In this document: positions 1-64,000 of the stretch, piece after piece
How the letters are laid out: each line of letters starts with the position of its first letter
Position numbering within the stretch: position 1 is the stretch's first letter
Source: a bacterium
GTDB lineage: Bacteria > Patescibacteriota > Microgenomatia > Daviesbacterales > UBA10151
Direction: 5' to 3'
Assembly (NCBI GenBank): GCA_021786105.1
Contig: JAJYNW010000006.1
Coordinates: forward strand, 7,012 to 71,011
Length of the DNA stretch: 64,000 nt
The notes under the pieces: generated by a model
Told to the model about the DNA's origin: nothing
The model's database searches: none
The model's input: only the letters and a program-made list of their open reading frames with translations
Program-made: the position numbers and the translations under genes

Positions 1-25
1 TCGGTCAGGGGTTTTGGGTACATGA

Positions 26-1201
26 TTAAAGATTAGGGTTTAACAGTTTAAGCTTGGGTAGCTTTACTTCAACAGTAGTGCCCTTATTTTCTTTAGATCT
101 GATGTTAATGATACCGCGGTGCTGGGCTACAATATTTTTGGCTAAAAAGAGTCCCACCCCCATGCCTTCTCCGCTGTGATTTCCGCCCCGGTAAAACATT
201 TGGCAAACTCTCGGCAGGTCTTTTTTAGATATCCCTTTACCCTGATCCTTAACCTGGCAAATCACATAACCGGATTTATGTTTCAGGGAGATGACGATAC
301 TTTTATCCAAAGGAGAAAATTTGGCGGCATTGTCCAGCAAATTAAGAATTGTTTGCAGTAATTTATTGTAGTCACCGATAATCCTATCGTGGCCGGGCAT
401 TAATTTGTTTTCCATTAAAATTTTATTATGAGGACGGATAAAGCGAAAATCTAAGAGTGCCTTGTCTACGATCTCTTTTAAATAACATTCCTCCCAGACA
501 TAGCGAAATTTGCCGGTTCTAATTCGGTCTATTTCCAGTAGCTCATTAACCAGCTGGCCCAGTCTGTAGCTTTCCCAGGACAATTCTTCAATCCACCTTG
601 ATTCAGGAGTATTAGTTTCTGCCAGTTTAGAATAGAGGAGCTGGGTATAGCCGTTGATGGTGGTCAATGGCGTTTTTAGCTCATGGGCAGCCATGGAAAT
701 AAACAGATCCCTGGTTTCCATGGCCTTTTGGGCTTGGAATTGGAGTTGGGCTTTGCGGATGGTTAATACAACCAGGGGGGCAAACAGTTTCAACATATCC
801 TTCTCTTTTTCCGAAAAAAATTTATTCTTCAAAGACATAAAGGAAATTACCCCGATAGGTTTGATACGGTCGGATAGAGGTAGGATGATAACCGAATGGA
901 TCTTTGTTTCTTTGATTTCCGGGTGATGCCGGAATATCTGTTTGGCGTTTAAAATAACCGGTTCCCGTGCCTTTAGAGCCCGGTACATAAAATCCCTTTT
1001 GCGTGGTTTAATTTTACAAAAAACCGGTGCAGAAGCGTAAGCTTTTTTCAATTCTTTATTATCAAGCAATAAAATTGAGCCAAAATCTGTCTGGGTAAGT
1101 TTAATCCCTTCTTCCACAATCTGCCTGTAGGTATCCGGCAAGCTTAAAGGCGACAAGAATTTGAGTCCTGATTGGTAAATTGCTTCCAGGGTATTGTCCA
1201 C
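26..1201 (-). CDS. Sensor histidine kinase with an N-terminal GAF-like region followed by HisKA and HATPase_c domains
   Basis: H-box 'AAHELKTPLTTINGYTQLL'. C-terminal ATPase motifs 'LLDNAAKFSP', 'DQGKGISKKDL', 'GVGLFLAKNIV'. Paralog of 16817..17977 with a similar N-terminus. Confidence 0.85.
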   Translation of the reverse strand: MDNTLEAIYQSGLKFLSPLSLPDTYRQIVEEGIKLTQTDFGSILLLDNKELKKAYASAPVFCKIKPRKRDFMYRALKAREPVILNAKQIFRHHPEIKETKIHSVIILPLSDRIKPIGVISFMSLKNKFFSEKEKDMLKLFAPLVVLTIRKAQLQFQAQKAMETRDLFISMAAHELKTPLTTINGYTQLLYSKLAETNTPESRWIEELSWESYRLGQLVNELLEIDRIRTGKFRYVWEECYLKEIVDKALLDFRFIRPHNKILMENKLMPGHDRIIGDYNKLLQTILNLLDNAAKFSPLDKSIVISLKHKSGYVICQVKDQGKGISKKDLPRVCQMFYRGGNHSGEGMGVGLFLAKNIVAQHRGIINIRSKENKGTTVEVKLPKLKLLNPNL

Positions 1202-1333
1202 AGTCTATTTTCCGATTAAGACTACTATATATTTATATGGATTTCAGTGGATAATCTAACAATATTCATTTAGGACTTGTAGAAAGTCTGTTTTTTGTTA
1301 TGTTACTATACTATGAGATTCGCTGAAGGCGAA

Positions 1334-2382
1334 ATGATGCCAGCCATAATTTCTGTTGGTATGGCAACAGGGGATAGACTTGTTACAAACACCGATGTTG
1401 ATGTTTGCCTGGGGAAAAAAATTGGGTTCACGAATAGAGTAATGAATGGGGTTGGTATTGAACAAAGATTTTGGGTAAAAGAGGGGCAGGCAACTTCTGA
1501 TTTATGTGTTGGAGCGCTTCGACAGGCAATAGATTCCGCTGGAATAGTGTCTGCTGATATCACCAGCTTGCTTGTAGCTACATCTTCTCCTGATATGCAG
1601 GCAGTCTCTACGGCCGCAGTAATTCAAAAGAAACTGGCTTTGTCTAACCGGATTCTTGCAAGTAATAATAGTGATGCTTGTCCGGGGTTTATTTTTGGGT
1701 TACATAGGGCTTTTACAGGTTTAACAAGTCCTCTTGGAGAAAAAGGTTATTATGGAGTAATTGGCGGGGAAGTAATGAGCCCGGTAATAGGTAAAGATGA
1801 TGAGTTTTCTCATGAAAAGAGAAGAAGAGAATCGATTGCTATTCTAGTCGGAGATGCTGCAGGTGCAGTAATTGCTAAAATGGTTACTCCGGATAAAGAA
1901 GCACCAACAAATATGGGTTTTGCTTTTGGAGCAGACGGGGAATATGCAGACGAATTGGGGGTTGAGGCGGGAGGAAGTAAATTACCGATAAATTTAACAG
2001 TCGTTCAGGAGGGAAGGCTTATCTTCATATGGACGGAAAGGCAATATTTAAGCAGGCCGTAAGAAGGATGTCAGAGGTGGCAAAAGAGGCTTTAGCCAGG
2101 GCAGAGGTTCCGATAGAAGAAATTGATTTTTTTGTACCACACCAGGCAAACGGAAAAATAATTAAAGCGGTAGCAGAAAGTTTAGGAGTTGCGATGGAAA
2201 AAGTAATTGTTATCATCAATAAGTACGGAAATACTTTATCTTCATCGATCCCAATTGCTTTATGCGAAGCTGTTAATAGCGGAAAAATTCGCCGTAATCA
2301 TATGATTGCTACGGCTTCTTTCGGAGCAGGGATAGCATTTGGTGCTGCAGTCCTTCCTATGGTGGGTTTACCTAAATCTTAA
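1334..2382 (+). CDS. fabH: 3-oxoacyl-ACP synthase III (FabH), split by an apparent +1 frameshift near 2008-2031
   Basis: ORFs 1295..2062 and 2029..2382 together give a full FabH. The N-terminal part has the active-site Cys context 'DACPGF'. The C-terminal part has 'HQANGKII', 'GNTLSSSIPIAL', 'ASFGAGIAFGAAV'. The frames join at '..VVQEG / KAYLHMDGKAIFK..'. Confidence 0.8.
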
Positions 2383-3529
2383 AACCTAAAACCTCGTAAA
2401 ACTTTTTTAATTCCTTCTTTTGTTTTGCCAGCTCAAGTAAAAAATCCAAGGCTTTGGGAGTGTTTAAATTTTGGTCCATGATTTTTGTAAATTGTTGAGT
2501 ATTACGCTCCAGGGTCTCACCTTTTGAGGCTAAAGCTTTTTCAACGGCCTCGACATTTTTTTGAGCTTGGATTAAGTCTTGTTCTTTATATTCCCAGGAT
2601 TTATCCCAGTGGTGGGAAAGCAGTAACCAGCTGATAGCATTAGGTGAATATTTTTTCAACAAATCAGAAACCATCACTAAATTTCCTTTTGATTTGGACA
2701 TTTTTTCACCCCGGTAATAAACTGTGCCGGTATGAAGCCAATATTTAGCAAAAGGAATCTTCCCGGTGGCTCCTTCTGATTGAGCAATTTCATCTTCGTG
2801 ATGAGGAAAGATTAAATCAATGCCGCCTCCGTGAATATCGATCTGTCCCCCTAAGGTGGCAATGCTCATGGCAGAGCATTCCAGGTGCCAGCCTGGTCTG
2901 CCCGGCCCAAACGGAGAATTAAAAGAGGGGATGTGTCTTGGTTGGTCAGGCGTTTGCGCCCGCCATAAAGTAATATCCAAAGGATTCCTTTTCTCAATGC
3001 AGGCCAAATCTTCCTCAAACTCCTGGGCCACCTTAAACATTTTATTTTTATTAAACTTTGATAATTTGCCAAATCCTTTATCCCGGGAAATATCTAAATA
3101 AACACTGCCGTTTTTTCGGTAAGCCAGGCCTTTGTCCAAAAGTTTTTGGATTAGGTCTATCATGGGGGAAATTTGCTCGGAAGCTTTTAGGTAATAGGTA
3201 GGAGGAGCCCAGTTTAAGGCGGCCATATCTTCTAAAAACTTATCAGTCCAATATTTTGCTAATTCTTGCCAAGGGATATTTTGCTCCCTGGCTCTTTCCA
3301 AAATATCCTTATCGCGGTCATTTATATCAGTAACGTTTTGGGTGTAAGTTACCTTATACCCTTGAAATTTTAAGTACCTGATCAAGGCGTCAAAAGAGAT
3401 GTAAGTGAAGGCGTGGCCTAAGTGAGTGGTGTCGTAAGGAGTAATTCCGCAGACATAAATAGTGACTCTTTTATCCTGCAATGGTTTAAAATCTTCCTGT
3501 TTGTCGCTTAAGGAATTAAAAATCTTCAT
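2372..3529 (-). CDS. cysS: Cysteinyl-tRNA synthetase (compact form)
   Basis: HIGH-type motif 'HLGHAFTY'; KMSKS motif 'GEKMSKSKGN'; 'WHLECSAMS' typical of CysRS. Confidence 0.9.
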   Translation of the reverse strand: MKIFNSLSDKQEDFKPLQDKRVTIYVCGITPYDTTHLGHAFTYISFDALIRYLKFQGYKVTYTQNVTDINDRDKDILERAREQNIPWQELAKYWTDKFLEDMAALNWAPPTYYLKASEQISPMIDLIQKLLDKGLAYRKNGSVYLDISRDKGFGKLSKFNKNKMFKVAQEFEEDLACIEKRNPLDITLWRAQTPDQPRHIPSFNSPFGPGRPGWHLECSAMSIATLGGQIDIHGGGIDLIFPHHEDEIAQSEGATGKIPFAKYWLHTGTVYYRGEKMSKSKGNLVMVSDLLKKYSPNAISWLLLSHHWDKSWEYKEQDLIQAQKNVEAVEKALASKGETLERNTQQFTKIMDQNLNTPKALDFLLELAKQKKELKKFYEVLGFKI

Positions 3530-3613
3530 AAAACTTGGAAACTAAGGGAAGTATACCAAAGTTTGAGTATTAAGTAAGGAAAACTCCCTGCCCCAAGGGG
3601 CAGGGAACAAAAT

Positions 3614-3934
3614 TTAGGCAGTCTGAGTTAACTCAGTCAGGATCCTTTTGTAGTAAGATCCAATTTGGTCTAGCTCAATTTTGCCGCCTGCAGCCAAAGC
3701 TACCGCATTATTCATGGCATTACACATGAACATATATTTGGAAGGTGAAACGATCCGGTCAGTAAAAATACTTTGTCCAACTGCCGGTTTGGTTTCTGAT
3801 GTTTCTTTTTCTACACAAAAACCCTGTCCATCCAAAATCTTGTGGGAATACCAAACTTTGGCATCGCCATTGACCTGTTTCTCGTTCCTGTAGAACTTTG
3901 ACCTGTGTAATTGACAGTAATGTACTACTTGCAT
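3614..3934 (-). CDS. Hypothetical protein. Start chosen at MQVVHY, which is preceded by an AGGAGGTG Shine-Dalgarno.
   Basis: ORF 3614..4015. Internal Met at 3934 has a strong RBS (plus-strand 'cacctcc' at 3941-3947). No recognisable domain. Confidence 0.45.
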   Translation of the reverse strand: MQVVHYCQLHRSKFYRNEKQVNGDAKVWYSHKILDGQGFCVEKETSETKPAVGQSIFTDRIVSPSKYMFMCNAMNNAVALAAGGKIELDQIGSYYKRILTELTQTA

Positions 3935-4282
3935 TTTTTCACCTCCTTTTTTTGAAAAGTAACTCTTTAACTTGTAGCAGATCCCAAAGGACGGTGTTGT
4001 TATTGTTGTAAACAAAAATAGTACGCGGAATTAAAGGCACCAAAGAGTCGGTGAAAAGTGGCTCTTTTAAACTCTTTTTCCTAAATCTTCGTCTCTGAAA
4101 ACTTTTGCTAAAAAAACTCATGCCCAAACCTCTCTTTTAAAATTTGCAGGCAAATTCTACTCCAAATAAAACCCGAAGTCAATACAAAAGATTGGATGCT
4201 TTCTTACTTATTTCTGGCTTAACTTTAACAATAATCCGGTAAGAAGATTTTACAATGGGAACGTATAGGAGGGTAAGTTCAT

Positions 4283-4972
4283 TTGGTTAATGCCAGAAAA
4301 TTCCGGTGGAAAAATTTGATTCTATTTGTTCTACTGGCTGTCCTGGCAGTTTCAACGAGTTACAGAAGTTCTCCGCTAAATCTCTCTGCACAGATGACTT
4401 CTTCTCCTTCAGCTGTTTTAGACACTAATACCAAAGCCTCAGGTTTGAGGGTGGTACTTAATTCTTTGAATAAACAACATGTCGATCTGGCGGCGGAGGC
4501 CATGCGGGATGGGTATGATGGGTTTGGCAGCGAGGCTTTTAAAGCTTCAACTCACACTCTGGATAATAATAGCGTGGCAATGGCTAACTTGATGGGATCG
4601 TTATACGGGACTGATACCAGTAATAAATTTTTGGAGGTTTGGAGAAAGCATATTGATTCTTATATGAACTATACTCTGGCAATAAAAAACAATGACGGGT
4701 CGGAAAGGAGCCGGGCCATGTCAGATTTAAGCAATCAGGCTGAGCAATTGGCAAGTCTATTAAGTGCTGTCAATCCGGATATACAAAAAGATGCTGTTAA
4801 ACAAATGATGGTTGAGCGCGCTCAGTTGATGTTGGCGGTGATTAATGCCCGGGCGGCAGGAGATTGGCAGGCATCATACGATATGCAGGATGCTGCCTAT
4901 AATCAAATCGGGCAATTTGCTGATGGATTGGCGGCAGTTATTGTCAGGCAATTCCCCGAAAAATTCCAGTAA
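4283..4972 (+). CDS. Secreted or membrane-anchored hypothetical protein (N-terminal signal/TM 'LILFVLLAVLAVS')
   Basis: 229-aa ORF with a hydrophobic N-terminus. No recognisable catalytic motif. Confidence 0.5.
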   Translation: MVNARKFRWKNLILFVLLAVLAVSTSYRSSPLNLSAQMTSSPSAVLDTNTKASGLRVVLNSLNKQHVDLAAEAMRDGYDGFGSEAFKASTHTLDNNSVAMANLMGSLYGTDTSNKFLEVWRKHIDSYMNYTLAIKNNDGSERSRAMSDLSNQAEQLASLLSAVNPDIQKDAVKQMMVERAQLMLAVINARAAGDWQASYDMQDAAYNQIGQFADGLAAVIVRQFPEKFQ

Positions 4973-4993
4973 AGAGGATCTCTTTTTTGTAAA

Positions 4994-5048
4994 GTGATCC
5001 CAACGATACATTGCACAGACTGAATGAGTTTTTTAGTTTATTCTTATT
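4994..5048. repeat. Left copy of a ~55-bp imperfect direct repeat (gtgatccc..cacagactga.tga..ttattctt) bounding a 1.6-kb AT-rich segment
   Basis: Aligns at ~80% identity with 6600..6652. The two copies flank ORF 5101..6210 and a 530-bp non-coding stretch. Confidence 0.6.
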
Positions 5049-5100
5049 TTGGATTAAAAGATGCATAAGTATGCGTATCAGAAAGTTTATCTCAAATGAG

Positions 5101-6210
5101 TTATTCTTGTTGACTAAATTCTTGAGTAATGCGTTTTTTGACTTCATCTGTTGCTTGTTCCATAGTCTCAAAAGTTTGTTGAGTAACTTCTCCTGTTTGT
5201 GGTTTCATAAATACAACGTCAACAGGTTTTTCTGGTTCGATAGAAGATAATTCTTCGAGTGTAATTTGATTTTGATCTAGCCTTATATCTGAAACAAGAG
5301 AACATTGAAAAAATCCAGTTTGGTCATTAGTAACAATAATTCCTATATTCGCTACGCTTGGGCCAAATAACATTGCGTCTCCTGCTCCTAATAAATCGAA
5401 ACCTCGTACTGTGCCAAGTTCTACAGTTTTCTTTTTTGCTTCACGATCTTCTCTTAAATACCTAACTCTGGTCCCCACTTGTAATTGATTCCATCGTTGC
5501 CATTCTTCTTCAGAAGATGGATCTAGGCTAGCAAAATCTGCTTCTTCTCCATCAATATCAAAAGCGATATATGTTTTCCCTTCATGTTCAATTCTTCTTA
5601 TGCTTGGTTTGTCTCTTACCTGATCTTCTAAACCACCTGCGGGCATAAAAGGTTTTCCCATTATCCTTTGTACTCTAAAAACAGTACTTAGCGGTATTGG
5701 TCTTTGTGCTCCTTCAGTTAGATCAATTGACTCTCTAATCTCTCTAGTCATCCACAATAAGCCATCTGCCAACGTTCTCAAATCTTCATCCATTAAGTTT
5801 CCTTGATATGCTTTAATTTCTTCCGGAATGGGCACTGCATTAAATGATTCTTGTATCCTTTTATAATGTGCACTAGTATCTTCATCGCTATGGTCTCCAT
5901 TCCAGTATGGACGCCATATATCGGAATGTACCTTACCCCAACGTATCCAAGGCTCTAATAAACGATCTGCCTCGCTTACAGTTTGGACATCGAATAATCT
6001 GTTAACAAAGGATTGTACCCATATAGCCCGCCTTCTGCCGACTCCGCTGTATTGATTTGGGTCTGCAAACTGCATATTCCACAGATTATATCCGTGCTTA
6101 AATTCATCAGTTTCATAGTATCTTTTCAGGAATTGGCGAGTAGATCCTCCAAGAGGTCTATCTAAATTAGGATCATGGTCAAATTTTGGGCCCGTGTCTC
6201 TATCTAACAT
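5101..6210 (-). CDS. Hypothetical protein in an AT-rich island, no recognisable domain
   Basis: 369-aa ORF. Codon usage and base composition are visibly more AT-rich than neighbouring genes. It lies between the direct repeats. Confidence 0.55.
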   Translation of the reverse strand: MLDRDTGPKFDHDPNLDRPLGGSTRQFLKRYYETDEFKHGYNLWNMQFADPNQYSGVGRRRAIWVQSFVNRLFDVQTVSEADRLLEPWIRWGKVHSDIWRPYWNGDHSDEDTSAHYKRIQESFNAVPIPEEIKAYQGNLMDEDLRTLADGLLWMTREIRESIDLTEGAQRPIPLSTVFRVQRIMGKPFMPAGGLEDQVRDKPSIRRIEHEGKTYIAFDIDGEEADFASLDPSSEEEWQRWNQLQVGTRVRYLREDREAKKKTVELGTVRGFDLLGAGDAMLFGPSVANIGIIVTNDQTGFFQCSLVSDIRLDQNQITLEELSSIEPEKPVDVVFMKPQTGEVTQQTFETMEQATDEVKKRITQEFSQQE

Positions 6211-6310
6211 ATTCTGTGTACATGGAGCAGGTTTTGACTGCTGTTATTATATCTAATTTAAGATTATTTGCATTATTTATTTGAAAAGAGGCAGGAGGTG
6301 GTGATGGTAA

Positions 6311-6481
6311 ATGTTGCCATTGGATGTAATCAGAAAATATTATTCTAATGCATCAGATGAGGAATTAAAAGGAATACAAGAATTTGTTTACCTTTTATCT
6401 TGCGGAATAATGCAGTATTTTTATGGATCTGATTGGGAAAAGGATATTATTGATTCAGATTTTGAAAATAAGAAAGATTGA
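6311..6481 (+). CDS. Small ORF (56 aa), acidic hypothetical protein with an upstream AGGAGGTGG
   Basis: Below the ORF-track length cut-off. 'aggaggtgg' at 6290-6298 precedes the ATG. Lies inside the island between the direct repeats. Confidence 0.25.
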   Translation: MLPLDVIRKYYSNASDEELKGIQEFVYLLSCGIMQYFYGSDWEKDIIDSDFENKKD

Positions 6482-6599
6482 CAGAACAATCCAATCATGA
6501 GTTCGAATCCTGCTCGGTCTCTTGTTTATAGGCTCAAAAATAAGGGATTTTTAACAAAATCTCGAGGCTAAATTTGTGCCAAAACACTAATATCATTCT

Positions 6600-6652
6600 G
6601 TGATCCCGATGATATCTTACACAGACTGAGTGAATTTTTCAAATTATTCTTG
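6600..6652. repeat. Right copy of the ~55-bp direct repeat (see 4994..5048)
   Basis: Same core: gtgatcccgatgatatcttacacagactgagtgaatttttcaaattattcttg. Confidence 0.6.
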
Positions 6653-6745
6653 TCTGACGGTCTAAACTCTGAATATACCTATCTCTTTTGCTTAAGAAAT
6701 GTACAATAAAGTACAGCAACTATTTTTATGCTAACATGAGAGCTA

Positions 6746-7303
6746 ATGGTTATTTTCATCGATGAATCAGGCATCCACAAGCAAACAGGTCATTCTACAG
6801 GAGCAGTTGTATATGTTGAGGTCAATAACTTTGAAAAGTTTGATAATAAGCTTAAAAAGATAGAGGAGGATTTAAAAATTAGTTACTTCCATTGGGCGGA
6901 AGAACGATGGTTTATGAAAAATAAATTTCTTTCTCGAATTTTCGATCTTGATTTTACTGTTAAGGTGGCTGTATTTGAAAATCCGGTAAAACCAGATTCT
7001 CTGCTTGAGATTGTATTCCAGCACCTTATTACAGAAAAAACCATCAAAAGTATTTATATCGACGGAGAAAAACCGAAATGGTACGAACATAAACTCAAGA
7101 AAGTATTACGAGATAAAGGTATAGGGCTTAAGAAATTGCGGACAGTAAGAAGTAAATCTGAAGTTGGTATTCAGCTTGCCGATGCTTTAGCAAGCTTAAT
7201 CAGATATTATCATGATAATCCGCAAGAAAAGGATGCTAAAAAGTGGTTTAGTAAGTTGAAAAAAGAGAAAAAGCTGGCTTTCGAACTGTTGGTTAATCAA
7301 TGA
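6746..7303 (+). CDS. DUF3800-family protein (N-terminal 'IFIDESG' motif); paralog of 62801..63373
   Basis: N-terminus 'MVIFIDESGIHKQ' matches the DUF3800 signature as I recall it. About 55% aa identity and ~80% DNA identity at the 5' end with 62801..63373. Confidence 0.6.
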   Translation: MVIFIDESGIHKQTGHSTGAVVYVEVNNFEKFDNKLKKIEEDLKISYFHWAEERWFMKNKFLSRIFDLDFTVKVAVFENPVKPDSLLEIVFQHLITEKTIKSIYIDGEKPKWYEHKLKKVLRDKGIGLKKLRTVRSKSEVGIQLADALASLIRYYHDNPQEKDAKKWFSKLKKEKKLAFELLVNQ

Positions 7304-7333
7304 ACAAGTTCTTGTCTTTGCCAATAAAAAACC

Positions 7334-7357
7334 CCACCTAAAGGTGGGGTCAGTTAG
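7334..7357. terminator. GC-rich hairpin ccccacc-taaa-ggtgggg with an A-tract 5' on the plus strand (T-tract on the minus strand)
   Basis: Perfect 7-bp stem immediately after the DUF3800 gene. The U-tract is on the minus-strand side, so it may terminate minus-strand readthrough or act bidirectionally. Confidence 0.5.
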
Positions 7358-7471
7358 TCAGCTAGTTCTTTCGAACTTTTCCCAGCCTGGGAATTTGTCG
7401 CTGATAACTTGTTATAAACGTATACTACCACAAGTACCCTTAAAATACAATCCCAATTCTAGCTTTAAAAA

Positions 7472-7573
7472 ATCGATCCCTGTGGCCAAGATGAATCATT
7501 TTTTACAATGTCAACATTCGCTCCCTAAAAGTAAGGTATTTTTACCCCGAGGACCATTCGGTGAAATTATTAT
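7472..7573. repeat. Copy 1 of a ~110-nt intergenic repeat (tcgatccctgtggc..acattcgc.ccctaaaagtaagg..cattcggt.aa..tatta)
   Basis: ~80% identity with 41716..41848 (copy 2). Copy 2 has an extra 31-nt insertion. The listed ORF 7344..7601 is probably not coding. Confidence 0.65.
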
Positions 7574-7578
7574 ACAGC

Positions 7579-8313
7579 TTAAAGGTATTTTAAATCAATA
7601 ATTTTGAAGGTAGAAAGTATATGTTCAAACATTTCCTGATCTCTTGCGTTATTCGAAATAGTAAAAATTACTCCATCTTTTGTGAAGTAGACTATGTCTA
7701 TTGGTGAGCCTACTGTTTCTGCACTGATTTTCTTAGCATCCAAACCATCCACTTTTAAATTTACCCAGCTATTAGAAATTGGGCTACTAAAAGACATTGA
7801 GAGTTGATCGTTCTGAGGCCATTGTTTGGGATCTACCTCTGAAAGTTGTTTATTTTTAGCAATTTTGATTGTGATTGATGGAATTATGTCGTTGAGTAAA
7901 CCATTATCTTTATTCTGAGCTTCTCCTAAGTAGATAGTCGCTGGGTCTTGGTAAATTAATTTTCCGTATGTTGTATAAGCTGTCCATATACTTGGAACTT
8001 CAACCTCAAAAACAGGATAACCTAAATGAAAAACTTTATATTGATATTTAATATAAGTACTTGAAGTGCTATCTTTAGGTAATGTTGTAGGGCTAATTTG
8101 GGGTGAGTATATAGTTTGTTTAACTTGAGACGATTCTTGATTTTTTTGAGTTCCTAGGTAATATGCACCTCCAGCTATAACGATCAAAAATATCACTACT
8201 CCTACTATCAAGGGAATAAAACCTTTCTGATTTGTTACTGGCGAATTATCAATTTTTGCTTTTGGGATTTCTTTAATAGCAGTTACCTGTGGTTTAGATA
8301 TATATGATTCCAT
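7579..8313 (-). CDS. Membrane-anchored hypothetical protein (single TM 'FIPLIVGVVIFLIVIAGGAYYLG')
   Basis: 244-aa ORF with an N-terminal TM helix. No recognisable domain. Confidence 0.5.
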   Translation of the reverse strand: MESYISKPQVTAIKEIPKAKIDNSPVTNQKGFIPLIVGVVIFLIVIAGGAYYLGTQKNQESSQVKQTIYSPQISPTTLPKDSTSSTYIKYQYKVFHLGYPVFEVEVPSIWTAYTTYGKLIYQDPATIYLGEAQNKDNGLLNDIIPSITIKIAKNKQLSEVDPKQWPQNDQLSMSFSSPISNSWVNLKVDGLDAKKISAETVGSPIDIVYFTKDGVIFTISNNARDQEMFEHILSTFKIIDLKYL

Positions 8314-8404
8314 ACTAGATTAGTATTTCAAAAATCAATCAATAACGCAACTGACCTCAATTATTGTTAACTTCTTTCATCTATTTTTAACTATTATTAA
8401 CTAG

Positions 8405-8477
8405 TGAGCCGGCAGGGGATCGAACCCTGGACCAAGAGCTTAAAAGGCTCCTGCTCTACCGCTGAGCTACCGGCCCA
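8405..8477 (-). tRNA. tRNA-Lys (anticodon UUU)
   Basis: Reverse complement folds as a 73-nt cloverleaf: GGGCCGG-TA-GCTC..GAGC-A-GGAGC-CTTTTAA-GCTCT-TGGTC-CAGGG-TTCGATC-CCCTG-CCGGCTC-A. Anticodon loop is CTTTTAA. Confidence 0.9.
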
Positions 8478-8518
8478 AACCTAATCTGTTTAATCTACTT
8501 TATCTTGCGTCCGGCATT

Positions 8519-8650
8519 ATAGTCGCTTCGTGACTACTCCTGCTCTTCCTGGGATAACCCTGATTTTAACTCATCCGCTGATCGCGGATCAGTATGTAGT
8601 TATCCCGTTAAAGTAAGGTTGCTTACTTTAACCCGCTGAGCTACCGGCCC
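8519..8650 (-). ncRNA. tRNA-Lys-associated structured element A: the first 19 nt of the tRNA-Lys(UUU) 5' end fused to a conserved multi-hairpin sequence
   Basis: Minus-strand reading: GGGCCGGTAGCTCAGCGGG + hairpin AAGTAAG/CTTACTT + GGGATAAC..GTTATCCC + ATCCGC-GATCA-GCGGAT + GAGCAGGAG + hairpin TAGTC..GACTA. A homologous element lies at 44200..44346 with compensatory stem changes. Confidence 0.5.
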
Positions 8651-8813
8651 TCGTCTAAGCACGGTTTATGTTTTCGCTTCAATGAATTGAAGCTTCAACT
8701 TTCACCGGCTTCTCCTCTCAAAATTGCTTCTCAATTTTGGAAAACACAGAAAATCAATCCTGAGTTTAATCAGTATTGTACTAAATTTGCTTTAATTTTG
8801 CTAATATGATCTC

Positions 8814-9776
8814 ATGGTTTTGGGGTTGAATTGGATTGATCTGGTGGTTATTGGGGTGCTTATCCTTTTTGCTTTAGAGGCAGTGGGTAGACCGTTGGTT
8901 TTGGAAAGTCTGGATTTTATCAGCTTTCTTTTGTCTTTCTTTTTCTCCTTTCGGGCTTACAATTTCCCGGCTAAATTTTTTGAAACTCAGTTCCATATTC
9001 CCCACGGATTAAGTTTAGTTTTTGGTTTTATGCTGGTTTGGTTTTTATCTGAAGCTATTTTTTTTCTGCTGGTTAGAATATTCCTGCCAAAAATCCCTAA
9101 GATCAATATTCCCGGGATTAATACTTTATCAATCATTCCGGCACTGCTGCGGGGGCTGATATTTATTGCAATAGCTTTGGTTTTAGTGTCTACTTTTCCC
9201 ATCCAGCCCAATATAAAAAAGAGTGTTTTGGATTCAAAATTAGGCAGCCAAATTCTTAAAGTTTCCTATAACCTGGAAGCTCCGGTTAAACAAGTTTTCG
9301 GCGGTGCGGCTAATGATTCATTAACCTTTTTGACAATTAAACCGAAAACCGACGAGCGGGTGAATTTAGGTTTTCATACTGACCAATTCTCTATCGACGA
9401 GCAATCGGAAAATCTAATGATAGATTTAGTTAACCGGGAAAGAGTCAGCCGGGGGTTAAAAGCTTTGTCGCTTGACGGACGGTTAAGGGAAGTGGGGCGG
9501 GGCCACAGTGCCGACATGCTTAAAAGAGGTTATTTTTCTCATTATTCGCCGGAAGGTTTAACTGTTGCTGACCGGGTAACTAATGCCGGAATTGATTTTC
9601 TAATAGTAGGAGAGAATTTGGCTTATGCTCCTAATGTGGAGCTGGCTCATCAGGGGTTGATGAATTCAGAAGGGCACCGGGCCAATATTTTATCTGCTGA
9701 TTTTAGTAAGATTGGGATAGGTGTTATGGATGGAGGGGTATACGGAAGGATGTTTACCCAAGTATTTAGTAACTGA
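8814..9776 (+). CDS. CvpA-like membrane domain fused to a C-terminal CAP/SCP (PR-1-like) domain
   Basis: N-terminal multi-TM region resembles CvpA. C-terminus has CAP-domain motifs 'GHSADML', 'GENLAY', 'HRANIL..FSKIGIGV'. Confidence 0.55.
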   Translation: MVLGLNWIDLVVIGVLILFALEAVGRPLVLESLDFISFLLSFFFSFRAYNFPAKFFETQFHIPHGLSLVFGFMLVWFLSEAIFFLLVRIFLPKIPKINIPGINTLSIIPALLRGLIFIAIALVLVSTFPIQPNIKKSVLDSKLGSQILKVSYNLEAPVKQVFGGAANDSLTFLTIKPKTDERVNLGFHTDQFSIDEQSENLMIDLVNRERVSRGLKALSLDGRLREVGRGHSADMLKRGYFSHYSPEGLTVADRVTNAGIDFLIVGENLAYAPNVELAHQGLMNSEGHRANILSADFSKIGIGVMDGGVYGRMFTQVFSN

Positions 9777-10360
9777 TGTGGTCTAACAGCAAATTATTAG
9801 CTATTGCTAGTTTTTTAATCGTTATTACTGGTTTTAGCTTTTTGTGGTTTGGACTGAATCAAGCCCCGCCGGTACAACCGTCCCCACTGCCTATTCCTGT
9901 TGTCCAAAATTCTCCTGTTGCCAGCAGTTCAGCCCAGCTTGGAATTACCGGCGAACGAATTGTAGTTTCTCGGGTAGTAGATGGGGATACGATTGAGCTG
10001 GTAGACGGCAAGACTGTGCGTTTTGTGGGAATGGATACGCCGGAAACAGTTGATCCGCGCCGGCCGGTTGGCTGTTTTGGCAAGGAGGCTTCCAATGAAA
10101 CTAAGAGTTTATTATCCGGTAAAGAAGTGATTCTGCAAAAGGATGTATCAGAGACGGATAAGTATAAAAGGTTACTCCGTTATGTTTTTCTGCCTTTGGA
10201 AAACGGCCAGATTCTTTTTATGAATGATTATTTGGTGCGGGAAGGGTTTGCAAAAGTTAAAGCTTATCCTCCGGATACAAAATATAATGAACAATTCAAG
10301 CAGGCGGAAAAAGAGGCCAGGGAAAACAACAGAGGATTATGGGGAAAGTGCGGAAATTAG
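9776..10360 (+). CDS. Secreted thermonuclease (staphylococcal nuclease, SNase-fold) homolog
   Basis: 'VVDGDTIELVDGKTVRFVGMDTPET' is the classic SNase motif. N-terminal TM/signal present. Confidence 0.8.
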   Translation: MWSNSKLLAIASFLIVITGFSFLWFGLNQAPPVQPSPLPIPVVQNSPVASSSAQLGITGERIVVSRVVDGDTIELVDGKTVRFVGMDTPETVDPRRPVGCFGKEASNETKSLLSGKEVILQKDVSETDKYKRLLRYVFLPLENGQILFMNDYLVREGFAKVKAYPPDTKYNEQFKQAEKEARENNRGLWGKCGN

Positions 10361-10403
10361 CTTGCGGTTTCGCTTTTTAACCTTGTGATACACTATTATT
10401 AAC

Positions 10404-10889
10404 ATGAAAAAATTTATTATTCAGACTGTGCTTTTAATTTTAGTTATTGCAATCGCTTTTTTTGTATATCGGGCCAATCCTAGTGTTTCCAATTTGCCTT
10501 TTGTGCCGGCGGCGACAGTTTTTAGGGAAGTGCAGATTAATAACGCAAAATTAAAGGTGGAGGTGGCAGATACGGCCGAAAAAAGGAGCCAGGGTTTGGG
10601 AGGAAGACAAAGTTTAGGCCAGGATGAGGGTATGCTGTTTGTCTTTCCATCTCCTGGTACACATGCATTTTGGATGAAGGGCTTAACTTTCCCCTTGGAC
10701 TTTATTTGGATCAGAGGAGGTAAGGTGATTGATTTGACTCCAAATGTGCCGCCTCCTGCTTCCGGACAACCGGATTCAACTTTACCGATTTATCAACCGA
10801 AGCAGGATGTGGATAAAGTGTTGGAAGTAAATGGGGGAACGATTCAAAGATTAAATATTAAGGTGGGAGATATGATTAAAACTCAATAA
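10404..10889 (+). CDS. DUF192 (COG1430) family secreted protein
   Basis: 'KRSQGLGGRQSLGQDEGMLFVFPSPGTHAFWMKGLTFPLDFIWI' matches the DUF192 pattern. Confidence 0.65.
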   Translation: MKKFIIQTVLLILVIAIAFFVYRANPSVSNLPFVPAATVFREVQINNAKLKVEVADTAEKRSQGLGGRQSLGQDEGMLFVFPSPGTHAFWMKGLTFPLDFIWIRGGKVIDLTPNVPPPASGQPDSTLPIYQPKQDVDKVLEVNGGTIQRLNIKVGDMIKTQ

Positions 10890-12424
10890 TGATTGAAATT
10901 CTGCCTATCAGATTACTAACTCCGGAGGATGCCCGGATATTCGGCAGCCTCAACGTGGCTTTGGCAAAGCTGTCAAGGTTCGGACTTGCTGTCGGAAACG
11001 GAATAGTAATTACCCCTCCGCAATTTAAGCTAAGAGTGGTTTTGGAGCATTTTGACTTTGGGACAAAAGAGGTTTTTGAGCAAACCCTGACTCTTGTCAA
11101 AAAAGAAATAAATTCGATTCCACTGCCAGAGGTTTTAATCAAAGAAACCGGTAAACAGCAACAATTTTTATTAAATGGAGAAAGGATTAAGTCGGTTAAG
11201 GGTTTATGGTTGGTTTTGCTGCATGTTTGGTTTGAGCAGATTAAAGGCCGGCTTTGGGACAGCGGTTTTTATCAAAGTATTACAGAAGATTTAGATCCGC
11301 AGGCGGTAATTTTTGTTAAAAAACTGGAAAGTTTAGGGTTTGCTCACTTTGATCCTTTGCAGGATGATGTGGAGATTTCAGTCAATCATGGGAAATTACA
11401 CCCAAACGACCAAAAGAAAATATTTGATATGGTTCAGCTGGCCAATAAAAAATTGTTTATTCCTCACCGGTATGAATGGATTTTAGACGGAGGCGTAAAG
11501 TTGGTGGGTGTAAAGCCTTATGCTTTTCCCGCTATCATTCCTGATTCTTTTTCTGTCATTGCGAGGAGCGGAGCAACGAAGCAATCTTCAACGGAGCGGG
11601 AGGATTGCCACGCTATCGCTCGCGATGACAAAAAAATTTCTGCTGTTAAAGTTTTTTTTGAATTATCTAAGGGATTTGCCGCTCAAGAAAATATTGACGG
11701 AATATACCTGGATTCGGGAAAAATCTTTGATTTAAACAAACCCCGGGAATCATTTGAGGAGTTGGTTTTGAAACTGGTGGGGTCTGCCAATGATTTCCCC
11801 GGTTCCCCCATACTTTTTAAACTGGCTGACAAATCAGAAGGCATGGGTAAAGTGCGCGGAACTTTACGGTTGCTTCACCAAAGCAGTCTGTTTGAACCGC
11901 TGACGGAGGCTTTAGATTTTGTCCGTCACAAAAAGGGATTTACCAATATCCATATAGTTATTCCTTTTGTCAGAGGAGTGAATGAGTTGTTGCAAATCAA
12001 AAGGGAGCTGGCGGTTAAGAAATTGGCCCGGAAAAATTCTTTGGGACTTTGGATGGAGGTAAGTACACCGGAAAATATCGTGAATCTGGAGGATTATTTA
12101 TTGGCCGGGATTGACGGGGTAGTTTTAAACTTGGATGAACTAATTTCTTACCTGAATGGTTTTAATTCAGCGGAAGGGGAATTGGCTTTTTATAAACAAG
12201 AGGTGGAAGGGTTATTAAAGTTTTTGGAAGACGGGATCAGGTTGCTGCATAAATCAAAAATCCCTTTTATAGCTTATGGCAGTTTAGCCCTTTATCCAAA
12301 AGTGTTGGAATTTTTGGTGGAAAAAGGAGTTTGGGGGATTGTGGTGGAAAGGTATGATGCCCACTCGGCCAAGGATTTATTAAATCAAACCGAAAGAAGA
12401 ATAGTTTTAAGAAAAACGGAATAA
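10889..12424 (+). CDS. PEP-utilising-enzyme-like protein (pyruvate-phosphate-dikinase / PEP-synthase-related TIM-barrel domain); assignment tentative
   Basis: C-terminal region 'IVIPFVRGVNELLQIKRELAV..LGLWMEVSTPENIVNLEDYLLAGIDGVVLNLDELISYL' resembles the PEP-utilising TIM-barrel domain. No clear phospho-His motif was found. Confidence 0.4.
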   Translation: MIEILPIRLLTPEDARIFGSLNVALAKLSRFGLAVGNGIVITPPQFKLRVVLEHFDFGTKEVFEQTLTLVKKEINSIPLPEVLIKETGKQQQFLLNGERIKSVKGLWLVLLHVWFEQIKGRLWDSGFYQSITEDLDPQAVIFVKKLESLGFAHFDPLQDDVEISVNHGKLHPNDQKKIFDMVQLANKKLFIPHRYEWILDGGVKLVGVKPYAFPAIIPDSFSVIARSGATKQSSTEREDCHAIARDDKKISAVKVFFELSKGFAAQENIDGIYLDSGKIFDLNKPRESFEELVLKLVGSANDFPGSPILFKLADKSEGMGKVRGTLRLLHQSSLFEPLTEALDFVRHKKGFTNIHIVIPFVRGVNELLQIKRELAVKKLARKNSLGLWMEVSTPENIVNLEDYLLAGIDGVVLNLDELISYLNGFNSAEGELAFYKQEVEGLLKFLEDGIRLLHKSKIPFIAYGSLALYPKVLEFLVEKGVWGIVVERYDAHSAKDLLNQTERRIVLRKTE

Positions 12425-13081
12425 TAAGATGTATTCCCCTTTGGGGTTTTTGAGGGTTTCCAGCCATTTTGATATTAATTTTGATTCTACGCTTTGGTGG
12501 ATTTTGGTTAACTCATGGGCTAAAACTATTTCAATATCCCCAAAAACTTGTCTTATATCCTCTAAAGTTCTTAACAATTTGTGGGGTGAAATAAAAAATA
12601 TATAAGTAGCTTTTAGATTCCCATTATGCTCGCGGTCGAGAATGTTTTGGAAAAGATTGATTCTGTGCCCTGGTTTTTCTGAGGGGTAGCCTAAGAATAT
12701 GAATTTATCTGGTGGCAAGCCAGATAGGGTGAGGGCTGTAATAACAGAAGAAGGGCCAGGTAAGGAATCAACCTGGATGTCTTGTTGTAAGCATTCCCTG
12801 ACTAATTTATAACCAGGATCAGAAATTAAGGGAGTGCCGGCATCAGAAACTAAGGCCAGATTTTCTTCTGCTTTTAGTCTGTCTATTATGGAAGGAAAAA
12901 CTTTCGCTTCATTGTAGTCGTTTAAAATGATTAAGGGTTTTTGGATATGATAGTGGTTTAATAACAGTGAAGTCCTTCTGGTGTCTTCACAAATTATTCC
13001 GTCAACTGACTCAAGGGTTTCCAAAGCCCTTAAAGTAATATCTTTTAAATTGCCAATCGGTGTTGGTACAATGAATAACAT
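12407..13081 (-). CDS. rsmI: 16S rRNA (cytidine1402-2'-O)-methyltransferase RsmI
   Basis: 'LFIVPTPIGNLKDITLRALETLESVDGIICEDTRRT' is the tetrapyrrole-methylase-fold RsmI signature. Start chosen at the Met preceding this motif. Confidence 0.85.
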   Translation of the reverse strand: MLFIVPTPIGNLKDITLRALETLESVDGIICEDTRRTSLLLNHYHIQKPLIILNDYNEAKVFPSIIDRLKAEENLALVSDAGTPLISDPGYKLVRECLQQDIQVDSLPGPSSVITALTLSGLPPDKFIFLGYPSEKPGHRINLFQNILDREHNGNLKATYIFFISPHKLLRTLEDIRQVFGDIEIVLAHELTKIHQSVESKLISKWLETLKNPKGEYILLFRFS

Positions 13082-13688
13082 GCTTGAAAGCATAGCAAAT
13101 TGGGTGATAAATGTCATCTCGACCATGGGTTATCCTGGCATTGTCCTAACTATGGCCATTGAGTCGGCTTTAATTCCTCTTCCTTCGGAAATCATTATGC
13201 CTTTTTCCGGTTTTTTAGCATCTGTCGGTAAATTTGATTTGAATCTGGTAGCTTTAATGGGAGCTATTGGTAATGTAACCGGATCCTTGGTGGCTTATGG
13301 TATTGGTTACTATGGCCATGAAAAATTAGTCAGGAGGTTTATCAGGAAATTTGGGAAATGGATTCTGGTTTCGGAAAAGGAACTGGATGAGACTGAGAAA
13401 TTACTCAATAAATATAATGGTTTAGTAGTTTTAGGGAGTAGGGTAATTCCGGGAGTCAGGACGGTAATTTCTTTGCCCTGTGGGTTTGCGAAGCTTCCTT
13501 TAGGCAGGTTTATTGCGTTAACATTTATTGGCTCATTGATTTGGTCATACCTATTGGCTTGGATTGGGTTTACTTTGGGCCAAAACTGGCAGGCCCTTGG
13601 TCCGTACTTTCATAAACTGGATGCAGTAATAGTGGTGTTAATTATTGGTGCAATCGGCTTCTATATTTACCACAAAATTAAGAAATAA
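13071..13688 (+). CDS. dedA: DedA-family membrane protein
   Basis: '..VLGSRVIPGVRTVISLPCGFAKLPLGRFIALTFIGSLIWSYLLAWIG' is the typical DedA/SNARE-associated core. Its start is divergent from rsmI and nearly overlaps it. Confidence 0.8.
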   Translation: MNNMLESIANWVINVISTMGYPGIVLTMAIESALIPLPSEIIMPFSGFLASVGKFDLNLVALMGAIGNVTGSLVAYGIGYYGHEKLVRRFIRKFGKWILVSEKELDETEKLLNKYNGLVVLGSRVIPGVRTVISLPCGFAKLPLGRFIALTFIGSLIWSYLLAWIGFTLGQNWQALGPYFHKLDAVIVVLIIGAIGFYIYHKIKK

Positions 13689-13782
13689 ATTTATCTTTTA
13701 GAATTCTTACTAACTTCTTACTTTATTGTTATTTTTTAGATATAGAGTGATGTTGATAATAAATATTGACAAGGAGGAAGAT

Positions 13783-13989
13783 ATGACTCAAACTAAAATT
13801 AAAGGACTTAAAATGGATAAAGCAAAGATAATGAAGGATTTATTTGGGGGTTTAAAAACTTCTGCAGAACCTTTTAAGCTAGAAGGAAATACGGTTAGTA
13901 AAGAAAAATTTAGAGAGTTAGCTGGAGAAGTAAAAGAAATATTGAAAGATGAAGAATGTGAACGGAGCTCCTCCTTATTCTCAGTTTGA
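13783..13989 (+). CDS. Small protein (68 aa) immediately upstream of the PIN-domain gene; possible cognate antitoxin
   Basis: AAGGAGG Shine-Dalgarno 6 nt before the ATG. Its stop abuts the PIN reading frame. No HTH was recognised, so the antitoxin call rests only on gene order. Confidence 0.4.
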   Translation: MTQTKIKGLKMDKAKIMKDLFGGLKTSAEPFKLEGNTVSKEKFRELAGEVKEILKDEECERSSSLFSV

Positions 13990-13990
13990 T

Positions 13991-14505
13991 TTTATTGAAC
14001 TGTATCATATTTTTTTAGATACCAATGTTTTTATTGATGCATCAAAAACCCGGATCCGTTCTTAGATCTTTTTGATTATTTAAAACAAAAAGATAATTTA
14101 ATACTTACTACTAGCAGCGTTGCGCTGGAGTTTTTAAGAGGCAGTAGATCTGTAAAAGAATTCGAGAAGAAGAAAAACTTCATGCTTAGTCTCATGAATT
14201 ACAGTATTTATACTATACCTAAAGATGCAGAAGATTGCGCTTTAGAGCTTGCATTAGTTTATCAGTTAGCTGGCGGTAATATTGATATTACAGATTTTTA
14301 TCTTGCTGCATTACTGAAGAATTTTAAATTAGGTAGAAAGATTTTAGTAATAAGCAAAGATCACAGAGCTTTCCCTACAAGTATTTATGATAGAAAAGAA
14401 ACTTTTATAGTAGAAAACGAAACCGACGTACAAGTCTTTGGATTTTATAGTTTTAATGAAAACAAATACCAAAAGGTTCTTGATAAGATAATTGTAGTGA
14501 AATGA
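13991..14505 (+). pseudogene. PIN-domain (VapC-like) toxin gene with no ATG start and a frameshift at an A5C3 homopolymer (~14041-14052)
   Basis: Frame 2 encodes '..IFLDTNVFIDASK', the PIN N-terminal Asp motif, then stops at 14063. Frame 1 (ORF 14182..14505 extended upstream) continues 'NPDPFLDLFDYLKQKDNLILTTSSVALEFL..DITDFYLAALL', giving the 2nd and 3rd acidic PIN residues. Confidence 0.6.
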
Positions 14506-14514
14506 TATTACAAA

Positions 14515-15132
14515 TTATTGAAACCTGCGGATCACACCGACGCATTTGCCCTGGATTTTGACATCAGTGGCATAAATGGGGGACATGGCGGCATTGGCTG
14601 GTTCTAATCTGATCCGGTCTTTTTCCTTGAAAAATCTTTTTAAGGTGGCTAAGCCATTATCCAAAAGCGCCACCACGATATCGCCATCCCGGGCAGTATT
14701 TTGTTCTTCAATGATGACATAATCACCGTCCAAAATCCCATCTTCAATCATAGAGTTGCCTTTAACCTGCAAAACATAAGAACGCTTTTTGCCGGAAATC
14801 ATATTGGGAGCAACTTTAACAGTGGCATCAGGATCAGTAAAAGGCAGAATTGGTGAACCGGCGGCAATAAAGCCCAGAACCGGCAGTTCAATCCCTTTCA
14901 AAGAAGAAGAGATTTTTTGGTCTAAAACTTCAATGCCCCGGACTGCCCCTTCAAATCTTTTAATCACGCCTTTTTGGGCTAAAGCCTGCAGGTGTTCGTG
15001 AACCGTAGCCAAGGAGGAAACGCCAATGGCTTCGGCAATTTCTCCTAAGGTAGGCGAGTAGCTGTATTTATCAATGTATTGCTTGATAAAATCCAGGATT
15101 TGCTTTTGGCGGCGGTAAAGGGTTATTGGCAT
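14515..15132 (-). CDS. lexA: LexA repressor (wHTH plus S24 peptidase)
   Basis: 'QKQILDFIKQYIDKYSYSPTLGEIAEAIGVSSLATVHEHL' is the DNA-binding domain. 'VKGNSMIEDGI' carries the catalytic Ser and a Lys follows downstream. The autocleavage region is present. Confidence 0.9.
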   Translation of the reverse strand: MPITLYRRQKQILDFIKQYIDKYSYSPTLGEIAEAIGVSSLATVHEHLQALAQKGVIKRFEGAVRGIEVLDQKISSSLKGIELPVLGFIAAGSPILPFTDPDATVKVAPNMISGKKRSYVLQVKGNSMIEDGILDGDYVIIEEQNTARDGDIVVALLDNGLATLKRFFKEKDRIRLEPANAAMSPIYATDVKIQGKCVGVIRRFQ

Positions 15133-15548
15133 ATAATCAAATTACCAAGAAAACCCGAAGGTGTCAATACTGCAGTTTAAGGTCTGTGCCCGATGATGAG
15201 GTTGCTAAGAAGCAAATTGTTGGTGTTTTTCTTGGAAACTTTGGAAATATCCAGTTTTGGCTCATCAATGGGAGCTGTCCAAAGGGTAAATAAGGCACCG
15301 AAGATTGAATCCTCAAAGATTTGTTTAATTTTAGGACTAAGTTTGACCCTGCTCATCTGCTCTTACTCAGTTGAAGGGTAGGTCCAAGAAATTTTAGGCA
15401 GATATATATTTAAATTTTGATCTCCTGGTTATTCTTGGTAATCTCTGGCAGGAAATCCTATCAGGTATTTTCCTACCCTCAAACCTGAGCTTGAACGTAT
15501 TCTAAACTTTGAAAATAAGAAGAAGAATAAAATAATGTAATAATTATG

Positions 15549-16820
15549 TCAGAACATATATTGGTGGTTGCGGGAGTGCAGCAGGGCAGGGATCATTTTT
15601 GAATCAAGGTGATTGATTTTATCAATCAGGCTAAAGTCTTTTGGATCGGAAAATGGGATCTGTATGCGTTCCCCGATATCTTTATTCCAGAATCTGAACC
15701 ATCTTTTTTCCGGCATGCCCAGGCTGGCAAATAAATGCGGGAAAAATTTATCTCCGATGATGTATATAACATCATCCCGGATTTCCTGAACTTGCGGGGA
15801 AAGTAAATTATGGTGACCGGAATCTAGAAGATGGAATTCTTCCTTCACGATCTCCCTTTGTATGCGATCAAGCTTTATTTCTCCCCTATCGTCAAGTTCC
15901 AGTATTAACCAGGCATTTTGCCGGGCGCTTTCAGTGGCTGTATAAAGGGTGCCAAAGCTTATAGGGTAATCTGCCATTTTCTGAAGCGCTTCCTCGGTTA
16001 CTTCTATATTCATATCTTGATCCAGCCATTGACCGATTTCTTTCGGTGTGGCATCCGGAGGTAACTTCGATCTTTTACTTAACCTGCGGGCTTCTGATTT
16101 GGCATCGGTCAGCAGCGCATAAACAGTGACATTCTTTGGATTCTCGGAACAAAGATGTTTTATGAGAGTGAAGCCCCGGTTGGATCCTAAGTAAGAATAA
16201 CCGTTTGATGTTCTTGAGGTAACATCTGAAACGCCGGAAGCGGTCATGGCGGGGAAATCAAGTGCCGTAATGCCAATATGGTTTCTGTCTATGGTCGGCA
16301 TCAGACTGCCTGGTTGCATTCCGTTTTTGGCTATTTCAACGGCCGGGAATCCAACATTGGTGATGATGTCAAAATCATCAGGAGACCACCTGCCCAGTTC
16401 TTTGGATTCTACCAGATTAGATCCTTCTGCTGTCCGGATCATATTGATAAAAAGCAGCCGGTAATAAACGAGCACTTGCCGAGAGTTTCTTGAACCGGGA
16501 TAGGGTACAATCCAGTCTTGATTATCGACTTCTTCCATAGATGGTTCCATAAGAGCGTAGATAAAATTGTTCATGAACTGATTTAAGGTATCGGTTTTTC
16601 CCCAGGCTGGGGCGCCGATAGAAACAACAAAGTTCATTTTTCCGCGGGGAGGTGTTTGGACCCGGTTAAAGAGATCCTGAAAGAGTTCGGTAAATTGCGG
16701 GTCAGATCTTCCTTCCTTATTAGTAAAAGGTTTCAAGTAGTTCAGGATTTCTGCTCCCGGAGACATATCCCATATAGCATACATGGCCGGTGTTTGCTCC
16801 GGGCGGAAGCCATAGTTCAT
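15549..16820 (-). CDS. P-loop NTPase or kinase-like protein of unknown function (Walker A 'GAPAWGKTD')
   Basis: 423-aa ORF with 'VVSIGAPAWGKTDTL'. Its 3' end overlaps by 4 nt the start of the upstream histidine kinase, so they are co-operonic. Confidence 0.5.
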   Translation of the reverse strand: MNYGFRPEQTPAMYAIWDMSPGAEILNYLKPFTNKEGRSDPQFTELFQDLFNRVQTPPRGKMNFVVSIGAPAWGKTDTLNQFMNNFIYALMEPSMEEVDNQDWIVPYPGSRNSRQVLVYYRLLFINMIRTAEGSNLVESKELGRWSPDDFDIITNVGFPAVEIAKNGMQPGSLMPTIDRNHIGITALDFPAMTASGVSDVTSRTSNGYSYLGSNRGFTLIKHLCSENPKNVTVYALLTDAKSEARRLSKRSKLPPDATPKEIGQWLDQDMNIEVTEEALQKMADYPISFGTLYTATESARQNAWLILELDDRGEIKLDRIQREIVKEEFHLLDSGHHNLLSPQVQEIRDDVIYIIGDKFFPHLFASLGMPEKRWFRFWNKDIGERIQIPFSDPKDFSLIDKINHLDSKMIPALLHSRNHQYMF

Positions 16821-17977
16821 ATTTTTGCTTTTGCTAATTGTACTTCTACCAAAGTTCCTTTGCCAGGATGTGATTTAATTTTAATTGAGCCTCGGTGTTT
16901 TTCAATAATACTTTTACACAAGAATAATCCCAGCCCCATTCCTTTAGAGGTGTCGTCCTCCTTTTTGTAGTAGCCTTCAAAGACCTTTGGTAAATCTTTT
17001 TTGCTAATTCCTTTACCCTGATCAATAACCCGCAAAACATAATTATGAGGTTTGGAGTCCAGGCGGATGGTGATCTGGGTATCCGGTGAGGAAAATTTAG
17101 CCGCATTCTCCAAAAGATTGTTAAGAACTTGTAATAGTTTGTCAAAATCCCCAATAATTTTATCATTTGGATTGTTAAGGAGATCTTCAAATATAATTTT
17201 TCTGTCCGGGTAGTTTAATTTAATTTTTTGAATTGCCATGTAGATAATTTCTTTCAAAGAACATTCCCTAAAAACGTACTGCAGTTCTCCTGACTTAATA
17301 CGCTCGATTTCCAAAAGTTCTTTAATTAAAAGAGTCAGATGATAACTTTCCGCATGCAGAAATTTAATCCATTTTGCTTCTGTGTTATTTCTTCCACTGC
17401 TTTTGGTATTTAGAAGCTGAGTGTAGCCAAAAATAGTGGCTACAGGGGTACGTAGCTCGTGTGCTGCCAAAGAAATAAACAAATCTCTGTTTTTCAAAGC
17501 TTTCCTTGTCTCATCATAAAGCTGCGTCTTTCTGATTGCCATAGAGGCCATGGAGGCAAACAGGCTTAAGATTTTTAGCTTATCATTATTAAAATGCTTC
17601 TCTTTACATGATAATACAGTTAAGACTCCAATAGACTTCTTGTGGTATGACAAAGGAATAATCATGGTAGATTTCATCCCTGCAGCTTCTAGCTGGGGAT
17701 GAATTTTAACCATCTTTTCTATTTTAGTGATTAAAGGTTTATGGCTTGTATAAGCTTGATATACAAAACCTTTTTTACGTTGTTTAAAAGAATATAAGAC
17801 AGCAGATGTAGCATATACTCTTTTAAGCTTTTTTCCTTGCTTTAAGAATATAGAAGCATCATCAGCCTGCACTAATTTTTTGGCCTCTTTGCCTACTATT
17901 GCATAAGTTTCCTCCGGGGTTAGCGGTTCCAGAAGCTTTAATCCTGATTTATAGATTTCCTCAAGAATATTTTCCAT
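16817..17977 (-). CDS. Sensor histidine kinase with GAF-like, HisKA and HATPase_c domains; paralog of 26..1201
   Basis: H-box 'AAHELRTPVATIFGYTQLL'; 'LLENAAKFSSPD'; 'DQGKGISKKDL'. Start chosen at 'MENILEEIYKSGL', which is homologous to 'MDNTLEAIYQSGL' of the other copy. Confidence 0.85.
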   Translation of the reverse strand: MENILEEIYKSGLKLLEPLTPEETYAIVGKEAKKLVQADDASIFLKQGKKLKRVYATSAVLYSFKQRKKGFVYQAYTSHKPLITKIEKMVKIHPQLEAAGMKSTMIIPLSYHKKSIGVLTVLSCKEKHFNNDKLKILSLFASMASMAIRKTQLYDETRKALKNRDLFISLAAHELRTPVATIFGYTQLLNTKSSGRNNTEAKWIKFLHAESYHLTLLIKELLEIERIKSGELQYVFRECSLKEIIYMAIQKIKLNYPDRKIIFEDLLNNPNDKIIGDFDKLLQVLNNLLENAAKFSSPDTQITIRLDSKPHNYVLRVIDQGKGISKKDLPKVFEGYYKKEDDTSKGMGLGLFLCKSIIEKHRGSIKIKSHPGKGTLVEVQLAKAKI

Positions 17978-18139
17978 GGAGTGCTCGCTGAAGGAATAAT
18001 AATAACAGGTCTTGAGGTTATTGCAATACAAAAACCTAATCTTCTTACATATTTCTTACTGAATTCTTATAGGATTTTGTAGTATCTCTCTTTATTGTTG
18101 TTTCATAAGGAACCTAGCCCAAGTGGTTAGGTTTTTATT

Positions 18140-18934
18140 ATGCCGGAAGGCGAACTAAGAGAATTACCAAAGTTAGGGATTGATTTTGATGGGACGATGG
18201 TGAATGTCATCGGTCCTTTTGTGCTTTGGTTGCGGTCAACTTATCCCAATAAGTTTACTAAAGCCCAGTATTTAAATAAAAATCCTGATGCCTCAGACCA
18301 GAAACAGCGTGATTACTCGGAGGTCAGGAGAGTTTTCATGACGGATCCTAAACGCATACCGGACCTGTCTTTTTACCGGGGAGTTTTGCAAGCTCTGCCG
18401 TTATTGAAGAGAGATTTCTCCGAAATCTATATCAATTCTTTAAGGTGGACGGACCCGGATCCCGAAAAAGACCAAGAATCTTCCATAAGAGGACTTTTAA
18501 GAGAGAATCATAGCTCTGAATATATCTCGGGAATTCTTTTAAGGAAAACCAGGGATGACAGAAAATGGGAGGTTAAGCTGGAGAATACACAAGAGTTCGG
18601 TATCAGCTATATGGTGGAAGATGATTCAAAGATAGCGCTGCGTCTTGCAAAATACCTGGAAGGAATTGTTTTGATTAGGAGACCCTGGAATAAACACGAA
18701 CCTAATAATCCGGGCTATGACCTTGCTAACCGCGAAAATTTAATAATATGCAGGGGGCTTTGGGATTTTGCGATGGGGGTTTATTTAGCCGGTTCTGTGG
18801 AAGAGTTTTTTGTAGAACATGCAGAAGGTTTAAAAGATCCCGTAAATCTTTATACTGTTTACCAGGCGCCGGTTCCCGCAGAAACGTGGATATCCCTCAC
18901 CGTATCCAGAGAGTTAGTTTCCTCATCTTCTTAG
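18140..18934 (+). CDS. Hypothetical protein with a possible HAD-like 'IDFDGTM' motif
   Basis: 'LGIDFDGTMVNVIG' resembles HAD motif I (DxDGT). The rest is unrecognised. Confidence 0.35.
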   Translation: MPEGELRELPKLGIDFDGTMVNVIGPFVLWLRSTYPNKFTKAQYLNKNPDASDQKQRDYSEVRRVFMTDPKRIPDLSFYRGVLQALPLLKRDFSEIYINSLRWTDPDPEKDQESSIRGLLRENHSSEYISGILLRKTRDDRKWEVKLENTQEFGISYMVEDDSKIALRLAKYLEGIVLIRRPWNKHEPNNPGYDLANRENLIICRGLWDFAMGVYLAGSVEEFFVEHAEGLKDPVNLYTVYQAPVPAETWISLTVSRELVSSSS

Positions 18935-18993
18935 TTTAGATATCTTGTAGTATTAATCAATTTTTTGTTACATGAATTGTTAAAAACAAAGGG

Positions 18994-19022
18994 TTGACAA
19001 GATCTAAAAAAGGGCTTATAAA
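18994..19022 (+). promoter_or_regulatory. Sigma-70-like promoter TTGACA-N17-TATAAA upstream of the first TasA/SipW locus
   Basis: ttgaca at 18994-18999 and tataaa at 19017-19022 with exact 17-nt spacing. Shares 'TTGACAAGA' with the element upstream of the second locus at 35008. Confidence 0.45.
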
Positions 19023-19104
19023 AGAAATTGTAAGGTTTTTTTGAATTTTTCCTGCCCCGATATCAATGAATTCTCAATCTTTAAATATTAATAATCAAAA
19101 TTAT

Positions 19105-19133
19105 TCAGACCAGCTGTTTAGAGCTGGTTTTTT
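19105..19133 (+). terminator. Terminator-like hairpin (ccagct-gtttag-agctgg + T6) inside the 5' leader of the TasA-like gene; possible attenuator
   Basis: 6-bp stem followed by TTTTTT, located between the candidate promoter and the RBS of 19177. Confidence 0.35.
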
Positions 19134-19176
19134 ATTGGAAAAAACATTTAAATTCTAGGGAAAGGGGGTGAAAAAA

Positions 19177-19767
19177 ATGGGAAAAATAATTTCAGGTTTA
19201 TTAGGTTTGGTAATGGTAGTGGCAGTAGTTTCCGGCACAGCTTATGCTGTATTTTCAGATCAAGTACAAGTAAGTGGTGTAACTTTGTCTACCGGTAATG
19301 CTGATTTACAAATTTGGGATGGAGATGGATGGCAAGAGAGTCTGTCATCAGCACTATTTACCGGTAACACTTACCCGGGTTGGCAGCAAGGTCAATATTT
19401 TGCTTTGCAAAATAATAGCGCTTCAAACATCGGATTGGATGTTACCGCTAGATTGACCAGTGCACCGTCCGGTAACTGGGGATTGCTCAGCCCGATAGTC
19501 CAGGTAGCAGTGGTTCAGTATGATAGTCAAGCTGCTGCATTGGCTGCTGTTGCCGCCAACAACCCCGGTCTTGGTGGAGTAGATGCTAGTACAGGATGGC
19601 AGACTTTAGCCGCATGGAATGCAAGTCCGATAGCTATTAGTACTAATTTGTTGAAGGGTGCACAGGGTGATTTTGTGATTTGGGGAAAGATTCCCTCAGA
19701 TGCAGGTAACTCTATTGCAAACCAGTCGCTTACGACTGATTGGGTGTTAATCGGTACTCAGCATTAA
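19177..19767 (+). CDS. TasA/camelysin-like secreted protein with a SipW-cognate-type signal peptide ('..SGTAYAVFSDQ')
   Basis: N-terminal TM followed by 'GTAYAVFSD' resembles the TasA/CalY signal region 'GGGTFAYFSD'. Encoded next to a SipW-type peptidase. RBS 'aaaggggg'. Confidence 0.65.
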   Translation: MGKIISGLLGLVMVVAVVSGTAYAVFSDQVQVSGVTLSTGNADLQIWDGDGWQESLSSALFTGNTYPGWQQGQYFALQNNSASNIGLDVTARLTSAPSGNWGLLSPIVQVAVVQYDSQAAALAAVAANNPGLGGVDASTGWQTLAAWNASPIAISTNLLKGAQGDFVIWGKIPSDAGNSIANQSLTTDWVLIGTQH

Positions 19768-19833
19768 TAAAGGTTTGAGTGCTTACTGATGGCATAAGGC
19801 AACTTGTGCTGTCAGATAAGGATTTAACTTTTT

Positions 19834-21861
19834 ATGAAGAAAACTTTAAAAAAGATTAATTTAGTATGGAAGAAAGTTGAAAAACCTGCAAAAATTGCCG
19901 GGAAGATTTTAGAGTGGGGAGTTTTTGCTGTTTTGGTTTTAATCTTTACCGTAGTGTTATCACCGCTTCTGCCGACTAAAAAATATGTTTCTACTTATAT
20001 TGTGTCTTCCGGTTCAATGGAGCCAACAATCAAAACCGGCTCAATCGCTTTTATTCAGCCGATAAAAGCAGATCAGGTTAAAGAAGGAGATATTGTTACT
20101 TTTACCCAACCAACAGATTCGACAAAAATTATCCTGCACCGGATTTTTAAAGCAGAAAACCAGAATGGAAATTTAAGTTTTCAAACCAAGGGTGACTATA
20201 ATAATGGCCCGGATATGTGGAACGTCCCTTCCACTTTAATGCAGGGGAAATATATTGCAGCCGTTCCTTATTTAGGGTATCCGGCCATGCTAATGAAAAC
20301 TCCAAAAGGTTTTGCTATAATAGTCGGCATTCCTGCCCTGCTCCTGCTCTTCCTGCAAATTAAAAAAATAAAGGAGGGTATTGAAGAAGAAGTCCAGAAA
20401 AGAACTGAGAGAGCTTTAAAGAAAGCAAAGCCTGTTAAAACTGACCTTTTAAGTATTTTGATGGCGGTAACCTTACTTTCTATACTTACTGGTTACAGCA
20501 GTATGAAATCAGTATCAGCTCTTTTTGTGTCTAAGGTAATGGTCAGCGGAGTTTCCATTTCCGTTAAGGATTTTGTGCCTCCGCCGGTCCCAGCCTTACT
20601 TTTGCCAGAGAATAATTCCAGCAGAAACACTAATGGGATGGTGATGGATTGGACTGATGTTTCTGATTATAAAGATATGCACAATCCGGTTTATTATATT
20701 TACCAAAGCGCTTACGATCCAGATTTTAAATCTGTTGCTTATACTTCCGCGCATCTTGCTGTTTCCCAAATTCCCGCTCCAGGAACTCCTAATGGAATTT
20801 ATTATTGGCATGTTAAGGCTTGCGACTCCATCGATAATTGTTCGGCCTGGTCAGATGCATGGAAGGTAACTGTGGACAATACTCCTGCACCTTCACTTAC
20901 CCCCACAGCTACACCAAGTGCTACCCCAACTCCAACACCTTCCCCCACACCATCCCCTTCTCCTAGCGTGGTTATCAATGAAGTGATGTGGATGGGGTCG
21001 ACTAAATCTGTGGCTGATGAATGGCTGGAGCTTCGTAATATGACTGATCATGAAATTGATCTTTCTAGCTGGCAAATTGAAAATGCAGTTTCCGGAGAGG
21101 GTGGCCATTTAGAAATTCCTGCACATAAAGTTATTCCGGCAAATGGATATTTCCTAATTTCCAACTACGAAGATGATGAGACTCATTCAGCTTTAAATGG
21201 GAGTTTACATATAGATTACCAGACAACAAGCATAAATTTTGAAAATGATTATAGGGAAAATGGGGCTTTGATTCTTAAAGACAAAGATAAAAATGTGATA
21301 GATTCAACCCCGGATCCAGTTTCTGGTAATTGGCCGGTGGGAAATGATGCTGGTTCAACCGGTTTGCATCAGTCCATGGAAAGAAATAATATTCCCGGAG
21401 ATGGGAGGTTGGTCAGTAGTTGGCATGCCTGCACTGATTCAGCTTGCCAAAGCACGGATTACTGGACTGTGAGTGGGGATAATTATGGAACTCCCAGGGC
21501 TTTAAATCATTCTGACAATGATCCAAGTACGACACCAACACCAACTCCTACTCCCACGCCCGCCCCAACACCAACTCCGACACCATCGACAACAATCAAT
21601 CCGGTTCCTGAATCGTCACCGTCAGCAAATTTAGGTTCCTCATCCGAGCCGGAACCTGAAGCATCTTTATCTCCGGCTCCTTCGTCTGCTCCTGAACCAA
21701 GCATGACACCGGTTCCTTCAGCGAGTCCGTCACCAACGCCGTCAGCAGAACCTGCCTCGAGTCCGGAGCCCTCTCCCACCCCTTCACCGTCACCTGTAAC
21801 TGGATCTGTTTCAACTCCGGAGCCATCGCCGTCTGCAACTCCTGCCCCCAAACGAAAATGA
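19834..21861 (+). CDS. SipW-type signal peptidase I (S26) fused to a lamin-tail domain (LTD) and Pro/Thr/Ser-rich low-complexity regions
   Basis: 'YIVSSGSMEPTIKTGSIAFIQP' is peptidase box B with the catalytic Ser, and 'ILHRIF' carries a His. LTD: 'VVINEVMWMGS..DEWLELRNMTDHEIDLSSWQIEN..IPANGYFLIS'. PT-rich linkers at 20884-20960 and 21520-21850. Confidence 0.7.
   Translation: MKKTLKKINLVWKKVEKPAKIAGKILEWGVFAVLVLIFTVVLSPLLPTKKYVSTYIVSSGSMEPTIKTGSIAFIQPIKADQVKEGDIVTFTQPTDSTKIILHRIFKAENQNGNLSFQTKGDYNNGPDMWNVPSTLMQGKYIAAVPYLGYPAMLMKTPKGFAIIVGIPALLLLFLQIKKIKEGIEEEVQKRTERALKKAKPVKTDLLSILMAVTLLSILTGYSSMKSVSALFVSKVMVSGVSISVKDFVPPPVPALLLPENNSSRNTNGMVMDWTDVSDYKDMHNPVYYIYQSAYDPDFKSVAYTSAHLAVSQIPAPGTPNGIYYWHVKACDSIDNCSAWSDAWKVTVDNTPAPSLTPTATPSATPTPTPSPTPSPSPSVVINEVMWMGSTKSVADEWLELRNMTDHEIDLSSWQIENAVSGEGGHLEIPAHKVIPANGYFLISNYEDDETHSALNGSLHIDYQTTSINFENDYRENGALILKDKDKNVIDSTPDPVSGNWPVGNDAGSTGLHQSMERNNIPGDGRLVSSWHACTDSACQSTDYWTVSGDNYGTPRALNHSDNDPSTTPTPTPTPTPAPTPTPTPSTTINPVPESSPSANLGSSSEPEPEASLSPAPSSAPEPSMTPVPSASPSPTPSAEPASSPEPSPTPSPSPVTGSVSTPEPSPSATPAPKRK
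21520..21850. repeat. Low-complexity coding repeat (TPTPTP / SPEPS) forming the C-terminal tail of 19834..21861
   Basis: Runs of ACn CCn codons. The minus-strand ORFs 21507..21851 and 21596..22039 are shadow ORFs of this repeat. Confidence 0.7.
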
Positions 21862-22976
21862 AAAAAATACTTAAAGTTTTAATATTGGTTTTGATAGGTT
21901 TTTCCTTTTTTCCGGCTTTGGCAAGGGCAGCAGACTTGAATATCGATTGCAATTCTTCTGACTGCACCAAAACCGGGCTGGAACCTATTTTCAGTACTGC
22001 TCTTGATGGAGTCTGGCATCCTGGAAGGATTATTACCAAGACGATTAATTTGAAAAATTCGGGAGCAGATACTAGTGAAATGGCTATTAAGGGAACAAGG
22101 GTGGGTGAGGCTGGTGCTTTAGAGCAAGTGATGAATGTCAGTTTGTCGGCGCCGGAAGGGCCGGTAATCTGGGCCGGCAGTTTGGCTGATTTTTATGCCC
22201 AGGACGTAATCAGGATGGGTGTTTTTGAGCCGGGTAAGGATTTGGATTATAACTTTACAGTCGGTATGGACTACGGGGCGGGTAACGATTACCAGAATTT
22301 GCAGGCAACTATGGATCTTTCCGTAGGTTTTTGGACTGAACCACCTTCCAGCCCCACTCCGTCTCCGGCCTCAACTTCCAACGGCAACGGGAGTAGAGAT
22401 GTATTGGGGGCAGGAGTCAGTGCTCCTTCTTGTAATGATGCCAAGCCGGCAACTCCTAATCTACTTTCAGCTGTAGTTACCGGTCCGAACCAGGTTACTT
22501 TAAACTGGTCTAAAGCTGATGGTAGTGTCAGCTATTACCTGGTGGCTTATGGGCTGGAATCCGGGAAGATGCTTTATGGCAATCCTAATGTGGGGGGTGC
22601 AGATACCACTTCTTATACGGTTAATGATTTATCCGGCGGAACAACTTATTATTTTAAAGTCAGGGCCGGTAACGGTTGCACCCCGGGAGAGCTTTCCAAC
22701 GAATTATCAGCCACCCCAGGAGGCCAGGCAGTAACCGGTACTCCGGCAGGCTTTTTGCCGGGTGTTTTAGGAGTGACAAACGAAGAAGCAGTGCCTTCGT
22801 CAGAGCCGGAGAGTTCCCAATCAGGTATTTTAGGTGCTGAAACATCACCAAAACCGAAAGAGGCTGTAATAGTGGGAGGTTTTATGGGTAAACTGGGTTG
22901 GTTTGTTTTAGGACCTGTGGCATTATTTGTTTTTCTTTTCGGACGCAAGCTTTTAGGTAAAAGATTTCCGTTTTAG
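21858..22976 (+). CDS. Secreted TasA-like domain protein with a fibronectin-III-like domain and a C-terminal TM anchor; paralog of 37028..37687
   Basis: Sec signal '..ALARAADL'. N-terminal domain aligns with 37028 ('AADLNIDCNSSDC..LKNSGADTSEMAIKG' vs 'AADLEISCSGSDK..LKNDSGADQVISVQG'). FN3-like 'VTLNWSKADGSVSYYLVAYG..TTYYFKVRAGN'. C-terminal TM 'WFVLGPVALFVFLFG'. Confidence 0.6.
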   Translation: MKKILKVLILVLIGFSFFPALARAADLNIDCNSSDCTKTGLEPIFSTALDGVWHPGRIITKTINLKNSGADTSEMAIKGTRVGEAGALEQVMNVSLSAPEGPVIWAGSLADFYAQDVIRMGVFEPGKDLDYNFTVGMDYGAGNDYQNLQATMDLSVGFWTEPPSSPTPSPASTSNGNGSRDVLGAGVSAPSCNDAKPATPNLLSAVVTGPNQVTLNWSKADGSVSYYLVAYGLESGKMLYGNPNVGGADTTSYTVNDLSGGTTYYFKVRAGNGCTPGELSNELSATPGGQAVTGTPAGFLPGVLGVTNEEAVPSSEPESSQSGILGAETSPKPKEAVIVGGFMGKLGWFVLGPVALFVFLFGRKLLGKRFPF

Positions 22977-23042
22977 CTACTGTATTTTCGGGTCTTCTTC
23001 GTGTTAAAATTGGCATTAACGATACAATGTTTAAATCGTTTA

Positions 23043-23124
23043 TGTCATCCTGAGCGAGCGAAGTGAGCCGAAGGGACTCTGTCATGTTTCGAGATTGCTT
23101 CGTCACTTCGTTTCTCGCAATGAC
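23043..23124. repeat. MITE-like inverted-repeat element E1 (TGTCATCC..GAGCGAGCGAAGTGAGCCGAAGG .. CTTCGTCACTTCGTTTCTCGC..AATGAC) in the uvrB upstream region
   Basis: ~82 bp with imperfect ~25-bp terminal inverted arms. The same terminal motif is seen at 56354..56421. The core 'cctgagcgaRcgaagtgagYcgaagg' recurs at 41783..41813. Confidence 0.55.
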
Positions 23125-23132
23125 TGGAAAAT

Positions 23133-25106
23133 ATGGCAAATTTCAAAATTATTTCCGATTTTAAGCCTACCGGCGATCAGCCGCAGGCAATAGACAAGCT
23201 GGCAACTGGCATTAATGCCGGAAAAGAAAACCAGGTTCTGTTAGGTGTAACCGGTTCCGGTAAAACCTTTTCCATGGCTAATGTTATTCAAAAAGTACAA
23301 AGGCCGACTTTAATTATTTCCCACAATAAAACTTTGGCCGGACAACTGGCCCAAGAATTTAGATCCATTTTTCCCAACAATGCCGTGGAATATTTTGTGT
23401 CTTATTACGATTATTATCAACCGGAGGCGTATATTCCCCAATCCGATACTTACATTGAGAAGGAAACGCAAATTAATGAGGAAATTGAAAAATTAAGGCT
23501 GTCAACTACTGCCTCTTTGTTGAGTCGCCGGGATGTCGTGGTGGTGGCCTCGGTTTCCTGCATCTATAACTTGGGTTCTCCCGTCGAATACGGCCAGGCG
23601 ATTTTGGAAATCGGCCGCGGTATGAAGGCCGGTATGCAGCAGGTAATGAAAATCCTGCAAAAGATGTATTATGACCGGAATGATATTGAGTTCAAGCGGG
23701 GTACTTACCGGGTCCGCGGTGATACTTTGGATATTTTTCCTTCTTATATGGATCAAGGTTACAGGTTACAGTTTTTAGGTGACAGAGTAGAAAAAATAAG
23801 CCAACTGGAAGTTGTAACAGGAAATACTACGGAAACACAAGGCACGCAGACTGTTTATCCAGCTAAGCATTACATTACTCCGGAGCAAAGGATTGTGCCC
23901 GGGATAAAACAAATTGAGATTGATTTGGAAAACCGGCTTAAGCAGCTAAAATCCAGCGGAAAGTTAGTGGAAGCGCAAAGGTTAGAACAAAGGACTCATT
24001 ATGATTTGGAAATGATCCGGCAGTTTGGTTATTGTAACGGAATTGAGAATTACTCGCGCTATTTTGACGGCCGGGAGCCGGGCGACGCACCATTTACCTT
24101 AATGGATTACTTTCCCAAGGATTTCCTGCTGATTGTTGATGAGTCACACATTACCATTCCGCAAATTAGGGGGATGTATAATGGAGACCGTTCCCGTAAA
24201 GAAACTTTGATTGATTTTGGTTTCCGGCTGCCGTCGGCTTTGGATAACCGGCCGCTTAAGTTCGACGAATTCCAACGAAGAATTAACCAGGTTGTTTATG
24301 TGTCCGCCACGCCGGATGAGTACGAATTGTCGTTGACTGGTCAAGACGGAGTGGTCGAGCAATTGGTCAGGCCCACCGGGATTTTGGATCCGGAAATTTC
24401 TGTGAGACCAATTCAGGGACAAATTGAGGATTTGATTGGGGAAATTAAAATCCGGGTGGAAAAGGGTGAGCGGACTTTGGTGACCACTTTAACCAAAAGG
24501 ACAGCAGAAGATTTAGCAGAATATATGCATGATAAAGGAATTAAAGTGCACTATCTTCATTCTGATGTGGCCACTTTGGAAAGAGGAGATATTTTGCAGT
24601 CGTTACGGCTGGGGGAGTATGACGTGATTGTGGGAATTAACCTTTTGCGGGAAGGATTGGATTTGCCGGAAGTTTCTTTGGTGGCTATTTTGGATGCGGA
24701 TAAGGAAGGATTTTTAAGATCGAGAACTTCTTTAATTCAGACCATGGGACGGGCTGCAAGGCATGTTAAAGGGCAGGTAATCATGTATGCGGATAATGTG
24801 ACCAAGTCCATGAAAGCAGCCATGGATGAGGTAGAAAGAAGAAGGAAATATCAGCAGGAATATAACAAAAAACATAACATTACCCCCAAAAGTATTGAAA
24901 AAGCTTTGCGGGAAAGATTGATTGAAAAAGTAGAGGAGTTGGAGGAAGAATTAGGTAAAAAAGATTTGACCATTGATGATATTCCGGTAAAAGAACGGAA
25001 AAAGATGCTGGAAAACCTGGAGGCTCAAATGAAGCAAGCAGCAGAAATTTTGGACTTTGAAGAAGCAGCCAGAATAAGGGATCAAATTAAAGAACTGACC
25101 ATCTAA
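23133..25106 (+). CDS. uvrB: Excinuclease ABC subunit B
   Basis: 'GVTGSGKTFSMANVIQKVQRPTLIISHNKTLAGQL', 'YYDYYQPEAYIPQSDTYIEKE', helicase motifs, C-terminal UVR domain. Confidence 0.95.
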   Translation: MANFKIISDFKPTGDQPQAIDKLATGINAGKENQVLLGVTGSGKTFSMANVIQKVQRPTLIISHNKTLAGQLAQEFRSIFPNNAVEYFVSYYDYYQPEAYIPQSDTYIEKETQINEEIEKLRLSTTASLLSRRDVVVVASVSCIYNLGSPVEYGQAILEIGRGMKAGMQQVMKILQKMYYDRNDIEFKRGTYRVRGDTLDIFPSYMDQGYRLQFLGDRVEKISQLEVVTGNTTETQGTQTVYPAKHYITPEQRIVPGIKQIEIDLENRLKQLKSSGKLVEAQRLEQRTHYDLEMIRQFGYCNGIENYSRYFDGREPGDAPFTLMDYFPKDFLLIVDESHITIPQIRGMYNGDRSRKETLIDFGFRLPSALDNRPLKFDEFQRRINQVVYVSATPDEYELSLTGQDGVVEQLVRPTGILDPEISVRPIQGQIEDLIGEIKIRVEKGERTLVTTLTKRTAEDLAEYMHDKGIKVHYLHSDVATLERGDILQSLRLGEYDVIVGINLLREGLDLPEVSLVAILDADKEGFLRSRTSLIQTMGRAARHVKGQVIMYADNVTKSMKAAMDEVERRRKYQQEYNKKHNITPKSIEKALRERLIEKVEELEEELGKKDLTIDDIPVKERKKMLENLEAQMKQAAEILDFEEAARIRDQIKELTI

Positions 25107-25181
25107 CCCCTTTAAAAGTCTTGCAAAATAGTTTAAAATAGGTGCTTACTTTTCGGGAAAAATTCGTCCCCAAAATTTTTT

Positions 25182-28121
25182 ATGGCTATAGATAAGATTA
25201 CTATTAAAGGTGCTCGTGAGCATAATTTAAAAAATATTGACTTGGAAATTCCTAAAAACAAGCTGGTGGTTTTGGTGGGCATTTCCGGTTCAGGTAAATC
25301 TTCTTTAGCTTTTGATACATTGTATGCGGAAGGCCAAAGGCGGTATGTGGAATCTTTATCTTCCTATGCCCGGCAATTTTTAGGCGTAATGGATAAGCCG
25401 GATGTGGATATGATTGAAGGCTTGTCTCCGGCCATTTCCATTGATCAAAAAGGCGTTTCTCACAACCCCCGTTCTACAGTTGGTACTACCACGGAGATCT
25501 ATGATTATATGAGGCTATTGTTTGCCCGGGTTGGTCACCCCCATTGTCCGGTTTGCGGCCGGGAAGTTTCCAAAATGTCAGTGGAACAGATTGCAGAAAA
25601 GGTGACGCAACTTCGTCATCCTGAACTCGTTTCAGGATCTGATAAAGAGATTCCGAAACAAGTTCGGAATGACAAAAGAGGTCGGAGGATAATGATTTTG
25701 GCTCCGGTGGTTAAAGACCGAAAAGGGGAATATAGCCAAATGTTTGAGGATTTTAGGAAAAAAGGATTTTCCAAAGTTAGGGTTGACGGGCAAGTCAGGG
25801 ATTTATCAGATGATTTTGTTTTGATTAAAACTAATAAACATACGATTGATTTGGTGATAGATCGGTTAGTTCTGGATACAAAAAGTGCACAAGATCAAAC
25901 TTTGTACTCAAGATTATCCCAAAGTATTGAAACAGCGCTCAAATTTGGTGAAGGAGCCGTGATTGTTTCTGATGTTTTGGATGCTGCTTTGGAATTCCCT
26001 CCAAATCCCAAGAAAATGGAAGATCATCTTTATTCAGAAAGGTTTGCTTGTCCGGTAGACAATATTTCTCTGCCGGAAATTGAACCAAGATTATTGTCTT
26101 TTAATTCTCCGCATGGCGCTTGCCCGAAATGTTTAGGCTTGGGAACGCTTTTAGAGATAGATGAAACCACTATTTTAAATCCGATTTTATCAATTGCTGA
26201 AGGCGGAATATTGCCCTGGTCAAAACTGGTTACCAACGACACCTGGTTTACCAGGCTGATTGAGGCGGTCGGAAAAAAATATGGCTTTGATGTGAATACC
26301 AGATTGGGAAATTTGACAGCTGAAGCCTGGCAAGTTTTGCTTCACGGGGCTCCAGACGAAGAATTTAAGGTGGAAGGCAGGAACAGGCAAGGCAAGTGGA
26401 CGCATTTTTACTCAGAATTTACCGGGCTGGTGATTTACCTAAAAGAAAGATACGAAACCTCGGAATCGGATTTTGTCAAAGCAGAAATTGAAAAGTACAT
26501 GGTGAAAGAAACCTGCCCGAAGTGTAAGGGCGCCAGGTTAAAAGATGAGGCTTTATCAATCACTATTAATGAATTAAATATTGCCGAGGTAACCAGTCAG
26601 TCGATCATTCAGACTTTGGAGTGGATAAAAACCATTAAACTCTCCGACAGGGAAGCTCAAATTGCCGCCCCGATTTTGAAAGAAATTATTTCCCGGCTGC
26701 AGTTTTTAGTTGATGTCGGTTTGGATTATTTAACTTTGGATCGGGCTGCCATGACTTTGGCAGGCGGTGAGTCGCAAAGGATTAGACTGGCTTCCCAAAT
26801 CGGGTCCGGGTTATCCGGAGTTTTATATGTTTTGGACGAACCGTCAATTGGTTTGCACCAGCGAGACAATTCAAGGCTGATTGAGACGTTAAAAAAACTC
26901 AAGAATCTGGGTAATACGGTGGTTGTTAATGAGCATGACGGAGAAACTATGGAAGCGGCTGATATGCTGATTGAGATTGGACCGGGAGCCGGAGAGCACG
27001 GAGGTAATATTGTTTTTGCTGGTACCCCGGATGAAATGAAAAAAAGTTCAGTTTCTTTGACCGGACAATATTTGTCAGGCAGGAAAAAAGTTGAAGTAGC
27101 AGATGATCTAAAACGAGCACCGGTGGAAATGGGTCATCTTAAAGTGCTGGGTGCAGCTGAGCATAATCTGAAAAATATTGATGTCTCTTTCCCTCTGGGG
27201 AAGTTCGTTACTGTGACTGGTGTATCCGGTTCCGGCAAGTCAACTTTGATTCACGATATTTTATATAAAGCTATGGCGCAAAAGATTTACCGGTCCCGGG
27301 AAAGGGCAGGTTTGCATAAGAGGATTGAGGGGACGGAATACATAGATAAGGTAGTTTTGGTAGATCAATCGCCAATTGGCCGGACTCCCCGTTCAAATCC
27401 AGCTACCTACACCGGAGCTTTTACCCACATCAGGGAATTATTTGCTCAATCTCCTGAGGCTAAAATCAGAGGCTATGGCCCGGGCCGGTTTTCTTTTAAT
27501 GTGAAAGGCGGCAGGTGTGAGGTTTGCGAGGGAGAAGGACAGCTGAAGATTGAAATGCAGTTTTTGCCGGATGTGTATGTGACTTGTGAGTCGTGTAACG
27601 GAGCCAGGTACAACCGGGAAGCTTTAGAGATTCGTTTTAAAGATAAAAATATCTCCGAGGTACTAAATATGACCGTGGAAGAGAGCCTGAGATTTTTTGA
27701 AAATATTCCTCAAATTAAAAATAAGCTGCAGGTGTTGTTTGATGTGGGCTTGGGCTACATTAAACTGGGTCAGCCGGCGCCCACTCTTTCCGGAGGTGAA
27801 GCCCAAAGGATTAAGCTTTCTTCGGAATTATCCAAAAGAGCAACCGGCCGAACTCTCTATATTCTGGATGAGCCCACTACAGGATTGCATTTTGCTGATA
27901 TTGAAAGGCTGTTGAATATTTTAAGGAAGCTGGTTAATTTTGGTAACACAGTGGTTATCATTGAACATAATCTGGATGTGATTAAAAATACAGATTGGAT
28001 AATAGATTTAGGGCCGGAAGGCGGGGATAAAGGCGGGCAAATTATTGCTGAAGGTACTCCGGCTCAGCTTTGTAAAATCAAGGATTCTTATACCGGCCAA
28101 TACCTGGCAAAGATGTTGTAA
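25182..28121 (+). CDS. uvrA: Excinuclease ABC subunit A
   Basis: Two ABC ATPase modules ('GISGSGKSSLAFDTLYAEGQRRYVESLS', 'GVSGSGKSTLIHD'), zinc-finger Cys clusters, 979 aa. Confidence 0.95.
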   Translation: MAIDKITIKGAREHNLKNIDLEIPKNKLVVLVGISGSGKSSLAFDTLYAEGQRRYVESLSSYARQFLGVMDKPDVDMIEGLSPAISIDQKGVSHNPRSTVGTTTEIYDYMRLLFARVGHPHCPVCGREVSKMSVEQIAEKVTQLRHPELVSGSDKEIPKQVRNDKRGRRIMILAPVVKDRKGEYSQMFEDFRKKGFSKVRVDGQVRDLSDDFVLIKTNKHTIDLVIDRLVLDTKSAQDQTLYSRLSQSIETALKFGEGAVIVSDVLDAALEFPPNPKKMEDHLYSERFACPVDNISLPEIEPRLLSFNSPHGACPKCLGLGTLLEIDETTILNPILSIAEGGILPWSKLVTNDTWFTRLIEAVGKKYGFDVNTRLGNLTAEAWQVLLHGAPDEEFKVEGRNRQGKWTHFYSEFTGLVIYLKERYETSESDFVKAEIEKYMVKETCPKCKGARLKDEALSITINELNIAEVTSQSIIQTLEWIKTIKLSDREAQIAAPILKEIISRLQFLVDVGLDYLTLDRAAMTLAGGESQRIRLASQIGSGLSGVLYVLDEPSIGLHQRDNSRLIETLKKLKNLGNTVVVNEHDGETMEAADMLIEIGPGAGEHGGNIVFAGTPDEMKKSSVSLTGQYLSGRKKVEVADDLKRAPVEMGHLKVLGAAEHNLKNIDVSFPLGKFVTVTGVSGSGKSTLIHDILYKAMAQKIYRSRERAGLHKRIEGTEYIDKVVLVDQSPIGRTPRSNPATYTGAFTHIRELFAQSPEAKIRGYGPGRFSFNVKGGRCEVCEGEGQLKIEMQFLPDVYVTCESCNGARYNREALEIRFKDKNISEVLNMTVEESLRFFENIPQIKNKLQVLFDVGLGYIKLGQPAPTLSGGEAQRIKLSSELSKRATGRTLYILDEPTTGLHFADIERLLNILRKLVNFGNTVVIIEHNLDVIKNTDWIIDLGPEGGDKGGQIIAEGTPAQLCKIKDSYTGQYLAKML

Positions 28122-28145
28122 AGAGATTTTTGCTACAATGAAATA

Positions 28146-30062
28146 ATGGTTAAAAGAGTTTTAGTGCTAATCGTCTTCCTGTTCTGCCTCATCTTGCCGC
28201 AAAAAGTGTCTGCTGCAGAGCTTCCAACTGGTAAGGCTGGATTTGCTACTGCTTATGATGTTTTGTACGACGTGGATGACAGCGGAATAACCGCTGTTAC
28301 TGAAAAAATCACCCTCAAAAATTTAACTTCGGAATACTATGCCAATCAATTTAAATTAACCATTGGAGCCACCCAAATTTCCGATATTAATGCTTCTGAT
28401 CCTGGCGGACCGTTGGAGGTGACTCAACAGCAACAGGCCACCACCACTACTATCGGAGTGAAATTCAACCAGCAGGTAGCAGGATTAGGGAAGAGCCTGT
28501 CTTGGACTATCTCGTTTAAATCCAAGGATTTTGCGGAAAAATCCGGTAAGGTTTGGGAAATCAGAACCCCGAAAATTTCTTCCACCTCAAATATGGAATC
28601 CTACAACCTGACTTTATCTGTACCGCAGAGCTTCGGTGAGCCTTCTTTAATCAGCCCGCTTCCCAAGAGCCAAACCATTTCTATGGGTAAAATATTTTTG
28701 ACTTTTGATAAAAGCCAGCTGGAATCTTCCGGCATCTCTGCCAATTTTGGTGCAAATCAGCTGTTTGATTTTGACCTGACATATCACCTAAAAAATGACA
28801 ATTGGATGCCGATTCTGACTAGTGTGGCCTTGCCTCCTGATACGTCTTTTCAGGATGTGATTTACCAAAGAATTGAGCCTAAGCCGCTTAATGTGACGGT
28901 GGATAATGACGGTAATTATTTAGCTTGGTTTTGGTTAAACCGCGGCCAGAAAACGGATGTAAAAGTTTTTGGCTCGGCAAAGCTTTATACAAATTCTAAA
29001 GTAAAACATCCTTTTTTGGATGACACCTTACGGAGGAAATATACTGAATCTGCTAAATACTGGGAAAAGGATAACCCGCAAATTTTGGCTAAATTAAATG
29101 AAATTCTGGGCAGTAACCCGGCGGTGGATACGGAAACTAAAGCTAAGCTGATTTTTCAGTTTGTGGTGGATTACTTAAGATACGACCCCTCGAGATTGAA
29201 AGACAGTAACACGGAAAGGTTGGGCGCTGTGACAGCTTTGGCCAACCCAAATTCGGCAGTCTGTATGGAGTTTACTGATTTATTTATTGCGCTGGCCCGG
29301 GCAGCCGGCATACCGAGCCGGGAATTGGATGGGTACGCTTATACTGCCAATTCCACCTTGCGGCCACTTTCTTTGACCAAGGATATTCTTCATACCTGGC
29401 CGGAGTATTGGGATGACAGACGCGGCTGGGTTATGGTAGATCCAACCTGGGCCAATACTACCGGCGGAGTTGATTATTTTAGCAAATTAGATTTAAATCA
29501 CTTTGTTTTTGCAGTAAAAGGTTTTTCCTCTACCGATCCTATCCCGGCTGGTTCTTACAAATCCGGTGATCAGGATTCCCATGATGTGAAAGTGACTTTA
29601 TCCGAGAATGATTTTTTAGGTAAACCGCAGATTGATGTTCAAATTGATATCCCAAATCCGATGCTGTCCGGTCTTCCCGGAGTAATAAAATTAAAAGTTA
29701 CCAATACCGGTAATGCCGTTTATCCGTCAGCCCCATTGGCTGTAAAGGCTGATAAGCTCTTAATACTTGATTCAGCGGACCAAAGTTCCGGTTTAATCCC
29801 GCCTTTTGGTACAGCCGAGTTTAGTTTTAATACCCGGACTAAATCCCTATTTGATACTTACAATGACCAAATTTCCGTGACTGTCGGCGGACAGAAATTT
29901 ACCAAAGACATTGTAGTCAAACCCTTAATATTATTCCAGGGAACACCATTTATAATAGCTTCGGTTGGAGTATTGATGGTGCTAATTTACATATCAGTTT
30001 TAGGCGTCCACATCCATCAGAAAAGGAAGGCCAAGGGTAAGAAAAAGCACGTTAGAAAGTAG
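28146..30062 (+). CDS. Secreted transglutaminase-like domain protein with a C-terminal TM anchor
   Basis: Signal peptide. Transglutaminase core 'CMEFTDLFIALARAAGIPSRELDGYAY'. C-terminal TM 'FIIASVGVLMVLIYISVLGV' plus a basic tail. Confidence 0.65.
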   Translation: MVKRVLVLIVFLFCLILPQKVSAAELPTGKAGFATAYDVLYDVDDSGITAVTEKITLKNLTSEYYANQFKLTIGATQISDINASDPGGPLEVTQQQQATTTTIGVKFNQQVAGLGKSLSWTISFKSKDFAEKSGKVWEIRTPKISSTSNMESYNLTLSVPQSFGEPSLISPLPKSQTISMGKIFLTFDKSQLESSGISANFGANQLFDFDLTYHLKNDNWMPILTSVALPPDTSFQDVIYQRIEPKPLNVTVDNDGNYLAWFWLNRGQKTDVKVFGSAKLYTNSKVKHPFLDDTLRRKYTESAKYWEKDNPQILAKLNEILGSNPAVDTETKAKLIFQFVVDYLRYDPSRLKDSNTERLGAVTALANPNSAVCMEFTDLFIALARAAGIPSRELDGYAYTANSTLRPLSLTKDILHTWPEYWDDRRGWVMVDPTWANTTGGVDYFSKLDLNHFVFAVKGFSSTDPIPAGSYKSGDQDSHDVKVTLSENDFLGKPQIDVQIDIPNPMLSGLPGVIKLKVTNTGNAVYPSAPLAVKADKLLILDSADQSSGLIPPFGTAEFSFNTRTKSLFDTYNDQISVTVGGQKFTKDIVVKPLILFQGTPFIIASVGVLMVLIYISVLGVHIHQKRKAKGKKKHVRK

Positions 30063-30069
30063 CAGGCGG

Positions 30070-31437
30070 ATGAGGTATACTACGCGTCCTATGATACCTG
30101 TCTTCATTGATAGATCCCAAATCCCGCACCAACCTGGTGTTTATATTTACAAAGATAACCGCGGGAGAATTTTATATGTCGGAAAAGCGATAGATTTATA
30201 CCACCGGGTGGCATCTTACTTTCACGCTTCGAGTCAGGAGGAGAGTCCCAAAACAAAAGCTTTGGTGGAACGGATAGCAGGAGTGAAAACTATTGTGGTG
30301 GAATCAGAATTGGAGGCCCTGATTTTAGAGGCTAACCTGATCCAGAAATATCTACCGCCGTTTAATATCAGGCTGACGGATGAGAATGATTATTTATATA
30401 TTGCCGTAACTGACGAAGATTTCCCCAAAATTATCACTGCTAGAAAAAAAGACCTGCCTGCCGGCAGGCAAGGTCTTGGTAAGGAAAAAAAGTATTGGGG
30501 CCCTTTCCCTTCCAGTCGGACTGTTAGGGAAACTTTGAAATCTCTGAGGAGAGTCTTCCCCTGGTGTTCGAATTTCCAATCCCGGTTTGTCGATTCAAAA
30601 CCAAACCGGGATCGGAAACGTAGGCCGTGTTTTTACTACCATATTGGCTTGTGTCCGGGCGTGTGTGCCGGATTGGTGACTAAGGAAGACTACGCTAAGA
30701 TTATCAGCAGATTCTCAAAATTTATGGATGGGAAAAAAGAGGAATTGGTTTCCCAACTGACTAAGGAAATGTTGTCAGCGTCTGAGAACCGCCGGTTTGA
30801 AGAAGCTGCCAAAATCAAAAAAATCCTGGGGGGAATTGTTTACATGACTCAACCCAACCGAACCAAACTTTATTTGGAAAACCCGAATTTTTTAGAAGAT
30901 GAAAGACGGTTGGCTCTGGAGGAACTTAAAAAAGAATTAAGCTTGGAAAAGTTGCCGCGTAGGGTTGAAGGATATGATATTTCCAATATTTCCGGTCAGG
31001 AAGCCACAGGATCCATGGTAGTTTTGACCCACGGCGAGATTGATAAATCCCAATACAGGAAATTTAAAATCAATATTTCGGGTAAACCGAATGATGTGGG
31101 GATGCATCGGGAGATGATGAGAAGAAGGTTGCGGCATAAAGAATGGCCAATGCCTGATTTAATTCTAATTGACGGAGGTCGGGGGCAAGTGCGGGGAGTT
31201 TGCTCAGAACTGCAATCTGTTAACTGCCGAATACCAATTTTTGGTTTGGCTAAGCGGATGGAATGGCTATATCCGCCAGAGGGTGAGATTTTGAAATTAT
31301 CAAAAAAAAGCCCGGCCCTAAAATTATTGCAAAAGCTGCGGGACGAGGCTCACCGGTTTGCCGTCACTTACCACCGGAAATTACATGGTAGAATATTATT
31401 AGGTATCCCTTCGACAAGCTTAGGGAATATTCGGTGA
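30070..31437 (+). CDS. uvrC: Excinuclease ABC subunit C (short form)
   Basis: GIY-YIG motif 'PGVYIYKDNRGRILYVGKAIDLYHRVASYF'. UvrC homology region 'VEGYDISNISGQEATGSMVV'. 455 aa, shorter than the canonical ~600 aa. Confidence 0.8.
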   Translation: MRYTTRPMIPVFIDRSQIPHQPGVYIYKDNRGRILYVGKAIDLYHRVASYFHASSQEESPKTKALVERIAGVKTIVVESELEALILEANLIQKYLPPFNIRLTDENDYLYIAVTDEDFPKIITARKKDLPAGRQGLGKEKKYWGPFPSSRTVRETLKSLRRVFPWCSNFQSRFVDSKPNRDRKRRPCFYYHIGLCPGVCAGLVTKEDYAKIISRFSKFMDGKKEELVSQLTKEMLSASENRRFEEAAKIKKILGGIVYMTQPNRTKLYLENPNFLEDERRLALEELKKELSLEKLPRRVEGYDISNISGQEATGSMVVLTHGEIDKSQYRKFKINISGKPNDVGMHREMMRRRLRHKEWPMPDLILIDGGRGQVRGVCSELQSVNCRIPIFGLAKRMEWLYPPEGEILKLSKKSPALKLLQKLRDEAHRFAVTYHRKLHGRILLGIPSTSLGNIR

Positions 31438-31865
31438 GCAAAGTCGAACCGTTACCTCCAAACATGAGGACTATGCTCCGTTATTTTTTAATTAATTTGG
31501 TTTCCTTGTGGTTGGCTACCAGATTAATCCCGGGTTTGACTTATACCGGTGGAGCAAAAAGCTTGATTTTGGGCGGCTTGGCGTTTATGGCGATTAATTT
31601 CCTGCTGGTGCCGCTTTTAAAGATTTTATTTCTGCCGCTTAATCTGTTAACCTTGGGGTTGTTTGCCTGGATTACTAATGTTTTGGCCTTGTTTGCTTTG
31701 ACCACAATAGTGTCTGATTTCCGGCTGACGCCTTACACCTTTGCCGGATTAAATTACAATGGTTTTATATTGCCGGCGTATGATTTGTCGCCCTTTTTGG
31801 TGGCGGTAGTTGCTTCTTTTATAATTGGGATTATTACCCACTTCCTCCAGTGGCTCAGTCATTAA
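31434..31865 (+). CDS. DUF360 / phage-holin-4-like small membrane protein
   Basis: Four hydrophobic segments. 'LINLVSLWLATRLIPGLTY..LVPLLKILFLPLNLLTLGLFAWITNVLALFAL' matches the duplicated DUF360 pattern. Confidence 0.5.
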   Translation: MSKVEPLPPNMRTMLRYFLINLVSLWLATRLIPGLTYTGGAKSLILGGLAFMAINFLLVPLLKILFLPLNLLTLGLFAWITNVLALFALTTIVSDFRLTPYTFAGLNYNGFILPAYDLSPFLVAVVASFIIGIITHFLQWLSH

Positions 31866-31888
31866 GGTTTGGTGTATAATGCTAAGGC

Positions 31889-32104
31889 ATGAAGCCGGTA
31901 ATTTCTGTTATTCAAATTATTTTAGGGATTCTCTTGATAGTGGTTATAATACTGCAGCAAAAAGGCGCCGGTTTGGGATCGAGCTTTGGCGGGGATCTGT
32001 CTTTTTACCGGACTAAAAGGGGAGCTGAAAAGCTGTTGTTTTATGCCACTATTGTCATTGCCGTGGCTTTTATACTGTCTTCTTTGGCCGGGTTGGTGCT
32101 TTAG
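31889..32104 (+). CDS. secG: Preprotein translocase subunit SecG
   Basis: 71 aa. 'ILQQKGAGLGSSFGG' plus a second TM, which is the typical SecG shape. Confidence 0.75.
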   Translation: MKPVISVIQIILGILLIVVIILQQKGAGLGSSFGGDLSFYRTKRGAEKLLFYATIVIAVAFILSSLAGLVL

Positions 32105-32107
32105 ATT

Positions 32108-33490
32108 ATGAATTTAAAACCTTTCAGGTTGTTCTTGCTGATTATTTTTGAATATCTGAAAAGGAATAAGATTTGGGTAATTGGCGGGATAGCTTTTTTA
32201 ACAGCTTTAGTAATTCTGCAGGTTAAATTTAACCTTCTTCATTCGCAAAATTCGATTAGGGTCGGTTTAATAGGCACTTTTCAGGAGCACGATTTGCCGG
32301 AAGAACTGACAAAATTGGTTTCGGCTTCCTTAGTGGAGGCCAGCAGTGACGGTAAGCTAAGGTCTAATTTGGTGAAAGGGTGGGAGGTTAATAATGATGC
32401 CACCCAGTTTAAATTCAAATTAAAAGATGATCTTCGCTGGTCTGATAATACCCCAATAAAAACCACTGATTTGGAATTTGCCATTCCCAATACCAATGTC
32501 TCGTATCCTGATGATAAAACGATTCAGTTCAATTTAAAGGAGTCCTATTCGCCACTACCTTCGCTGCTGATTAAACCTGTCTTTAAAAAAGGAACGTTGA
32601 TAGGAACCGGTCCGTATCGGATAACAAAGGTAGAAAAAAGCCGGATTTTTATTACCAAGATTACTTTGCAGTCTGACGATCCTAATTTGCCCCGGGTCTA
32701 CATTCGTTTCTACCCCAATGAAAAAGTGGCCGTTACCGGTTTTAGTTTAGGTGAAGTTGAGGTCCTTATGGGTCTTAATGACCCAAAATTGATGCCCCAA
32801 AGTTCTTTAATTGATGTCAAACAAAAGACGGATTATTCGAAAATCGTCACGATCTTTTTTCAGACCGGCGATACACTCCTCCGGAACCGGTCGCTGCGCC
32901 AGGCTTTGTCTTACCAAATTCCTCAGATTTCCGGTGAAGAGGTGGCTGACAATCCTTATCCGCCGAATTCCTGGGTTTATAACAGTGATTCTAAAAAATA
33001 CCTTTCCAATCCGGAGGAAGCCCAGTCAGCGCTGGAAAGAGCTAAGTCGCAGGTTACGGATGATCAGTTGCATTCGGAGTTAGTGCTGACGGCAACTCCA
33101 AATCTGGAAGAAGTGGGAAAAATTGTTACTGAGTCCTGGAGGAAATTAGGATTTGATGCTAAACTGCGGATTGAATCCGGTATGCCGCAAAACTTTCAGG
33201 CGCTTTTGATTACCCAAAGTATTCCGGCAGATCCTGATCAGTACTTTCTATGGCATGCAAGTCAAACCAAGACTAATCTGACGAAGTACGATTCAAAAAG
33301 AGCGGATAAGGATTTGGAAGACGGCAGAAAAATTATTACAGAAGATGACAGGCGTACTAAATACTTTGATTTTCAAAAAACCCTTCTGGAAGATGCTCCG
33401 GCCGCTTTCCTGTATTTCCCCAAATATAATATTGTTTATTTAAAGAAGATCGGTCCGCTGCTGGGTAAACTGTTATCAAAAGAGGGATAG
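32108..33490 (+). CDS. Membrane-anchored extracellular solute-binding-like protein (SBP family 5 / OppA-like; tentative)
   Basis: N-terminal TM. Overall length and scattered motifs ('TGPYRITK', 'ADPDQYFLWHAS') resemble SBP_bac_5. No ABC transporter partner genes are adjacent. Confidence 0.4.
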   Translation: MNLKPFRLFLLIIFEYLKRNKIWVIGGIAFLTALVILQVKFNLLHSQNSIRVGLIGTFQEHDLPEELTKLVSASLVEASSDGKLRSNLVKGWEVNNDATQFKFKLKDDLRWSDNTPIKTTDLEFAIPNTNVSYPDDKTIQFNLKESYSPLPSLLIKPVFKKGTLIGTGPYRITKVEKSRIFITKITLQSDDPNLPRVYIRFYPNEKVAVTGFSLGEVEVLMGLNDPKLMPQSSLIDVKQKTDYSKIVTIFFQTGDTLLRNRSLRQALSYQIPQISGEEVADNPYPPNSWVYNSDSKKYLSNPEEAQSALERAKSQVTDDQLHSELVLTATPNLEEVGKIVTESWRKLGFDAKLRIESGMPQNFQALLITQSIPADPDQYFLWHASQTKTNLTKYDSKRADKDLEDGRKIITEDDRRTKYFDFQKTLLEDAPAAFLYFPKYNIVYLKKIGPLLGKLLSKEG

Positions 33491-34837
33491 TATTGTGCCG
33501 ATTCCGGCAGCAGCCATCAAACCGGTAATGATCCAGCCCAAAAATGAAATAGCTGGATGGTTAATCCGGTCGCCCATTAATTTTTTGCTGCTGCTTAATA
33601 ACACTATTAAAGCTAAAATTACCGGAGCAATTAAACCGTTAACTACGGCAGAATAGATCAAAGTTTTAATAGCATCTAAACCAATAAAATTAAGTGCGAG
33701 ACCGACTGCCATAGAAATAATAATGACTCCGTAAAAGGCATTGGCTTCTTTAAGTTGGTGGTGAAGACCGTATTGCCAACCCAGGCTTTCTGATAAGCAG
33801 TATGAGGCTGCACCGGCCAAAACAGGTACTGCCAAAAGCCCGGTGCCAATAATTCCCAATGTAAAAAGCAGGTAGGTATAGTCTCCGGCAATCGGGCGCA
33901 AGGCAGCAGCGGCATCGGCCGCGGTGGTGATATTGGTAATGCCGTGACTATAAAGAGTGGCGGCGCAGGCGGCAATGATAAAAAACATCACCAGATTTGA
34001 TAAAAACATTCCTGACCAGACATCGATCCTCATTTTTTTGACATCTTCATCAGAGCAGCCTTTTCTAAGTTCCAATGTGTCTTTGCCTTTTTTGATATCT
34101 TCTTCTACCTCCTGGGATGTTTGCCAGAAGAAGAGGTACGGCGATATGGTGGTACCTAATATGGCGCAGACTAAGATGATTTGATTTTTGGAAAAGGTAA
34201 TAGCGGGTATAACTGCGTGGGAAAGCAAGTGCCCCCAATTAATATTTACCATAAAAGCAGAAAGGACATAGGATAAAAGAATTAAAGCCAGCCATTTTAA
34301 GTATTTGGCATATTTTTCATACGGGGTAAATATTTGTAAGCCTAAACTAAAGGCGGTAAATATAAAAACCAACAGCCCGAAATTAATATTAGGAAACAAC
34401 AGCTGGGTGGCTTTGGCCATGGCGCCTAAGTCTGCGCCGATGTTTAAAGTGTTGGCTATTAATAATAATATTGTAGAAAGGTACAGAATCCATTTGGGAA
34501 AGTGGTCCCGGATATTGCCGGCCAGCCCTTGGCCTGTCACCAGACCGATTCTGGCACACATTTCTTGAACTATGGCCATTAAAGGGAAAGTCAGAGGGGC
34601 GAGCCACAGGAGCTGAAATCCGAATTGGGCTCCGGTTTGTGAATAGGTAGCAATTCCTGATGGGTCGTCATCAGAAGCACCGGTGGTTAGACCGGGTCCC
34701 AAATTATCCCAATATTCTTTGCCTTTTTTGACATGTTTTTGGTTTTTAATCGTTGAACCAACAAGCTGAGATAAGCTAATAGCATGTCCCAAAAAAATTG
34801 CCGGCGATTCAACTAATCTTTCCAGTTTTCTCTCCAT
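33476..34837 (-). CDS. mntH: NRAMP-family divalent metal (Mn/Fe) transporter
   Basis: 'GPGLTTGASDDDPSGIATYSQTGAQFGFQLLW' is the NRAMP TM1 motif. About 11 predicted TM helices. Confidence 0.8.
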   Translation of the reverse strand: MERKLERLVESPAIFLGHAISLSQLVGSTIKNQKHVKKGKEYWDNLGPGLTTGASDDDPSGIATYSQTGAQFGFQLLWLAPLTFPLMAIVQEMCARIGLVTGQGLAGNIRDHFPKWILYLSTILLLIANTLNIGADLGAMAKATQLLFPNINFGLLVFIFTAFSLGLQIFTPYEKYAKYLKWLALILLSYVLSAFMVNINWGHLLSHAVIPAITFSKNQIILVCAILGTTISPYLFFWQTSQEVEEDIKKGKDTLELRKGCSDEDVKKMRIDVWSGMFLSNLVMFFIIAACAATLYSHGITNITTAADAAAALRPIAGDYTYLLFTLGIIGTGLLAVPVLAGAASYCLSESLGWQYGLHHQLKEANAFYGVIIISMAVGLALNFIGLDAIKTLIYSAVVNGLIAPVILALIVLLSSSKKLMGDRINHPAISFLGWIITGLMAAAGIGTILSLF

Positions 34838-34884
34838 AGGATTCCCTCCTTAGATTAATCCAGCTGAGTTTTCCTTTAAAAAAC

Positions 34885-34924
34885 GAGCGTAGGAAGAAAG
34901 TGGTTATTCGTTTCTTCTACGCTC
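34885..34924. promoter_or_regulatory. Long imperfect hairpin (gagcgtaggaagaaa..gtttcttctacgctc) in the divergent mntH / locus-2 intergenic region
   Basis: ~15-bp stem. Sits between the divergently transcribed Mn transporter and the TasA/SipW locus. Possible operator or structured leader. Confidence 0.3.
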
Positions 34925-35007
34925 TAACAAGTTAAGTGTAGTCCTCGCTTTTAGGGGTTGTCAAGACTGTAAAATGTAAAGCTAAAAGTGGAAATAGATT
35001 TTGGCAA

Positions 35008-35040
35008 TTGACAAGAGTACTCCTTTTGTTTTTAAATAAG
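35008..35040 (+). promoter_or_regulatory. Candidate promoter (TTGACAAGA..) upstream of the second TasA/SipW locus
   Basis: TTGACA at 35008-35013, shared 'TTGACAAGA' with 18994. The -10 is weak (tttaaat). Confidence 0.3.
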
Positions 35041-35147
35041 CCTCTGAGGTAAAAACATACACCTGCGGAAATAATATTCTTTCTGCCCCAAATTAATGCT
35101 CATACTTCTGTCCGTATGGTTTACCCGCTCAGAAAGGAGGTGAACAT

Positions 35148-35705
35148 ATGAGAAGAATTCTTTTAGCCACTGTAATCGCCACTGCTTCTCTTTCGGTAGC
35201 TGTGATGACAACTTGGGCTGCCTGGACTTCGTCTGTAACAGTCAGTAATAACGTTATTACTACAGGCAGTGTTAGCTTGCAAGTTTCTCTTACTGGTAAC
35301 AGTAATGATTATGGATCATCTGTATCCTCAAGCACAGCGATATCCGGTTTAATGCCTACCAATACAAGCAGTAAAGGTACGACATTCTATGTAAAAAACA
35401 ACAGCTCAACCGGGGTTAATTTTAACCTGGGAGCTGTAGGATCAGCTGTTATTTCTGGGAGTCCTGCACCTGCCGATTTAACCAGTCTGCAGATATCAAT
35501 TGTCCCGAGTGGAAGCTCAGCTTCAACAATTGATGCTAACTATCATACATTGTCTGCATGGGGATCCAGTCAGACTTTGGGTACTTTGAGTTCAGGAGCA
35601 AGCCAACCATATGATATATATGCCAAGCTTGCTACCACCGCAGCCGATGATTGGCAAGGAAGACAAGTAACCTTTGCCGTTACGGTTACCGGTTCACAGA
35701 TCTAG
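35148..35705 (+). CDS. TasA-like secreted protein with a SipW-cognate-type signal ('..TTWAAWTSS')
   Basis: AGGAGGTG RBS. N-terminal TM followed by 'TWAAWTSSVTVSNNVITTG'. Composition resembles 19177 ('VKNNSSTGVNFNLGAVG'). Confidence 0.55.
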   Translation: MRRILLATVIATASLSVAVMTTWAAWTSSVTVSNNVITTGSVSLQVSLTGNSNDYGSSVSSSTAISGLMPTNTSSKGTTFYVKNNSSTGVNFNLGAVGSAVISGSPAPADLTSLQISIVPSGSSASTIDANYHTLSAWGSSQTLGTLSSGASQPYDIYAKLATTAADDWQGRQVTFAVTVTGSQI

Positions 35706-35775
35706 AATTTTTCTAGTCTTTTTGGGAGTCAAAGGGACGCCTTTGGCTCCTTGTAAAGGTTAGAAGTTTAATTAT

Positions 35776-36330
35776 ATGAAGTTGATTTGGCCAAAACATA
35801 CAATTTTGTTTACTTTTAAAGTATTAATTTTTTGCCTGGCGGTTTTTATGGCCATATTGTCAGCGTTGGTGTATTTGCCTTTGAAAACACCGCTTAAAAT
35901 GTTTGTAGTTTTATCCGGCAGTATGAACCCGGTAATTCCGGCCGGTTCGATTGTAATGGTTGAGCGTGAGCCGGTCTCGATTCAAAAGGGAGAGGTGATC
36001 ACTTTTATCCATCCAAATAAACCACTGGAGTTTGTTACCCACAGAGTTATTAATGTTGAGAGTCAAGGAAATACAGCTGTTTATCAAACAAAGGGAGATG
36101 CTAATAATATTCCGGATCAGTGGGTGGTAAAAAAAGAGGCTGTTTGGGGTAAAGCCACTTTTGTGGTGCCATTTTTGGGTTATCTAATCAACTTTGCCAA
36201 AACTAAGTTGGGGGTAGTGTTGATAATAGCGTTACCGCTGTTTTTAATAGCTGCCAGCGAAATGACAGTAATTGTTAAAGAAATTAAACGCCTTAGGCAG
36301 GCAAAGATTAAACTGCCGCAACTGGACTAA
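35776..36330 (+). CDS. SipW-type signal peptidase I (standalone, 184 aa)
   Basis: 'VVLSGSMNPVIPAGSIVMV' is box B with the catalytic Ser. 'VTHRVI' carries a His. N- and C-terminal TM helices. Confidence 0.8.
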   Translation: MKLIWPKHTILFTFKVLIFCLAVFMAILSALVYLPLKTPLKMFVVLSGSMNPVIPAGSIVMVEREPVSIQKGEVITFIHPNKPLEFVTHRVINVESQGNTAVYQTKGDANNIPDQWVVKKEAVWGKATFVVPFLGYLINFAKTKLGVVLIIALPLFLIAASEMTVIVKEIKRLRQAKIKLPQLD

Positions 36331-37031
36331 TGAAAAAAAATAAATCCTTATTTTTAGCAATAATTTTGATTTTGAGTTTTAACGTGCTGATGCTGGTGCC
36401 AACTACCCGGGCGCTTTTTACAGACAGTATCCAAGTGACAAATAACAATATTTCTACCGGCACCTGGCCGGCACCTACGCCAACCCCAACCGCAACTCCG
36501 GCTCCCACACCAACACCTACCCCGGCACCAACTGCTACACCAACCCCTGCTCCTACTGCCACTCCGGCACCGACGACGACTCCTAACCCGAATGCGGTTG
36601 ATACCAGAATTGATCCTGCTACTGCCACTGCTTCAGCTAGTCAGAACTTTACTGTTAATTTAGTAGTCAGTAACGCCCAAGATACGGGAGGATTCCAGAC
36701 AACTATTTCTTATGACCCAAACAAAGTAACTTTTGTCAGCGCAGCTTTGGGTCCATTCCTTACCAGTACCGGTAGAGCTCTTTATGGGACATTTGGGCCA
36801 ATGGTAGATTCTACAGCCGGGACTGTAACCTATGGAGCTAATACCCTCGGCCTTGCTCCGCTTGGACCTAATGGTGAAGGAACTATTGCCAGCTTTACCT
36901 TTACAACTAAATCAGTCGGCCAAAGCAGCTTGAATATTACTGATATGGAGGTTGACCGCCGTTTAGATACAGGTTCGGGTTCAATCCAGCCTAACGGCCA
37001 AATAACAGGAGGAACCGTCACTGCCCAGTGA
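36330..37031 (+). CDS. Secreted cohesin-like domain protein with a SipW-cognate signal ('..TTRALFTDS') and a PT-rich linker
   Basis: 'TRALFTDSIQVTNNNISTG' signal-type motif. PT linker 36470-36600. Cohesin-like 'QNFTVNLVVSNAQDTGGFQTTISYDPNKVTFVSAALGPF'. Confidence 0.55.
   Translation: MKKNKSLFLAIILILSFNVLMLVPTTRALFTDSIQVTNNNISTGTWPAPTPTPTATPAPTPTPTPAPTATPTPAPTATPAPTTTPNPNAVDTRIDPATATASASQNFTVNLVVSNAQDTGGFQTTISYDPNKVTFVSAALGPFLTSTGRALYGTFGPMVDSTAGTVTYGANTLGLAPLGPNGEGTIASFTFTTKSVGQSSLNITDMEVDRRLDTGSGSIQPNGQITGGTVTAQ
36470..36600. repeat. PT-linker coding repeat (PAPTPTPTATPAPTPTPTPAPTATPTPAPTATP)
   Basis: The minus-strand ORF 36308..36628 (GVGVAVGAGV...) is its shadow. Confidence 0.7.
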
Positions 37032-37687
37032 AACTTACTTTGAAGTTATTCGTTATAACTATAATGCTGGTTTTTACTCCTTTGCTACTAACAGGCTTAG
37101 TCAAAGCCGCGGATTTGGAAATTAGTTGTTCCGGTTCAGACAAAGATTGTTCAAAATCAACTGATGCTTCCTTGTTTAGCGCAACTGACGGGTTGTGGTT
37201 TCCCGGAAAAACTGTTTCCAAAATTATCTCTTTAAAAAATGACAGCGGGGCAGATCAAGTAATATCCGTCCAGGGGATCCGAAGAGGCAGAAGAGACGGC
37301 TTGGGGAATGTGTTATACCTGACTTTTGCCAACAACCAAACCAGTCAGATTGTTTGGCAGGGCACTTTAACCAGGCTTGATGCTAATAAATTAATTAATC
37401 TGGGTAGTCTTGCAGCTGGGGATAGCCTGGAAGTAAAGACGTCTTTAGGGATGTTAAAAACTGCCTCTGCTGACTTCGAAAACCAAAAAACTACCTTTGA
37501 TCTGACTTTTAATTTCCGAAGTGACAGCGAAAAAAATAACAAGACTGAAGAGAGAAAGAATGAGGGCCGGGTTTTGGGGCAATCAACTGAGGCGACCCCA
37601 GAGTCTTCCTGGATTTCAAAAATATTTACAGCCATTCATGGATTTTTCTCAAGAATTTTCAGTGTCTTTAATGTCTTTGCCCGGTGA
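37028..37687 (+). CDS. Secreted TasA-like domain protein; paralog of the N-terminal domain of 21858..22976
   Basis: Sec signal '..LVKAADL'. Motif-by-motif alignment with 21858 ('DGLWFPGKTVSKIISLKNDSGADQVISVQG'). Confidence 0.55.
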   Translation: MKLTLKLFVITIMLVFTPLLLTGLVKAADLEISCSGSDKDCSKSTDASLFSATDGLWFPGKTVSKIISLKNDSGADQVISVQGIRRGRRDGLGNVLYLTFANNQTSQIVWQGTLTRLDANKLINLGSLAAGDSLEVKTSLGMLKTASADFENQKTTFDLTFNFRSDSEKNNKTEERKNEGRVLGQSTEATPESSWISKIFTAIHGFFSRIFSVFNVFAR

Positions 37688-37735
37688 CAGCCTGAATTGA
37701 CATATGCAAGTTACCTATAGTAAACTTTAGAACTT

Positions 37736-38941
37736 ATGTCTATAGAATCTAAATTAAATAAGATAGAAAAACTTCTCCCGGTTAGTCGCAAGGGTGGAAT
37801 AAATATAGTTGGTGGAGTATTAATTACTGGTACGGCCTTGTTGATTGCTGCAAATCCGGATGCTGCAGCAGCATTTTTTGCTAAATTGAGTTCCCCGAGT
37901 GCAGTTTCCAGTATTCCTGCCGTTCCTACCCCAGGATTAGGAGCAATGACTGTTTACCAGGTTGAAAATGCCAACCCCACCAATCTTCTTGTTACATCAA
38001 TTATTACGGATACTGTGAGCTTTAAAACAGTCATAACTAATACTATTCCTGCATGCAGTACTTCCCAGATCCATCTTAGAGATATTAATCAAGTTTCCAG
38101 TCCTTTTAACGGAGCAATGACTGTTAGCGCGGATCAACCCATGAATGCAAGAATTGTCGGTTATGATTATCCGCCCGGGGTTGTGGTTACTACGACAATA
38201 AATCAGCAAGTACAAGCGGTAGATTTTAACGGAGACGGAAAAATAACCAATGCGGATATCCAACCTCCAGCTACCCGTTGGGGAATTGACGAATGTAATA
38301 CTGCTTATGCTTCGCAATATGATATCAGAAACGCAAATGGTGAAAAATATCCTGACGGCAAAATGAAAACTGGAGATATCCAAGCAGTATCCACCATGTG
38401 GGGTATGACCTACACCCTGCCCATCACTAATACGGCTCAGGCAGCGGCTTTAAAGCGGCCTTTGGCAATGGCGCCACAAGTGGATTTAAAACTTCAACCG
38501 TCAGATATTACTGTTTTGCCTGGAGGGACTTTCACCGTTAGCATTGAAGCGGATAATGTGACTGATCTGGCTGGATTTGAGGCTACACTGAAATATGACC
38601 CTGCGAAATTACAAATGACGGGTACTCTGTTAGGTAAGACAAGCCGACCCATGAAGCAACTAAGCCGTCCAACAGAAGACGGCAACGGTATTGTGGTAGA
38701 AGGTCATAGTCAGGGGATGCTTCCGGCGGGAGATAATGGCAATGTTGTTTTGGAAACCTTTTCTTTTAAGGCAGGAGGAGCGGGTAGTATTGATTTAACA
38801 CTGAGCGGTGCAGAAGTAAACTCACGCCTTAATGGCGGAATGGGTATTAGGTCTATAACTAATGCCAAGGTTTTAATTTCTGACCTTTTGCACAGGCTCT
38901 ATTTGCCTGGGGTATTCCGCTTATCGCCCTCGAAGCCTTAA
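37736..38941 (+). CDS. Cell-surface protein with a dockerin-like Ca-binding repeat and a cohesin-like domain
   Basis: 'VDFNGDGKITNADIQ' is a dockerin-type repeat. 'FTVSIEADNVTDLAGFEATLKYDPAKLQM' is a cohesin-like signature. N-terminal TM. Confidence 0.5.
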   Translation: MSIESKLNKIEKLLPVSRKGGINIVGGVLITGTALLIAANPDAAAAFFAKLSSPSAVSSIPAVPTPGLGAMTVYQVENANPTNLLVTSIITDTVSFKTVITNTIPACSTSQIHLRDINQVSSPFNGAMTVSADQPMNARIVGYDYPPGVVVTTTINQQVQAVDFNGDGKITNADIQPPATRWGIDECNTAYASQYDIRNANGEKYPDGKMKTGDIQAVSTMWGMTYTLPITNTAQAAALKRPLAMAPQVDLKLQPSDITVLPGGTFTVSIEADNVTDLAGFEATLKYDPAKLQMTGTLLGKTSRPMKQLSRPTEDGNGIVVEGHSQGMLPAGDNGNVVLETFSFKAGGAGSIDLTLSGAEVNSRLNGGMGIRSITNAKVLISDLLHRLYLPGVFRLSPSKP

Positions 38942-39000
38942 GTTGAACTAGTAAAGATCCTCTTTAACTCTTTGAGAGAAACTCAGGTATAATCAGACTT

Positions 39001-40413
39001 ATGAGATTAAGAAAGACTAAAATTATTTGTACTATTGGCCCGGCTTCCTGGGATAAATTAGAGCAGCTGATGCAAAATGGCATGGATTTGGCCCGGTTAA
39101 ATTTCTCTCACGGTACTCATGAGGAGAAGAAAGAACAAATAGTCAATATCAGAAAGCTTTCCCAAAAATTAAACAAACACGTAGCCGTCATTGCTGATCT
39201 GCAGGGACCTAAACTAAGACTGGGGACTTTTGAAGGAGAGAAAAGTATTACCCAAGGAGAGATTGTTCATTTGGCCTTAAATCCGGTGGCCGGGGAAATT
39301 CCTATTCAGTTTGATCTTTCCACTTACGTAAAAAAAGGACAGCGGATATTTTTGAACGATGGCTTGGTAGAATTAAAGGTAAGTAAACTTAAAGGAAAAA
39401 TTATCGAGGCAGTTGCACAAAATAACGGTTGGGTGGCTGCTAATAAAGGAGTAAATATTCCTGATACTTCATTAGGTAAAGACACTTTTACCGAGAAGGA
39501 TTATGCAGACGCGGAGTTTGCCCTAAAAGAAGGGGTGGATTTTTTAGCGATGTCTTTTGTGCAAAGGGCACAGGATTTGGATGCTTTGAAGGATTTGATC
39601 AAAAAACACAAAAGCAAAGCTAAAGTTATTGCCAAAATTGAGAAAAAAGAAGCAGCCGAAAACCTAAAAGACATTATTCTGGCCTCAGATGGGGTTATGG
39701 TAGCCAGAGGTGATTTAGCAATTGAAACTTCCGCGGCCAAAGTGCCGATTCTTCAGCAAGAAATAATTTCCCTGGCCCGTCAATTACGAAAACCAGTGAT
39801 CATCGCTACCCAAATGTTGGAGTCGATGGTTGGCAATCCCCGGCCTACCCGGGCCGAAGCGTCTGATGTGGCATATGCGGTTTTTAATCAAGTGGATGCG
39901 GTAATGCTGTCTGCAGAATCGGCTATCGGAAAATACCCGGTGGAAGCAGCAGCTACAATGCAGGATATTATTTTTTCCGTAGAAGAGAACCCTGATCTTG
40001 TACACTCTCTCAACATTGGATGGGAGAATTTGGATAAAGAAGAATTGCAGTTAAATGCTCTTGTTTCTTCTGCAGCTTCACTTGCTCGTAATATTCAATC
40101 TCCGCTTATTGCTGCGGCTACTGAAACAGGCAAGACTGCCCGCTATGTTTCTGCTTTCCGTCCCAACGCTGTGATTGTGGCAGCCGTTGCTGATGAAACG
40201 ATCCGAAACCAGCTGATGCTGATTTGGGGAGTACATCCTTTAATTGTGGAGCTTTCTCCTTCCAGTGATATTTATTTAAAAAGAATTATTGAAACAATTA
40301 AGAAAAAAAGGTTGGCAGAAAAGGGCAGCAAAATAGTGATGATTACCGGTTCAATTACCGGAGTCAGCGGAGCTACGGATACTGTTAAAATAGGCCGGAT
40401 TTGTGGAATTTAA
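39001..40413 (+). CDS. pyk: Pyruvate kinase
   Basis: 'KTKIICTIGPASWDKLEQLMQNGMDLARLNFSHG', 'MVARGDLAIE', 'ATQMLESM'. Confidence 0.95.
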   Translation: MRLRKTKIICTIGPASWDKLEQLMQNGMDLARLNFSHGTHEEKKEQIVNIRKLSQKLNKHVAVIADLQGPKLRLGTFEGEKSITQGEIVHLALNPVAGEIPIQFDLSTYVKKGQRIFLNDGLVELKVSKLKGKIIEAVAQNNGWVAANKGVNIPDTSLGKDTFTEKDYADAEFALKEGVDFLAMSFVQRAQDLDALKDLIKKHKSKAKVIAKIEKKEAAENLKDIILASDGVMVARGDLAIETSAAKVPILQQEIISLARQLRKPVIIATQMLESMVGNPRPTRAEASDVAYAVFNQVDAVMLSAESAIGKYPVEAAATMQDIIFSVEENPDLVHSLNIGWENLDKEELQLNALVSSAASLARNIQSPLIAAATETGKTARYVSAFRPNAVIVAAVADETIRNQLMLIWGVHPLIVELSPSSDIYLKRIIETIKKKRLAEKGSKIVMITGSITGVSGATDTVKIGRICGI

Positions 40414-40437
40414 AACCTCAACTAGGAACCTGGCTGA

Positions 40438-40563
40438 TGGTTTTATCATTTAAGCTCTTCGGAGCTAATGAATTTGGTGTACGTTTCTTCTCTGCCTTTT
40501 TTGGAATACTCATATTAATAACTGTCTATTTTAGCAAGAAGTATTTCGACAGACTTAGGTGAT
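40438..40563 (+). pseudogene. 41-codon remnant of a GT39/GT83 (ArnT/PMT-like) glycosyltransferase N-terminus
   Basis: 'MVLSFKLFGANEFGVRFFSAFFGILILITVYFSKKYFDRLR*' matches the first TM and loop of ArnT-family proteins (e.g. 'LFGDSEFALRLPSALAG'). The rest of the gene is absent; a Fic gene follows on the opposite strand. Confidence 0.5.
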
Positions 40564-40633
40564 CCAGTGGGTTTTCCGAGGAAGTAAATAATTTATCTGC
40601 ATTATCAAATTCTTGCACTTTTCCATTCATTGC

Positions 40634-41668
40634 TTATTTTTCCTTTAAGATATAGTAAGTCGCTTTGCCTTTACCTTTTCTGCTAATTAAGTCTAGCTCT
40701 ATTAATTTCTTAAAATCCAGTGCTCTGGTTGCTTTTGCCCGTTTAGCTAGTTTTGCATAATCACGGTCAGCAATAAATCCTTTTTCTTTTATAAATTCAA
40801 GGATTTTCAGATGGTATGGCTTAAGTTGAGTTTGGGGATTGATTCCAACATCCGGCAAGATTTTTTGGACTCTTAAAAGTTCATCGATAATTCCTTCGGT
40901 AAAGTACTCAAGCCATGACGTAAAATCAATCTTATCTATTAGTTCATAATAGTTCCCAAATTCACCAACTGTTTGAAAATATTTAGTAACATTTTTATTG
41001 TAGTAATTCTCAAAGCTAAACAAATTAAAGGTATTAAGTCCCATTTCGGCAAGTAATACTTTTGTAGCAAGACGAGTTGTTCTACCATTCCCATCCATAA
41101 AAGGATGAATAATTACAAGTTGCTTATGAAAGATAGCGGCTAAAATAAGTGGATCAACGGTATCTCTATTTGTATTTACAAATTTAACTAATTCTTCAAT
41201 CAAGGTCTTAACATCTTTTGCGTCCGGGGGTAAATAAATAACTTTTCTAGTTCGTGGGTCATTAACCACGACAGGTTTCCATCTTAGCTTTCCGGATTCA
41301 AATTTAGGTAGTAACCCTTCAGTAATTTGTTTTTGAATCTTTAGGATAAGATCAAGTGAAAGTCTAACCTTATTTTCATCAAGCTTTTTGTTTAAGTCTT
41401 GTAATGCTTGGTTATAGTTTAAAACCTCTTTTTCGCTATCTCTAATATGAGCAGGTTTTGATTTGAGGATTTTTTTAACCTCAGTTAAAGGAAGAGGATT
41501 GCCTTCAATACTGGTTGAGGCATATGTTGAAACTGCCCTTGCTGTTTTTTCTAACTCTACTAAGACAACATGGGGAAATCTTCTGTTATTTAATTCATTA
41601 ACCAAAGAATTAATTCTTTTTATATTTGCGAGGAGTTGATCTGTGATTATATATTTCTGATTAAACAT
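40634..41668 (-). CDS. fic: Fic/Doc-family protein (probable AMPylase) with a C-terminal wHTH-like region
   Basis: Canonical Fic motif 'HPFMDGNGRTTRL'. Confidence 0.9.
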   Translation of the reverse strand: MFNQKYIITDQLLANIKRINSLVNELNNRRFPHVVLVELEKTARAVSTYASTSIEGNPLPLTEVKKILKSKPAHIRDSEKEVLNYNQALQDLNKKLDENKVRLSLDLILKIQKQITEGLLPKFESGKLRWKPVVVNDPRTRKVIYLPPDAKDVKTLIEELVKFVNTNRDTVDPLILAAIFHKQLVIIHPFMDGNGRTTRLATKVLLAEMGLNTFNLFSFENYYNKNVTKYFQTVGEFGNYYELIDKIDFTSWLEYFTEGIIDELLRVQKILPDVGINPQTQLKPYHLKILEFIKEKGFIADRDYAKLAKRAKATRALDFKKLIELDLISRKGKGKATYYILKEK

Positions 41669-41715
41669 CTAGACGTATTATAGACGATTATTAGACGATT
41701 CGCAATGAGTAAAAC

Positions 41716-41848
41716 TTCGATCCCTGTGGCAAAGACGGTCATCTGTTACCAGTGCCGACATTCGCCCCCTAAAAGTAAGGACTTGTCCTGAGCGAACGAA
41801 GTGAGTCGAAGGATACTTTCACCGCAAGAATCATTCGGTAAAAGTATT
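41716..41848. repeat. Copy 2 of the ~110-nt intergenic repeat, carrying a 31-nt insertion (41783..41813) homologous to the E1 core
   Basis: tcgatccctgtggcaaag..acattcgccccctaaaagtaagg[acttgtcctgagcgaacgaagtgagtcgaagga]tactttcaccgcaagaatcattcggtaaaag aligns with 7472..7573 minus the insertion. The ORF track's 41801..42058 begins inside the insertion. Confidence 0.65.
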
Positions 41849-42294
41849 ATATATACTTGGTGTGTAGTACGTTATGTCAAGCATCGTAATTTTTTAATAA
41901 GGTATGAATGTATGAAAAATAAAAATTATTTAGCTCGATTTGCAAATGCCAGTTCCATTGCCTCATTTATGTTAGGTATTGTTATTGGGAAACTTGGCTG
42001 GAGCAGCAATGCAATAAAGGCTGATCTCCAAAATAAAAATCCAGAGTGTTTTCCGTAAAATACGCGGTATAAATAACTAAGCTTTGATTAGACCGTTATA
42101 TCAATCTAATCCCAGTCTGTTTTTAGCACTATCTGGTGAGCTATCTGTACCAATTTTCGAACTTGTATGATGGAATGATAGTTCTTTATCAGAAGCTTAT
42201 TCAACTATTCCCAAGCGTAGAAAAAGAAGGTTTTAGGGTTTTCTATATAATCAATTTATAGTAGGATGGGGGTTGCAGAAAACCGCCAAATGAA

Positions 42295-43338
42295 CTAATT
42301 ACTTGTAGGTGGATATTCCCAGCAAGAAGGTTGCCCATCTGGAACAGCAACCCACTTCTGCCATTTTGGAGATTTCTTTGCTTGATCCAATTCTTTCCGG
42401 GCTCTTTCTTCTAGTGCTGCCGGAGAGGATCCGTGTTCAACCCTTCGGACAGTCTCATTATATAGAGCTGTTTCTAGTAAAGTTTCACTATCTGCTGCTT
42501 CTCTTGGAATACTAGCACTGTAAAACTCAAGATTGGTCTGTTTTTGCTCTGTCCAACCGCTAAGAAAATGTTCACCTGGGTAGCCAACAGAAACCGAGGA
42601 TATGCATAATTCCTTTCTATCGTTTCCGGAATCTTGTTCTACATTAACTACTGTAATCCGCAAAGCGGTACTGTTTATAGCAGGTTCATATCTTTGTGTT
42701 TCTGGATGGCCGGGTGTGTAGTCACCAGAACCAATATTAAGTCTGCCTTCTACTTTAGGAACATACTGCATTCTCACACTAGGGTACTGATAAAATAGCT
42801 CCAACCCACCCATATCATGTGTCCAGTTATATGCATAATTTTGGTGCGTATAACAAGCTTTTTTACCTGCAATAAAAGTTCGTCCTGCCGCTCTTCTAAT
42901 TTCACCTCTGCCTCCCCATATTGTATCCTTGATATATTGCAACCTTTCCGCTACTCTAAATACTTCTAAGATACCATCCGTTTCTTTTCTTATTAATTCT
43001 TGTTGTTCTTCTTGTAGTTTTATTGCTTCTTGACGCCTCAATTTTTCTGATTTTGCAAATGCCTCTGCTGCGGCTGCCGCTTCTGCTGCTTTCATATTCT
43101 CTAGATCAAGCGCTTTCTGTTGATCTGCCGCTAGCCGTCCATCAACAACTGAATTAATTTTATCTGCAAAATTCTCTAATCCCGGTGGAGGTTGTCCAAA
43201 TGTTGGTTGACTTGTTATTAGAGTAGGATTTTTTGATGGTTCAGTTATTCCGAAAATTCTTCTTAAAAATCCAGGGAGACAACCTTGAGGTTCTTGAGGG
43301 GCAGTTATACCAGTTTGCTTAGGTGCTTCTGCTGACAT
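42295..43338 (-). CDS. Hypothetical protein (Pro-rich N-terminus, Ala/Glu coiled-coil, globular C-terminal domain)
   Basis: 347 aa, no recognisable motif. Lies in the Fic/tRNA-Lys island next to a 2H phosphoesterase. Confidence 0.5.
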   Translation of the reverse strand: MSAEAPKQTGITAPQEPQGCLPGFLRRIFGITEPSKNPTLITSQPTFGQPPPGLENFADKINSVVDGRLAADQQKALDLENMKAAEAAAAAEAFAKSEKLRRQEAIKLQEEQQELIRKETDGILEVFRVAERLQYIKDTIWGGRGEIRRAAGRTFIAGKKACYTHQNYAYNWTHDMGGLELFYQYPSVRMQYVPKVEGRLNIGSGDYTPGHPETQRYEPAINSTALRITVVNVEQDSGNDRKELCISSVSVGYPGEHFLSGWTEQKQTNLEFYSASIPREAADSETLLETALYNETVRRVEHGSSPAALEERARKELDQAKKSPKWQKWVAVPDGQPSCWEYPPTSN

Positions 43339-43379
43339 AACAGCTTGATTTTACCCCTCTAAACCAATAAAGTCAAAAT

Positions 43380-43952
43380 ATGAAGAATTTTAGCTCTTAT
43401 TTTATCGGAATCCCTCTACCACAAAAGTATCAACTGGATTTTGAAACTTTACAGGCCGATGTCTCTCAAATCAGTCCTTTATTTAAAACAACCCACCCTA
43501 AAACTCCCCACATTACTGTTTACTACTTAGATAAACTGCCTCAATCTTCCTTGCCAAAAATAGCAGAAGAAGTTAAGAAACACTTAGAAATACTAAAAGA
43601 AGCTAAATTAAAAGTAGGTGGTTTTGGGTATTTTGGTAAGGATAAACCAAGAATACTATTTGCAGATGTTAAATATCCACCGGAGTTACTGGAATTTAAT
43701 AAGTTAATTTCCGAAAGCTTATCTGTTTATTCAGCATATGATAGCAGCTTACCATTTCGTCCTCATGTTACAGTAGCCTGGGTAGGAGATCCTGATGCTC
43801 AATTAGCTTTTAAAGCTAATATGTCAGAATTAAGATCAATAGTTGAAAAAGTTAACTGGACATTTGATGTTACAGAAGTAGTTTTATATGGAGTTGATAC
43901 TACAAAAAAACCAGAGTACCACGAAAGATTAATAACTATTGAAGTTAGATAA
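43380..43952 (+). CDS. 2H phosphoesterase superfamily protein (LigT/ThpR-like 2'-5' RNA ligase / cyclic phosphodiesterase)
   Basis: Two H-x-T-x motifs: 'HITVYY' and 'HVTVAWV'. Confidence 0.65.
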   Translation: MKNFSSYFIGIPLPQKYQLDFETLQADVSQISPLFKTTHPKTPHITVYYLDKLPQSSLPKIAEEVKKHLEILKEAKLKVGGFGYFGKDKPRILFADVKYPPELLEFNKLISESLSVYSAYDSSLPFRPHVTVAWVGDPDAQLAFKANMSELRSIVEKVNWTFDVTEVVLYGVDTTKKPEYHERLITIEVR

Positions 43953-44107
43953 ATAACCTTATTTTACTGTTTGGGTTTCGAACTATTTTATGCCTAAGAA
44001 AAAGAAGAAATTAACTGACATATTATTAACGAACCAGCACTATAACAGCAAAATTAAATCCAGCAGTTGAATTTTTGAAAACCTATAATCCAACTCTGGA
44101 CAAACTG

Positions 44108-44180
44108 TGAGCCGGGTGGGGCTCGAACCCACGACCGAAGGATTAAGAGTCCTTTGCTCTACCAACTGAGCTACCGGCCC
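44108..44180 (-). tRNA. tRNA-Lys (anticodon CUU)
   Basis: Reverse complement: GGGCCGG-TA-GCTC-AGTTGGTA-GAGC-A-AAGGA-CTCTTAA-TCCTT-CGGTC-GTGGG-TTCGAGC-CCCAC-CCGGCTC-A. Confidence 0.9.
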
Positions 44181-44199
44181 ATACAATCATTATCTATCA

Positions 44200-44346
44200 A
44201 TTGTTAAACGTACTTCCTGCAAAAAACCTTCGGCCTTGCTCTTCCTGGGATGACAATTATTTTAAGCTATCCGCTGATCGCGGATTAATTTGTAGTTATC
44301 CCGTTTAAGCCGGTTTACGGCTTTAACCCAACTGAGCTACCGGCCC
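44200..44346 (-). ncRNA. tRNA-Lys-associated structured element B (first 19 nt of tRNA-Lys(CUU) plus conserved hairpins); homolog of 8519..8650
   Basis: Minus-strand reading: GGGCCGGTAGCTCAGTTGGG + hairpin AAGCCG/CGGCTT + GGGATAAC..GTCATCCC + ATCCGC-GATCA-GCGGAT + GAGCAAGG.... Stem 1 differs from element A by fully compensatory changes. Confidence 0.5.
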
Positions 44347-44450
44347 AAGGTTTATATTCTACCAATTTACGCACTAAAGCGCTACTTTGGCGATAATGTA
44401 ATTTATATACCGCTGAGCTTGTTTGTTTATGATATTCCCAATAAATTGCA

Positions 44451-44927
44451 TTGTCAGGTCCTCTATGTTATATTAGGCCAAATCTGCCCGCAATAAAGAA
44501 TATGGCAGTCGAATGGGATCATGGTAGAAAATCTATTGATGGTAAGGTAGTGTTCAGTGTTCAACATAATTCTGTACTACATCTTGTTTCATTTCCACAA
44601 GCAGTTAAAGAAGAACAAATAAGAGATCTTGTTCAGGAAAGAAAATTACGAGGAGTAACTCCAGATGAATGGGTGGATTTTCTCGCCGATCAAAGATTAG
44701 AAAAAGCTGATTGTGATATTGCCTTAATGTTCACTGGACAATGGGATGATTCTGAGGCCCGTTTTCCGGCTACTATGGTGTACAGGACTCATACCAGGGA
44801 AATGGAGATGGTTTCCAATTGGTTACGAGTATATTGGGAGCCGGGATATGCTTTTCTCTTTGCCGAAGAATCTCCTGAGCACCATCGAGTAAGGAGAATC
44901 ATAGACTCCTCGGAATGGGCAAGATAA
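44451..44927 (+). CDS. Hypothetical protein
   Basis: 158-aa ORF, no motif recognised. Confidence 0.4.
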   Translation: MSGPLCYIRPNLPAIKNMAVEWDHGRKSIDGKVVFSVQHNSVLHLVSFPQAVKEEQIRDLVQERKLRGVTPDEWVDFLADQRLEKADCDIALMFTGQWDDSEARFPATMVYRTHTREMEMVSNWLRVYWEPGYAFLFAEESPEHHRVRRIIDSSEWAR

Positions 44928-44975
44928 TTATTTATTTTAAACCTCTAAGATACAGAATATGCTAGACTGGCTTTA

Positions 44976-45650
44976 ATGGTCTATTTTATTCTTTTCCTAG
45001 TTGAGCTAGTTTTTCTCTTCCTTTTATCCCGACAGCTGGTTCAATCACTGGCTCGTGCAATTTATAAAATATCCAAGAGCCACCGGGTAGTGGTGCATAC
45101 TTTAGCCATTTTGTTTTTACCAGGCACGATTATTCATGAGCTGGCCCATCTGTTATTTGCCGGCGTGATGCTGGTACCAGTGGGGGAAATGAATGTGCTG
45201 CCAGAGATTGAAGGTGATGGGGTTAAATTGGGCAGTGTCCAAATAGCCAAAACTGATCCTTTCAGAAGAATGATTATTGGGGTAGCACCAGTGCTTTTGG
45301 GGATGATTTTAATTTTTTCTATTTTTCTTTTGGTAAAATTAGGCGTCTCACCTTGGTGGCAGGCGGCTCTTGCTTTATATTTTCTTTTTGAAATTGGTAA
45401 TACCATGTTCTCTTCTAAAAAAGATATTGAAGGCAGTGTTCTGTTTGTAATCCTAATTTTAACTCTAGCATTGGTAATCACAATAGCCTTATATTTTCTA
45501 AATCCGAATATCCTGCAAAACTTCTGGTTGTATTTAAATCAGCTAAATCTTGATTTTGCAGCAAATTTTTTTAAACAAGCCTCTATTTATCTAATAATAC
45601 CGGCTGCTTTAGATTTACTGATGATTTTACTGACTAAGCTTGCTACTTGA
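44976..45650 (+). CDS. Polytopic membrane protein with an HExxH motif ('IIHELAHLLFAG'); possible intramembrane metalloprotease
   Basis: Five to six hydrophobic segments. HELAH sits in a predicted TM helix, as in site-2-protease-like enzymes. Tentative. Confidence 0.35.
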   Translation: MVYFILFLVELVFLFLLSRQLVQSLARAIYKISKSHRVVVHTLAILFLPGTIIHELAHLLFAGVMLVPVGEMNVLPEIEGDGVKLGSVQIAKTDPFRRMIIGVAPVLLGMILIFSIFLLVKLGVSPWWQAALALYFLFEIGNTMFSSKKDIEGSVLFVILILTLALVITIALYFLNPNILQNFWLYLNQLNLDFAANFFKQASIYLIIPAALDLLMILLTKLAT

Positions 45651-45724
45651 GGCTCATAGTGGTATGATATGCAGACTGCTTATGAACCGCCATGAGGGGC
45701 GGTTTTTTGGTGAGAAAGAAATTT

Positions 45725-47512
45725 ATGACTGATATTAGAAATGTAGCCATTATCGCCCACGTTGATCACGGCAAAACTACTCTGGTAGATGCCTTGCTTC
45801 GCCAATCCAAAACCAAGCTGGGAAAACAGTTTACCGATAATTCCGAGCTAATAATGGATTCTAATGATTTGGAAAAAGAACGTGGAATCACCATTTTCTC
45901 CAAAAACGCCTCCGTTAACTGGAAAAATACCAAGATCAATATTATTGATACCCCGGGTCATGCTGATTTTGGCGGGGAAGTGGAACGGGTCTTAAAAATG
46001 GCTGACGGGTGTTTGCTTTTGATTGATGCTAAAGAAGGCCCAATGCCTCAAACCAGATTCGTCTTAAAGAAAGCTTTAGAGATGAAACATAAGATTGTTG
46101 TAGTTATTAACAAAATTGACAAACCTGATGCGAGGATAAATTATGTTATCAATAAAACTTTTGATCTATTTTTGGAACTTGGTGCTGATGAAGAAGCTGC
46201 CTATTTTCCGACTATTTACTCTTCCGGAAAACACGGAAAAGCAGGTCTTGAAACTGATCTTTCCAAGATGGATGATATCTCACCGGTTTTTGATGCCATT
46301 TTGGAACATATTCCGGCACCTGTTGATGACATAAATAAACCATTGCAGGTGTTAATTACCAACACAATTTATGACAATTTTAAAGGCAGGATTGCAACCG
46401 GCCGGGTTTATAGCGGCACCGTCAAAGCCGGGCAGGAAATCGCCCACATCAACCGGGATGGCCTAATAAAGAAATTCAGACTAACTTCCTTAATGGGATT
46501 TGAGGGTTTGGAACGGGTGGATATTACCGAAGCGCACGCCGGTGACATTATTGCTCTCTCCGGAATTCCTGATATTACCATTGGCGAAACCATTGCCGAT
46601 CCAGTTAATTCAATCGCTTTGCCGGTTTTAGATATTGAGGAATCAACTGTTAGGATGAGATTTGGAGTTAACACTTCCCCTTTTGCCGGTCTTGAAGGTG
46701 AGTTTAAAACCGCCAGACAGATCCGGGAAAGGTTATATAAGGCTGCTGAGGCTGATGTGGCTTTAAAGGTAGAAGACGGGCCATCAGGCGACCAAATTGT
46801 CAGCGGCCGGGGAGAGCTGCATTTGGCAATTTTAATTGAAAGATTAAGGCGGGAAGGTTATGAATTTGAAGTGGGTAAGCCCCAGGTGATTGAGAAAATG
46901 GAAAACGGCAAGTTAATGACACCATATGAGAAGGTAGCGATTGAGGTGCCGGAGGAATTATCCGGATCGGTTATGCAAAAAATGGGACTCAGGCACGCCG
47001 AGCTTTTGGACATGAACACTGAGCAGGGGGTAGTGTTTTTGGAATTTTTGGTTGCCACCAAAGAATTTTTTGGTTACAGGTCCCAATTTATTACAGACAC
47101 TAAAGGTTTGGGCATTATCAGCAGCTCCTTTTTTGAATACAGGCCTGATTCCGGCCAAAAGTTTGAGAGGGCCCAAGGTTCATTAGTGGTTCATGAATCA
47201 GGAAATACCAAGTTATATGCTTTAATCGGAGCCCAGGATAGAGGAACTTTGTTTGTAGGACCGGGAGTAAATGTTTACAAAGGGCAGGTTATTGGTGCAA
47301 ACAGCAGAGGAGACGATATTAAGATTAATGTTTGCAAAGAAAAGCAGCAAACTAATCACAGATCTTCGGGTGAAGGAACTTCAGAGCATTTTAATACTCC
47401 AAAGCTGATGAGCTTGGAAAATGCCATTGAATATATTGATGATACAGAATTGGTAGAAATCACCCCCAAAAATATCAGAATTAGGAAAATTGATCTAAGC
47501 GCTAAAGTTTAG
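45725..47512 (+). CDS. typA: Translational GTPase TypA/BipA
   Basis: 'IRNVAIIAHVDHGKTTLVDALL', 'DTPGHADFGGEVERVL', 'NKIDKPDAR'. EF-G-like domain order. Confidence 0.9.
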   Translation: MTDIRNVAIIAHVDHGKTTLVDALLRQSKTKLGKQFTDNSELIMDSNDLEKERGITIFSKNASVNWKNTKINIIDTPGHADFGGEVERVLKMADGCLLLIDAKEGPMPQTRFVLKKALEMKHKIVVVINKIDKPDARINYVINKTFDLFLELGADEEAAYFPTIYSSGKHGKAGLETDLSKMDDISPVFDAILEHIPAPVDDINKPLQVLITNTIYDNFKGRIATGRVYSGTVKAGQEIAHINRDGLIKKFRLTSLMGFEGLERVDITEAHAGDIIALSGIPDITIGETIADPVNSIALPVLDIEESTVRMRFGVNTSPFAGLEGEFKTARQIRERLYKAAEADVALKVEDGPSGDQIVSGRGELHLAILIERLRREGYEFEVGKPQVIEKMENGKLMTPYEKVAIEVPEELSGSVMQKMGLRHAELLDMNTEQGVVFLEFLVATKEFFGYRSQFITDTKGLGIISSSFFEYRPDSGQKFERAQGSLVVHESGNTKLYALIGAQDRGTLFVGPGVNVYKGQVIGANSRGDDIKINVCKEKQQTNHRSSGEGTSEHFNTPKLMSLENAIEYIDDTELVEITPKNIRIRKIDLSAKV

Positions 47513-47541
47513 CCTGTAACCTTCCAGGTTGAGGCACGAAT

Positions 47542-47826
47542 TTAGTCCTTGTCTTGGTGTTCCAATTCATCTTTGTGGATTTCTTCATCAATTCCTAACT
47601 CACCTGGATGATCTTCGTCCTGGTTCTCATACAAACCTGCTTCATGGGCATCATCTAAAGTGTCATCATCTGATTCCGGGTCCGGGGTTGAACCGCTGGT
47701 AGTTTGCTCTCCGGTTTTAATATCTTCCGGAACCGCCTTCTCATGTTTTTGCTGATCAGGCTCAAGCCTTTTAGTTCTTCTGGTCTTAAAATAGATAATC
47801 GTTCTTTGATCTTTTCTTTTGGGCAT
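47542..47826 (-). CDS. Small, highly acidic hypothetical protein
   Basis: 94-aa ORF, Asp/Glu-rich C-terminus. Weak support. Confidence 0.3.
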   Translation of the reverse strand: MPKRKDQRTIIYFKTRRTKRLEPDQQKHEKAVPEDIKTGEQTTSGSTPDPESDDDTLDDAHEAGLYENQDEDHPGELGIDEEIHKDELEHQDKD

Positions 47827-47900
47827 GTTTACAATCTATATCAGGAATATATCTATTGCAACAAAATAGGGCATTAAATTGGTAAGAAAATATTGTGCTG

Positions 47901-47973
47901 CGCCCCTGGAAGGATTTGCACCCTCGACCCTTTCGTCCGAAGCGAAATGCTCTATCTGCTGAGCTACAGGGGC
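47901..47973 (-). tRNA. tRNA-Arg-like (anticodon UCG) with an atypical T-loop (TGCAAAT)
   Basis: Reverse complement: GCCCCTG-TA-GCTC-AGCAGATA-GAGC-A-TTTCG-CTTCGGA-CGAAA-GGGTC-GAGGG-TGCAAAT-CCTTC-CAGGGGC-G. Position 55 is G rather than U. A 10-bp palindrome lies at 47975-48005 just 5' of it. Confidence 0.6.
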
Positions 47974-48076
47974 TTGAATGTCTAAACGACATTCAAGCCG
48001 GTCAATATCTTTTTATCGACGAAGTCGAAATATAATCATTGTTTGACCGACACGCCGTCTAGATAGCTATATTCTA

Positions 48077-48895
48077 TCATCTTAGGAGTTCCAATGCCCC
48101 GTAAAGACCGGCATCATCATCCAGCGAGCATTTAGTAATCAGGGGAGCCTGGGGAAAGACGGTTAAGAATCGATTTAAATAGCCTTGAACTTTTTCTAAA
48201 GGGATAGACCGGGAGACACTGCCGCCCAAAATAAAAATATCCGGTGACCAATGAACTGCTACGTTAGTCAAACCAATTGCCAAATATTTTGCTATTTCAT
48301 CCCAAATTTGCGGATCAGTAATATTTTCCCCCTTTTGCCCATATATTTTCTCCAAATACGATCCGCCAACATAAGATTCCCAATGGCCTTTGCCGCCACA
48401 AGTGCAAAGGTTGCCTTCCGGCACAATAATTTGGTGTCCTGGTTCAAAGCCTAAAGAGTTTTTATCGATTTTCCCCGCCACAATTCTGACTCCGCCAATG
48501 CCGGTGCCAATGTTAATAAAAGCTACGATACCTTTTCCTTGTCCGGTGCCTTTGGCGGCTTCACCTAAGCCTTCGATGGCTGTATCATTTTCCAGGTAAG
48601 CTTGACAACCAAATGCTTTTTCCAGTTCCAGCTTTAGTGGTTTACCCGCCCAACTTGAAGCGTGGGCACTTTTAGCCAAGGCTGTTTTTTCGTGGTTCAG
48701 AACTCCGGCGATGCCTCCTGCAACGCCTTCAATTTTTTCGCCCCCTGAAAGTTCCCCGGTTATTTTTTTTAGTGTTAGGACGCCTTGACCAAAATCATCT
48801 GGCTTCGAAACTATTTTTGATTCCTTGATGGTTTCTCCGTCCGGAGAAACACCCAACCTCATATTGGTCCCGCCAATATCAAATACAAAATACAT
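48077..48895 (-). CDS. glk: ROK-family glucokinase
   Basis: 'MYFVFDIGGTNMRLGV' at the N-terminus. Zinc motif 'CTCGGKGHWESY'. Confidence 0.85.
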   Translation of the reverse strand: MYFVFDIGGTNMRLGVSPDGETIKESKIVSKPDDFGQGVLTLKKITGELSGGEKIEGVAGGIAGVLNHEKTALAKSAHASSWAGKPLKLELEKAFGCQAYLENDTAIEGLGEAAKGTGQGKGIVAFINIGTGIGGVRIVAGKIDKNSLGFEPGHQIIVPEGNLCTCGGKGHWESYVGGSYLEKIYGQKGENITDPQIWDEIAKYLAIGLTNVAVHWSPDIFILGGSVSRSIPLEKVQGYLNRFLTVFPQAPLITKCSLDDDAGLYGALELLR

Positions 48896-49018
48896 ATTTT
48901 GATTCTAGCATACCATAAAAAATCTATCACCCATCTCTTACTGGATTTTAATTCAATCCTAAAATTGCCGGAGTAAGATTTAAGCGTAAAGGATGAAAAA
49001 TGAGGTAAGGAGGTGAGA

Positions 49019-49219
49019 ATGAATATGATTAAGAAAGGCTTGATTGCGGTAGGCAGCTTGATAACTGCATTTGCATTGACTTTAGGCGTGGCGATGGCTC
49101 AATCACCCTCACCAACGGAAAGCCCAACTATATCACCGAGCCCAACAACAACAGTAAGTCCAACAGCGTCACCTACTGTGCCAACTGGTGCTCCTGCAAC
49201 AGGTATGGGTGGACAGTAA
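49019..49219 (+). CDS. Small secreted Pro/Thr/Ser-rich peptide (signal peptide plus PT-rich tail)
   Basis: TAAGGAGG RBS. Signal 'LIAVGSLITAFALTLGVAMAQ'. It lies immediately upstream of a sortase gene. No LPXTG and no C-terminal TM. Confidence 0.5.
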   Translation: MNMIKKGLIAVGSLITAFALTLGVAMAQSPSPTESPTISPSPTTTVSPTASPTVPTGAPATGMGGQ

Positions 49220-49283
49220 ACCCGTAGGGTGGTAAAATGGCAGGCGTTTTTCGTTCTACGGACACGCCTGCCAGAAATAAGCT

Positions 49284-49928
49284 ATGAAAAAACTGTCCAA
49301 TATCCTGGTTATAATAGTTTTTGCTTTGGTGGGGGTCCTGCTTGGTTTGAGATTTATTCCTCAAGCCCGTCAGGTAAATCAAAGCCAAAGTACGGTCCCA
49401 GTGGTTTCCACCAGTGTTCCGCAGCCGGTCCAAGACCAAAACAAGCCGGAACCTGCCGTAAAAGCCGTAGAAGTAAAACCAGCTGCTGAGCCTCAAACTT
49501 TATCCATTCCTAAATTAGGAGTTAATGCCGCTGTTGAATCCGTAGGACAAGACAGATCCGGTAGGATGGATGTGCCAACGGGGGTAGATAATGTCGGCTG
49601 GTATAGCTTAGGGTACAAGCCTGGAGAAAAAGGAAATGCGGTAATAGACGGACACCTAGATGCAGTAACCGGTGCTCCGGCAGTATTTTATTATCTGGAC
49701 CGGTTGCAGCCTGGTGATCAAGTGATTGTGACTGATAAGAACGGTAAGGACTTAACTTTTGAAGTGACCGTGTCGCAATCATATCCTTTTGATCAGGTTC
49801 CTTTGCAGGAAATCTTTGGGTCCAACGACAAATCAAGGCTCAATTTAATAACTTGTACGGGTGTTTGGAATAGCGGGGCCAGGAATTATTCAAACAGGTT
49901 AGTGGTTTATGCAGAACTAAAAAGCTAA
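49284..49928 (+). CDS. Sortase-family transpeptidase
   Basis: N-terminal TM. Catalytic His 'IDGHLD', Cys 'LNLITCTG', Arg 'RLVVYA'. Confidence 0.85.
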   Translation: MKKLSNILVIIVFALVGVLLGLRFIPQARQVNQSQSTVPVVSTSVPQPVQDQNKPEPAVKAVEVKPAAEPQTLSIPKLGVNAAVESVGQDRSGRMDVPTGVDNVGWYSLGYKPGEKGNAVIDGHLDAVTGAPAVFYYLDRLQPGDQVIVTDKNGKDLTFEVTVSQSYPFDQVPLQEIFGSNDKSRLNLITCTGVWNSGARNYSNRLVVYAELKS

Positions 49929-49980
49929 GGGATTTAGTTTACTTCTTTACACAATCTTTCCCATAAATTATATTTAGGTC

Positions 49981-50997
49981 ATGAAACTTGGTTATATAGG
50001 TTTGGGCAGAATGGGGAAGAATATGGTTTTAAATCTTTTGGGAAAGGGAATTGAAGTGGTGGCTTGGAACAGGTCTCCCCAACCTCGGGAAGAGTTGAAA
50101 AAAGAAGCTGCAGGATTAAAAAGCGGTTCGGAAAATTTGGAAGTTGCTGAGAGTTTGGATGAATTAGTATCAATATTAAGAAATCAAGATCGCCACGTCG
50201 CTGACACTCTCCCGCTTAGCGGGACTATAGCTCGCGATGACAATATTGTAATTTGGTTGATGGTCACTGCCGGGCCGGCAGTTGATGAAGTTATTAATCA
50301 GCTGGCGGAAAAGCTGGATAAAGGTGATTTAGTAATAGACGGCGGTAATTCCCTTTATACAGATACTTTAAGACGAAACGAAATATTAACTAAAAAAGGC
50401 ATTCATTTCATGGATGCCGGTACTTCCGGCGGAGTAGAAGGCGCAAGAGATGGTGCGTGTATTATGGTAGGCGGGGCTCCGGAGGATTATAAGTTGGTAG
50501 AGCCTGTTTTGAAGGCAGCTGCCAAGCCTGATGCTTATGCTTATTTGGGCCCAGTGGGAGCAGGTCACTTTGCCAAAACTATTCACAATGGGATTGAATA
50601 CGGCATGATGGAAGCAATTGGTGAGGGGGCGGCAATATTGAAAAGTTCTCCTTTTCCATACGATTTGCGGGAAGTTTTTCGGATTTATAACAACAGCTCG
50701 ATTATTGAATCGAGATTAGTCGGTTGGACTCTAGCAGAATTGAAGAATGATCCTAAGCTGGAAAACATTTCTTCTGTAATAGGTTCAGGAGGCGGCGCAG
50801 GTAAAACTAAAGGTGAGGGCCACTGGACTGTGGAGCTGGCTAAGAGTTTAGAGGTGGATGTGCCCGTGATTGAAGCTTCTGTGGCAGTCCGGGATAATTC
50901 TGATCAAGATAAAGAGGATTCTCCCAATGGTTTTAGGAATAAAGTAGTAGCCGCCATGCGCTGGCAGTTTGGGCGCCACCCAGTTAAAAAGCATTAA
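49981..50997 (+). CDS. gnd: 6-phosphogluconate dehydrogenase (decarboxylating), short Gnd/YqeC-like form
   Basis: 'MKLGYIGLGRMGKNMVLNLL' is the NAD(P)-binding Rossmann motif. 'GDLVIDGGNS', 'GTSGGVEGA'. Confidence 0.8.
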   Translation: MKLGYIGLGRMGKNMVLNLLGKGIEVVAWNRSPQPREELKKEAAGLKSGSENLEVAESLDELVSILRNQDRHVADTLPLSGTIARDDNIVIWLMVTAGPAVDEVINQLAEKLDKGDLVIDGGNSLYTDTLRRNEILTKKGIHFMDAGTSGGVEGARDGACIMVGGAPEDYKLVEPVLKAAAKPDAYAYLGPVGAGHFAKTIHNGIEYGMMEAIGEGAAILKSSPFPYDLREVFRIYNNSSIIESRLVGWTLAELKNDPKLENISSVIGSGGGAGKTKGEGHWTVELAKSLEVDVPVIEASVAVRDNSDQDKEDSPNGFRNKVVAAMRWQFGRHPVKKH

Positions 50998-51800
50998 TAC
51001 AATATCCTACCTCGGAGGTAGGAGTGAGGTTACACCTAGGGTTTTAGGTAATTTTCAATCTTCCCCATCAATTAATAAATGCTTTACCGTTTCTAAGCTC
51101 TGTGCGTATTCTACCTGGTCTAACACAAATTGTTCATATTTCTTTTTAGTTTTGAACAAAGATAAGATGATATCATTTGTACAAACCCTGTCTATTTGTA
51201 AGCCAATATAAGCTAGGTAGGATGACCAAGAATAATCTTTTAGGTTTTTAACCAAAAACGATGCAATTGGATTTAAATGAATATATCGAGAAACATGAAT
51301 AAGTTGCGTATCAGATTCTATTCTTACAGCTTTAAATTGCCCTTGTAAGAGCGGACCTATTCTATTGTGTTTTGCATTAAAAAATTTTGTATAACTATTT
51401 GAGATTTTATTGATAAACTCAGAAATACCATTTTCTTGGAGCTGTTTTATCAAGAAATGGTAATGATTTGGCATTAAGCAGTAACATAGAATCTCTACAA
51501 TCTTTTCATTCTTCTCAAATTTGAAATCCTTAAACCTATTTAGTTGGGAAAATTGTGGTTTAGGTCCTTGGAATTGGTAATAATAAATTGTTTCCAGGAA
51601 GCGATTGTAATCTCTTTTATCTGTAAAGATTGGCAGTTTTGCTACACCACGATTAAAAACATGATAGATTTGATCATTAACAAGTGGGGTTGTTCGATAG
51701 GGCATATAAATAAACTAAACTATATAAACCCCACGTGTCAATACATTTCTACCTCGGAGGTAGGAGTATAATGATACATAGGGTTTTGTGACTCTAAGCT
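50998..51800. mobile_element. IS200/IS605-family or RAYT-like element: a Y1 (HuH) transposase gene flanked by ~50-bp direct repeats, each with a CTACCTCGGAGGTAG hairpin
   Basis: Left flank 51003-51052 'cctacctcggaggtaggagtgaggttacacctagggtttt'. Right flank 51752-51800 'ctacctcggaggtaggagtataatgatacatagggtttt'. The transposase CDS lies between them. Confidence 0.65.
51055..51705 (-). CDS. tnpA: IS200-like Y1 (HuH) transposase / REP-associated tyrosine transposase
   Basis: 'YHVFNRGV', HuH motif 'LMPNHYHFLI', and 'SRYIHLNP' carrying the candidate catalytic Tyr. Typical Y1_Tnp architecture. Confidence 0.75.
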   Translation of the reverse strand: MPYRTTPLVNDQIYHVFNRGVAKLPIFTDKRDYNRFLETIYYYQFQGPKPQFSQLNRFKDFKFEKNEKIVEILCYCLMPNHYHFLIKQLQENGISEFINKISNSYTKFFNAKHNRIGPLLQGQFKAVRIESDTQLIHVSRYIHLNPIASFLVKNLKDYSWSSYLAYIGLQIDRVCTNDIILSLFKTKKKYEQFVLDQVEYAQSLETVKHLLIDGED

Positions 51801-51871
51801 TTTAGGATATACAATAGCGGAGCTTTATATCCTTACTTTCGGAGTTTTTTTATGCCACTGCTTACACCAGG

Positions 51872-52519
51872 TTACAAAAGTTTAGAGAGAATTTCGGTAT
51901 GGTTTGAAATTACCGGTGCATCATCAGGAATTCTCGGATCTTTATCTGCTAAATCCCGGCAAAAATAGATAAAGCTGCAACCAGCGCTTTTGACTGCCAG
52001 ATAATCGTTATAAGCATCGCCGACATAAACACAATCCTGTATAGGTAGTCCCATCAGCTTAGCGGTTAATAAAATCGGTTCCGGATCCGGTTTACCATGC
52101 TTATACATTTCCCAGGAAACCGTATTATCTTTTAACATTTGTAGGCCAAAAAGATGGTTGTAAATGGAAAGCGCAAAATCCCTGCGGGCGGAGGTACAAA
52201 CCCACACATTTACTCCATGTTCCTTAAGTTTTTTATAAGCATCTAAAAAATTTTCAAACAATCCGGCTGCGTGAGTATTTTTATTAACATATTCTTCTTT
52301 TGCTTGGACAAAACTTTTGCCGTGAGTAGCGAACTTTTCTCCCAGGATCATTTTGGCGGCTGTTTCGTTGGCCATGCCTTTTTGGTTCCGCAGAAAATCC
52401 TGGTTAATATCGATATCGTGGCTTTTGCCGGCTTCCTGCCAGCCTTGTTCATGGAGTTTGGTGGTGGAAATAATGGTTCCATCCAAATCATAAATCACAC
52501 CCTTTTTCTTGATGTCCAC
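51872..52519 (-). CDS. HAD-superfamily hydrolase (beta-phosphoglucomutase / phosphatase-like)
   Basis: Motif I 'VIYDLDGTII'. C-terminal 'YVGDAYNDYLAVKSAG' is motif IV. Confidence 0.8.
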   Translation of the reverse strand: MDIKKKGVIYDLDGTIISTTKLHEQGWQEAGKSHDIDINQDFLRNQKGMANETAAKMILGEKFATHGKSFVQAKEEYVNKNTHAAGLFENFLDAYKKLKEHGVNVWVCTSARRDFALSIYNHLFGLQMLKDNTVSWEMYKHGKPDPEPILLTAKLMGLPIQDCVYVGDAYNDYLAVKSAGCSFIYFCRDLADKDPRIPDDAPVISNHTEILSKLL

Positions 52520-52541
52520 ACACCATATAATATACTAAGCG

Positions 52542-52883
52542 ATGGATAATGACAAAACTCTCCTAAAAATAGTCAAAACTTGGAATATTAAAATGCAGCC
52601 GGAATACCGGGGTTTTAGGTGTGCCGATTGCCAAAGGTATTTGCACAAAGCCTGGCATCACTACTTAAATTACGGCGGTTTTAAAACTCCTGTCCACTTT
52701 TGTAATAACTGCCAGAAAAAATTTGGTTCAAAAACTGGAATTCTTAAAATTTTTACCTGTGATAAATGTGGCCGAAATATGTTTAAAACTTTTCATATTT
52801 GGACCAAAGAAGGTAAAAATTTAGTGGAAATCCATCTTTGTAAAGAGTGTTTTAACAAATCAAATCCGGCAAAAATCCATTGA
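52542..52883 (+). CDS. Cys-rich (zinc-ribbon-like) small protein
   Basis: Several CxxC pairs: 'CADCQ', 'CNNCQ', 'CDKCG', 'CKEC'. Confidence 0.35.
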   Translation: MDNDKTLLKIVKTWNIKMQPEYRGFRCADCQRYLHKAWHHYLNYGGFKTPVHFCNNCQKKFGSKTGILKIFTCDKCGRNMFKTFHIWTKEGKNLVEIHLCKECFNKSNPAKIH

Positions 52884-54314
52884 GGGTTCAAGCCATGTTC
52901 GGCCATCTTCTTTGATCAGTTTATTTGCTTCTTCTGGTCCCCAAGTTCCAGGTTTATATATGTAAGGGTTGTTTTTGTTTTCAGCGAGCGGATCAATAAA
53001 AGCCCATTGGGTTTCTACTTCCTCAGCGTCATTAAAAAAGGTTTGATCACCCTTCATGGCATCACTCAAAAGTCTTTCATAAGGATCAGGGATATAGTGG
53101 TTGTGCGGGTCAATCCGGTAACAATATTGCATATATTCAGGCTGTAATTTGGTTTCCAGGCCGGGAATTTTGGTGAGAATCTTTAAGACTATACCTTCGT
53201 TTGGCTGGATCCGGTAAATTAACACATTTGGTTCATCCCCTGAGTTTGATTTAATTAATCTATTCACAGGATTTTTAAAAATGATGGCTATTTCTGTAAC
53301 AGTTTGTTTTAATTTTTTACCGGCTCTGATATAGACCGGTACATTCTTAAAGCGCTCATTATTGATAAAGGTTTTTAAGGCATAAAATGTATCAGTATTT
53401 GAATCTGTTGCTACATTAACTTCCTTCTGATAACCTTCGTATTGGCCATAAACAATCTTTTGGGGTAAAGGGGTCAGGTTTTTTAGAATTTTAATTCTTT
53501 CTTTGGTTACGGCCTTACTGCTAAGCTCGCTTGGCGCGTCCATAGTGGCAAAAGCCAGCATCTGCAGCTGGTGATTTTGCCCTACGTCTTTTAAAGCGCC
53601 AACTTGATCATAGTAACCGCCTCGTTTGCCGATACCAAAATCCTCACTGGCTAGGATCTGGATATGGTCAATGTGATCTTTGTTAATCATGGGTTCAAAG
53701 ATGTCGTTGGCAAACCTGAAAGTTAAGATATTCTGCAGGGTTTCTTTCCCTAAATAATGATCCAGCCGGTAAATTTGATCTTCAGTAAAGTATTCCAAAA
53801 GCAGTTTATTAAGTTCCTGGGCTGATTTAAGATCGTGGCCGATTGGTTTTTCAATCATTAACCTGACCCAGCCGTCCTGCTGGATATTTAGCTTATTTTT
53901 TTGTAAATTTTCAAAAACTTGAATATAAAGTTCCGGATAGGTAGCCAAATAAAAGATTCGGTTTTTGCGGTCTAAAAGTTTCGTCAATCTTTCGTATAGG
54001 TTTTGATCGTTAATTTGGCCGTTTAAGTATTTAAGTCTTTTATAAAGTTTCTGGAAGACTTGTTCTTTTATTTCATGCTTGTGATGAATGTTTTCCAAGT
54101 GTAAAACTGAGTGAATGTAGTTTTTAAATTCCATTTCCGACATGGCAGTTCTGGCTATGCCGACAATAGTCATGTTGTCAGGTAAAATCCCTTTTTCCTC
54201 CATATCATAAAGGGCTGGGATGAGTTTAATTTGGGCTAAATTACTGGTGATACCGAAGATGGTTAAGGCAAAGGATTCCATTAATGTCCTACAACATACC
54301 ACTTTTTTTCTCAT
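52860..54314 (-). CDS. zwf: Glucose-6-phosphate 1-dehydrogenase
   Basis: Active-site signature 'RLDHYLGKE'. N-terminal NADP-binding 'IFGITSNLAQIKLIPALY'. Confidence 0.95.
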   Translation of the reverse strand: MRKKVVCCRTLMESFALTIFGITSNLAQIKLIPALYDMEEKGILPDNMTIVGIARTAMSEMEFKNYIHSVLHLENIHHKHEIKEQVFQKLYKRLKYLNGQINDQNLYERLTKLLDRKNRIFYLATYPELYIQVFENLQKNKLNIQQDGWVRLMIEKPIGHDLKSAQELNKLLLEYFTEDQIYRLDHYLGKETLQNILTFRFANDIFEPMINKDHIDHIQILASEDFGIGKRGGYYDQVGALKDVGQNHQLQMLAFATMDAPSELSSKAVTKERIKILKNLTPLPQKIVYGQYEGYQKEVNVATDSNTDTFYALKTFINNERFKNVPVYIRAGKKLKQTVTEIAIIFKNPVNRLIKSNSGDEPNVLIYRIQPNEGIVLKILTKIPGLETKLQPEYMQYCYRIDPHNHYIPDPYERLLSDAMKGDQTFFNDAEEVETQWAFIDPLAENKNNPYIYKPGTWGPEEANKLIKEDGRTWLEPSMDFCRI

Positions 54315-54343
54315 AAGTCATCTGATATGTTAGTATACTGTTA

Positions 54344-55360
54344 ATGGATAATTTAGACCCGAAAAATGTGCTTGGTTCAACAGAAATGCTGGCAGATCAA
54401 TGCAAACAAATATGGGAGGATGCAAAGAGTTTAGAGTTTCCGGATTCTTATAAAAATTGCCAGAATATTATCCTTTGCGGAATGGGTGGTTCTGCTTACG
54501 GAGGATATGTAGTTTCTTCGCTTTTTAAAGACAGTTTAAAGGCTTCAATTATTTCAAATAATGATTATGGTCTGCCGGCATTTGCCAATGAAAATTCCCT
54601 AATTTTCCTTTCCAGTTATTCCGGATCAACAGAGGAGGTTTTGTCTTGCGCCCAAAAAGCTCAGGAAAAGAATCTTAAAATCACCGGCACAACGAGCGGG
54701 GGAAAGTTGGGTGACCTCTTTAAAGATGAAGAAGCGCCTGGTTTAATATTTGATCCTAAATTTAACCCATCTGCTCAACCAAGATTAGGAACTGGGTATA
54801 TGGTTTTAGGCTCAATCGGACTGTTAAATAAATTAGGGGTAATTTCTGTTTCGGATGAAGAAGTCTCAAAGGCAATTTCTGAGCTTGAGGAAAATACTGA
54901 AGATATTAAGGCAAAAGCAAAATCCTTGGTGGAAAAGATTAAAGGTTTCATTCCGGTAATAATTTCAGCGGAATTTTTAGCTGGAAATGCCCACATCATG
55001 AGAAACCAGTTTAACGAGACCGCCAAAAGCTTTGCCGCTTATTCTCAGCTTCCGGAATTAAACCATCATTTGATGGAAGGATTAAAAAACCCGGCTGACC
55101 GGAAGTTATTAATGCTGTTTATTGCTTCGGATATGTATTCAGATAAATTAAAGAAAAGGCTGGAATTGACCAAGGATGTGGTCAATAAAAATAACGTAAA
55201 TTATGAAGAGTATGTAGCAGAAGGCAGCTCAAAACTTTCGCAAATGCTCAATGTTTTATCTTTTGGAGGATTCCTGACTTTATACCTGGCTTTCTTATAC
55301 GGTGAGGATCCAAGTTTGATTCCATGGGTGGATTATTTTAAGGAACAGTTGGCAAAATAG
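54344..55360 (+). CDS. Bifunctional phosphoglucose/phosphomannose isomerase (archaeal-type SIS-domain PGI/PMI)
   Basis: SIS motif 'IILCGMGGSAYGG'. ~340 aa, two SIS-like halves. Lies beside zwf and gnd. Confidence 0.6.
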   Translation: MDNLDPKNVLGSTEMLADQCKQIWEDAKSLEFPDSYKNCQNIILCGMGGSAYGGYVVSSLFKDSLKASIISNNDYGLPAFANENSLIFLSSYSGSTEEVLSCAQKAQEKNLKITGTTSGGKLGDLFKDEEAPGLIFDPKFNPSAQPRLGTGYMVLGSIGLLNKLGVISVSDEEVSKAISELEENTEDIKAKAKSLVEKIKGFIPVIISAEFLAGNAHIMRNQFNETAKSFAAYSQLPELNHHLMEGLKNPADRKLLMLFIASDMYSDKLKKRLELTKDVVNKNNVNYEEYVAEGSSKLSQMLNVLSFGGFLTLYLAFLYGEDPSLIPWVDYFKEQLAK

Positions 55361-56338
55361 TTAACGTTGGACAAATAGCACTGCCATGGGAAGACCTCTG
55401 CCGGGGCCTAGTTTGTAGCCGCCGTACCACAAAGCTGTGGAACCGCCCTCATCTAAATTCAAAGCCGAATCCATATTTAAAGCTTTCATAACCTGAGCCG
55501 ATTCACCCATCGTGGCATTGTGAACAAAACCAATATAAACCATATTGCCTTTGGCGGCAATGAATCCCCTAGGGCCTTTTTGGCCGAATTTTGGTTCATT
55601 AGGCGCTTCAGAATAAGCAATGTTACCTCCGGCAACTAAAAGCGGATAATTGGCAATAACGCTGTCTATTCCGGTATCCCGGCCCCACTCCAAACTGCGG
55701 CTGACAAACCTGGCCGAACCCGGGGAGAAAATGGCCGCCGGAATGGTGGAATAAACATTATTATCCGAATTAAAGTAATGCTTGTTTTTGTTCATCAGCA
55801 AAGTATCGAAGGAATTAGTCTTGCCGGCGCAGGAAGGATATTCAGCCGGGCAAAAGAAGGAGCCGTTAATGCCGGCCCAGGCTCCATTCCGGCTGACATA
55901 ATCCGCAAGAGGCAAAATCGGGCAATTATTGGCACAATCAGAATCTGAGGCCGTATCCACAATAACTTTTGTGGAATTCATATCAGCGGCAATAATGGAA
56001 ACCGGGAAGGTTTGGCCATCGGCACTGACGTTTTGATAGGAATAGCCTGAACCAGGAGGGTTATTGTTGGAAACCGGCTGAGGGGCAACGGAGGGTGTGG
56101 GTGTGGCAGTTGATTTAGGGGTGGGAATAGAGGTGGGAGCTGGAGTTGGCGTAGGTAATGAGGTGGGAGTGGTGGTAGGTGAGGGGGTAGAAGTTGGTTG
56201 AGTCACCAGGGAAGCCTGCTTTTTTGTAATATTGGTTATTTTGCCGTGGGTGGATTCATAAATTACCGCAGCTGAGATTACTGCAATTACGATAATTATG
56301 GTAACAGGAATAAATCCTTGTTGATTTAGGAATTTCAT
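55361..56338 (-). CDS. Secreted protein with a PT-linker and a C-terminal phosphodiester-glycosidase-like (DUF2233) domain; tentative
   Basis: N-terminal TM. PT-rich 'PTSTPSPTTTPTSLPTPTPAPTSIPTP'. 'WAGINGSFF' and 'NLDEGGSTALWYGG' resemble DUF2233 motifs. Confidence 0.45.
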   Translation of the reverse strand: MKFLNQQGFIPVTIIIVIAVISAAVIYESTHGKITNITKKQASLVTQPTSTPSPTTTPTSLPTPTPAPTSIPTPKSTATPTPSVAPQPVSNNNPPGSGYSYQNVSADGQTFPVSIIAADMNSTKVIVDTASDSDCANNCPILPLADYVSRNGAWAGINGSFFCPAEYPSCAGKTNSFDTLLMNKNKHYFNSDNNVYSTIPAAIFSPGSARFVSRSLEWGRDTGIDSVIANYPLLVAGGNIAYSEAPNEPKFGQKGPRGFIAAKGNMVYIGFVHNATMGESAQVMKALNMDSALNLDEGGSTALWYGGYKLGPGRGLPMAVLFVQR

Positions 56339-56353
56339 GGACGGTTTCCCCTT

Positions 56354-56421
56354 TGTCATCCCGATGAAAATCGGGATCCACATAATAATTATGTAGATTC
56401 CAGATCAAGTCTGGAATGACA
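56354..56421. repeat. MITE-like element E2 (TGTCATCC..nested hairpins..GGAATGACA) overlapping the 3' end of gmk
   Basis: Hairpins tcccgat-gaaa-atcggga, atccacataat/attatgtagat and ttccaga-tcaag-tctggaa. Termini match E1. The last ~10 gmk codons ('..SCHSRLDLEST') are read from the element. Confidence 0.5.
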
Positions 56422-57018
56422 GCTGGCTTTCGAATGGTGATTCTGTATAACTTCGGCAATTTGATCAACTGTTTCATCCAGTCTTCCGGGAACGTTTTCT
56501 ATCACAAAATCATAGCAATTCTGGTATTCCTGCCAAAACTCCCGATCTTCCTGCATTCTTTTCCTGATTTCCTCTTCAGTCAGCCCGCGTTTATTCAATC
56601 TGTCTAAAATCACGTTGTCATCAACCGTCAGATATATGACTAGAGTTCTTTTTAATAAATCCTCAGCTAATTCCGGTGGAAAAGAATTCTTAATAAATTG
56701 CCTGATTTGACCGGCCCGGGAAGGATCAATCCGCCAAATCAAATCCTGATCTAAACTATCGGTAATTTGTGCTTTTTCGGTACCGTATAAATTTCCACCG
56801 TATTCCACCCATTCAATAAAATCCCCTTTTTCGGCTTTTTGCTTAAAATCAGCCTTGGAAATAAAATTATAATCTACCCCGTTTGCTTCACCGTTTCTCA
56901 GTGTTCTGGAGGTGGTGGTAACTACTCTTTTGAACTGCGGAAAACGGGCCAAAAGCTTAGCCATAATGGTGTCCTTACCTGAAGCTGTTTTTCCGGTCAA
57001 TACGATTAGTTTGCTCAT
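56389..57018 (-). CDS. gmk: Guanylate kinase
   Basis: 'IVLTGKTASGKDTI' P-loop. 'TTTSRTLRNGEANGVDYNFIS', 'FIEWVEYGGNLYGT'. Confidence 0.8.
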   Translation of the reverse strand: MSKLIVLTGKTASGKDTIMAKLLARFPQFKRVVTTTSRTLRNGEANGVDYNFISKADFKQKAEKGDFIEWVEYGGNLYGTEKAQITDSLDQDLIWRIDPSRAGQIRQFIKNSFPPELAEDLLKRTLVIYLTVDDNVILDRLNKRGLTEEEIRKRMQEDREFWQEYQNCYDFVIENVPGRLDETVDQIAEVIQNHHSKASCHSRLDLEST

Positions 57019-57022
57019 GCGT

Positions 57023-57388
57023 TCAAACCGCTTCCTTGTCAAACGAAATTACTTTTTCCAGCGAGTGGTTTTTATAAATGATTTTGCGGTGTTTTTTAGG
57101 AAGAGTTAATCCGTGAATAATGGTGCCTAAAAGAACGCCCTTGGTAACAATATAGTCCATTACCCCCAATGATACAAAAAAAGAAACCAGCAGAATAATA
57201 GAAAAATATATCCAGTGGTGCAAATGAATAACTCTGCCAAATACTTTAATCCTTAGCACCGGGAAAACCTGGACCCTTTTGGTTTTAATATTAGGCATTT
57301 TTTTTCTGATTCTGGATGTAGGATGAGTTAAAGTTCTGGAGGCTAAGTATCCTAAGGCCGTGGCCGGTATGAGTGATAAGTATTCCAT
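57023..57388 (-). CDS. Small membrane hypothetical protein
   Basis: Two hydrophobic segments. Start uncertain (possibly the internal Met at 57298). Confidence 0.3.
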   Translation of the reverse strand: MEYLSLIPATALGYLASRTLTHPTSRIRKKMPNIKTKRVQVFPVLRIKVFGRVIHLHHWIYFSIILLVSFFVSLGVMDYIVTKGVLLGTIIHGLTLPKKHRKIIYKNHSLEKVISFDKEAV

Positions 57389-57679
57389 GTCTAACCAATT
57401 TCCATTGTATTAGAACCAGCCTGGAAATGCAAATATATCCATGATATAATCGTCGCATGAGCCAATTACAGGATATCCTAATTGCTCTGATAGCTATAGA
57501 GTTCCTCATTATTGCTTCCTGTATTTTGATTGTCACTTATTTTTTTGTAAAAACATTAAGATCTGTTTCTGAGACTTCCAAGAGTATAAACGAAAAGCTT
57601 CAAATGAAGTTTGTAGCTTTTATTCCGGCATTATTGGTAGCACTTATTGGCAGAATATTCAAAAAGAGGGGGTGATTTT

Positions 57680-57931
57680 ATGGCACAAGATGATAAGGGT
57701 AATGCTTTGGCAGCCGGAGTAGCCGGAGCAGTGATTGGTGCAGCTGCCGCAGCTGCAGCAATTGCTTTGGCAGATGAAAAAAATCGGAAAAAAGCAGAGC
57801 AAGTTTTGGCTGATTTACAAAAACAAGGCAATAAAGTTTTGAAAGAAATTTCTAAGAAAGCTTTGGAAATTAAAGATGCAGTTTCTAAAACATCTGAAGA
57901 AGCTCCAAAAAAAGCAGCGGCAAAGAAATAA
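57680..57931 (+). CDS. Small protein with a Gly/Ala-zipper TM segment and a Lys-rich helical tail (YtxH/DUF948-like shape)
   Basis: AGAGGGGGTG RBS. 'AAGVAGAVIGAAAAAAAIALA' followed by a charged, helix-prone tail. Confidence 0.4.
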   Translation: MAQDDKGNALAAGVAGAVIGAAAAAAAIALADEKNRKKAEQVLADLQKQGNKVLKEISKKALEIKDAVSKTSEEAPKKAAAKK

Positions 57932-57976
57932 AATTATTGCTTAAAAGTCCATAATTATGCTAGACTCCTGAACATT

Positions 57977-60346
57977 ATGGCGGTTGCACCGGAGAAAATA
58001 AAAGAGACACCTGTGGGTAAGAAAATAGTTAGTGATTTTGATGGTGTTTGGGTAGATAGAGGTCTAGCTAAAATAGGTACATATTTTAAAGAACAACTTG
58101 AAGAACGATTTGGCAAGAAGGCTGATTCAATACAAGATTTAAGCGTGATTCCGGATATGGATCACACCCCGATAAATCGCCCTGCTAGGGGTTTAAAGGG
58201 TAAAATTTCTTTCCTTCATCATTCAAGAAGAAAACCAACTGAGTTTGCGGGTATGCTTAAAGAAGAAGGTGAAAAAGGAGCGTGGATACATATTGCTTCG
58301 GGCAGGCCAGCCACCACGGAATATTATGGCGTCACCGTTGACCAAGCGGATCGAGCCGGAATCCCGTATGTAGATATTTCTCATACTCCTGTTACTTCTA
58401 AAAAAGATAAAGCAAATAGGATCAATAGTATTCTCAGTAAAGCGCATGTTATCGAATCGGTAAATACTGATGAAGTTTGGGAAGATGATCGAAAAAGTGC
58501 CAAAAGTTTTGCTGTCAGGTTCCCCGCCAAAGTTAAATATTTTGATTATGGTTATCCAATAGAGCCGGAATTTTTAGCCCAACATCCAAATTTGGAAGTT
58601 GTTTCTGTTAAAGAATTACGAAAAAGAAAGAAAGCAGAAAAATCAGCTCCTGGTGTTTCTGAAACAAGAAATGCCTGGATTCGGGAAAAAACTGCTGGTG
58701 GAATTCACAACTTTATGCTGTCTGTGCATAAATATACGCGCTGGCTTACCCCCACTCATCTAAATATTTTAGGGTTTATGGAGGTGGCTGCTGGAGCTGC
58801 CATTGCAGCTAGCCGTGATCCAAATGAACCTGGTGGTGAGAAAGTTAAAACTGCTGAAGCTGCCGTATTAATTGCTAAAGGTTCAATTTTAGACGCAGGC
58901 GATGGTTCCTTGGCTAGAATTATGGAAGCTGAGGATCCGAATAGCATTGATTCCAAAAGAGGGCCTTATTATGATGCTTTAAGCGATAGAGGCCAAGAGA
59001 AAGCCTTAGCCAAAAGTAGGGAAAAACAAGCTAATGAAAGAGGAGGATTGGTTGGTTCGCTAGGTAAAGTAGCCGCTTTTGGTACTGATATTACTAATCC
59101 ATTTACCAGTTTAACCAGAGCATTTGCGGAACATCGGGGTAAAGTAGTGCCAGAGAGCGGTAGGGGGATATTTGGTGCAGTAGGGACGCGGCCTGGCCGA
59201 GCATTAATTGGCGGTATTGCGACTTTATGGCCTGAGCCAAAGGGTATACCTTTGCAACTGACGGCTGATGTTTTAATGACAACTTCAAATCTAGTAACAA
59301 CTGTGGATCGTCTAAGAATAGCTTTTTCTAAAGAAGAAGGAACCTTATCAAAAGAAGCGAGAGATAATGCAAGAACTAGATTAACAGTTTTGGGGATTTC
59401 TACCGCTGTTTCTTTAGCTGATTCGTTGTTTACTTATTGGAGAATGCATAAGGATGATCCAAAGCCCCCGGAAATGAAGCCTGTAAGTAGCTTTACGTAT
59501 GTTAGGGTCCTAAACGCTATTGAACGATACTGTAGCGAAGAGGGTTTAGAGCATCGATTTGTAGGAGGAACAGTGACGGACTGGATTGGTCCACAAACAG
59601 AGTTTAACATTGACGTTTCCAAAAAAAGAGTAACCTTAAAAAAACCAAATGTTCCAGTTCCTGTAAGGTCAGACGGGAGCGTAAAAGATATTGACCTAAT
59701 TGTTTTCAATGCTAATGAAGAAAGAATGACAAGAGCAAGAGAAACGTTTGCCAGATGGAAAGTTGTATATGAAAACAGCGGAGTTATTATTCCGCAAATT
59801 TCTATAGAGGCAGCAAAACAGCCGGATGGAGAAAAACGCAGTCGGATTAAACAATTTGTAATTGCCTGGGAAATGGATAAGAAAGGAGCTCCTCATTTAG
59901 TTTTTGGAAAAGTAGATCAGGAAATAAAACGGGCTTCAATTGCGCCTTGGAAACTAGATACAGGCAATGGTACCAATCTAACTATTTTAAACCCAGTTGG
60001 ACAAGCACTTTGTTATGAGCTAAGGGTTCCTTCCGGCTATAAGCCAAAGGATCTAGAGGAAATCGGTACTTATAATGATTGGGTTATCCGATCACCCTAC
60101 AGCAAAATAGATCTTATTAATAATTTAGCTAATCAGACTATTGAGGAAGGGTTACGAAGAGGAGTTGATTACAATGAGATTTTCCGTGAATGGAGAAATT
60201 ATATTCACAATGTTTCCCATAATGTTGATACCTTAACTAATATCAAAAGGTCAATTATTGGTGTATATTGGAAAACTATCGGTACCCAGGTAGCTCATGG
60301 TAAAGTGCTGGGGCTTGCCAAATTTAGTGACAGATTAACAGGTTAA
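57977..60346 (+). CDS. Large hypothetical protein (789 aa) with a CDP-alcohol-phosphotransferase-like 'DAGDGSLAR..G..D..D' motif and a 'GSVKDIDLIVF' nucleotidyltransferase-like motif
   Basis: No confident family assignment. The motifs are noted from sequence only. Confidence 0.5.
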   Translation: MAVAPEKIKETPVGKKIVSDFDGVWVDRGLAKIGTYFKEQLEERFGKKADSIQDLSVIPDMDHTPINRPARGLKGKISFLHHSRRKPTEFAGMLKEEGEKGAWIHIASGRPATTEYYGVTVDQADRAGIPYVDISHTPVTSKKDKANRINSILSKAHVIESVNTDEVWEDDRKSAKSFAVRFPAKVKYFDYGYPIEPEFLAQHPNLEVVSVKELRKRKKAEKSAPGVSETRNAWIREKTAGGIHNFMLSVHKYTRWLTPTHLNILGFMEVAAGAAIAASRDPNEPGGEKVKTAEAAVLIAKGSILDAGDGSLARIMEAEDPNSIDSKRGPYYDALSDRGQEKALAKSREKQANERGGLVGSLGKVAAFGTDITNPFTSLTRAFAEHRGKVVPESGRGIFGAVGTRPGRALIGGIATLWPEPKGIPLQLTADVLMTTSNLVTTVDRLRIAFSKEEGTLSKEARDNARTRLTVLGISTAVSLADSLFTYWRMHKDDPKPPEMKPVSSFTYVRVLNAIERYCSEEGLEHRFVGGTVTDWIGPQTEFNIDVSKKRVTLKKPNVPVPVRSDGSVKDIDLIVFNANEERMTRARETFARWKVVYENSGVIIPQISIEAAKQPDGEKRSRIKQFVIAWEMDKKGAPHLVFGKVDQEIKRASIAPWKLDTGNGTNLTILNPVGQALCYELRVPSGYKPKDLEEIGTYNDWVIRSPYSKIDLINNLANQTIEEGLRRGVDYNEIFREWRNYIHNVSHNVDTLTNIKRSIIGVYWKTIGTQVAHGKVLGLAKFSDRLTG

Positions 60347-60417
60347 TAAACTTCAATTTATTTGTTATACTATCTAAAATAGTTGCAAATAGTATTAAAA
60401 ACTTTAAATTCCTGGAT

Positions 60418-61054
60418 GTGGTAACGGCCTTTTTTGTGGCAGTTTTAATCATTTCCAATATTGCCTCTTCCAAAATCACCCAAATCGGGCCAATGTCTTT
60501 GGATGGAGGTACCATTCTTTTTCCCTTAACTTATATTTTTGGCGATATTTTGACTGAGGTGTATGGTTTTAAAAAAGCCCGGAAAGTGATTTGGCTGGGG
60601 GTATTTGCCAATGTATTAATGGCTTTAACTTTTGCCATAGTCGGCCTTTTACCCTCGGCCCCGGATTGGCCTAACCAGGCCGCCTACCTGGTTATTTTAG
60701 GCATGACCCCCCCGAATCGTGCTGGCCAGCATTACGGCTTATTTTATGGGGGAATATTCTAATTCCGTAGTCTTATCCAAAATGAAAATTATTACAAAAG
60801 GCAAATGGTTATGGACCAGAACGATTGGTTCTACGGTGGTAGGGGAGCTGGTGGATTCCTTAATCTTTGTGACAATTGCTTTTTTGGGAGTTTTGCCTAC
60901 TGAGCTGATTATTCCGCTGATTATTTCCAATTATTTGTTTAAAACCGGGGTGGAAGTTTTATTTACCCCGATTACTTATAAAGTGGTGAATTTTTTGAAA
61001 AAAGCAGAACAGGAAGATTACTACGATATCAACGTGGCCTATACCCCGGTTTAA
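60418..61054 (+). CDS. yhhQ: YhhQ/DUF165-family (queuosine-precursor / vitamin-uptake-like) transporter, split by a frameshift in a C7 homopolymer (60707-60713)
   Basis: ORFs 60418..60762 and 60719..61054 together encode 'FPLTYIFGDILTEVYGFKKARKVIW..GMTP(P)RIVLASITAYFMGEYSNSVVL..'. Removing one C restores a single frame. Confidence 0.7.
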
Positions 61055-61117
61055 AATATCTTGTAAACTTTTTCAAAAGACCATAAAATTGGTTTAGGAG
61101 TCTGTAGCAATTAGATT

Positions 61118-61624
61118 GTGAAAAAAGCTGCCCAGGGATTTACTCTAACAGAACTTTTGGTAGTTCTGGCGATTGTGGTGATTTTTGTCGCCATAGTTTT
61201 AGTGGTTATTAATCCTTTTGAAGTTATGAAAAAAGGCCGGGATAGCACCAGGATGTCTGATTTGGATAATTTACAAAAAGCGATTATTGTGGCTTTGTCA
61301 AACTCTACAGATACAGCCGCCACGCTTTGTCATAATTCAGCCGTTCCTTGTACCGATTCATCCCTTAGCTTGGGAGCAAGAAATAATGATAGTACGGGGT
61401 GGGTTAAAGTTGACTTTACCGGGCAATTAACGCTAAGTATTTCTACTTTACCGGTTGATCCGATAAATAATCCGACTTACCACTATACTTATTATTCAGA
61501 TGGTGTAAGTTTTGAGTTAAATGCAGTATTGGAATCCAGTAAGCAGAGATTTACAATGGCGCAAGACGGGGGAGATAATAATAATGTTTATGAGGTGGGT
61601 ACAGATTTAGCTTTACTTCATTAA
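61118..61624 (+). CDS. Type IV pilin / pseudopilin-like protein (prepilin-type N-terminal cleavage and methylation motif)
   Basis: 'KKAAQGFTLTELLVVLAIVVIFVAIV' is a G^FTLxE class III signal. Confidence 0.85.
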   Translation: MKKAAQGFTLTELLVVLAIVVIFVAIVLVVINPFEVMKKGRDSTRMSDLDNLQKAIIVALSNSTDTAATLCHNSAVPCTDSSLSLGARNNDSTGWVKVDFTGQLTLSISTLPVDPINNPTYHYTYYSDGVSFELNAVLESSKQRFTMAQDGGDNNNVYEVGTDLALLH

Positions 61625-61683
61625 ATTTCTTTTCTTTTTGCCTTTTCTAGGCATGAAGGATTAGCTGATATAATATTTATTCT

Positions 61684-61980
61684 ATGGCCGCTAAATACCT
61701 GTTAATTTTTCAGCAGATGCTAAAAGAAAACGAAGAATTATTGTCCAATTTTAAATTGCTTCACGATAAATATGAGGCTGACCCAAATACTTATCAGGAC
61801 CAATACAACAAAGAAGGTGAGGCAATTTTAGAGCTTATTCAAAGATATGAAAATATGCTTACTTCCCATACTGAAAATTCCGGATATGGCAAATATGCTG
61901 TTAACTTATCAGATAAATTCCATTCTGCCGTAAAATCACTCTTCCCAAAAATAGATTTTATCGGAATTCAAAGGGGTTAA
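61684..61980 (+). CDS. Hypothetical protein
   Basis: 98-aa ORF, no motif recognised. Confidence 0.35.
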   Translation: MAAKYLLIFQQMLKENEELLSNFKLLHDKYEADPNTYQDQYNKEGEAILELIQRYENMLTSHTENSGYGKYAVNLSDKFHSAVKSLFPKIDFIGIQRG

Positions 61981-61997
61981 ATAAGCAAAATAATCAA

Positions 61998-62666
61998 ATG
62001 AATCGGCTACAACGGCGAAAGTATTTATTCCTGATGTCTTTTCTTTTCGCAGCTTTCATATTAACCACTATTCTTGTAATAAACGGATCATTTTTGCAGT
62101 TGGATCACTATATTGACCAAATGCTGCCATACTCTACAAACAATGGTTTGTATTATGCTTCAAGGTTTATTGCTAACCTTTATTTTCCGCTCCTGATTGC
62201 CGTAGCTGTCCTTTTGTGGAATTTTATACGGAAAAAACAGAAATTTGAGGTTTTAATGCTCCTGGTCAGCTTTTCAGGTTTAGTAGTTGTCGAGTTGTTA
62301 TTAAAACCGATTTTTCATATTCCATGCCCTTCTACCTATTATGCTAATGTTATAGCCGGGCAGGAGTTATTTAAGATACCATTATTACAACAAGCTGCGC
62401 TTTATGAAACTTGTTATCCTTCCGGGCACACTGCATTTTATGTCGTATCTTTTGGTTATTTAATATTTCCTGCCTATATTTTTATAAAGAGAACTTGGTT
62501 AAAACGCATTATTATTATACTGCTGGCACTGGTTATTTTGTTAGTTGGGCCTTCCCGTGTTTACCTGCACGTACATTGGTTGTCTGATGTAGTAGCGTCA
62601 TACTTCTTAGGTTTTGCAATACTAATCCTTTTGATAGTACTCCGTAAGAATTATATAAAAAGCTAA
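61998..62666 (+). CDS. PAP2-family membrane phosphatase
   Basis: 'YPSGHTAFY' and 'SRVYLHVHWLSDV' are PAP2 motifs II and III. Confidence 0.75.
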   Translation: MNRLQRRKYLFLMSFLFAAFILTTILVINGSFLQLDHYIDQMLPYSTNNGLYYASRFIANLYFPLLIAVAVLLWNFIRKKQKFEVLMLLVSFSGLVVVELLLKPIFHIPCPSTYYANVIAGQELFKIPLLQQAALYETCYPSGHTAFYVVSFGYLIFPAYIFIKRTWLKRIIIILLALVILLVGPSRVYLHVHWLSDVVASYFLGFAILILLIVLRKNYIKS

Positions 62667-62800
62667 CTATATTAAACTCATAAGGGTGGGTGGGCAGACT
62701 TTAGAGCGATTAGCTTGCAAGGTTTCCTTACTTCGTACCCAGCTACAGTCATTTGAGCCAATTTATATGATTCCTAACTATGATATAGTTTAGTTAATTT

Positions 62801-63373
62801 ATGGTTATCTTCATCGATGAATCTGGTACTCATAAGCAAGTAGATCATACTACCATAGCCTTAGTCTATGTAGAAATAGCCAATCTGGAAGAATTTGAGA
62901 AAGCAGTAGAAAAGATTGAGGAAAAGTTAAGTATCAAACACTTTCATTGGACAGATGAAAAATGGGAGAAAAGGGGAAAGTTTATTGAGCAAATTTTGAA
63001 ACTGGATTTTTTTGTTAAAGTAGCCATACTAAAAAACCCAATTAAACTTGCTGAAAGCCTAGAAGAAGCCTTAAGACATCTTGTGGTTGAAGAGAATATA
63101 AAGAAAATTATGCTTGATGGTAGAAAACCAAGATGGTATAACCAAAAGCTGAAAAAAGTATTAAGAGATAAGGGTGTATCTGTTAAAAAGATTGTTACTG
63201 TCAGAAAAGATGAATCTAGTCCTGGGATAAGAGTATCTGATTGTTTAGCAGGGTTAATTAGAAGTAATTACGATAATCCCGATTCACAAGCTTCTAGGTG
63301 GTATGACAGGATGAAAAATGCAGAGAAGATTAGACTTGAGATTACTACTTATCCACAAAAAAGCCTCGCTTAA
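62801..63373 (+). CDS. DUF3800-family protein; paralog of 6746..7303
   Basis: 'MVIFIDESGTHKQ'. Colinear with the first copy along its whole length. Confidence 0.6.
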   Translation: MVIFIDESGTHKQVDHTTIALVYVEIANLEEFEKAVEKIEEKLSIKHFHWTDEKWEKRGKFIEQILKLDFFVKVAILKNPIKLAESLEEALRHLVVEENIKKIMLDGRKPRWYNQKLKKVLRDKGVSVKKIVTVRKDESSPGIRVSDCLAGLIRSNYDNPDSQASRWYDRMKNAEKIRLEITTYPQKSLA

Positions 63374-63384
63374 AGCGAGGCCAG
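63361..63384. terminator. Hairpin gcctcgc-ttaaa-gcgaggc directly after the DUF3800 paralog, with an A-tract on the plus-strand 5' side
   Basis: Same geometry as the hairpin after the first DUF3800 copy (7334..7357). Confidence 0.45.
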
Positions 63385-63554
63385 TTGTACAGGTAGTACT
63401 AATTTCTTAGAACTCGGCGGCTCACCGTCCTTTGTCCCTGCCAACTTGTTGTAAATGTATTATATCACAATCTGTATTAAAAACTCATCTCAAAATCAAA
63501 ACACCCATAAACTAAGGTTTAATGAGAAAATAAGTCTGGTATAATTTTCCAAGA

Positions 63555-64000
63555 ATGAATAACACGTTTTATTTCTTAAGACATGGAGAAACAAGAAAAG
63601 ACAGAAATCTACCAATTAGTCAGTGGACACTTTCAGATAAGGGAAAGGAACAAGCTGAAAAGTTAGCCAGAGAGAAGATTTTTAATGATATAGATATCAT
63701 TTTCTCTTCCACAGAGGAAAAAGCTTTCCAAACTGCTAAACCCATTGCTGATTCTTTGGGAAAGGAAATAACTCAGTTGCAAGAGATTAGTGAACTAAAT
63801 AGAGATCAAGGAGGATTTATAGAGGATGAGGAATATGCGAAGGTTATAAAATACTGTTTAGAAAACTTGAATGGATCAATTCATAATTGGGAAACAGCAA
63901 CCCATGCCTTAGAAAGATTTTCAAGAAAAACTGAAGAATTGGATAAAGAGTATGAAAATCAGAAGATATTAGTGGTGGGACATGGCTTCACCATAAATTT
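63555..64000 (+). CDS. Histidine phosphatase (phosphoglycerate-mutase-like) family protein; 3' end truncated by the window edge
   Basis: 'FYFLRHGETRKD' is the RHG catalytic motif. A later 'VVGHGF' carries the second His. The ORF continues past position 64000. Confidence 0.7.
   Translation, partial: MNNTFYFLRHGETRKDRNLPISQWTLSDKGKEQAEKLAREKIFNDIDIIFSSTEEKAFQTAKPIADSLGKEITQLQEISELNRDQGGFIEDEEYAKVIKYCLENLNGSIHNWETATHALERFSRKTEELDKEYENQKILVVGHGFTIN

Follow-up and report, generated by a model that had tools for sequence, protein, structure and literature searches.

Two direct repeats, at 4994 and 6600 of the 64-kb stretch of Patescibacteria DNA analysed here (the window), enclose a segment of about 1.6 kb. 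The locus raises the question of whether this segment was inserted as a unit and where the two repeats came from. An earlier note, made from the letters of the window, had read the segment as an inserted element with a duplicated attachment or target sequence. The features of the segment are given below; handles such as L004 denote the fetched loci with which it was compared.

4994..5100, no strand: left repeat (DR1-long), the gene-distal end block F, with homology to what follows the 369-aa gene in L004, in L024 and, as far as assembled, in L005
5101..6210, minus strand: 369-aa gene, whose family is rare and confined to Patescibacteria (22 homologs, dN/dS 0.12-0.31)
6211..6310, no strand: divergent intergenic (promoter) region between both genes, 93% identical to L005
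6311..6481, plus strand: 56-aa gene, predicted three-helix protein (pLDDT 87; dN/dS 0.12-0.19)
6482..6599, no strand: P' arm, non-coding, at the small-ORF end, with sequence conserved in relatives
6600..6719, no strand: right repeat (DR2-long), a second occurrence of end block F (z=6.4 when aligned to the downstream flank in L004)

The core of the repeat was 52 nt long (4994-5045 versus 6600-6651, 81% identity, spacing 1606 nt), in agreement with the direct repeats of about 55 bp and 80% identity noticed earlier. When one 32-nt indel was allowed, the repeat lengthened to ~107 nt on the left (~4994-5100) and ~120 nt on the right (6600-6719); this extended alignment scored 8.8 sd over shuffles, and 0 of 500 shuffles equalled its score. 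The left copy consisted of the core, B1 (~5048-5063) and the sequence up to the 369-aa stop codon. The right copy consisted of the core, block I (6654-6685, the 32 nt missing from the left copy), B1 (6686-6702) and an outer part to 6719, and was cut off by a DUF3800 cassette at 6719/6720. The 19% divergence and the 32-nt indel indicate that the event is old, or that the two sites were never identical. A profile built from both copies detected no further one, either elsewhere in the 64-kb window or among the other loci; its sole additional match was weak and partial, at the equivalent position in L004. A longer, widespread intergenic motif, the possibility that the earlier note had set against its own reading, was therefore rejected: the repeat is longer than first described, and the window holds 2 copies only. 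The same arrangement was present in two further assemblies (one 100% identical over the part covered by its contig, one 99.9%) and is therefore not an assembly artefact.

The repeat-bounded segment had a GC content of 36.1% versus a window mean of 40.3%, which is only the 9.5th percentile, and its tetranucleotide usage was in the top 1.6% of windows. It had been described as AT-richer than its flanks; the segment is deviant, but the deviant tract is wider. From the left repeat to the 3' end of tRNA-Lys (4994-8403) it formed the lowest-GC 3.4-kb stretch in the window, in the top 0.2% of k-mer deviation. The neighbouring features are as follows.

6720..7450, plus strand: DUF3800 cassette, an independently mobile neighbour; the same unit lies between uvrB and uvrA in L026-L028
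6746-7303, plus strand: DUF3800 gene (Pfam E=8e-12)
7348-7415, minus strand: DUF3800-II RNA (Rfam RF02961; 73.8 bits versus a gathering score of 43.2)
7579..8313, minus strand: 244-aa hypothetical gene, assigned to the low-GC island from composition only
8404..8476, minus strand: tRNA-Lys(TTT), whose 3' end is the other edge of the 3.4-kb deviant island
63379-63452, minus strand: second DUF3800-II RNA (55.5 bits)

The DUF3800 neighbour and the tRNA-Lys about 2 kb away were thus confirmed. Each of the two DUF3800-II RNAs directly followed the 3' end of a DUF3800 gene. These genomes repeatedly contain tandem arrays of cassettes with imperfect repeats of 35-65 nt, for example at uvrB/uvrA in L026. 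A Y1_Tnp gene was present elsewhere in the window (51055-51705), and another adjoins DUF3800 in L026.

Comparison with related Patescibacteria showed that the same cassette, at 73-88% nucleotide identity, occurred in at least five other genomic contexts. L005 aligned to positions 5048-6611 of the window at 87% nucleotide identity, which is almost exactly the stretch between the repeats, and its surroundings (Lon and tRNA-Glu) were unrelated to those in the window. The L024 cassette was 88% identical, with a GIY-YIG gene and a PIN toxin-antitoxin pair as neighbours; the order there was GIY-YIG islet, tRNA-end copy, cassette and then repeat. The L004 cassette was 84% identical and kept a degraded version of the repeat arrangement. 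The cassettes of L013-L015, L019 and L020 were 73% identical and adjoined an IS256/Mutator transposase and a Bro-N gene. More distant contexts of the 369-aa homologs were L006, L007 and L025. The homologs in L006, L007, L012 and L025 were found in operons (with an IetA-like ATPase, a ParB_N protein or ~250-aa ORFs) and lacked the cassette ends; the ~250-aa ORFs upstream of distant homologs were unrelated to one another and to the 244-aa ORF of the window. The 369-aa gene was the sole constant component over all contexts. Judged from these alignments, the segment is a discrete unit of the insertion type that appears to be horizontally distributed; the fetched loci had no other genes in common with the window from which a background divergence could be taken.

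The 369-aa gene had been called an orphan; this did not hold, since it has 22 homologs, though the family is rare (13 clusters among 1.84e9 representatives). The predicted structure of its product (pLDDT 85) had a helical N-terminal domain and SH3/Tudor-like beta-barrels at the C-terminus. The 369-aa and 56-aa proteins had no match in Pfam, PHROGs, NCBIfam or PADLOC, and searches for remote homology (PDB sequence profile; Foldseek against PDB and BFVD) returned nothing significant. The phage and plasmid search proposed in the earlier note was run on the 369-aa ORF, and the phage, plasmid and IMG/VR collections gave no matches; a phage or plasmid origin of this gene was rejected on that ground. 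The small ORF reported within a 530-bp non-coding stretch is present, but the stretch (535 nt) holds in it a real conserved gene. The 56-aa protein shared 89% amino acid identity with its relative in L005 and 56% with that in L024. Its gene and the 369-aa gene occur together in the window, in L005 and in L024; in L013, the small gene is interrupted by a stop. The dN/dS values show that both genes are under purifying selection. The region between them was the best-conserved part of the cassette. In the P' arm, the T-arm-like motif pointed out earlier (GAGTTCGAATCC, 6499-6510) is conserved in relatives, but neither ARAGORN nor Rfam called it as a tRNA; the signal for a conserved RNA structure in this arm was weak and unconvincing. 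The terminus of the cassette in gene orientation is AGAATGATATT.

Block F lies downstream of the 369-aa gene, is 110-150 nt long and ends in ~12 nt that resemble the acceptor 3' strand of a tRNA. It was present once, at the gene-distal end, in L004 and L024, and the right repeat was homologous to the downstream flanks of both, block I included. L026 and L029 had no such block ahead of DUF3800, nor did L022 and L023 have one after the 229-aa gene. In the window, the right repeat lies directly against the P' end of the cassette, as in a circular or tandem junction. The repeats thus appear to be two copies of the cassette's own end; no duplicated target, as proposed in the earlier note, is indicated. 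What stands of the inserted element is a discrete unit shared with L005 in an unrelated neighbourhood, but the repeats are not its duplicated target and it has no integrase. An empty site with a single repeat copy was also searched for, and none was found. In L023 and L022, the closest relatives of the left flank, synteny ends exactly at the 229-aa stop codon, and other sequence follows. L029 was rejected as an empty site, its 229-aa DUF3800 neighbour being unrelated to the 229-aa gene of the window. The repeat as a general DUF3800 leader was likewise rejected; it is missing at the second DUF3800 locus of the window and in L026 and L029.

The outer 12 nt of the left core (GTGATCCCAACG) look like a tRNA 3' end in reverse complement, and the inner 12 nt of the right repeat (GTGATCCCGATG) correspond to the 3' end of tRNA-Glu in L005. 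Alignment of the extended repeat with this tRNA-Glu and its upstream region was not significant (z=1.9, 29/500 shuffles). Only ~12-13 nt matched tRNA-Glu, and tRNA-Lys was almost equally good, so a tRNA core of the repeat is not proven; derivation from a tRNA would be demonstrable for ~12 nt of the repeated block at most. Decayed tRNA-Glu pseudogenes, suggested by eye from a -10-like box, GACCGTC and a CTCA anticodon-like word, were rejected on the same score, save for the terminal 12-13 nt. No intact tRNA was found at either repeat in the 64-kb window, and the island held no copies of the tRNA-Lys 3' end at ≤2 mismatches.

The relatives showed a clearer relationship with tRNA genes (cassette ends are marked by a slash). 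In L005, the P' end abuts an intact tRNA-Glu(CTC), ...CCGGGGTCAC/AGGATGATATT. In L024, it abuts an exact 14-nt copy of the 3' end of the neighbouring tRNA, ...CACCCGCTCCAT/AGAA, the identity of this tRNA at the contig start being read from a 28-nt fragment, beyond Rfam scoring; a 44-nt repeat of 91% identity, which takes in the tRNA 3' end, stands on both sides of the L024 island. In L013, the P' end abuts a degenerate tRNA-Gly 3' end, ...ACGCTGCCCAT/AGGA, with a tRNA-Gly(TCC) 1.1 kb upstream. The corresponding junction in the window is ...TCGGGATCAC/AGAATGATATT, where the boundary has just a 12-13-nt tRNA-Glu-like end, with the closest genuine tRNA (Lys) 1.75 kb off. As the P' end of the cassette meets the 3' end of a tRNA, or a copy of such an end, in three loci (L005, L024, L013), the link to a tRNA-type attachment site, which the earlier note had suspected, is supported.

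No recombinase was found in either cassette protein (Pfam, PHROG, NCBIfam) or among the genes within 10 kb on each side, and no transfer genes were found in the cassette or among the same genes. The predicted fold of the 369-aa protein was unlike those of recombinases. No integrase-bearing relative was found among the 369-aa contexts L004-L020, L024 and L025, in databases that hold mostly short contigs; L006 lies within a Prim-Pol/HTH element, and its contig carries no integrase. No excised or circular junction was found. The segment ends had no terminal inverted repeats, and no transposase domain was detected. There was no attC-like hairpin in the repeats (fold z -0.6 to +1.6), and subterminal hairpins of the IS200/IS605 or REP/RAYT type at the cassette ends were not significant. 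As no fetched locus had an integrase of matching specificity, site-specific recombination is something that we infer only. Of the features of a tRNA island, the segment has the atypical composition and lacks an integrase of its own. Of those of a cis-mobilizable element (CIME), it has putative att-type direct repeats, no integration or transfer genes and a tandem arrangement with other elements.

Several explanations of this structure were weighed. A simple insertion between the 229-aa gene and DUF3800, duplicating ~52 nt of the resident site, would agree with repeats that bracket exactly the segment shared with L005, with its deviant composition and with the genuine target-derived 44-nt repeat around the related island in L024. 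It is unlikely: the repeated sequence belongs to the cassette's own end in L004 and L024 and is missing beside DUF3800 (L026, L029) and after the 229-aa gene (L022, L023), 52-120 nt far exceeds a transposase target duplication, and terminal inverted repeats and a transposase are lacking. The repeats could instead be functional cis elements (a structured RNA, a terminator or an attC-like site) and no scars of recombination. The right copy lies upstream of DUF3800 and the left copy downstream of two convergent genes, and structured RNAs do accompany DUF3800 genes (PMC5737381). However, neither repeat copy folded better than shuffles on either strand (z -0.6, -0.7, +1.6, +0.4), Rfam gave no match to the repeats, and promoters and terminators were not in excess above chance; a structured RNA or attC was rejected on the fold and Rfam results. 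With no repeat upstream of the second DUF3800 gene and two copies only, this explanation is extremely improbable. It is also highly improbable that the element is autonomous and that the 369-aa protein, possibly together with the 56-aa protein, is a new recombinase targeting tRNA 3' ends. Such a role would suit the constancy of the 369-aa gene across contexts, its confident yet unmatched fold with no relatives beyond the 13 clusters, and a small helical protein encoded beside the end site, where excision cofactors often sit. Against it, fold and profiles are unlike tyrosine, serine, DDE and HUH recombinases, the predicted C-terminal SH3/Tudor-like barrels suggest binding over catalysis, and the operon settings without cassette ends (L006, L007, L012, L025) fit cargo, not a transposase. 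A wider version, which we consider very unlikely, is that Patescibacteria have an undescribed system of tiny cassettes without a recognisable recombinase gene that insert at the 3' ends of tRNA or housekeeping genes, are stacked with 35-150-nt imperfect repeats and are moved by an enzyme not yet recognised as a recombinase. Its examples may be the 369-aa/56-aa unit, the DUF3800 gene + RNA unit and the GIY-YIG islets, and the enzyme may be the 369-aa protein, or the RNase H-fold DUF3800 protein with its structured RNA.

Local tandem duplication without mobility (unequal crossing-over or slippage), followed by deletions and the DUF3800 insertion that left an orphan F, is unlikely. The order F-P'-genes-F is the exact remnant of a partial tandem duplication, and plain tandem duplication of the cassette plus deletion would leave an identical structure. 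The two copies are slightly closer to each other (79-81%, an alignment reading) than either is to F in L024 (74%), and the same arrangement, degraded, is found in L004, so that the structure would be old and passed on vertically in that lineage. Duplication would account for the origin of the right repeat but not for the distribution of the cassette: at least five unrelated contexts, P' ends precisely at tRNA 3' ends and, elsewhere, tandem arrays with repeated target ends are left without an account. The preferred reading, to which we give an even chance, is that the segment is a decayed, integrase-less, CIME-like islet that tandem accretion at an attachment site of the tRNA type left behind.

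According to this accretion reading, the segment would be a two-gene cargo cassette without its own recombinase, in a tRNA-proximal island built by successive (tandem) insertions. One copy of F in its normal place on the left and a second against P' on the right would be the joint of tandem elements or of a circular form. A related element ending in F would already have been integrated; the present cassette would then have recombined into the end site of this older element, which would later have been largely replaced, partly by the DUF3800 gene + RNA cassette. The accretion at this locus, and the recombination mechanism itself, would presumably be site-specific, with the enzyme supplied in trans, and the cassette is probably immobile today. 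The cargo may have a defence-related role, since the genes that share operons with its homologs encode an IetA-like ATPase or a ParB_N protein.

That decayed, att-flanked elements accumulate by accretion is well established (PMC5704250; PMC3146451). Like the CIMEs of Streptococcus ICESt1/ICESt3 (PMC5704250), the window cassette has direct-repeat flanks, no integration or transfer genes and signs of decay; it lies in tandem with other small elements near a tRNA, and its joint with the neighbour resembles the junction of an intact element. Unlike them, it has no known parental ICE/IME or matching integrase, it is very small (1.6 kb, two genes), its repeats, at 52 to ~120 nt, are long, match imperfectly (81%) and consist mainly of non-tRNA sequence, and its host belongs to the Patescibacteria (CPR). 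The ssrA islands of Dehalococcoides (PMC3146451) are likewise small cargo islands that form arrays behind a tRNA-like gene, each bounded by a repeat of that gene's 3' end; many have no integration module, and they are low in GC, highly variable and contain ParB-like genes and pseudo-tRNA motifs. However, those islands have a clean 20-bp ssrA 3'-end repeat and the serine recombinase DsiB, whereas in the present case the tRNA-like part is ~12 nt, several tRNAs (Glu, Gly, possibly Lys) are concerned and no recombinase was seen. Integron cassettes share the one or two genes, the imperfect ~50-140-nt repeat bounds and the arrays, but the window repeats, in two copies only, have no attC-like palindrome or significant single-strand fold, and there is no IntI/attI. 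The IetAS system (PADLOC IetA) was also compared: in L006, the 369-aa homolog comes right after an IetA-like AAA ATPase (E=1e-31) and occupies the place of the partner gene, but the 369-aa protein matches no PADLOC model, IetS included, and in the window its gene is paired divergently with the 56-aa gene and not with an ATPase.

A literature search yielded no account devoted to tRNA-associated islands in Patescibacteria. Candidate-phyla bacteria have tiny genomes, and to our knowledge the acquisition and shuffling of accessory genes in these bacteria are poorly described. The present locus and its relatives show that, in part, the variable regions of these bacteria consist of stacked one- or two-gene cassettes with defined ends and long imperfect repeats, located at tRNA ends or, in L026, at the 3' end of uvrB. 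The sole recognisable recombinase seen in the stacks is the IS200-like Y1 transposase gene in the L026 array. The cassette is a moderately interesting fossil of gene-island build-up and no new kind of system; should it record nothing beyond ordinary integrase-mediated accretion, its value would be that of a useful, unsurprising annotation. Such islets can be catalogued by their sequence signatures (cassette ends, F block, tRNA-end copies), and the locus is a testable place to seek the missing enzyme. The 369-aa gene represents a rare family whose fold is confidently predicted but unmatched, and the varying partners with which it shares operons (IetA-like ATPase, ParB_N) may point to a role in defence.

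In the Patescibacteria (CPR) metagenome-assembled genome that holds the window, alignment showed a direct repeat of 52 nt (4994-5045 and 6600-6651) with 81% identity. The ~55-bp repeats described in the earlier note were thus confirmed, and were longer than claimed: across one 32-nt indel (6654-6685, missing in the left copy) the similarity extended to ~5100 on the left and ~6719 on the right, and the extended alignment scored 8.8 sd over shuffles. The same arrangement was found in a Logan contig (100% identity over the covered part) and in a second NCBI assembly (99.9%), which excludes an assembly artefact. A profile built from both copies gave no third copy in the 64-kb window; therefore, the objection that the repeat is part of a longer, widespread intergenic motif does not hold. 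The AT-richer composition claimed for the repeat-bounded segment was seen only in mild form (36.1% vs 40.3% GC, 9.5th percentile). Its tetranucleotide usage was among the top 1.6% of windows, and the strongest deviation lay in the wider tract 4994-8403, from the left repeat to the tRNA-Lys 3' end, which was the window's lowest-GC 3.4-kb stretch and in the top 0.2% in k-mer deviation. Another locally low-GC stretch contained a Fic/DOC-family gene (40634-41668, minus strand; Pfam E=1e-18), which has no relation to the cassette.

Two divergent genes are enclosed by the repeats:

5101-6210, minus strand, gene for a 369-aa protein, no match to known families
6311-6481, plus strand, gene for a 56-aa protein, recognised by conservation and dN/dS

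The 369-aa protein had no match in Pfam, PHROGs, NCBIfam, PADLOC or the PDB sequence profile. It had been called an orphan; 22 homologs with 36-100% identity were found, Candidatus Roizmanbacteria among them, and the family comprised only 13 clusters in an exhaustive profile search over 1.84 billion representatives. The dN/dS was 0.12-0.31. The search of phage and plasmid databases that the earlier note had proposed gave no homolog, and IMG/VR was likewise empty. The small SD-led ORF is a real gene: it was conserved in the loci L005 (89% aa identity) and L024 (56%) of related Patescibacteria, with dN/dS of 0.12-0.19 and three predicted helices; a stop interrupted the version in L013. The 100-nt divergent intergenic region was the best-conserved part of the cassette (93% identity to L005). 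In the non-coding arm at the small-ORF end (P' arm, 6482-6599), the T-arm-like motif at 6499-6510 was kept in every relative retaining the arm. This tRNA T-loop-like GTTCRAWTCC was the best-conserved element of the arm in four lineages (window, L005, L024, and L013), the adjacent tRNA being on the other strand. The motif is real and conserved, but no detectable tRNA, tRNA-like fold or conserved RNA structure was found around it; it is a candidate binding site or a candidate relic of an older attachment site.

Comparison with other loci showed that the segment is a discrete cassette occurring in different places.

Occurrences of the cassette and of distant 369-aa homologs in other loci
L005: window 5048-6611 at 87%, almost exactly between the repeats; beside Lon and an intact tRNA-Glu(CTC)
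L024: window 5032-6390 at 88%; between a GIY-YIG gene and a PIN toxin pair
L004: window 5055-6272 at 84%; DUF3800 remnant next to the gene
L013-L015, L019, L020: window 5116-6390 at 72-73%; IS256/Mutator-family transposase, Bro-N gene, and tRNA-Gly 1.1 kb from the cassette end
L006: distant homolog; in a Prim-Pol element, with an IetA-like AAA ATPase as partner
L007: distant homolog; partners a ParB_N protein and an ORF of 249 aa that has no annotation, with tRNA-Glu(TTC) upstream
L025: distant homolog; partner a 255-aa ORF, near BrnT/BrnA and tRNA-Ile

The distant homologs were thus in operons with different partners. These changing partners, the PADLOC match of the ATPase in L006, and neighbourhoods with toxin-antitoxin and mobile genes hint at a defence-type role for the cargo. 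In L006 (6246-9110), the IetA-like ATPase (PADLOC E=1e-31) was followed after a 4-nt gap by the 369-aa-family gene, within a Prim-Pol/PriCT/HTH element; this pair could represent a two-gene defence variant with another protein in place of the usual protease partner.

Downstream of the 369-aa gene lies a conserved block of 110-150 nt (block F; sub-blocks B1, I, and C), which corresponds to the left repeat and was also seen in L004, in L024 and in as much of L005 as was assembled. The right repeat is a second F copy; it retained block I, like L004 and L024, and aligned to the L004 downstream flank at 6.4 sd over shuffles. Because F stands at the cassette end in these loci and recurs in the right repeat, the repeated sequence belongs to the cassette, not to the target. 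The repeat sequence did not precede DUF3800 in L026, in L029 or at the second such locus of the window, nor did it follow the 229-aa gene (the left neighbour of the cassette) in L022 and L023, whose synteny with the window ended exactly at the stop codon of that gene. Of the inserted element with duplicated attachment or target sequence proposed earlier, the inserted, att-related unit near a tRNA was upheld, but the repeats are element ends and no target is duplicated. A 120-nt non-coding block at 42136-42256, downstream of the ORF 42295-43338 (minus strand), was 79% identical to L023 1110-1228, the sequence after the 229-aa gene homolog, and is therefore a conserved non-coding element in two different places.

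At the small-ORF end, the homology of window, L005, L024, L013, and L019 began at one shared point (AGRAW..., gene orientation).

Sequence directly before AGRAW
L005: ...CCGGGGTCAC, 3' end of the intact tRNA-Glu
L024: CCCCTCACCCGCTC, exact 14-nt second copy of the contig-start tRNA 3' end
L013, L019: ...ACGCTGCCCAT, degenerate tRNA-Gly 3' end
window: ...TCGGGATCAC, inner end of the right repeat

The window's TCGGGATCAC matched the L005 tRNA-Glu end at 10/12-13 positions. The repeat as a longer "pseudo-tRNA" failed the shuffle test (z=1.9), the tRNA likeness being limited to ~12 nt. In L013 and L019, a transposase gene lay between the degenerate end and the real tRNA-Gly. The 28-nt start of L024 was called tRNA from its canonical T-arm and acceptor strand, being too short for Rfam scoring; a GIY-YIG gene separated both copies of the tRNA 3' end, and the island (GIY-YIG gene and cassette) was bracketed by a 44-nt repeat (91% identity) consisting of the tRNA 3' end and 33 nt downstream of it. 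In L024 1-370, exact 14-nt tRNA 3'-end copies at 16-29 and 354-367 enclose a small gene for a GIY-YIG nuclease (89 aa, Pfam E=4e-16); this minimal tRNA-end islet and the 369-aa cassette lie in tandem. In the window, a strongly structured RNA-like region (8495-8652, minus strand; MFE -57.2 kcal/mol, z = -7.3 vs shuffles) was located 157 nt upstream of tRNA-Lys. Its start reproduced 18 nt of the tRNA-Lys 5' end exactly (8633-8650), and it had an acceptor-like closing stem and large hairpin inserts, without a T-arm; ARAGORN (introns allowed) and Rfam gave no call. L001 and L003, both of the same organism, were the only loci with this region.

The right neighbour of the cassette, a DUF3800 gene with an antisense-oriented DUF3800-II RNA (RF02961), occurred twice in the window (6720-7450 and 62801-63452). 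The 730-nt unit (6719-7450) was also found between uvrB and uvrA in L026-L028; these two genes are adjacent to each other in the window. In these loci, the unit (4656-5376 in L026) was beside a Y1 (IS200-like) transposase gene and flanked by degenerate uvrB 3'-end copies; the L026 insertion was an array in which cassettes were separated by at least three such copies, with duplicated pieces of the uvrA start. Stacks of small cassettes with imperfect 35-65-nt repeats therefore recur in these genomes, and the gene and RNA together behave as a mobile 730-nt cassette. The DUF3800 protein had 235 homologs at E <= 1e-20, dozens of them 80-95% identical, mainly on short contigs, some named Daviesbacteria and WWE3. 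An RNase H-like fold is predicted for DUF3800 (PMC10910872); a mobile unit in which a protein of nuclease fold is paired with a structured RNA of its own merits separate study. A stand-alone IS200-like Y1 transposase (RAYT-like, 51055-51705, minus strand, 216 aa; Pfam Y1_Tnp E=1e-8) shared ~53% identity over 94 aa with the L026 transposase next to DUF3800, and no role in the cassette could be demonstrated for it.

In gene orientation, the window reads F, ~12 nt of tRNA-like end, P' arm, 56-aa gene, and 369-aa gene, followed by F, ~12 nt of tRNA-like end, and the 229-aa gene flank. F directly against the P' arm is what a tandem-element joint or a circularised element looks like. In the simplest history, the cassette would have integrated at the end site of a related element already in place; most of the older element would then have been lost, and its remains would have been cut at 6719/6720 by the DUF3800 gene and RNA cassette. 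In L004, the 369-aa gene is still accompanied by a degraded F, together with the promoter of DUF3800 and what is left of its first codons; the arrangement is therefore older than the window/L004 split (dS ~0.68), consistent with the 19% divergence of the repeat copies. A plain tandem duplication with later deletion would leave the same local structure, but it explains neither the distribution of the cassette nor the tRNA-end junctions. Neither the cassette nor the 10 kb on either side encoded a recombinase, and searches for an integrase-bearing relative, an excision junction and the empty site (single repeat copy) sought in the earlier note found none. A Patescibacteria cassette system that is recombinase-independent or uses an unrecognised enzyme is improbable. 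That the cassette is a CIME-like (cis-mobilizable element) fossil in a tRNA-proximal accretion island is the best explanation and has, in our estimate, an even chance of being correct.

Tandem accretion has been well documented for decayed, att-flanked elements that lack an integrase, for example CIMEs (PMC5704250) and the Dehalococcoides ssrA islands (PMC3146451). The cassette resembles CIMEs in being integrase-less and, in this reading, decayed and part of an accretion island. As a CIME-like fossil, it would be a variant of already described accretion elements in a little-studied phylum.

What the first reader, a model, noticed from the sequence alone, without database searches (positions are those of the whole stretch)
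7472..7573. ~110-nt intergenic repeat family (copy 1), possibly with a tRNA 3'-end-like segment
Copy 1 and copy 2 (41716..41848) share ~80% identity over ~100 nt. Both lie within 1-3 kb of a tRNA-Lys gene and beside island genes (DUF3800, Fic). The shared 5' part 'TTCGATCCCTGTGGC' resembles a tRNA T-loop / acceptor 3' end, so these may be att-core relics or a small ncRNA. The ORF-track proteins (7344..7601, 41801..42058) are unrelated in sequence, so the conservation is at nucleotide level.
Basis: seen in the sequence. Interest (0 to 1): 0.55.

Follow-up and report, generated by a model that had tools for sequence, protein, structure and literature searches.

The report
Structured small RNA of DUF3800 elements
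The two repeats are copies of an uncatalogued, roughly 100-nt structured small RNA gene read on the minus strand; in related bacteria it sits tail-to-tail with an RNase H2-like DUF3800 gene on mobile elements inserted at tRNA genes, so it is not a tRNA remnant.

Summary
The repeat is real: two copies, 76% identical over 100 nt, with a 33-nt insertion in copy 2. The functional strand is the minus strand. Each copy has a -10 box 6 nt upstream of a conserved 5' ACCGAAUG.

Seventeen distinct family members from groundwater metagenomes and Candidatus Daviesbacteria/Patescibacteria assemblies fold into one three-way junction (P1 of 11-12 bp, P2, P3). In these, 94.9% of pair cells are paired and 11 pairs carry compensatory changes. 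No Rfam 15 family matches.

The 'tRNA-like' TTCGATCCCTGTGGC is the antisense of the 3' strand of P1, which covaries with its 5' partner. It is not an att core.

In all six lineages examined of one DUF3800 clade (RNase H2-like fold), the RNA ends within about 5-10 nt of the DUF3800 stop codon, in convergent orientation. These genes sit on XRE / M78-peptidase / DUF3800 / RNA / serine-recombinase elements integrated at tRNA genes. Sister clades carry DUF3800-IX or DUF3800-II RNA in the same position.

Both window copies are orphans lying in islands beside tRNA-Lys(UUU) and tRNA-Lys(CUU). Relatives carry the RNA at the same chromosomal sites, and one of them has the complete element. Copy 1 looks structurally degraded.

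How the RNA works (partner or inhibitor of the nuclease) is inferred, not shown.

The parts
7466..7562 (-). sRNA copy 1. It runs from 5' ACCGAAUG at 7562 to GGGAUCGA, followed by a U-tract at 7471-7466.
   Evidence: R1 covariance-model hit of 105.8 bits, E 7e-32. It has two P1 mismatches and an altered junction J1/2. The single-sequence fold has z +0.40, against -3.3 and -4.0 for canonical members.
7569..7598 (-). Promoter of copy 1: TTGATT, 18-nt spacer, TATAAT (-10 box at 7574-7569). It overlaps the stop codon of the 244-aa ORF.
   Evidence: Promoter scan, 10 of 12 matches. All family members have a -10 box at the same distance from ACCGAAUG.
7545..7555 (-). P1 5' strand of copy 1 (GGUCCUCGGGG).
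   Evidence: CM alignment; pair counts.
7523..7536 (-). P2 hairpin of copy 1 (CCUU-ACUUUU-AGGG).
7490..7515 (-). P3 bipartite hairpin of copy 1 (GUUGA-CAUU-GUAAAA-AAUG-AU-UCAUC).
   Evidence: Seven of nine P3 pairs show changes on both sides across the family.
7475..7485 (-). P1 3' strand of copy 1 (CCACAGGGAUC).
41710..41839 (-). sRNA copy 2. It is 90% identical to the copy at the syntenic position in the Daviesbacteria MAG (L001).
   Evidence: R1 hit of 93.1 bits, E 1e-27; identity; synteny.
41781..41813 (-). 33-nt insertion in copy 2, between J1/2 and P2. It forms an extra hairpin.
   Evidence: L043 has larger insertions at the same site and in P1.
41846..41851 (-). -10 box TATAAT of copy 2. 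The only TTGACA upstream (41880-41875) is 23 nt away.
   Evidence: Read from the sequence; same geometry as the rest of the family.
7348..7415 (-). DUF3800-II RNA (RF02961), immediately downstream of copy 1. It has its own promoter and shares the bidirectional terminator at 7330-7351.
   Evidence: Rfam 73.8 bits against a gathering score of 43.2; terminator.
6746..7303 (+). DUF3800 gene of the window-type clade. Its cognate RNA is DUF3800-II, not the repeat.
   Evidence: Pfam PF12686, E 8e-12. Homologues in 4 of 4 lineages carry DUF3800-II and give no R1 hit.
8404..8476 (-). tRNA-Lys(UUU), the anchor of island 1. The same site in L038 reads tRNA-Lys(UUU), one gene, the RNA, then cargo.
40634..41668 (-). 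Fic gene (SoFic-like), 48 nt downstream of copy 2 on the same strand. It has its own TTGCGA-17-TATAAT promoter at 41705-41677.
   Evidence: Pfam Fic 1.4e-18; PADLOC SoFic 4.8e-45; promoter.
44107..44180 (-). tRNA-Lys(CUU), the anchor of island 2. In L001 and L041 the serine-recombinase/RNA/DUF3800 element abuts this same tRNA.

Best explanation
Both repeats are genes for a small structured RNA of about 95-130 nt, transcribed from the minus strand. Each has its own sigma-70-type -10 box placed 6 nt upstream of the conserved 5' end ACCGAAUG.

The RNA folds into a three-way junction:
- An 11-12 bp closing helix P1 (GAUCCUUGUGG / CCACAGGGAUC).
- A short hairpin P2 (CCUU/AGGG) that tolerates large insertions.
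- A bipartite, sequence-variable hairpin P3, often with a GNRA loop.
- Near-invariant purine-rich joining segments (GAAA, GCGAAU).
- Usually a U-tract directly after P1.

The family is the cognate RNA of one clade of DUF3800 proteins, which have an RNase H2-like fold with the DEDD carboxylates kept. Wherever that protein gene was examined, the RNA gene lies convergent to it and ends about 5-10 nt from its stop codon. The pair sits on a small integrative element (XRE repressor, M78/CapP-like peptidase, DUF3800, RNA, 79-aa ORF, large serine recombinase) inserted at the 3' end of a tRNA gene. Sister DUF3800 clades carry DUF3800-IX or DUF3800-II RNA in exactly the same position.

In this window both copies are orphans. 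They lie in islands beside tRNA-Lys(UUU) and tRNA-Lys(CUU), at sites where related genomes carry the same RNA, and one relative has the whole element. Their cognate DUF3800 gene is absent from the window. Copy 1 has lost part of P1.

Inferred mechanism, not shown: the RNA binds its cognate nuclease. The most likely role is a constitutively made inhibitor or antidote of a damage- or phage-induced effector, which would explain why the protein is never seen without the RNA while the RNA often survives alone. A role as cofactor or substrate of the nuclease is the alternative.
For: Strand and transcription unit:
- A -10 box sits at a fixed distance in all 18 copies, several of them with TTGACA-17 upstream. 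Conservation starts exactly at ACCGAAUG and stops after P1.
- G-U wobbles and GNRA loops are meaningful only on this strand.

Structure:
- In 17 distinct sequences, 94.9% of pair cells are paired, against 35-55% when partners are slid.
- Eleven pairs change on both sides, and 0 of 500 shuffles reach this.
- RNAalifold finds the same fold independently.
- Canonical members fold to it alone, with z of -3.3 and -4.0.

DUF3800 link, tested independently of the DNA pattern:
- Homologues of the L001 protein at 71, 68, 65 and 51% identity were looked up by exact sequence. All have the RNA convergent and next to the stop codon.
- With L001 and L035 this makes 6 of 6 lineages.

Clade-by-clade match of protein and RNA:
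- A 42%-identity homologue carries DUF3800-IX, 54 bits.
- Window-type homologues carry DUF3800-II in 4 of 4 lineages and give no hit to the new model.

Protein:
- AlphaFold model with pLDDT 84.8. The best PDB matches are RNase HII/H2 (1eke, 1uax, 3puf; probability 1.0).
- E11, D133 and D177 are invariant and D10 is nearly invariant.
- PADLOC gives PDC-M04A for DUF3800 and capP for the adjacent peptidase.

Synteny:
- An L001 flanking gene is 88% identical to window 45698-47497, with the same tRNA-Arg(TCG)/tRNA-Lys(CUU) order.
- L038 is syntenic with window 8.8-15 kb around tRNA-Lys(UUU).
Against: - No transcript data exist. The promoter, the ends and the termination at the P1 + U-tract are predictions.
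- P2 and most junction positions are invariant, so they carry no covariation evidence.
- Neither window copy is next to its cognate DUF3800 clade. Copy 1 abuts a different clade that already has DUF3800-II, and copy 2 abuts Fic. About nine of eleven pattern-found loci outside the window lack any DUF3800 in the DNA fetched, so the RNA clearly can exist, and may act, without the protein in cis.
- In several orphans (L038, L037, L043, copy 2) the U-tract is missing and a gene follows on the same strand. That fits a leader role as well.
- The inhibitor model is only an inference from the presence/absence asymmetry. A Legionella Tn-seq study scored a DUF3800 gene as essential (bioRxiv 10.1101/2020.10.01.323287), which would fit the protein being the protective partner.
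Confidence: 0.7

Rival explanations
1. Cis-acting leader or riboswitch-like attenuator. The RNA is an aptamer-like element with its own promoter. Stabilising P1 next to the U-tract would decide whether transcription runs on into whatever lies downstream. That would be sense for Fic, HigB/Gp49-HTH or the 270-aa operon, and antisense for DUF3800, BrnTA or GIY-YIG.
For: The fold is a three-way junction with near-invariant junctions and variable peripheral stems. Strong U-tracts are present where the next gene is convergent (L001, L035, L049, L054, L056). They are weak or absent where a gene follows on the same strand (copy 2, L037, L043, L038). In L038 the ribosome-binding site starts 8 nt after P1.
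Against: The downstream genes share no function, and half are on the other strand. No alternative (anti-terminator) pairing is conserved. An 11-12 bp P1 would be stable without a ligand. Fic has its own promoter between the RNA and its start codon. The tight match between DUF3800 clades and their RNAs points to a protein partner rather than a small-molecule ligand.
Confidence: 0.12
2. Recombination or mobile-DNA site. The conserved 100 bp would be the end of a mobile element, or an attC/att-like site at which island cargo is exchanged beside tRNA genes. The first reader's att-core idea is a version of this.
For: The flanking cargo differs at every locus while the RNA keeps its place and orientation relative to the tRNA. 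Two copies flank a three-gene module in L044. Linked and orphan copies are intermixed by sequence.
Against: The RNA lies inside the element, between DUF3800 and the recombinase gene, and not at its border. Compensatory changes include G-U pairs that would be C-A mismatches on the other strand. A -10 box is conserved at a fixed distance. There is no integron integrase and no array. The T-loop-like string is only 8-10 nt long, is inverted relative to the tRNAs, and lacks the 5' half of a T-stem.
Confidence: 0.07
3. Tiny protein-coding gene. An AUG 5 nt from the predicted 5' end opens a 10-codon frame (MILVVKVPYC) that ends at the conserved UAG in most copies. The 33-nt insertion in copy 2 keeps the frame.
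For: Thirteen of 18 copies give a 10-codon ORF, 14 if the 9-codon frame of L056 is counted. L054 shows two synonymous changes.
Against: There is no Shine-Dalgarno sequence. Conservation is as strong or stronger downstream of the stop codon (junction J2/3, P1 3' strand). Substitutions in the frame follow base-pairing rules (transitions giving G-U pairs, or compensated in P1) and most are non-synonymous. L043, L053 and the degenerate second copy in L044 break the frame. P3 covariation cannot be explained by coding.
Confidence: 0.03
4. A housekeeping RNA of candidate-phyla-radiation (CPR) bacteria that merely happens to lie near tRNA genes.
For: Very high sequence conservation across assemblies. 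Upstream neighbours are often ordinary host genes.
Against: Only one of 185,579 species genomes matched the 19-base core. The RNA travels with an integrative element to different tRNA targets, Lys and Gly. Degenerate copies exist (copy 1; L044 2814-2888). There are two copies in 64 kb, both in low-GC island DNA.
Confidence: 0.03

Closest known systems
DUF3800-IX RNA (Rfam RF02968; Weinberg et al. 2017, PMC5737381)
   Same: It occupies the identical position: convergent to a DUF3800 gene and next to its stop codon (L061), in a protein clade 42% identical to the one that carries the new RNA. The architecture is the same: a closing helix, two internal hairpins, a GAA-rich first junction, and then a U-tract. 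The P2 stems even look alike (GU.CC...GG.GC), and both contain CCGAAU.
   Different: There is no detectable sequence or model similarity: no Rfam hit with E below 10 on the copies. The new RNA is about 30 nt longer. It has a conserved single-stranded 5' tail ACCGAAU, a GCGAAU second junction and a bipartite P3. Homology is possible but was not shown.
DUF3800-II RNA (Rfam RF02961)
   Same: It is present twice in this window (7348-7415 and 63379-63452), each convergent to a DUF3800 gene. It is a three-way junction with its own promoter and terminator. One copy lies in tandem with repeat copy 1. A shared flank element suggests that the two RNA genes are interchangeable cassettes.
   Different: It has a different sequence and different junctions (GACAAA), and it is the cognate of a different DUF3800 clade.
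Type III toxin-antitoxin RNA antitoxins (ToxI/ToxN and relatives; from general knowledge)
   Same: It would work like one if the inhibitor model is right: a small structured RNA encoded beside a nuclease on mobile or defence DNA, with the RNA able to persist alone.
   Different: The RNA is a single unit rather than tandem repeats. It is convergent rather than upstream and co-directional. The partner has an RNase H2-like fold, not a ToxN/AbiQ fold. No toxicity data exist.
tRNA-gene att sites of integrative elements
   Same: The elements that carry the RNA do integrate at the 3' ends of tRNA genes, and both window copies lie in tRNA-Lys islands.
   Different: The repeat is cargo inside the element, not the duplicated tRNA end. 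The T-loop-like string is an antisense helix strand.

Membership tests
DUF3800-associated structured RNAs (Weinberg 2017 collection, motifs I-XI) | Conserved secondary structure supported by covariation | tested here: met
   94.9% of cells paired; 11 pairs with changes on both sides; 0 of 500 shuffles reach this. RNAalifold gives the same fold.
DUF3800-associated structured RNAs (Weinberg 2017 collection, motifs I-XI) | Recurrent genomic association with DUF3800 (PF12686) genes | tested here: met
   For the family, 6 of 6 lineages of one DUF3800 clade have the RNA convergent and within about 5-10 nt of the stop codon. For the two window copies the result is only indirect: copy 1 is 160 nt from a DUF3800 gene of another clade, and copy 2 has none nearby.
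DUF3800-associated structured RNAs (Weinberg 2017 collection, motifs I-XI) | Match to one of the published motif models held in Rfam | tested here: not met
   No Rfam 15 family matches at E up to 10 on copy 1 or copy 2, or at E up to 1 on five other members. DUF3800-II and DUF3800-IX were detected in the same runs. This is therefore a new motif. Whether all 11 published motifs are in Rfam rests on my recollection.
tRNA or tRNA-derived att core | Cloverleaf, or a tRNA 3'-half, recognisable by tRNA models | tested here: not met
   ARAGORN finds only the three true tRNAs. The Rfam tRNA model gives no hit at E up to 10 in either region.
tRNA or tRNA-derived att core | Direct repeat of the adjacent tRNA's 3' end bounding the island | tested here: not met
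   The similar string (TCGATCCC..TG) is on the opposite strand to both tRNA-Lys genes. It is a covarying helix strand.
Type III toxin-antitoxin antitoxin RNA | Tandem array of short repeats upstream of, and co-directional with, an endoribonuclease toxin | tested here: not met
   No tandem repeat lies within either copy. Each RNA is a single model hit, and the geometry is convergent.
Riboswitch / cis-regulatory leader | Consistent position in the 5' UTR of functionally related genes | tested here: not met
   Downstream neighbours are Fic, Gp49-HTH, unknown genes, UvrA, or convergent DUF3800, BrnA and GIY-YIG.
Riboswitch / cis-regulatory leader | Ligand-dependent structural switch | not testable with these tools
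   This needs in-line probing or reporter assays.
Known self-cleaving ribozymes (hammerhead, twister, pistol, hatchet and others) | Match to the family model or catalytic core | tested here: not met
   No Rfam hit. The junction sequences do not fit the hammerhead core by inspection.

The most novel reading that the evidence does not exclude
The RNA and its RNase H2-like DUF3800 partner form a new kind of RNA-protein toxin-antidote or defence module. A CapH/CapP-like repressor-protease pair would induce the nuclease on DNA damage or phage attack, and the constitutively made three-way-junction RNA would hold it in check. The many orphan RNA copies in tRNA-linked islands, including both copies here, would be retained as antidotes (anti-addiction or immunity) against incoming elements. 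This would also give a function to the whole unexplained set of DUF3800 RNA motifs.
Probability: 0.2. Interest if true: 0.75.

Novelty: new member of a known kind. Interest (0 to 1): 0.5.

Why it matters
Structured RNAs associated with DUF3800 were described in 2017 as eleven unrelated-looking motifs with no functional hypothesis, and the held literature still offers none. This finding adds a twelfth motif, from candidate-phyla-radiation bacteria.

More usefully, it adds three constraints:
1. Each DUF3800 clade has its own RNA in one fixed convergent geometry, which points to a co-evolving RNA-protein pair.
2. The partner has an RNase H2-like fold with its catalytic carboxylates intact, and it sits behind a CapH/CapP-like regulator on tRNA-integrating serine-recombinase elements.
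3. In the clades examined the protein gene always had its cognate RNA beside it, while this RNA frequently survives alone.

Together these make an antidote or cofactor model directly testable. For annotating this genome, the result replaces two spurious ORFs with sRNA genes and explains two tRNA-Lys islands.

Tried and rejected
Searches that found nothing or only chance hits:
- Rfam at gathering and at permissive thresholds found nothing for the repeat.
- The first genome-collection scan, with a 19-base core, gave one true hit (L001) and one chance hit (L002, a terminator hairpin).
- Two scans of viral contigs gave nothing or only chance matches (L003-L031).
- Phage and plasmid BLAST found no match.

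Structural ideas corrected or dropped:
- My first by-eye P1 (UGAUCCU/GGGAUCG) was mis-registered. The 11-bp helix GAUCCUUGUGG/CCACAGGGAUC replaced it.
- An alternative hairpin UGAAAGUA/UACUUUUA that competes with P2 is not conserved (L049, L037, L053).
- A pseudoknot involving the 5' tail was looked for by eye and not found.
- Hammerhead-like junctions were rejected by inspection.

Other points:
- Single-sequence folding of the two window copies is unconvincing (z +0.7/+0.4 for copy 1 and -3.0/-1.2 for copy 2, depending on the ends chosen). The structure rests on the family, not on these two copies.
- The 10-codon ORF was considered and rejected.
- tblastn and an HMM found no cognate-type DUF3800 in the window or in the orphan loci.
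- The Weinberg 2017 supplement and one 2026 preprint that mentions DUF3800 are not held.

Full report
**1. Observation**

The repeat exists as described. Copy 1 (7472-7573) and copy 2 (41716-41848) align over their whole length, and copy 2 has one 33-nt insertion. They are 76% identical over 100 aligned positions. The 22-nt core occurs exactly twice in the window and never in 100 shuffles. A covariance model built later finds only these two places in the window (105.8 and 93.1 bits; next best 10.6). The flanking genes are unrelated, so this is nucleotide-level conservation and not a pair of homologous UTRs.

**2. Strand and transcription unit**

On the minus strand both copies begin with ACCGAAUG, and a TATAAT box ends 6 nt upstream (7574-7569 and 41851-41846).
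- Copy 1 has TTGATT 18 nt further up.
- All 18 family copies retrieved show the same layout: a -10 box (often TGnTAnAnT, several with TTGACA-17), a non-conserved 6-7 nt discriminator, then ACC(G)AAUG.
- Conservation stops after ...CCACAGGGAUCG, which in many copies is followed by a U-tract.
- The unit under selection is therefore the predicted transcript itself.
- Transcription was not measured.

**3. Relatives and structure**

One scan of species genomes found a true homologue in a Candidatus Daviesbacteria MAG (L001). One metagenome scan found 13 loci, all true and 10 of them distinct.

The sequences fold into a three-way junction:
- P1 is 11-12 bp (GAUCCUUGUGG/CCACAGGGAUC) and closes the molecule.
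- J1/2 is (U)GAAA.
- P2 is CCUU/AGGG, possibly extended by G-C and U-G pairs.
- J2/3 is GCGAAU.
- P3 is bipartite with a conserved U-U mismatch, a 2-nt bulge and variable loops, often GNRA.
- J3/1 is about 3 nt.

On 17 distinct sequences, 94.9% of pair cells are standard pairs, against 35-55% when partners are slid by 1-3 columns. Eleven of 24 pairs carry changes on both sides, and no shuffle in 500 reaches the observed values (the 13-sequence version is). The extra sequences were aligned to the model, which favours it somewhat. However, RNAalifold on a MAFFT alignment predicts the same three helices unprompted, and canonical members fold into it alone with z of -3.3 and -4.0.

P1 covariation appears only in the more distant members: G-C to A-U in L049, U-A to G-C in L053, C-G to U-A in L054 and L056. 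Many one-sided changes are G-U wobbles that would be C-A mismatches on the other strand, which fixes the strand and argues for RNA rather than a DNA hairpin.

Large insertions occur where a fold tolerates them. Copy 2 has 33 nt before P2. L043 has about 57 nt at the same site and about 32 nt at the inner end of P1, and each insertion can form its own hairpin.

**4. The tRNA-like segment**

TTCGATCCCTGTGGC is the + strand complement of the P1 3' strand, which pairs and covaries with the 5' strand roughly 70 nt away.
- It shares only TCGATCCC..TG with the T-arm of tRNA-Lys(UUU).
- It lacks the 5' half of a T-stem.
- It is inverted relative to both tRNA-Lys genes.
- Neither ARAGORN nor the Rfam tRNA model recognises it.

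The att-core reading is rejected.

**5. Not a catalogued RNA**

No Rfam 15 family matches either copy at E up to 10, and none matches five other members at E up to 1. The same runs did detect DUF3800-II and DUF3800-IX nearby. Phage, plasmid and viral-contig collections have no copy. The held literature has no functional study of DUF3800 RNAs.

**6. Association with DUF3800**

Directly beside copy 1 lies a DUF3800-II RNA (7348-7415, minus strand, 73.8 bits), convergent to a DUF3800 gene (6746-7303). A second DUF3800/DUF3800-II pair lies at 62801-63452.

In L001 and L035 the new RNA itself is convergent to a DUF3800 gene of a different clade and ends a few nucleotides from its stop codon.

I tested this link without using the RNA sequence. 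Homologues of the L001 protein were collected, and four of them (71, 68, 65 and 51% identity) were located by exact sequence. All four have the RNA in the same place and orientation, scoring 104.6, 98.7, 78.1 and 30.1 bits.

Other homologues behave as follows:
- One at 42% identity has DUF3800-IX there instead (54.1 bits).
- Two at 36-39% have a DUF3800-IX-like three-way junction below Rfam's threshold.
- Homologues of the window's own DUF3800 (57-86% identity, four lineages) all have DUF3800-II and never the new RNA.

So each DUF3800 clade has its own convergent small RNA. The repeat family is the cognate of the L001-type clade.

**7. The element and the window's islands**

The linked loci share this order: XRE-type HTH, M78 peptidase, DUF3800, the RNA (opposite strand), a 79-aa ORF (absent in L001 and L035), and a large serine recombinase whose 3' end meets a tRNA gene. 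That tRNA is tRNA-Gly in L049, L053 and L054, and tRNA-Lys(CUU) in L001 and L041.

Two comparisons tie these loci to the window:
- L001 is syntenic with the window. Its 628-aa gene is 88% identical to 45698-47497, and the tRNA-Arg(TCG)/tRNA-Lys(CUU) order is the same. Where L001 has the element, the window has LigT, a 347-aa ORF, RNA copy 2 and a SoFic-like Fic gene. Copy 2 is 90% identical to the L001 RNA.
- L038 is syntenic with window 8.8-15 kb. Beside tRNA-Lys(UUU) it has a kinase gene, the RNA and two unknown genes. The window has a 244-aa ORF, copy 1, DUF3800-II and DUF3800 at that site.

In every case the RNA points the same way as the tRNA. Both window copies therefore sit in tRNA-Lys islands that in relatives hold the same RNA, once with the full element. 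In the window they lack the cognate protein.

**8. Orphan copies**

About nine of the eleven distinct pattern-found loci outside the window have no DUF3800 in the DNA available. Two or three of these contigs are too short on the relevant side to be sure.

Their neighbours are typical island genes:
- Gp49/HigB-HTH modules
- BrnA/BrnT
- GIY-YIG and Bro-N
- a GNAT acetyltransferase
- DUF1877
- unknown genes

Some orphans are decaying:
- L044 has a second copy that lacks P2 (25 bits).
- Window copy 1 has two P1 mismatches and two changes in an otherwise invariant junction, and it does not fold better than shuffles.
- Copy 2 keeps P2, P3 and most of P1.

**9. The partner protein**

An AlphaFold model of the L001-type protein (pLDDT 84.8, pTM 0.85) matches RNase HII/H2 best (1eke, 1uax and 3puf; probability 1.0; TM about 0.5).
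- E11, D133 and D177 are invariant and D10 is nearly invariant across 45 sequences. This fits the DEDD site and the published RNase H-like assignments (PMC7736814, PMC10910872).
- PADLOC places the protein in candidate system PDC-M04A and the adjacent peptidase in capP.

**10. How it most likely works**

Shown:
- a conserved, independently promoted structured RNA;
- a clade-specific, fixed-geometry linkage to an RNase H2-like gene on tRNA-integrating elements;
- orphan copies.

Inferred:
- The RNA and protein interact physically. Co-diversification and the replacement of one RNA by another at the same spot argue for this.
- I favour the RNA acting as a constitutive inhibitor or antidote of an inducible nuclease. 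In the lineages I examined, the DUF3800 gene always had its cognate RNA beside it, while the RNA often persists alone. That is the decay pattern expected of antidotes, and the operon sits behind a CapH/CapP-like damage-responsive regulator.
- A cofactor or substrate role fits the linkage equally well, but it explains intact orphans less well.
- The essentiality of a Legionella DUF3800 gene in Tn-seq is a caution about which partner is the protective one.

**11. Rivals**

- The attenuator/leader model draws on the correlation between U-tract strength and the orientation of the next gene. It lacks a common regulon or a conserved alternative fold.
- The recombination-site model is contradicted by the RNA's internal position in the element and by RNA-type covariation.
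- The 10-codon ORF is explained by helix constraints.
- A housekeeping role is contradicted by rarity, mobility and decay.

**12. Classification**

This is a new motif, a twelfth, within the heterogeneous known collection of DUF3800-associated RNAs. It is closest in position and architecture to DUF3800-IX and DUF3800-II, possibly by common descent, but it does not match their models.

Noticed in passing
window 7348-7415 (-) and 63379-63452 (-): Two DUF3800-II RNAs (RF02961; 73.8 and 55.5 bits). Each is convergent to a DUF3800 gene (6746-7303 and 62801-63372) and has its own promoter. The first shares a bidirectional terminator (7330-7351) with the protein gene.
   Followed up: yes
window 7300-7330 (+); also L068-L071 ~1797, L042 1120, L037 1034, L044 1060, L043 541: A conserved element of about 30 nt, ATGAACAAGTTCTTG-N3-YGCSAATAAA, on the strand opposite the RNA. 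It lies just beyond the 3' end of either DUF3800-II (window, L068) or the new RNA (L042, L037, L043), and is partial next to copy 2. It contains a small UUGC-GAA-GCAA hairpin and a GAACAAGUUC palindrome, and it opens a short MNKFL... frame. L042 looks like window locus 1 with the terminator, DUF3800-II and promoter block removed, as if the RNA genes were swappable cassettes. Its function is unknown.
   Followed up: partly
window 41670-41700: Tandem repeat TAGACGATTAT x 2.8 between RNA copy 2 and the Fic start codon. It lies inside a TTGCGA-17-TATAAT promoter whose -10 box ends only 8 nt before the ATG. This suggests an operator and a nearly leaderless Fic mRNA.
   Followed up: no
window 40634-41668 (-): The Fic protein matches the SoFic anti-phage defence model (PADLOC 4.8e-45). 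A LigT-like 2'-5' RNA ligase gene (43380-43952) lies in the same tRNA-Lys(CUU) island.
   Followed up: partly
L044 2814-2888 (+): A second, degenerate copy of the RNA that lacks the P2 domain but keeps a TATATAAT promoter. It lies 1.8 kb downstream of an intact copy and is convergent to BrnA/BrnT. The 3' flank is the same as in L039.
   Followed up: partly
L043 346-532 (+): A family member with two large insertions: about 32 nt at the inner end of P1 and about 57 nt at the P2 site. Each can form one or two extra hairpins. Window copy 2 uses the same P2 insertion site.
   Followed up: partly
L057 ~2135-2205 (-), L059 ~2130-2200 (-): Convergent three-way-junction RNAs directly after DUF3800 genes of Patescibacteria and Elusimicrobia. 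They resemble DUF3800-IX (AAUAGUC...GCGU...UAAG) but did not reach E 0.1 against Rfam. They are probably an unmodelled IX variant.
   Followed up: partly
L033 1162-1215, L034 ~140-190, L036 3559-3605: Three orphan copies share a further conserved 3' flank that contains a perfect AUGCAU-ACUU-AUGCAU hairpin followed by UUUUUAG.CCUAAAGCAUAAAC. L040 has a related flank. Its meaning is unknown.
   Followed up: no
window 7538-7555 and all family copies: A 10-codon frame (MILVVKVPYC or variants) starts at the AUG 5 nt from the predicted 5' end and stops at the UAG of P2. The 33-nt insertion in copy 2 keeps it in frame. I judge it a by-product of helix conservation, but translation is not excluded.
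   Followed up: partly
window 1-64000: The window is found in NCBI assembly GCA_027424735.1 (contig DAIBWZ010000044.1). Its closest relatives among the retrieved loci are Candidatus Daviesbacteria MAGs. GC content dips to about 0.35 at both RNA-bearing islands (6-8 kb and 40-44 kb) and at 62-64 kb.
   Followed up: partly

What the first reader, a model, noticed from the sequence alone, without database searches (positions are those of the whole stretch)
8405..8650. Conserved structured element with a partial 5' copy of tRNA-Lys(UUU), next to the intact tRNA
Thirty nt upstream (in transcript orientation) of the complete tRNA-Lys(UUU) is a second copy of its first 19 nt (GGGCCGGTAGCTCAGCGG). Instead of continuing as a tRNA, it runs into ~110 nt of hairpins: AAGTAAG/CTTACTT, GGGATAAC/GTTATCCC, ATCCGC-GATCA-GCGGAT, then GAGCAGGAG, which matches the tRNA D/anticodon-stem junction. 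The same architecture recurs at the other tRNA-Lys locus with compensatory stem changes, which argues for a conserved RNA structure rather than random decay. Candidates are a tRNA-like regulatory RNA, a self-splicing or permuted intron relic, or the attachment region of an integrative element targeting tRNA-Lys 5' halves.
Basis: seen in the sequence. Interest (0 to 1): 0.8.

Follow-up and report, generated by a model that had tools for sequence, protein, structure and literature searches.

The report
Orphan tRNA-Lys fragment with hairpin insert
Upstream of both lysine tRNA genes sits a left-over copy of the tRNA's first third, of the kind left where a selfish nuclease gene lodges in a tRNA gene (that gene is absent here), and its D-loop carries an undescribed 87-base folded element that recurs in related uncultured bacteria.

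Summary
On the minus strand, 174 and 166 nt upstream of tRNA-Lys(UUU) and tRNA-Lys(CUU), lies a second copy of tRNA positions 1-19. It is interrupted after G18G19 by an 87-88-nt module of three stems (P1, and P2 enclosing P3), then resumes as tRNA positions ~21-31.

Two layers explain it.

1. The partial copy is most likely a mobile-element footprint. In other Microgenomates the same unit reads promoter, orphan tRNA-Lys 5' part, 85-88-aa GIY-YIG nuclease gene whose TAG stop lies inside the tRNA, then intact tRNA-Lys. This was seen in four lineages. One cvpA-linked locus has the gene intact, one has it decayed, and two (one of them this window) have none. tRNA-Asn shows an analogous unit around a protein with a LAGLIDADG-like fold. 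The window loci look like remnants without the nuclease gene.

2. The D-loop module is a distinct family with no Rfam match. I found 18 distinct typical copies plus one divergent orthologue, in Daviesbacteria and related MAGs. It sits upstream of Lys, Thr, Ile, Asn, Pro and Gly tRNAs, never inside an intact tRNA. P1 covaries strongly, and the divergent orthologue also changes P2 and P3 while keeping hairpins. Copy relatedness follows neither tRNA type nor genome, which suggests exchange or mobility.

Its function is unresolved: a tolerated selfish insert, or a leader RNA domain.

The parts
8404..8476 (-). Intact tRNA-Lys(UUU), no encoded CCA
   Evidence: ARAGORN; Rfam RF00005 69.3 bits
8633..8650 (-). 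Orphan copy of tRNA-Lys positions 1-19 (acceptor 5' strand, D-stem 5' strand, D-loop up to G18G19), identical to the intact gene
8545..8632 (-). 88-nt D-loop module. P1 hairpin 8632..8607. P2 GGGATAAC 8606..8599 pairs with GTTATCCC 8558..8551. P3 ATCCGC-GATCA-GCGGAT 8589..8573. Tail AGGAAG 8550..8545.
   Evidence: Covariance model R1, 94.7 bits, E 1e-18; pair counts; no Rfam match
8537..8544 (-). AGCAGGAG: the orphan copy resumes (D-stem 3' strand, position 26, anticodon-stem 5' strand), identical to the intact tRNA
8520..8536 (-). GAA-capped hairpin TAGTCAC-GAA-GCGACTA in place of the anticodon arm. It is conserved in orthologue L038 and has analogues in all Lys loci.
   Evidence: E1 versus L038 spacer alignment p~0.000
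8477..8519 (-). Spacer between the orphan copy and the intact tRNA. No detectable remnant of a nuclease gene.
44107..44180 (-). Intact tRNA-Lys(CUU)
   Evidence: ARAGORN; Rfam 72.1 bits
44328..44346 (-). Orphan copy of tRNA-Lys(CUU) positions 1-19 (GGGCCGGTAGCTCAGTTGG), preceded by an extended -10-like TGGTAGAAT read by eye
44241..44327 (-). 87-nt D-loop module, second copy. It is 78% identical to the first and shares the P3 loop GATCA, seen only in this genome.
   Evidence: R1 98.5 bits
44181..44240 (-). AGCAAGG (orphan copy resumes), then the CCGAAGG mini-hairpin with a T-run, then spacer. Homologous to the spacer of L012.
   Evidence: E2 versus L012 p~0.000

Best explanation
The explanation has two layers.

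(1) The partial tRNA copy is the orphaned 5' segment of the tRNA gene. It marks the site of a homing-endonuclease-gene (HEG) cassette lodged in the tRNA gene. The cassette consists of a nuclease gene plus a replacement copy of the tRNA 5' part. After insertion the order is: promoter, old 5' part (now orphan), cassette, complete tRNA. In this genome both tRNA-Lys loci have lost the nuclease gene. About 170 nt remain: orphan positions 1-19 and ~21-31, a GAA-capped hairpin where the anticodon arm was, and a spacer.

(2) The 87-nt three-stem module at D-loop position 20 of the orphan is a separate, previously undescribed small element family of Microgenomates (CPR). It is found only in orphan or degenerate tRNA fragments and a few non-tRNA sites, never in a working tRNA. 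Its copies are exchanged among orphans of different tRNA types. I take it to be a tolerated, probably selfish insert. It would be co-transcribed in the pre-tRNA leader and cut off by RNase P, and its hairpins would persist because it must fold on its own.

Shown: the anatomy, the recurrence, the covariation, HEG-bearing, HEG-decayed and HEG-less states at cvpA-linked loci, and the mismatch between module relatedness and tRNA type or genome.

Inferred: HEG loss in this genome, the mode of spread, transcription and processing.
For: The GIY-YIG ORF (PF01541, 63.8 bits) lies between an orphan tRNA-Lys 5' part and an intact tRNA-Lys(UUU) in L036, L040, L042 and L045. Its TAG stop lies in tRNA positions 8-10.

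The cvpA-linked tRNA-Lys(UUU) locus occurs in four states among Daviesbacteria. L036 has the HEG intact. L037 has it decayed (tblastn remnant; sequence). L038 and the window have no HEG but an orphan plus module. L035 has no orphan.

Module family: 13+9 loci from two collection scans gave 18 distinct sequences. 96.5% of cells are paired, against 87.2% in shuffles and 28-44% for slid partners. Nine pairs carry double changes. Orthologue L038 has different sequences in P1, P2 and P3 and still forms hairpins.

Module relatedness ignores tRNA type and genome. The nearest relative of the window UUU copy is a Thr(CGU)-linked copy (86%). The nearest relative of the CUU copy is an Asn-linked one (89%).

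In the tRNA-flanked loci the module sits in the orphan D-loop after G18G19. In two loci (L015, L016) no 5' tRNA flank is recognisable. The 11 bystander tRNAs in the held loci have no upstream partial copy.
Against: No nuclease gene or detectable remnant lies in either window spacer. HEG loss here rests on comparison with other genomes.

HEG-bearing Lys loci have an intact orphan D-loop with no module, and core-bearing Lys loci have no HEG. The link between the two layers is therefore indirect, except at tRNA-Asn (L024, L008).

The orphan acceptor 5' strand is identical to its partner over the first 16 nt in 7 of 11 Lys loci (11 of 12 are within two mismatches). This includes lineage-specific variants such as GGTCCGG in L036 and GGGTCGG in L045. 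That is more than a decaying relic should show. It needs gene conversion or selection.

Hairpin structure kept at an orthologous locus (L038) is what a host-level function would predict.

No mobilising enzyme, terminal repeats or unambiguous target-site duplication were found.

P2 and P3 conservation in the 18 copies is partly imposed by the search patterns.
Confidence: 0.55

Rival explanations
1. Functional cis-acting leader or structural switch. The orphan 5' part competes with the tRNA's own 5' part for the tRNA 3' half. The D-loop module would be a protein- or ligand-binding domain that sets the balance, and so gates tRNA-Lys maturation (or, in HEG-bearing loci, nuclease expression).
For: In all five Lys loci with a recognisable orphan, the alternative fold (orphan 5' strand paired 7/7 with the real 3' acceptor strand) is predicted 4-8 kcal/mol more stable than the canonical fold. 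In the Thr and Ile loci the canonical fold wins. The orphan tracks lineage-specific acceptor variants of its partner. Orientation is always that of the downstream tRNA or ORF. -10-like boxes lie a few nt upstream of the orphan, read by eye. Hairpins are preserved at orthologous L038.
Against: In the non-Lys loci the orphan acceptor strand has drifted (5-6 of 7 pairs). L015 and L016 lack the orphan 5' part altogether. The loop nucleotides conserved in the typical copies are not kept in L038 or in the mini-version in L027. Module relatedness does not follow the locus. Nearest-neighbour energies ignore tRNA tertiary stabilisation and co-transcriptional folding. The promoter scans were not above chance.
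Confidence: 0.25
2. The module is an intervening sequence of a once-functional tRNA. The upstream copy would be a tRNA gene with a D-loop intron or expansion that later became a pseudogene after tandem duplication.
For: The insertion sits exactly at the variable D-loop position after G18G19, and the D-stem is kept around it. The L026 upstream copy still has a perfect T-arm and a partial 3' acceptor strand. Patescibacteria are rich in tRNA introns (PMC13011429).
Against: None of the 19 copies sits in a tRNA with an anticodon. There is no group I/II intron signal on the module. It is far too small for self-splicing. Read by eye, the boundaries show no bulge-helix-bulge geometry. HEG-bearing loci show that orphans arise without the module.
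Confidence: 0.07
3. attL/attR remnant of an integrase-type integrative element or prophage that targets the tRNA-Lys 5' half.
For: Direct repeats of a tRNA segment flanking foreign DNA are the classic signature. Recombinase genes occur near some related tRNA loci: a serine recombinase in L033 and a phage integrase in L038, on the other side of cvpA.
Against: The repeats are only 166-174 nt apart, with no integrase or cargo between them. It is the 5' part that is duplicated, not the 3' part. Where cargo is present it is a small GIY-YIG or LAGLIDADG-fold gene. There were no phage or viral matches.
Confidence: 0.03
4. Chance similarity or simple decay of a tandem tRNA duplicate, with no structured element.
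For: Parts of the orphan 3' of the D-arm do decay and differ between loci.
Against: Four matches against 0.03 expected. R1 hits score 83-107 bits at 19 places. Covariation is far above the shuffled and slid controls.
Confidence: 0.01

Closest known systems
Free-standing homing-endonuclease ORFs that enter a gene together with a duplicate of part of that gene (for example the GIY-YIG ORF plus atp6 terminus of Allomyces mitochondria, and HEG-linked gene-fragment duplications in fungal mitochondrial genomes). The Allomyces case is from my own knowledge. The general theme is what the titles and abstracts of papers listed describe; I did not read them in full.
   Same: A nuclease ORF sits between a displaced partial copy and a complete working copy of the same gene. 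There are presence, decay and absence states between relatives. The partial copy decays.
   Different: Here the host gene is a bacterial tRNA. The duplicated part is the 5' part. The ORF's stop codon lies inside the tRNA. The displaced copy carries an extra structured module. Nuclease activity and homing are untested.
tRNA-gene attachment sites of integrase-type islands and prophages
   Same: A partial tRNA copy lies as a direct repeat next to the intact tRNA.
   Different: It is the 5' part, not the 3' part. The repeats are 170 nt to 1 kb apart. There is no tyrosine or serine recombinase inside.
Group I introns in Patescibacteria tRNA genes (PMC13011429)
   Same: Same phylum, and tRNA genes as targets of selfish elements. 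The tRNA-Asn loci seen here (L008, L024, L027, L029, L030, L033) carry such an intron at position 35/36.
   Different: The module is 87 nt, lies in the D-loop, has no Intron_gpI signal, and sits in a non-functional copy.
Small structured repeats such as REP/BIME elements and IS200/IS605-derived hairpin elements
   Same: Multi-copy, about 90 nt, hairpin-based, with structure conserved more than sequence in P1, and a distribution that does not follow host phylogeny.
   Different: No associated Y1 transposase was seen. No terminal repeats. Strict preference for one position of tRNA-like flanks. Membership was not tested.
tRNA-mimicking leaders and tRNA-like ncRNAs (T-box leaders, YrlA-type Y RNAs)
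   Same: tRNA-like parts in a non-coding RNA next to tRNA biology.
   Different: No Rfam hit to any of them. There is no specifier or antiterminator. The Lys copies have no T-arm.

Membership tests
tRNA (RF00005) | Complete cloverleaf with anticodon arm, T-arm and 3' acceptor strand | tested here: not met
   ARAGORN and Rfam report only the intact genes at 8404-8476 and 44107-44180. Nothing is called on 8520-8650 or 44234-44346, even at E<=10.
HEG cassette with duplicated host-gene segment | Nuclease ORF between the partial and the complete copy of the host gene | tested here: not met
   Not met in the window: no ORF of 50 aa or more and no tblastn remnant. Met in related loci L036, L040, L042 and L045 (GIY-YIG) and in L024 and L008 (LAGLIDADG-fold).
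HEG cassette with duplicated host-gene segment | Presence, decay and absence polymorphism at orthologous loci | tested here: met
   cvpA-linked tRNA-Lys(UUU): L036 intact ORF, L037 decayed ORF, L038 and the window no ORF, L035 no orphan.
HEG cassette with duplicated host-gene segment | The encoded protein cleaves the cassette-free allele of the host gene | not testable with these tools
   [not shown]
Integrase-type att site | Tyrosine or serine recombinase and cargo between the direct repeats | tested here: not met
   166-174 nt between the repeats, with no ORF.
Group I / group II intron | Catalytic core recognisable by a covariance model; exons that rejoin into a functional gene | tested here: not met
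   No Intron_gpI or group II hit on the module at E<=10. The same search method does detect the true group I intron in L008. The flanking 'exons' lack an anticodon.
Any Rfam 15 family | Score at or near the family threshold | tested here: not met
   Gathering-threshold and E<=10 scans found only tRNA and noise on 8380-8760. Seven related loci were also scanned.
Conserved structured RNA or ssDNA motif (generic) | Base pairs kept through compensatory changes in independent sequences | tested here: met
   P1 has double changes in 7 of 9 pairs. The whole structure is 96.5% paired, against 87.2% in shuffles (0 of 500 reach the observed value) and 28-44% for slid partners. L038 changes P2 and P3 as well. 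Caveat: P2 and P3 of the 18 copies were partly fixed by the search patterns.
IS200/IS605-type or REP-type hairpin element | Cognate Y1 (HUH) transposase in the genome; defined cleavage tetranucleotides | not tested
   No transposase was searched for. Only the flanks were inspected: GG on both sides in most copies.

The most novel reading that the evidence does not exclude
The orphan 5' tRNA segment is kept because it works as a built-in competitor strand. By pairing with the 3' half of the downstream tRNA it would create an alternative tRNA-like fold with the 87-nt module displayed at the elbow. That fold would gate whether the transcript yields mature tRNA-Lys, or, in HEG-bearing relatives, a translatable nuclease mRNA whose stop codon lies inside the tRNA. 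This would be an RNA switch built from a tRNA half, with a new sensor or protein-binding domain, in CPR bacteria.
Probability: 0.15. Interest if true: 0.85.

Novelty: new variant of a known kind. Interest (0 to 1): 0.6.

Why it matters
The work bears on three things.

1. It points to a way in which small nuclease genes live inside bacterial tRNA genes without killing them: they bring a spare 5' part, and their reading frame ends inside the tRNA. I did not find this described in the library searches.

2. It adds a well-supported structured element, with covariation and at least 19 copies, to the very thin catalogue of non-coding elements in CPR/Patescibacteria.

3. It explains a class of 'partial tRNA' signals that could otherwise be taken for att sites or split tRNAs.

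If the competitor-strand reading were right, it would be a new type of control of tRNA maturation.

Tried and rejected
- Rfam at the gathering threshold and at E<=10: nothing on the module.
- Viral contig scan and phage BLAST: no match.
- Literature searches for D-loop insertions, tRNA-like RNAs in Patescibacteria, pseudo-tRNAs and GIY-YIG with tRNA genes: nothing matching. Only the group I intron paper was relevant, as background.
- Sigma-70 promoter and terminator scans of both loci: not above chance. The -10-like boxes I mention were read by eye.
- Alignment of the window spacers with the GIY-YIG ORF regions, and tblastn with the GIY-YIG protein: no remnant in the window. Only weak hits of the L038 and L010 spacers to the L037 ORF end (p~0.02, uncorrected).
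- R1 search for further or divergent copies in the held loci: none except L038. The two-hairpin mini-version in L027 is not detected.
- G-U versus A-C asymmetry in the stems, to decide between RNA and DNA and which strand: too few cases and balanced, read.
- Considered and dropped by inspection only: hammerhead, HDV-like and other small ribozyme architectures, integron attC polarity, bulge-helix-bulge splice sites, and an internal promoter in the module.
- My first constrained-fold run had the acceptor register off by one. It was redone.

Full report
**Observation.** The minus strand of 8400-8660 reads: GGGCCGGTAGCTCAGCGG (8650..8633), then an 88-nt insert (8632..8545), then AGCAGGAG (8544..8537). 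A hairpin TAGTCAC-GAA-GCGACTA follows (8536..8520), then a 43-nt spacer, then the complete tRNA-Lys(UUU) (8476..8404).

The insert folds as P1 (GTTAAAGTAAG/CTTACTTTAAC) followed directly by P2 (GGGATAAC/GTTATCCC), which encloses P3 (ATCCGC-GATCA-GCGGAT). It ends in AGGAAG. The same build lies upstream of tRNA-Lys(CUU) (44346..44234 versus 44180..44107). There the D-loop and anticodon-stem letters match that tRNA, and the top of P1 is changed on both strands.

The 15-mer that starts the tRNA occurs four times in the window, against 0.03 expected. ARAGORN and Rfam call only the intact genes. At E<=10 no Rfam family touches the insert. No ORF of 50 aa or more overlaps it. The same sequence is in an NCBI MAG (GCA_027424735.1) and three independent Logan assemblies.

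The repeat is 18 nt at the UUU locus and 19 nt at the CUU locus, and it starts 174 nt upstream of the tRNA, not 30.

**The insert is a family.** One scan of species-representative genomes and one of JGI metagenomes, using patterns taken from the two window copies, returned 13 and 9 loci. Two of these were chance hits (L006, L007). All the others are from Candidatus Daviesbacteria or other Patescibacteria/Microgenomates-type MAGs.

Together with the window copies they give 18 distinct sequences of 84-88 nt. On a hand-checked structure, 96.5% of cells are standard pairs. Column-preserving shuffles give 87.2% (0 of 500 reach the observed value), and slid partners give 28-44%. P1 has changes on both sides in 7 of 9 pairs. 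P2 and P3 barely vary in this set, but my patterns required parts of them, so that says little.

A covariance model (R1) scores the copies at 83-107 bits. It finds no others in the roughly 215 kb held at that point. There are no matches in viral contigs or GenBank phages.

**Where the module sits.** In 13 distinct loci it lies upstream of, and co-oriented with, a tRNA. These are Lys(UUU) x4, Lys(CUU) x2, Thr(GGU) x2, Thr(CGU), Ile(GAU), Asn(GUU), Pro(GGG) and Gly(CCC).

In 11 of these 13 the flanks copy the 5' part of that same tRNA. The module follows G18G19, and the D-stem 3' strand resumes after the AGGAAG tail. L015 and L016 have no recognisable 5' tRNA flank.

The upstream copy never has an anticodon. 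It breaks off between about positions 31 and 38 (Lys, Thr, Ile). In L026 (Asn) it keeps a perfect T-arm and part of the 3' acceptor strand but has a 4-bp stub in place of the anticodon arm.

Three copies have no tRNA nearby. L011 lies between a terminator-like hairpin and the ribosome-binding site of a 63-aa ORF. L013 and L005 are intergenic. In L008 and L024 the cognate tRNA-Asn lies about 0.9 kb downstream, beyond an ORF (see below).

Eleven other tRNAs that happen to lie in the held loci, among them Ser, Trp, Cys, Glu, Arg and Thr(UGU), have no upstream partial copy.

**What the partial tRNA copy is.** Two sets of related loci explain it.

*tRNA-Asn.* In L024 and L008 the order is: orphan 5' part plus module, about 110 nt, a 230-aa ORF, then a second, complete tRNA-Asn that carries a group I intron at 35/36. 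The intron is of the type described for Patescibacteria in PMC13011429.

L027 has the orphan between the ORF and the tRNA. Its D-loop holds a shorter two-hairpin insert of the same plan: G-hairpin-C, GGGA...UCCC, AGGGGGAGC.

*tRNA-Lys.* The window's neighbour gene cvpA (8814-9776) has many Daviesbacteria orthologues. Four were fetched, and all keep tRNA-Lys(UUU) next door.

- L036 has an orphan covering tRNA positions 1 to ~48 with an intact D-loop. It is followed by an 85-aa GIY-YIG ORF (PF01541, 63.8 bits), then the intact tRNA. The ORF's TAG stop is tRNA positions 8-10.
- L037 has an orphan with a 21-nt hairpin inserted in the D-loop. It is followed by a frameshifted remnant of the same ORF, then the tRNA.
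- L038 has the window's architecture: orphan, module, AGCAGGAG, the same TAGTC...GACTA hairpin, spacer, tRNA, and no ORF.
- L035 has no orphan.

Homologues of the GIY-YIG protein from three further lineages show the same unit each time. These are L040 (annotated Levybacteria), L042 (annotated Roizmanbacteria) and L045.

So the partial copy is what remains upstream when a nuclease-gene cassette carrying a replacement 5' tRNA part sits in the gene. Both window loci are the ORF-less state. This last step is an inference. The window spacers show no detectable ORF remnant.

**What the module is.** Three observations favour an exchangeable, possibly mobile insert.

1. Its relatedness follows neither tRNA type nor genome. 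The nearest relative of the window UUU copy is a Thr(CGU)-linked copy from another sample (86%). The nearest relative of the CUU copy is an Asn-linked one (89%). The two window copies are 78% alike. The Lys(UUU) copies of other genomes are 69-80% identical to the window UUU copy.
2. HEG-bearing orphans provide empty sites: CAGCGG-T-AGA against CAGCGG-[module]-AGA.
3. It is found only where an insertion is harmless.

Against a purely selfish relic stands the orthologous L038 copy. It scores only 31 bits against R1, with different sequences in P1, P2 (GGGTAAG/CTTACCC) and P3 (GCGCC-GAA-GGCGC), yet it keeps all three hairpins. The conserved loop letters of the typical copies are not kept there.

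I could identify no mobilising enzyme, no terminal inverted repeats, and only an ambiguous GG...GG flank.

**A feature that a relic does not explain.** The orphan's acceptor 5' strand is identical to its partner over the first 16 nt in 7 of 11 Lys loci, and 11 of the 12 Lys loci compared are within two mismatches. This includes lineage-specific variants: GGTCCGG in L036 and GGGTCGG in L045. The GIY-YIG proteins of these lineages are only about 64-68% identical. This needs gene conversion or selection.

Constrained folding predicts that the orphan strand pairs 7/7 with the real 3' acceptor strand. It also predicts that this alternative fold is 4-8 kcal/mol more stable than the canonical one in all five Lys loci with a recognisable orphan. 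In the Thr and Ile loci the canonical fold wins (unconstrained folds). These energies ignore tertiary structure and folding order, so they define a hypothesis, not a result.

**Comparison with known systems.** The closest known kind is the free-standing homing-endonuclease ORF that enters a gene together with a duplicate of part of that gene. This is known from fungal mitochondria (my own knowledge for Allomyces atp6; the theme is in the abstracts of papers listed, which I did not read in full).

It differs here in several ways. The host gene is a bacterial tRNA. The duplicated part is the 5' part. The reading frame ends inside the tRNA. The displaced copy carries an extra structured module.

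It is not an integrase att site: there is no recombinase and only 166-174 nt lie between the repeats. It is not a group I or II intron, and it does not belong to any Rfam family.

**Verdict.** The tRNA-fragment part has a good explanation of a known kind, in a new setting. The 87-nt module is an undescribed structured element whose role is open: tolerated selfish insert (my preference) or leader or switch domain. Interest 0.6.

Noticed in passing
window 7348-7415 (-) and 63379-63452 (-); ORF 6746-7303 (+): Two DUF3800-II RNA motifs (Rfam RF02961, 73.8 and 55.5 bits). The first lies just past the 3' end of a DUF3800 (PF12686) gene, on the opposite strand, about 1 kb from the tRNA-Lys(UUU) locus.
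   Followed up: no
L036 1132-1389 (-); L040 701-958; L042 701-967; L045 701-958: An 85-88-aa GIY-YIG ORF whose last three codons and TAG stop lie inside the first 10 nt of tRNA-Lys(UUU). RNase P processing of the tRNA would therefore remove the stop codon of the nuclease mRNA.
   Followed up: partly
[not shown]
   Followed up: partly
Window 8520-8536 and ~44226-44232 (-); L010, L012, L022, L027, L036, L040, L045: Short hairpins capped by C-GAA-G or similar triloops recur where the anticodon-stem 5' strand of the orphan should be. Their stems covary (TCAGGC/GCCTGA, CCCGGC/GCCGGG, TCCGGC/GCCGGA, ATCCGCC/GGCGGAT). Some resemble P3 of the module; for example the L036 hairpin is nearly the same as P3 of L022.
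   Followed up: no
L018 ~1354-1420 (-): A second partial 5' copy without a module (GCCGGTGTAGCTT followed by a 50-nt hairpin-containing insert) lies between the module-bearing orphan and tRNA-Thr(CGU). Orphans can therefore be nested.
   Followed up: no
L037 1189-1240 (+): A 21-nt hairpin insert (CCCCGATTAAATCGGGGTCAG) in the orphan D-loop, flanked by a duplicated TCAG. It looks like a repair scar or small insertion with a 4-nt target duplication.
   Followed up: no
L011 2797-2883 (-): One module copy lies with no tRNA-like flanks, between a terminator-like hairpin and the GGAGG plus ATG of a 63-aa ORF with no family match.
   Followed up: partly
Window 8573-8589 and 44269-44285; L012 and L015: Module copies within one genome share private features. 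The P3 loop GATCA occurs only in the two window copies. A P2 mismatch (CAC) and a near-identical spacer are shared by the two Lys loci of MAG Ike-100m-12. This suggests concerted evolution of the UUU and CUU units.
   Followed up: partly
L033 3420-4946 (-); L038 2636-3649 (+): A large serine recombinase lies just downstream of tRNA-Asn in L033, and a phage-type integrase lies next to cvpA in L038. Other mobile elements also use these neighbourhoods.
   Followed up: no
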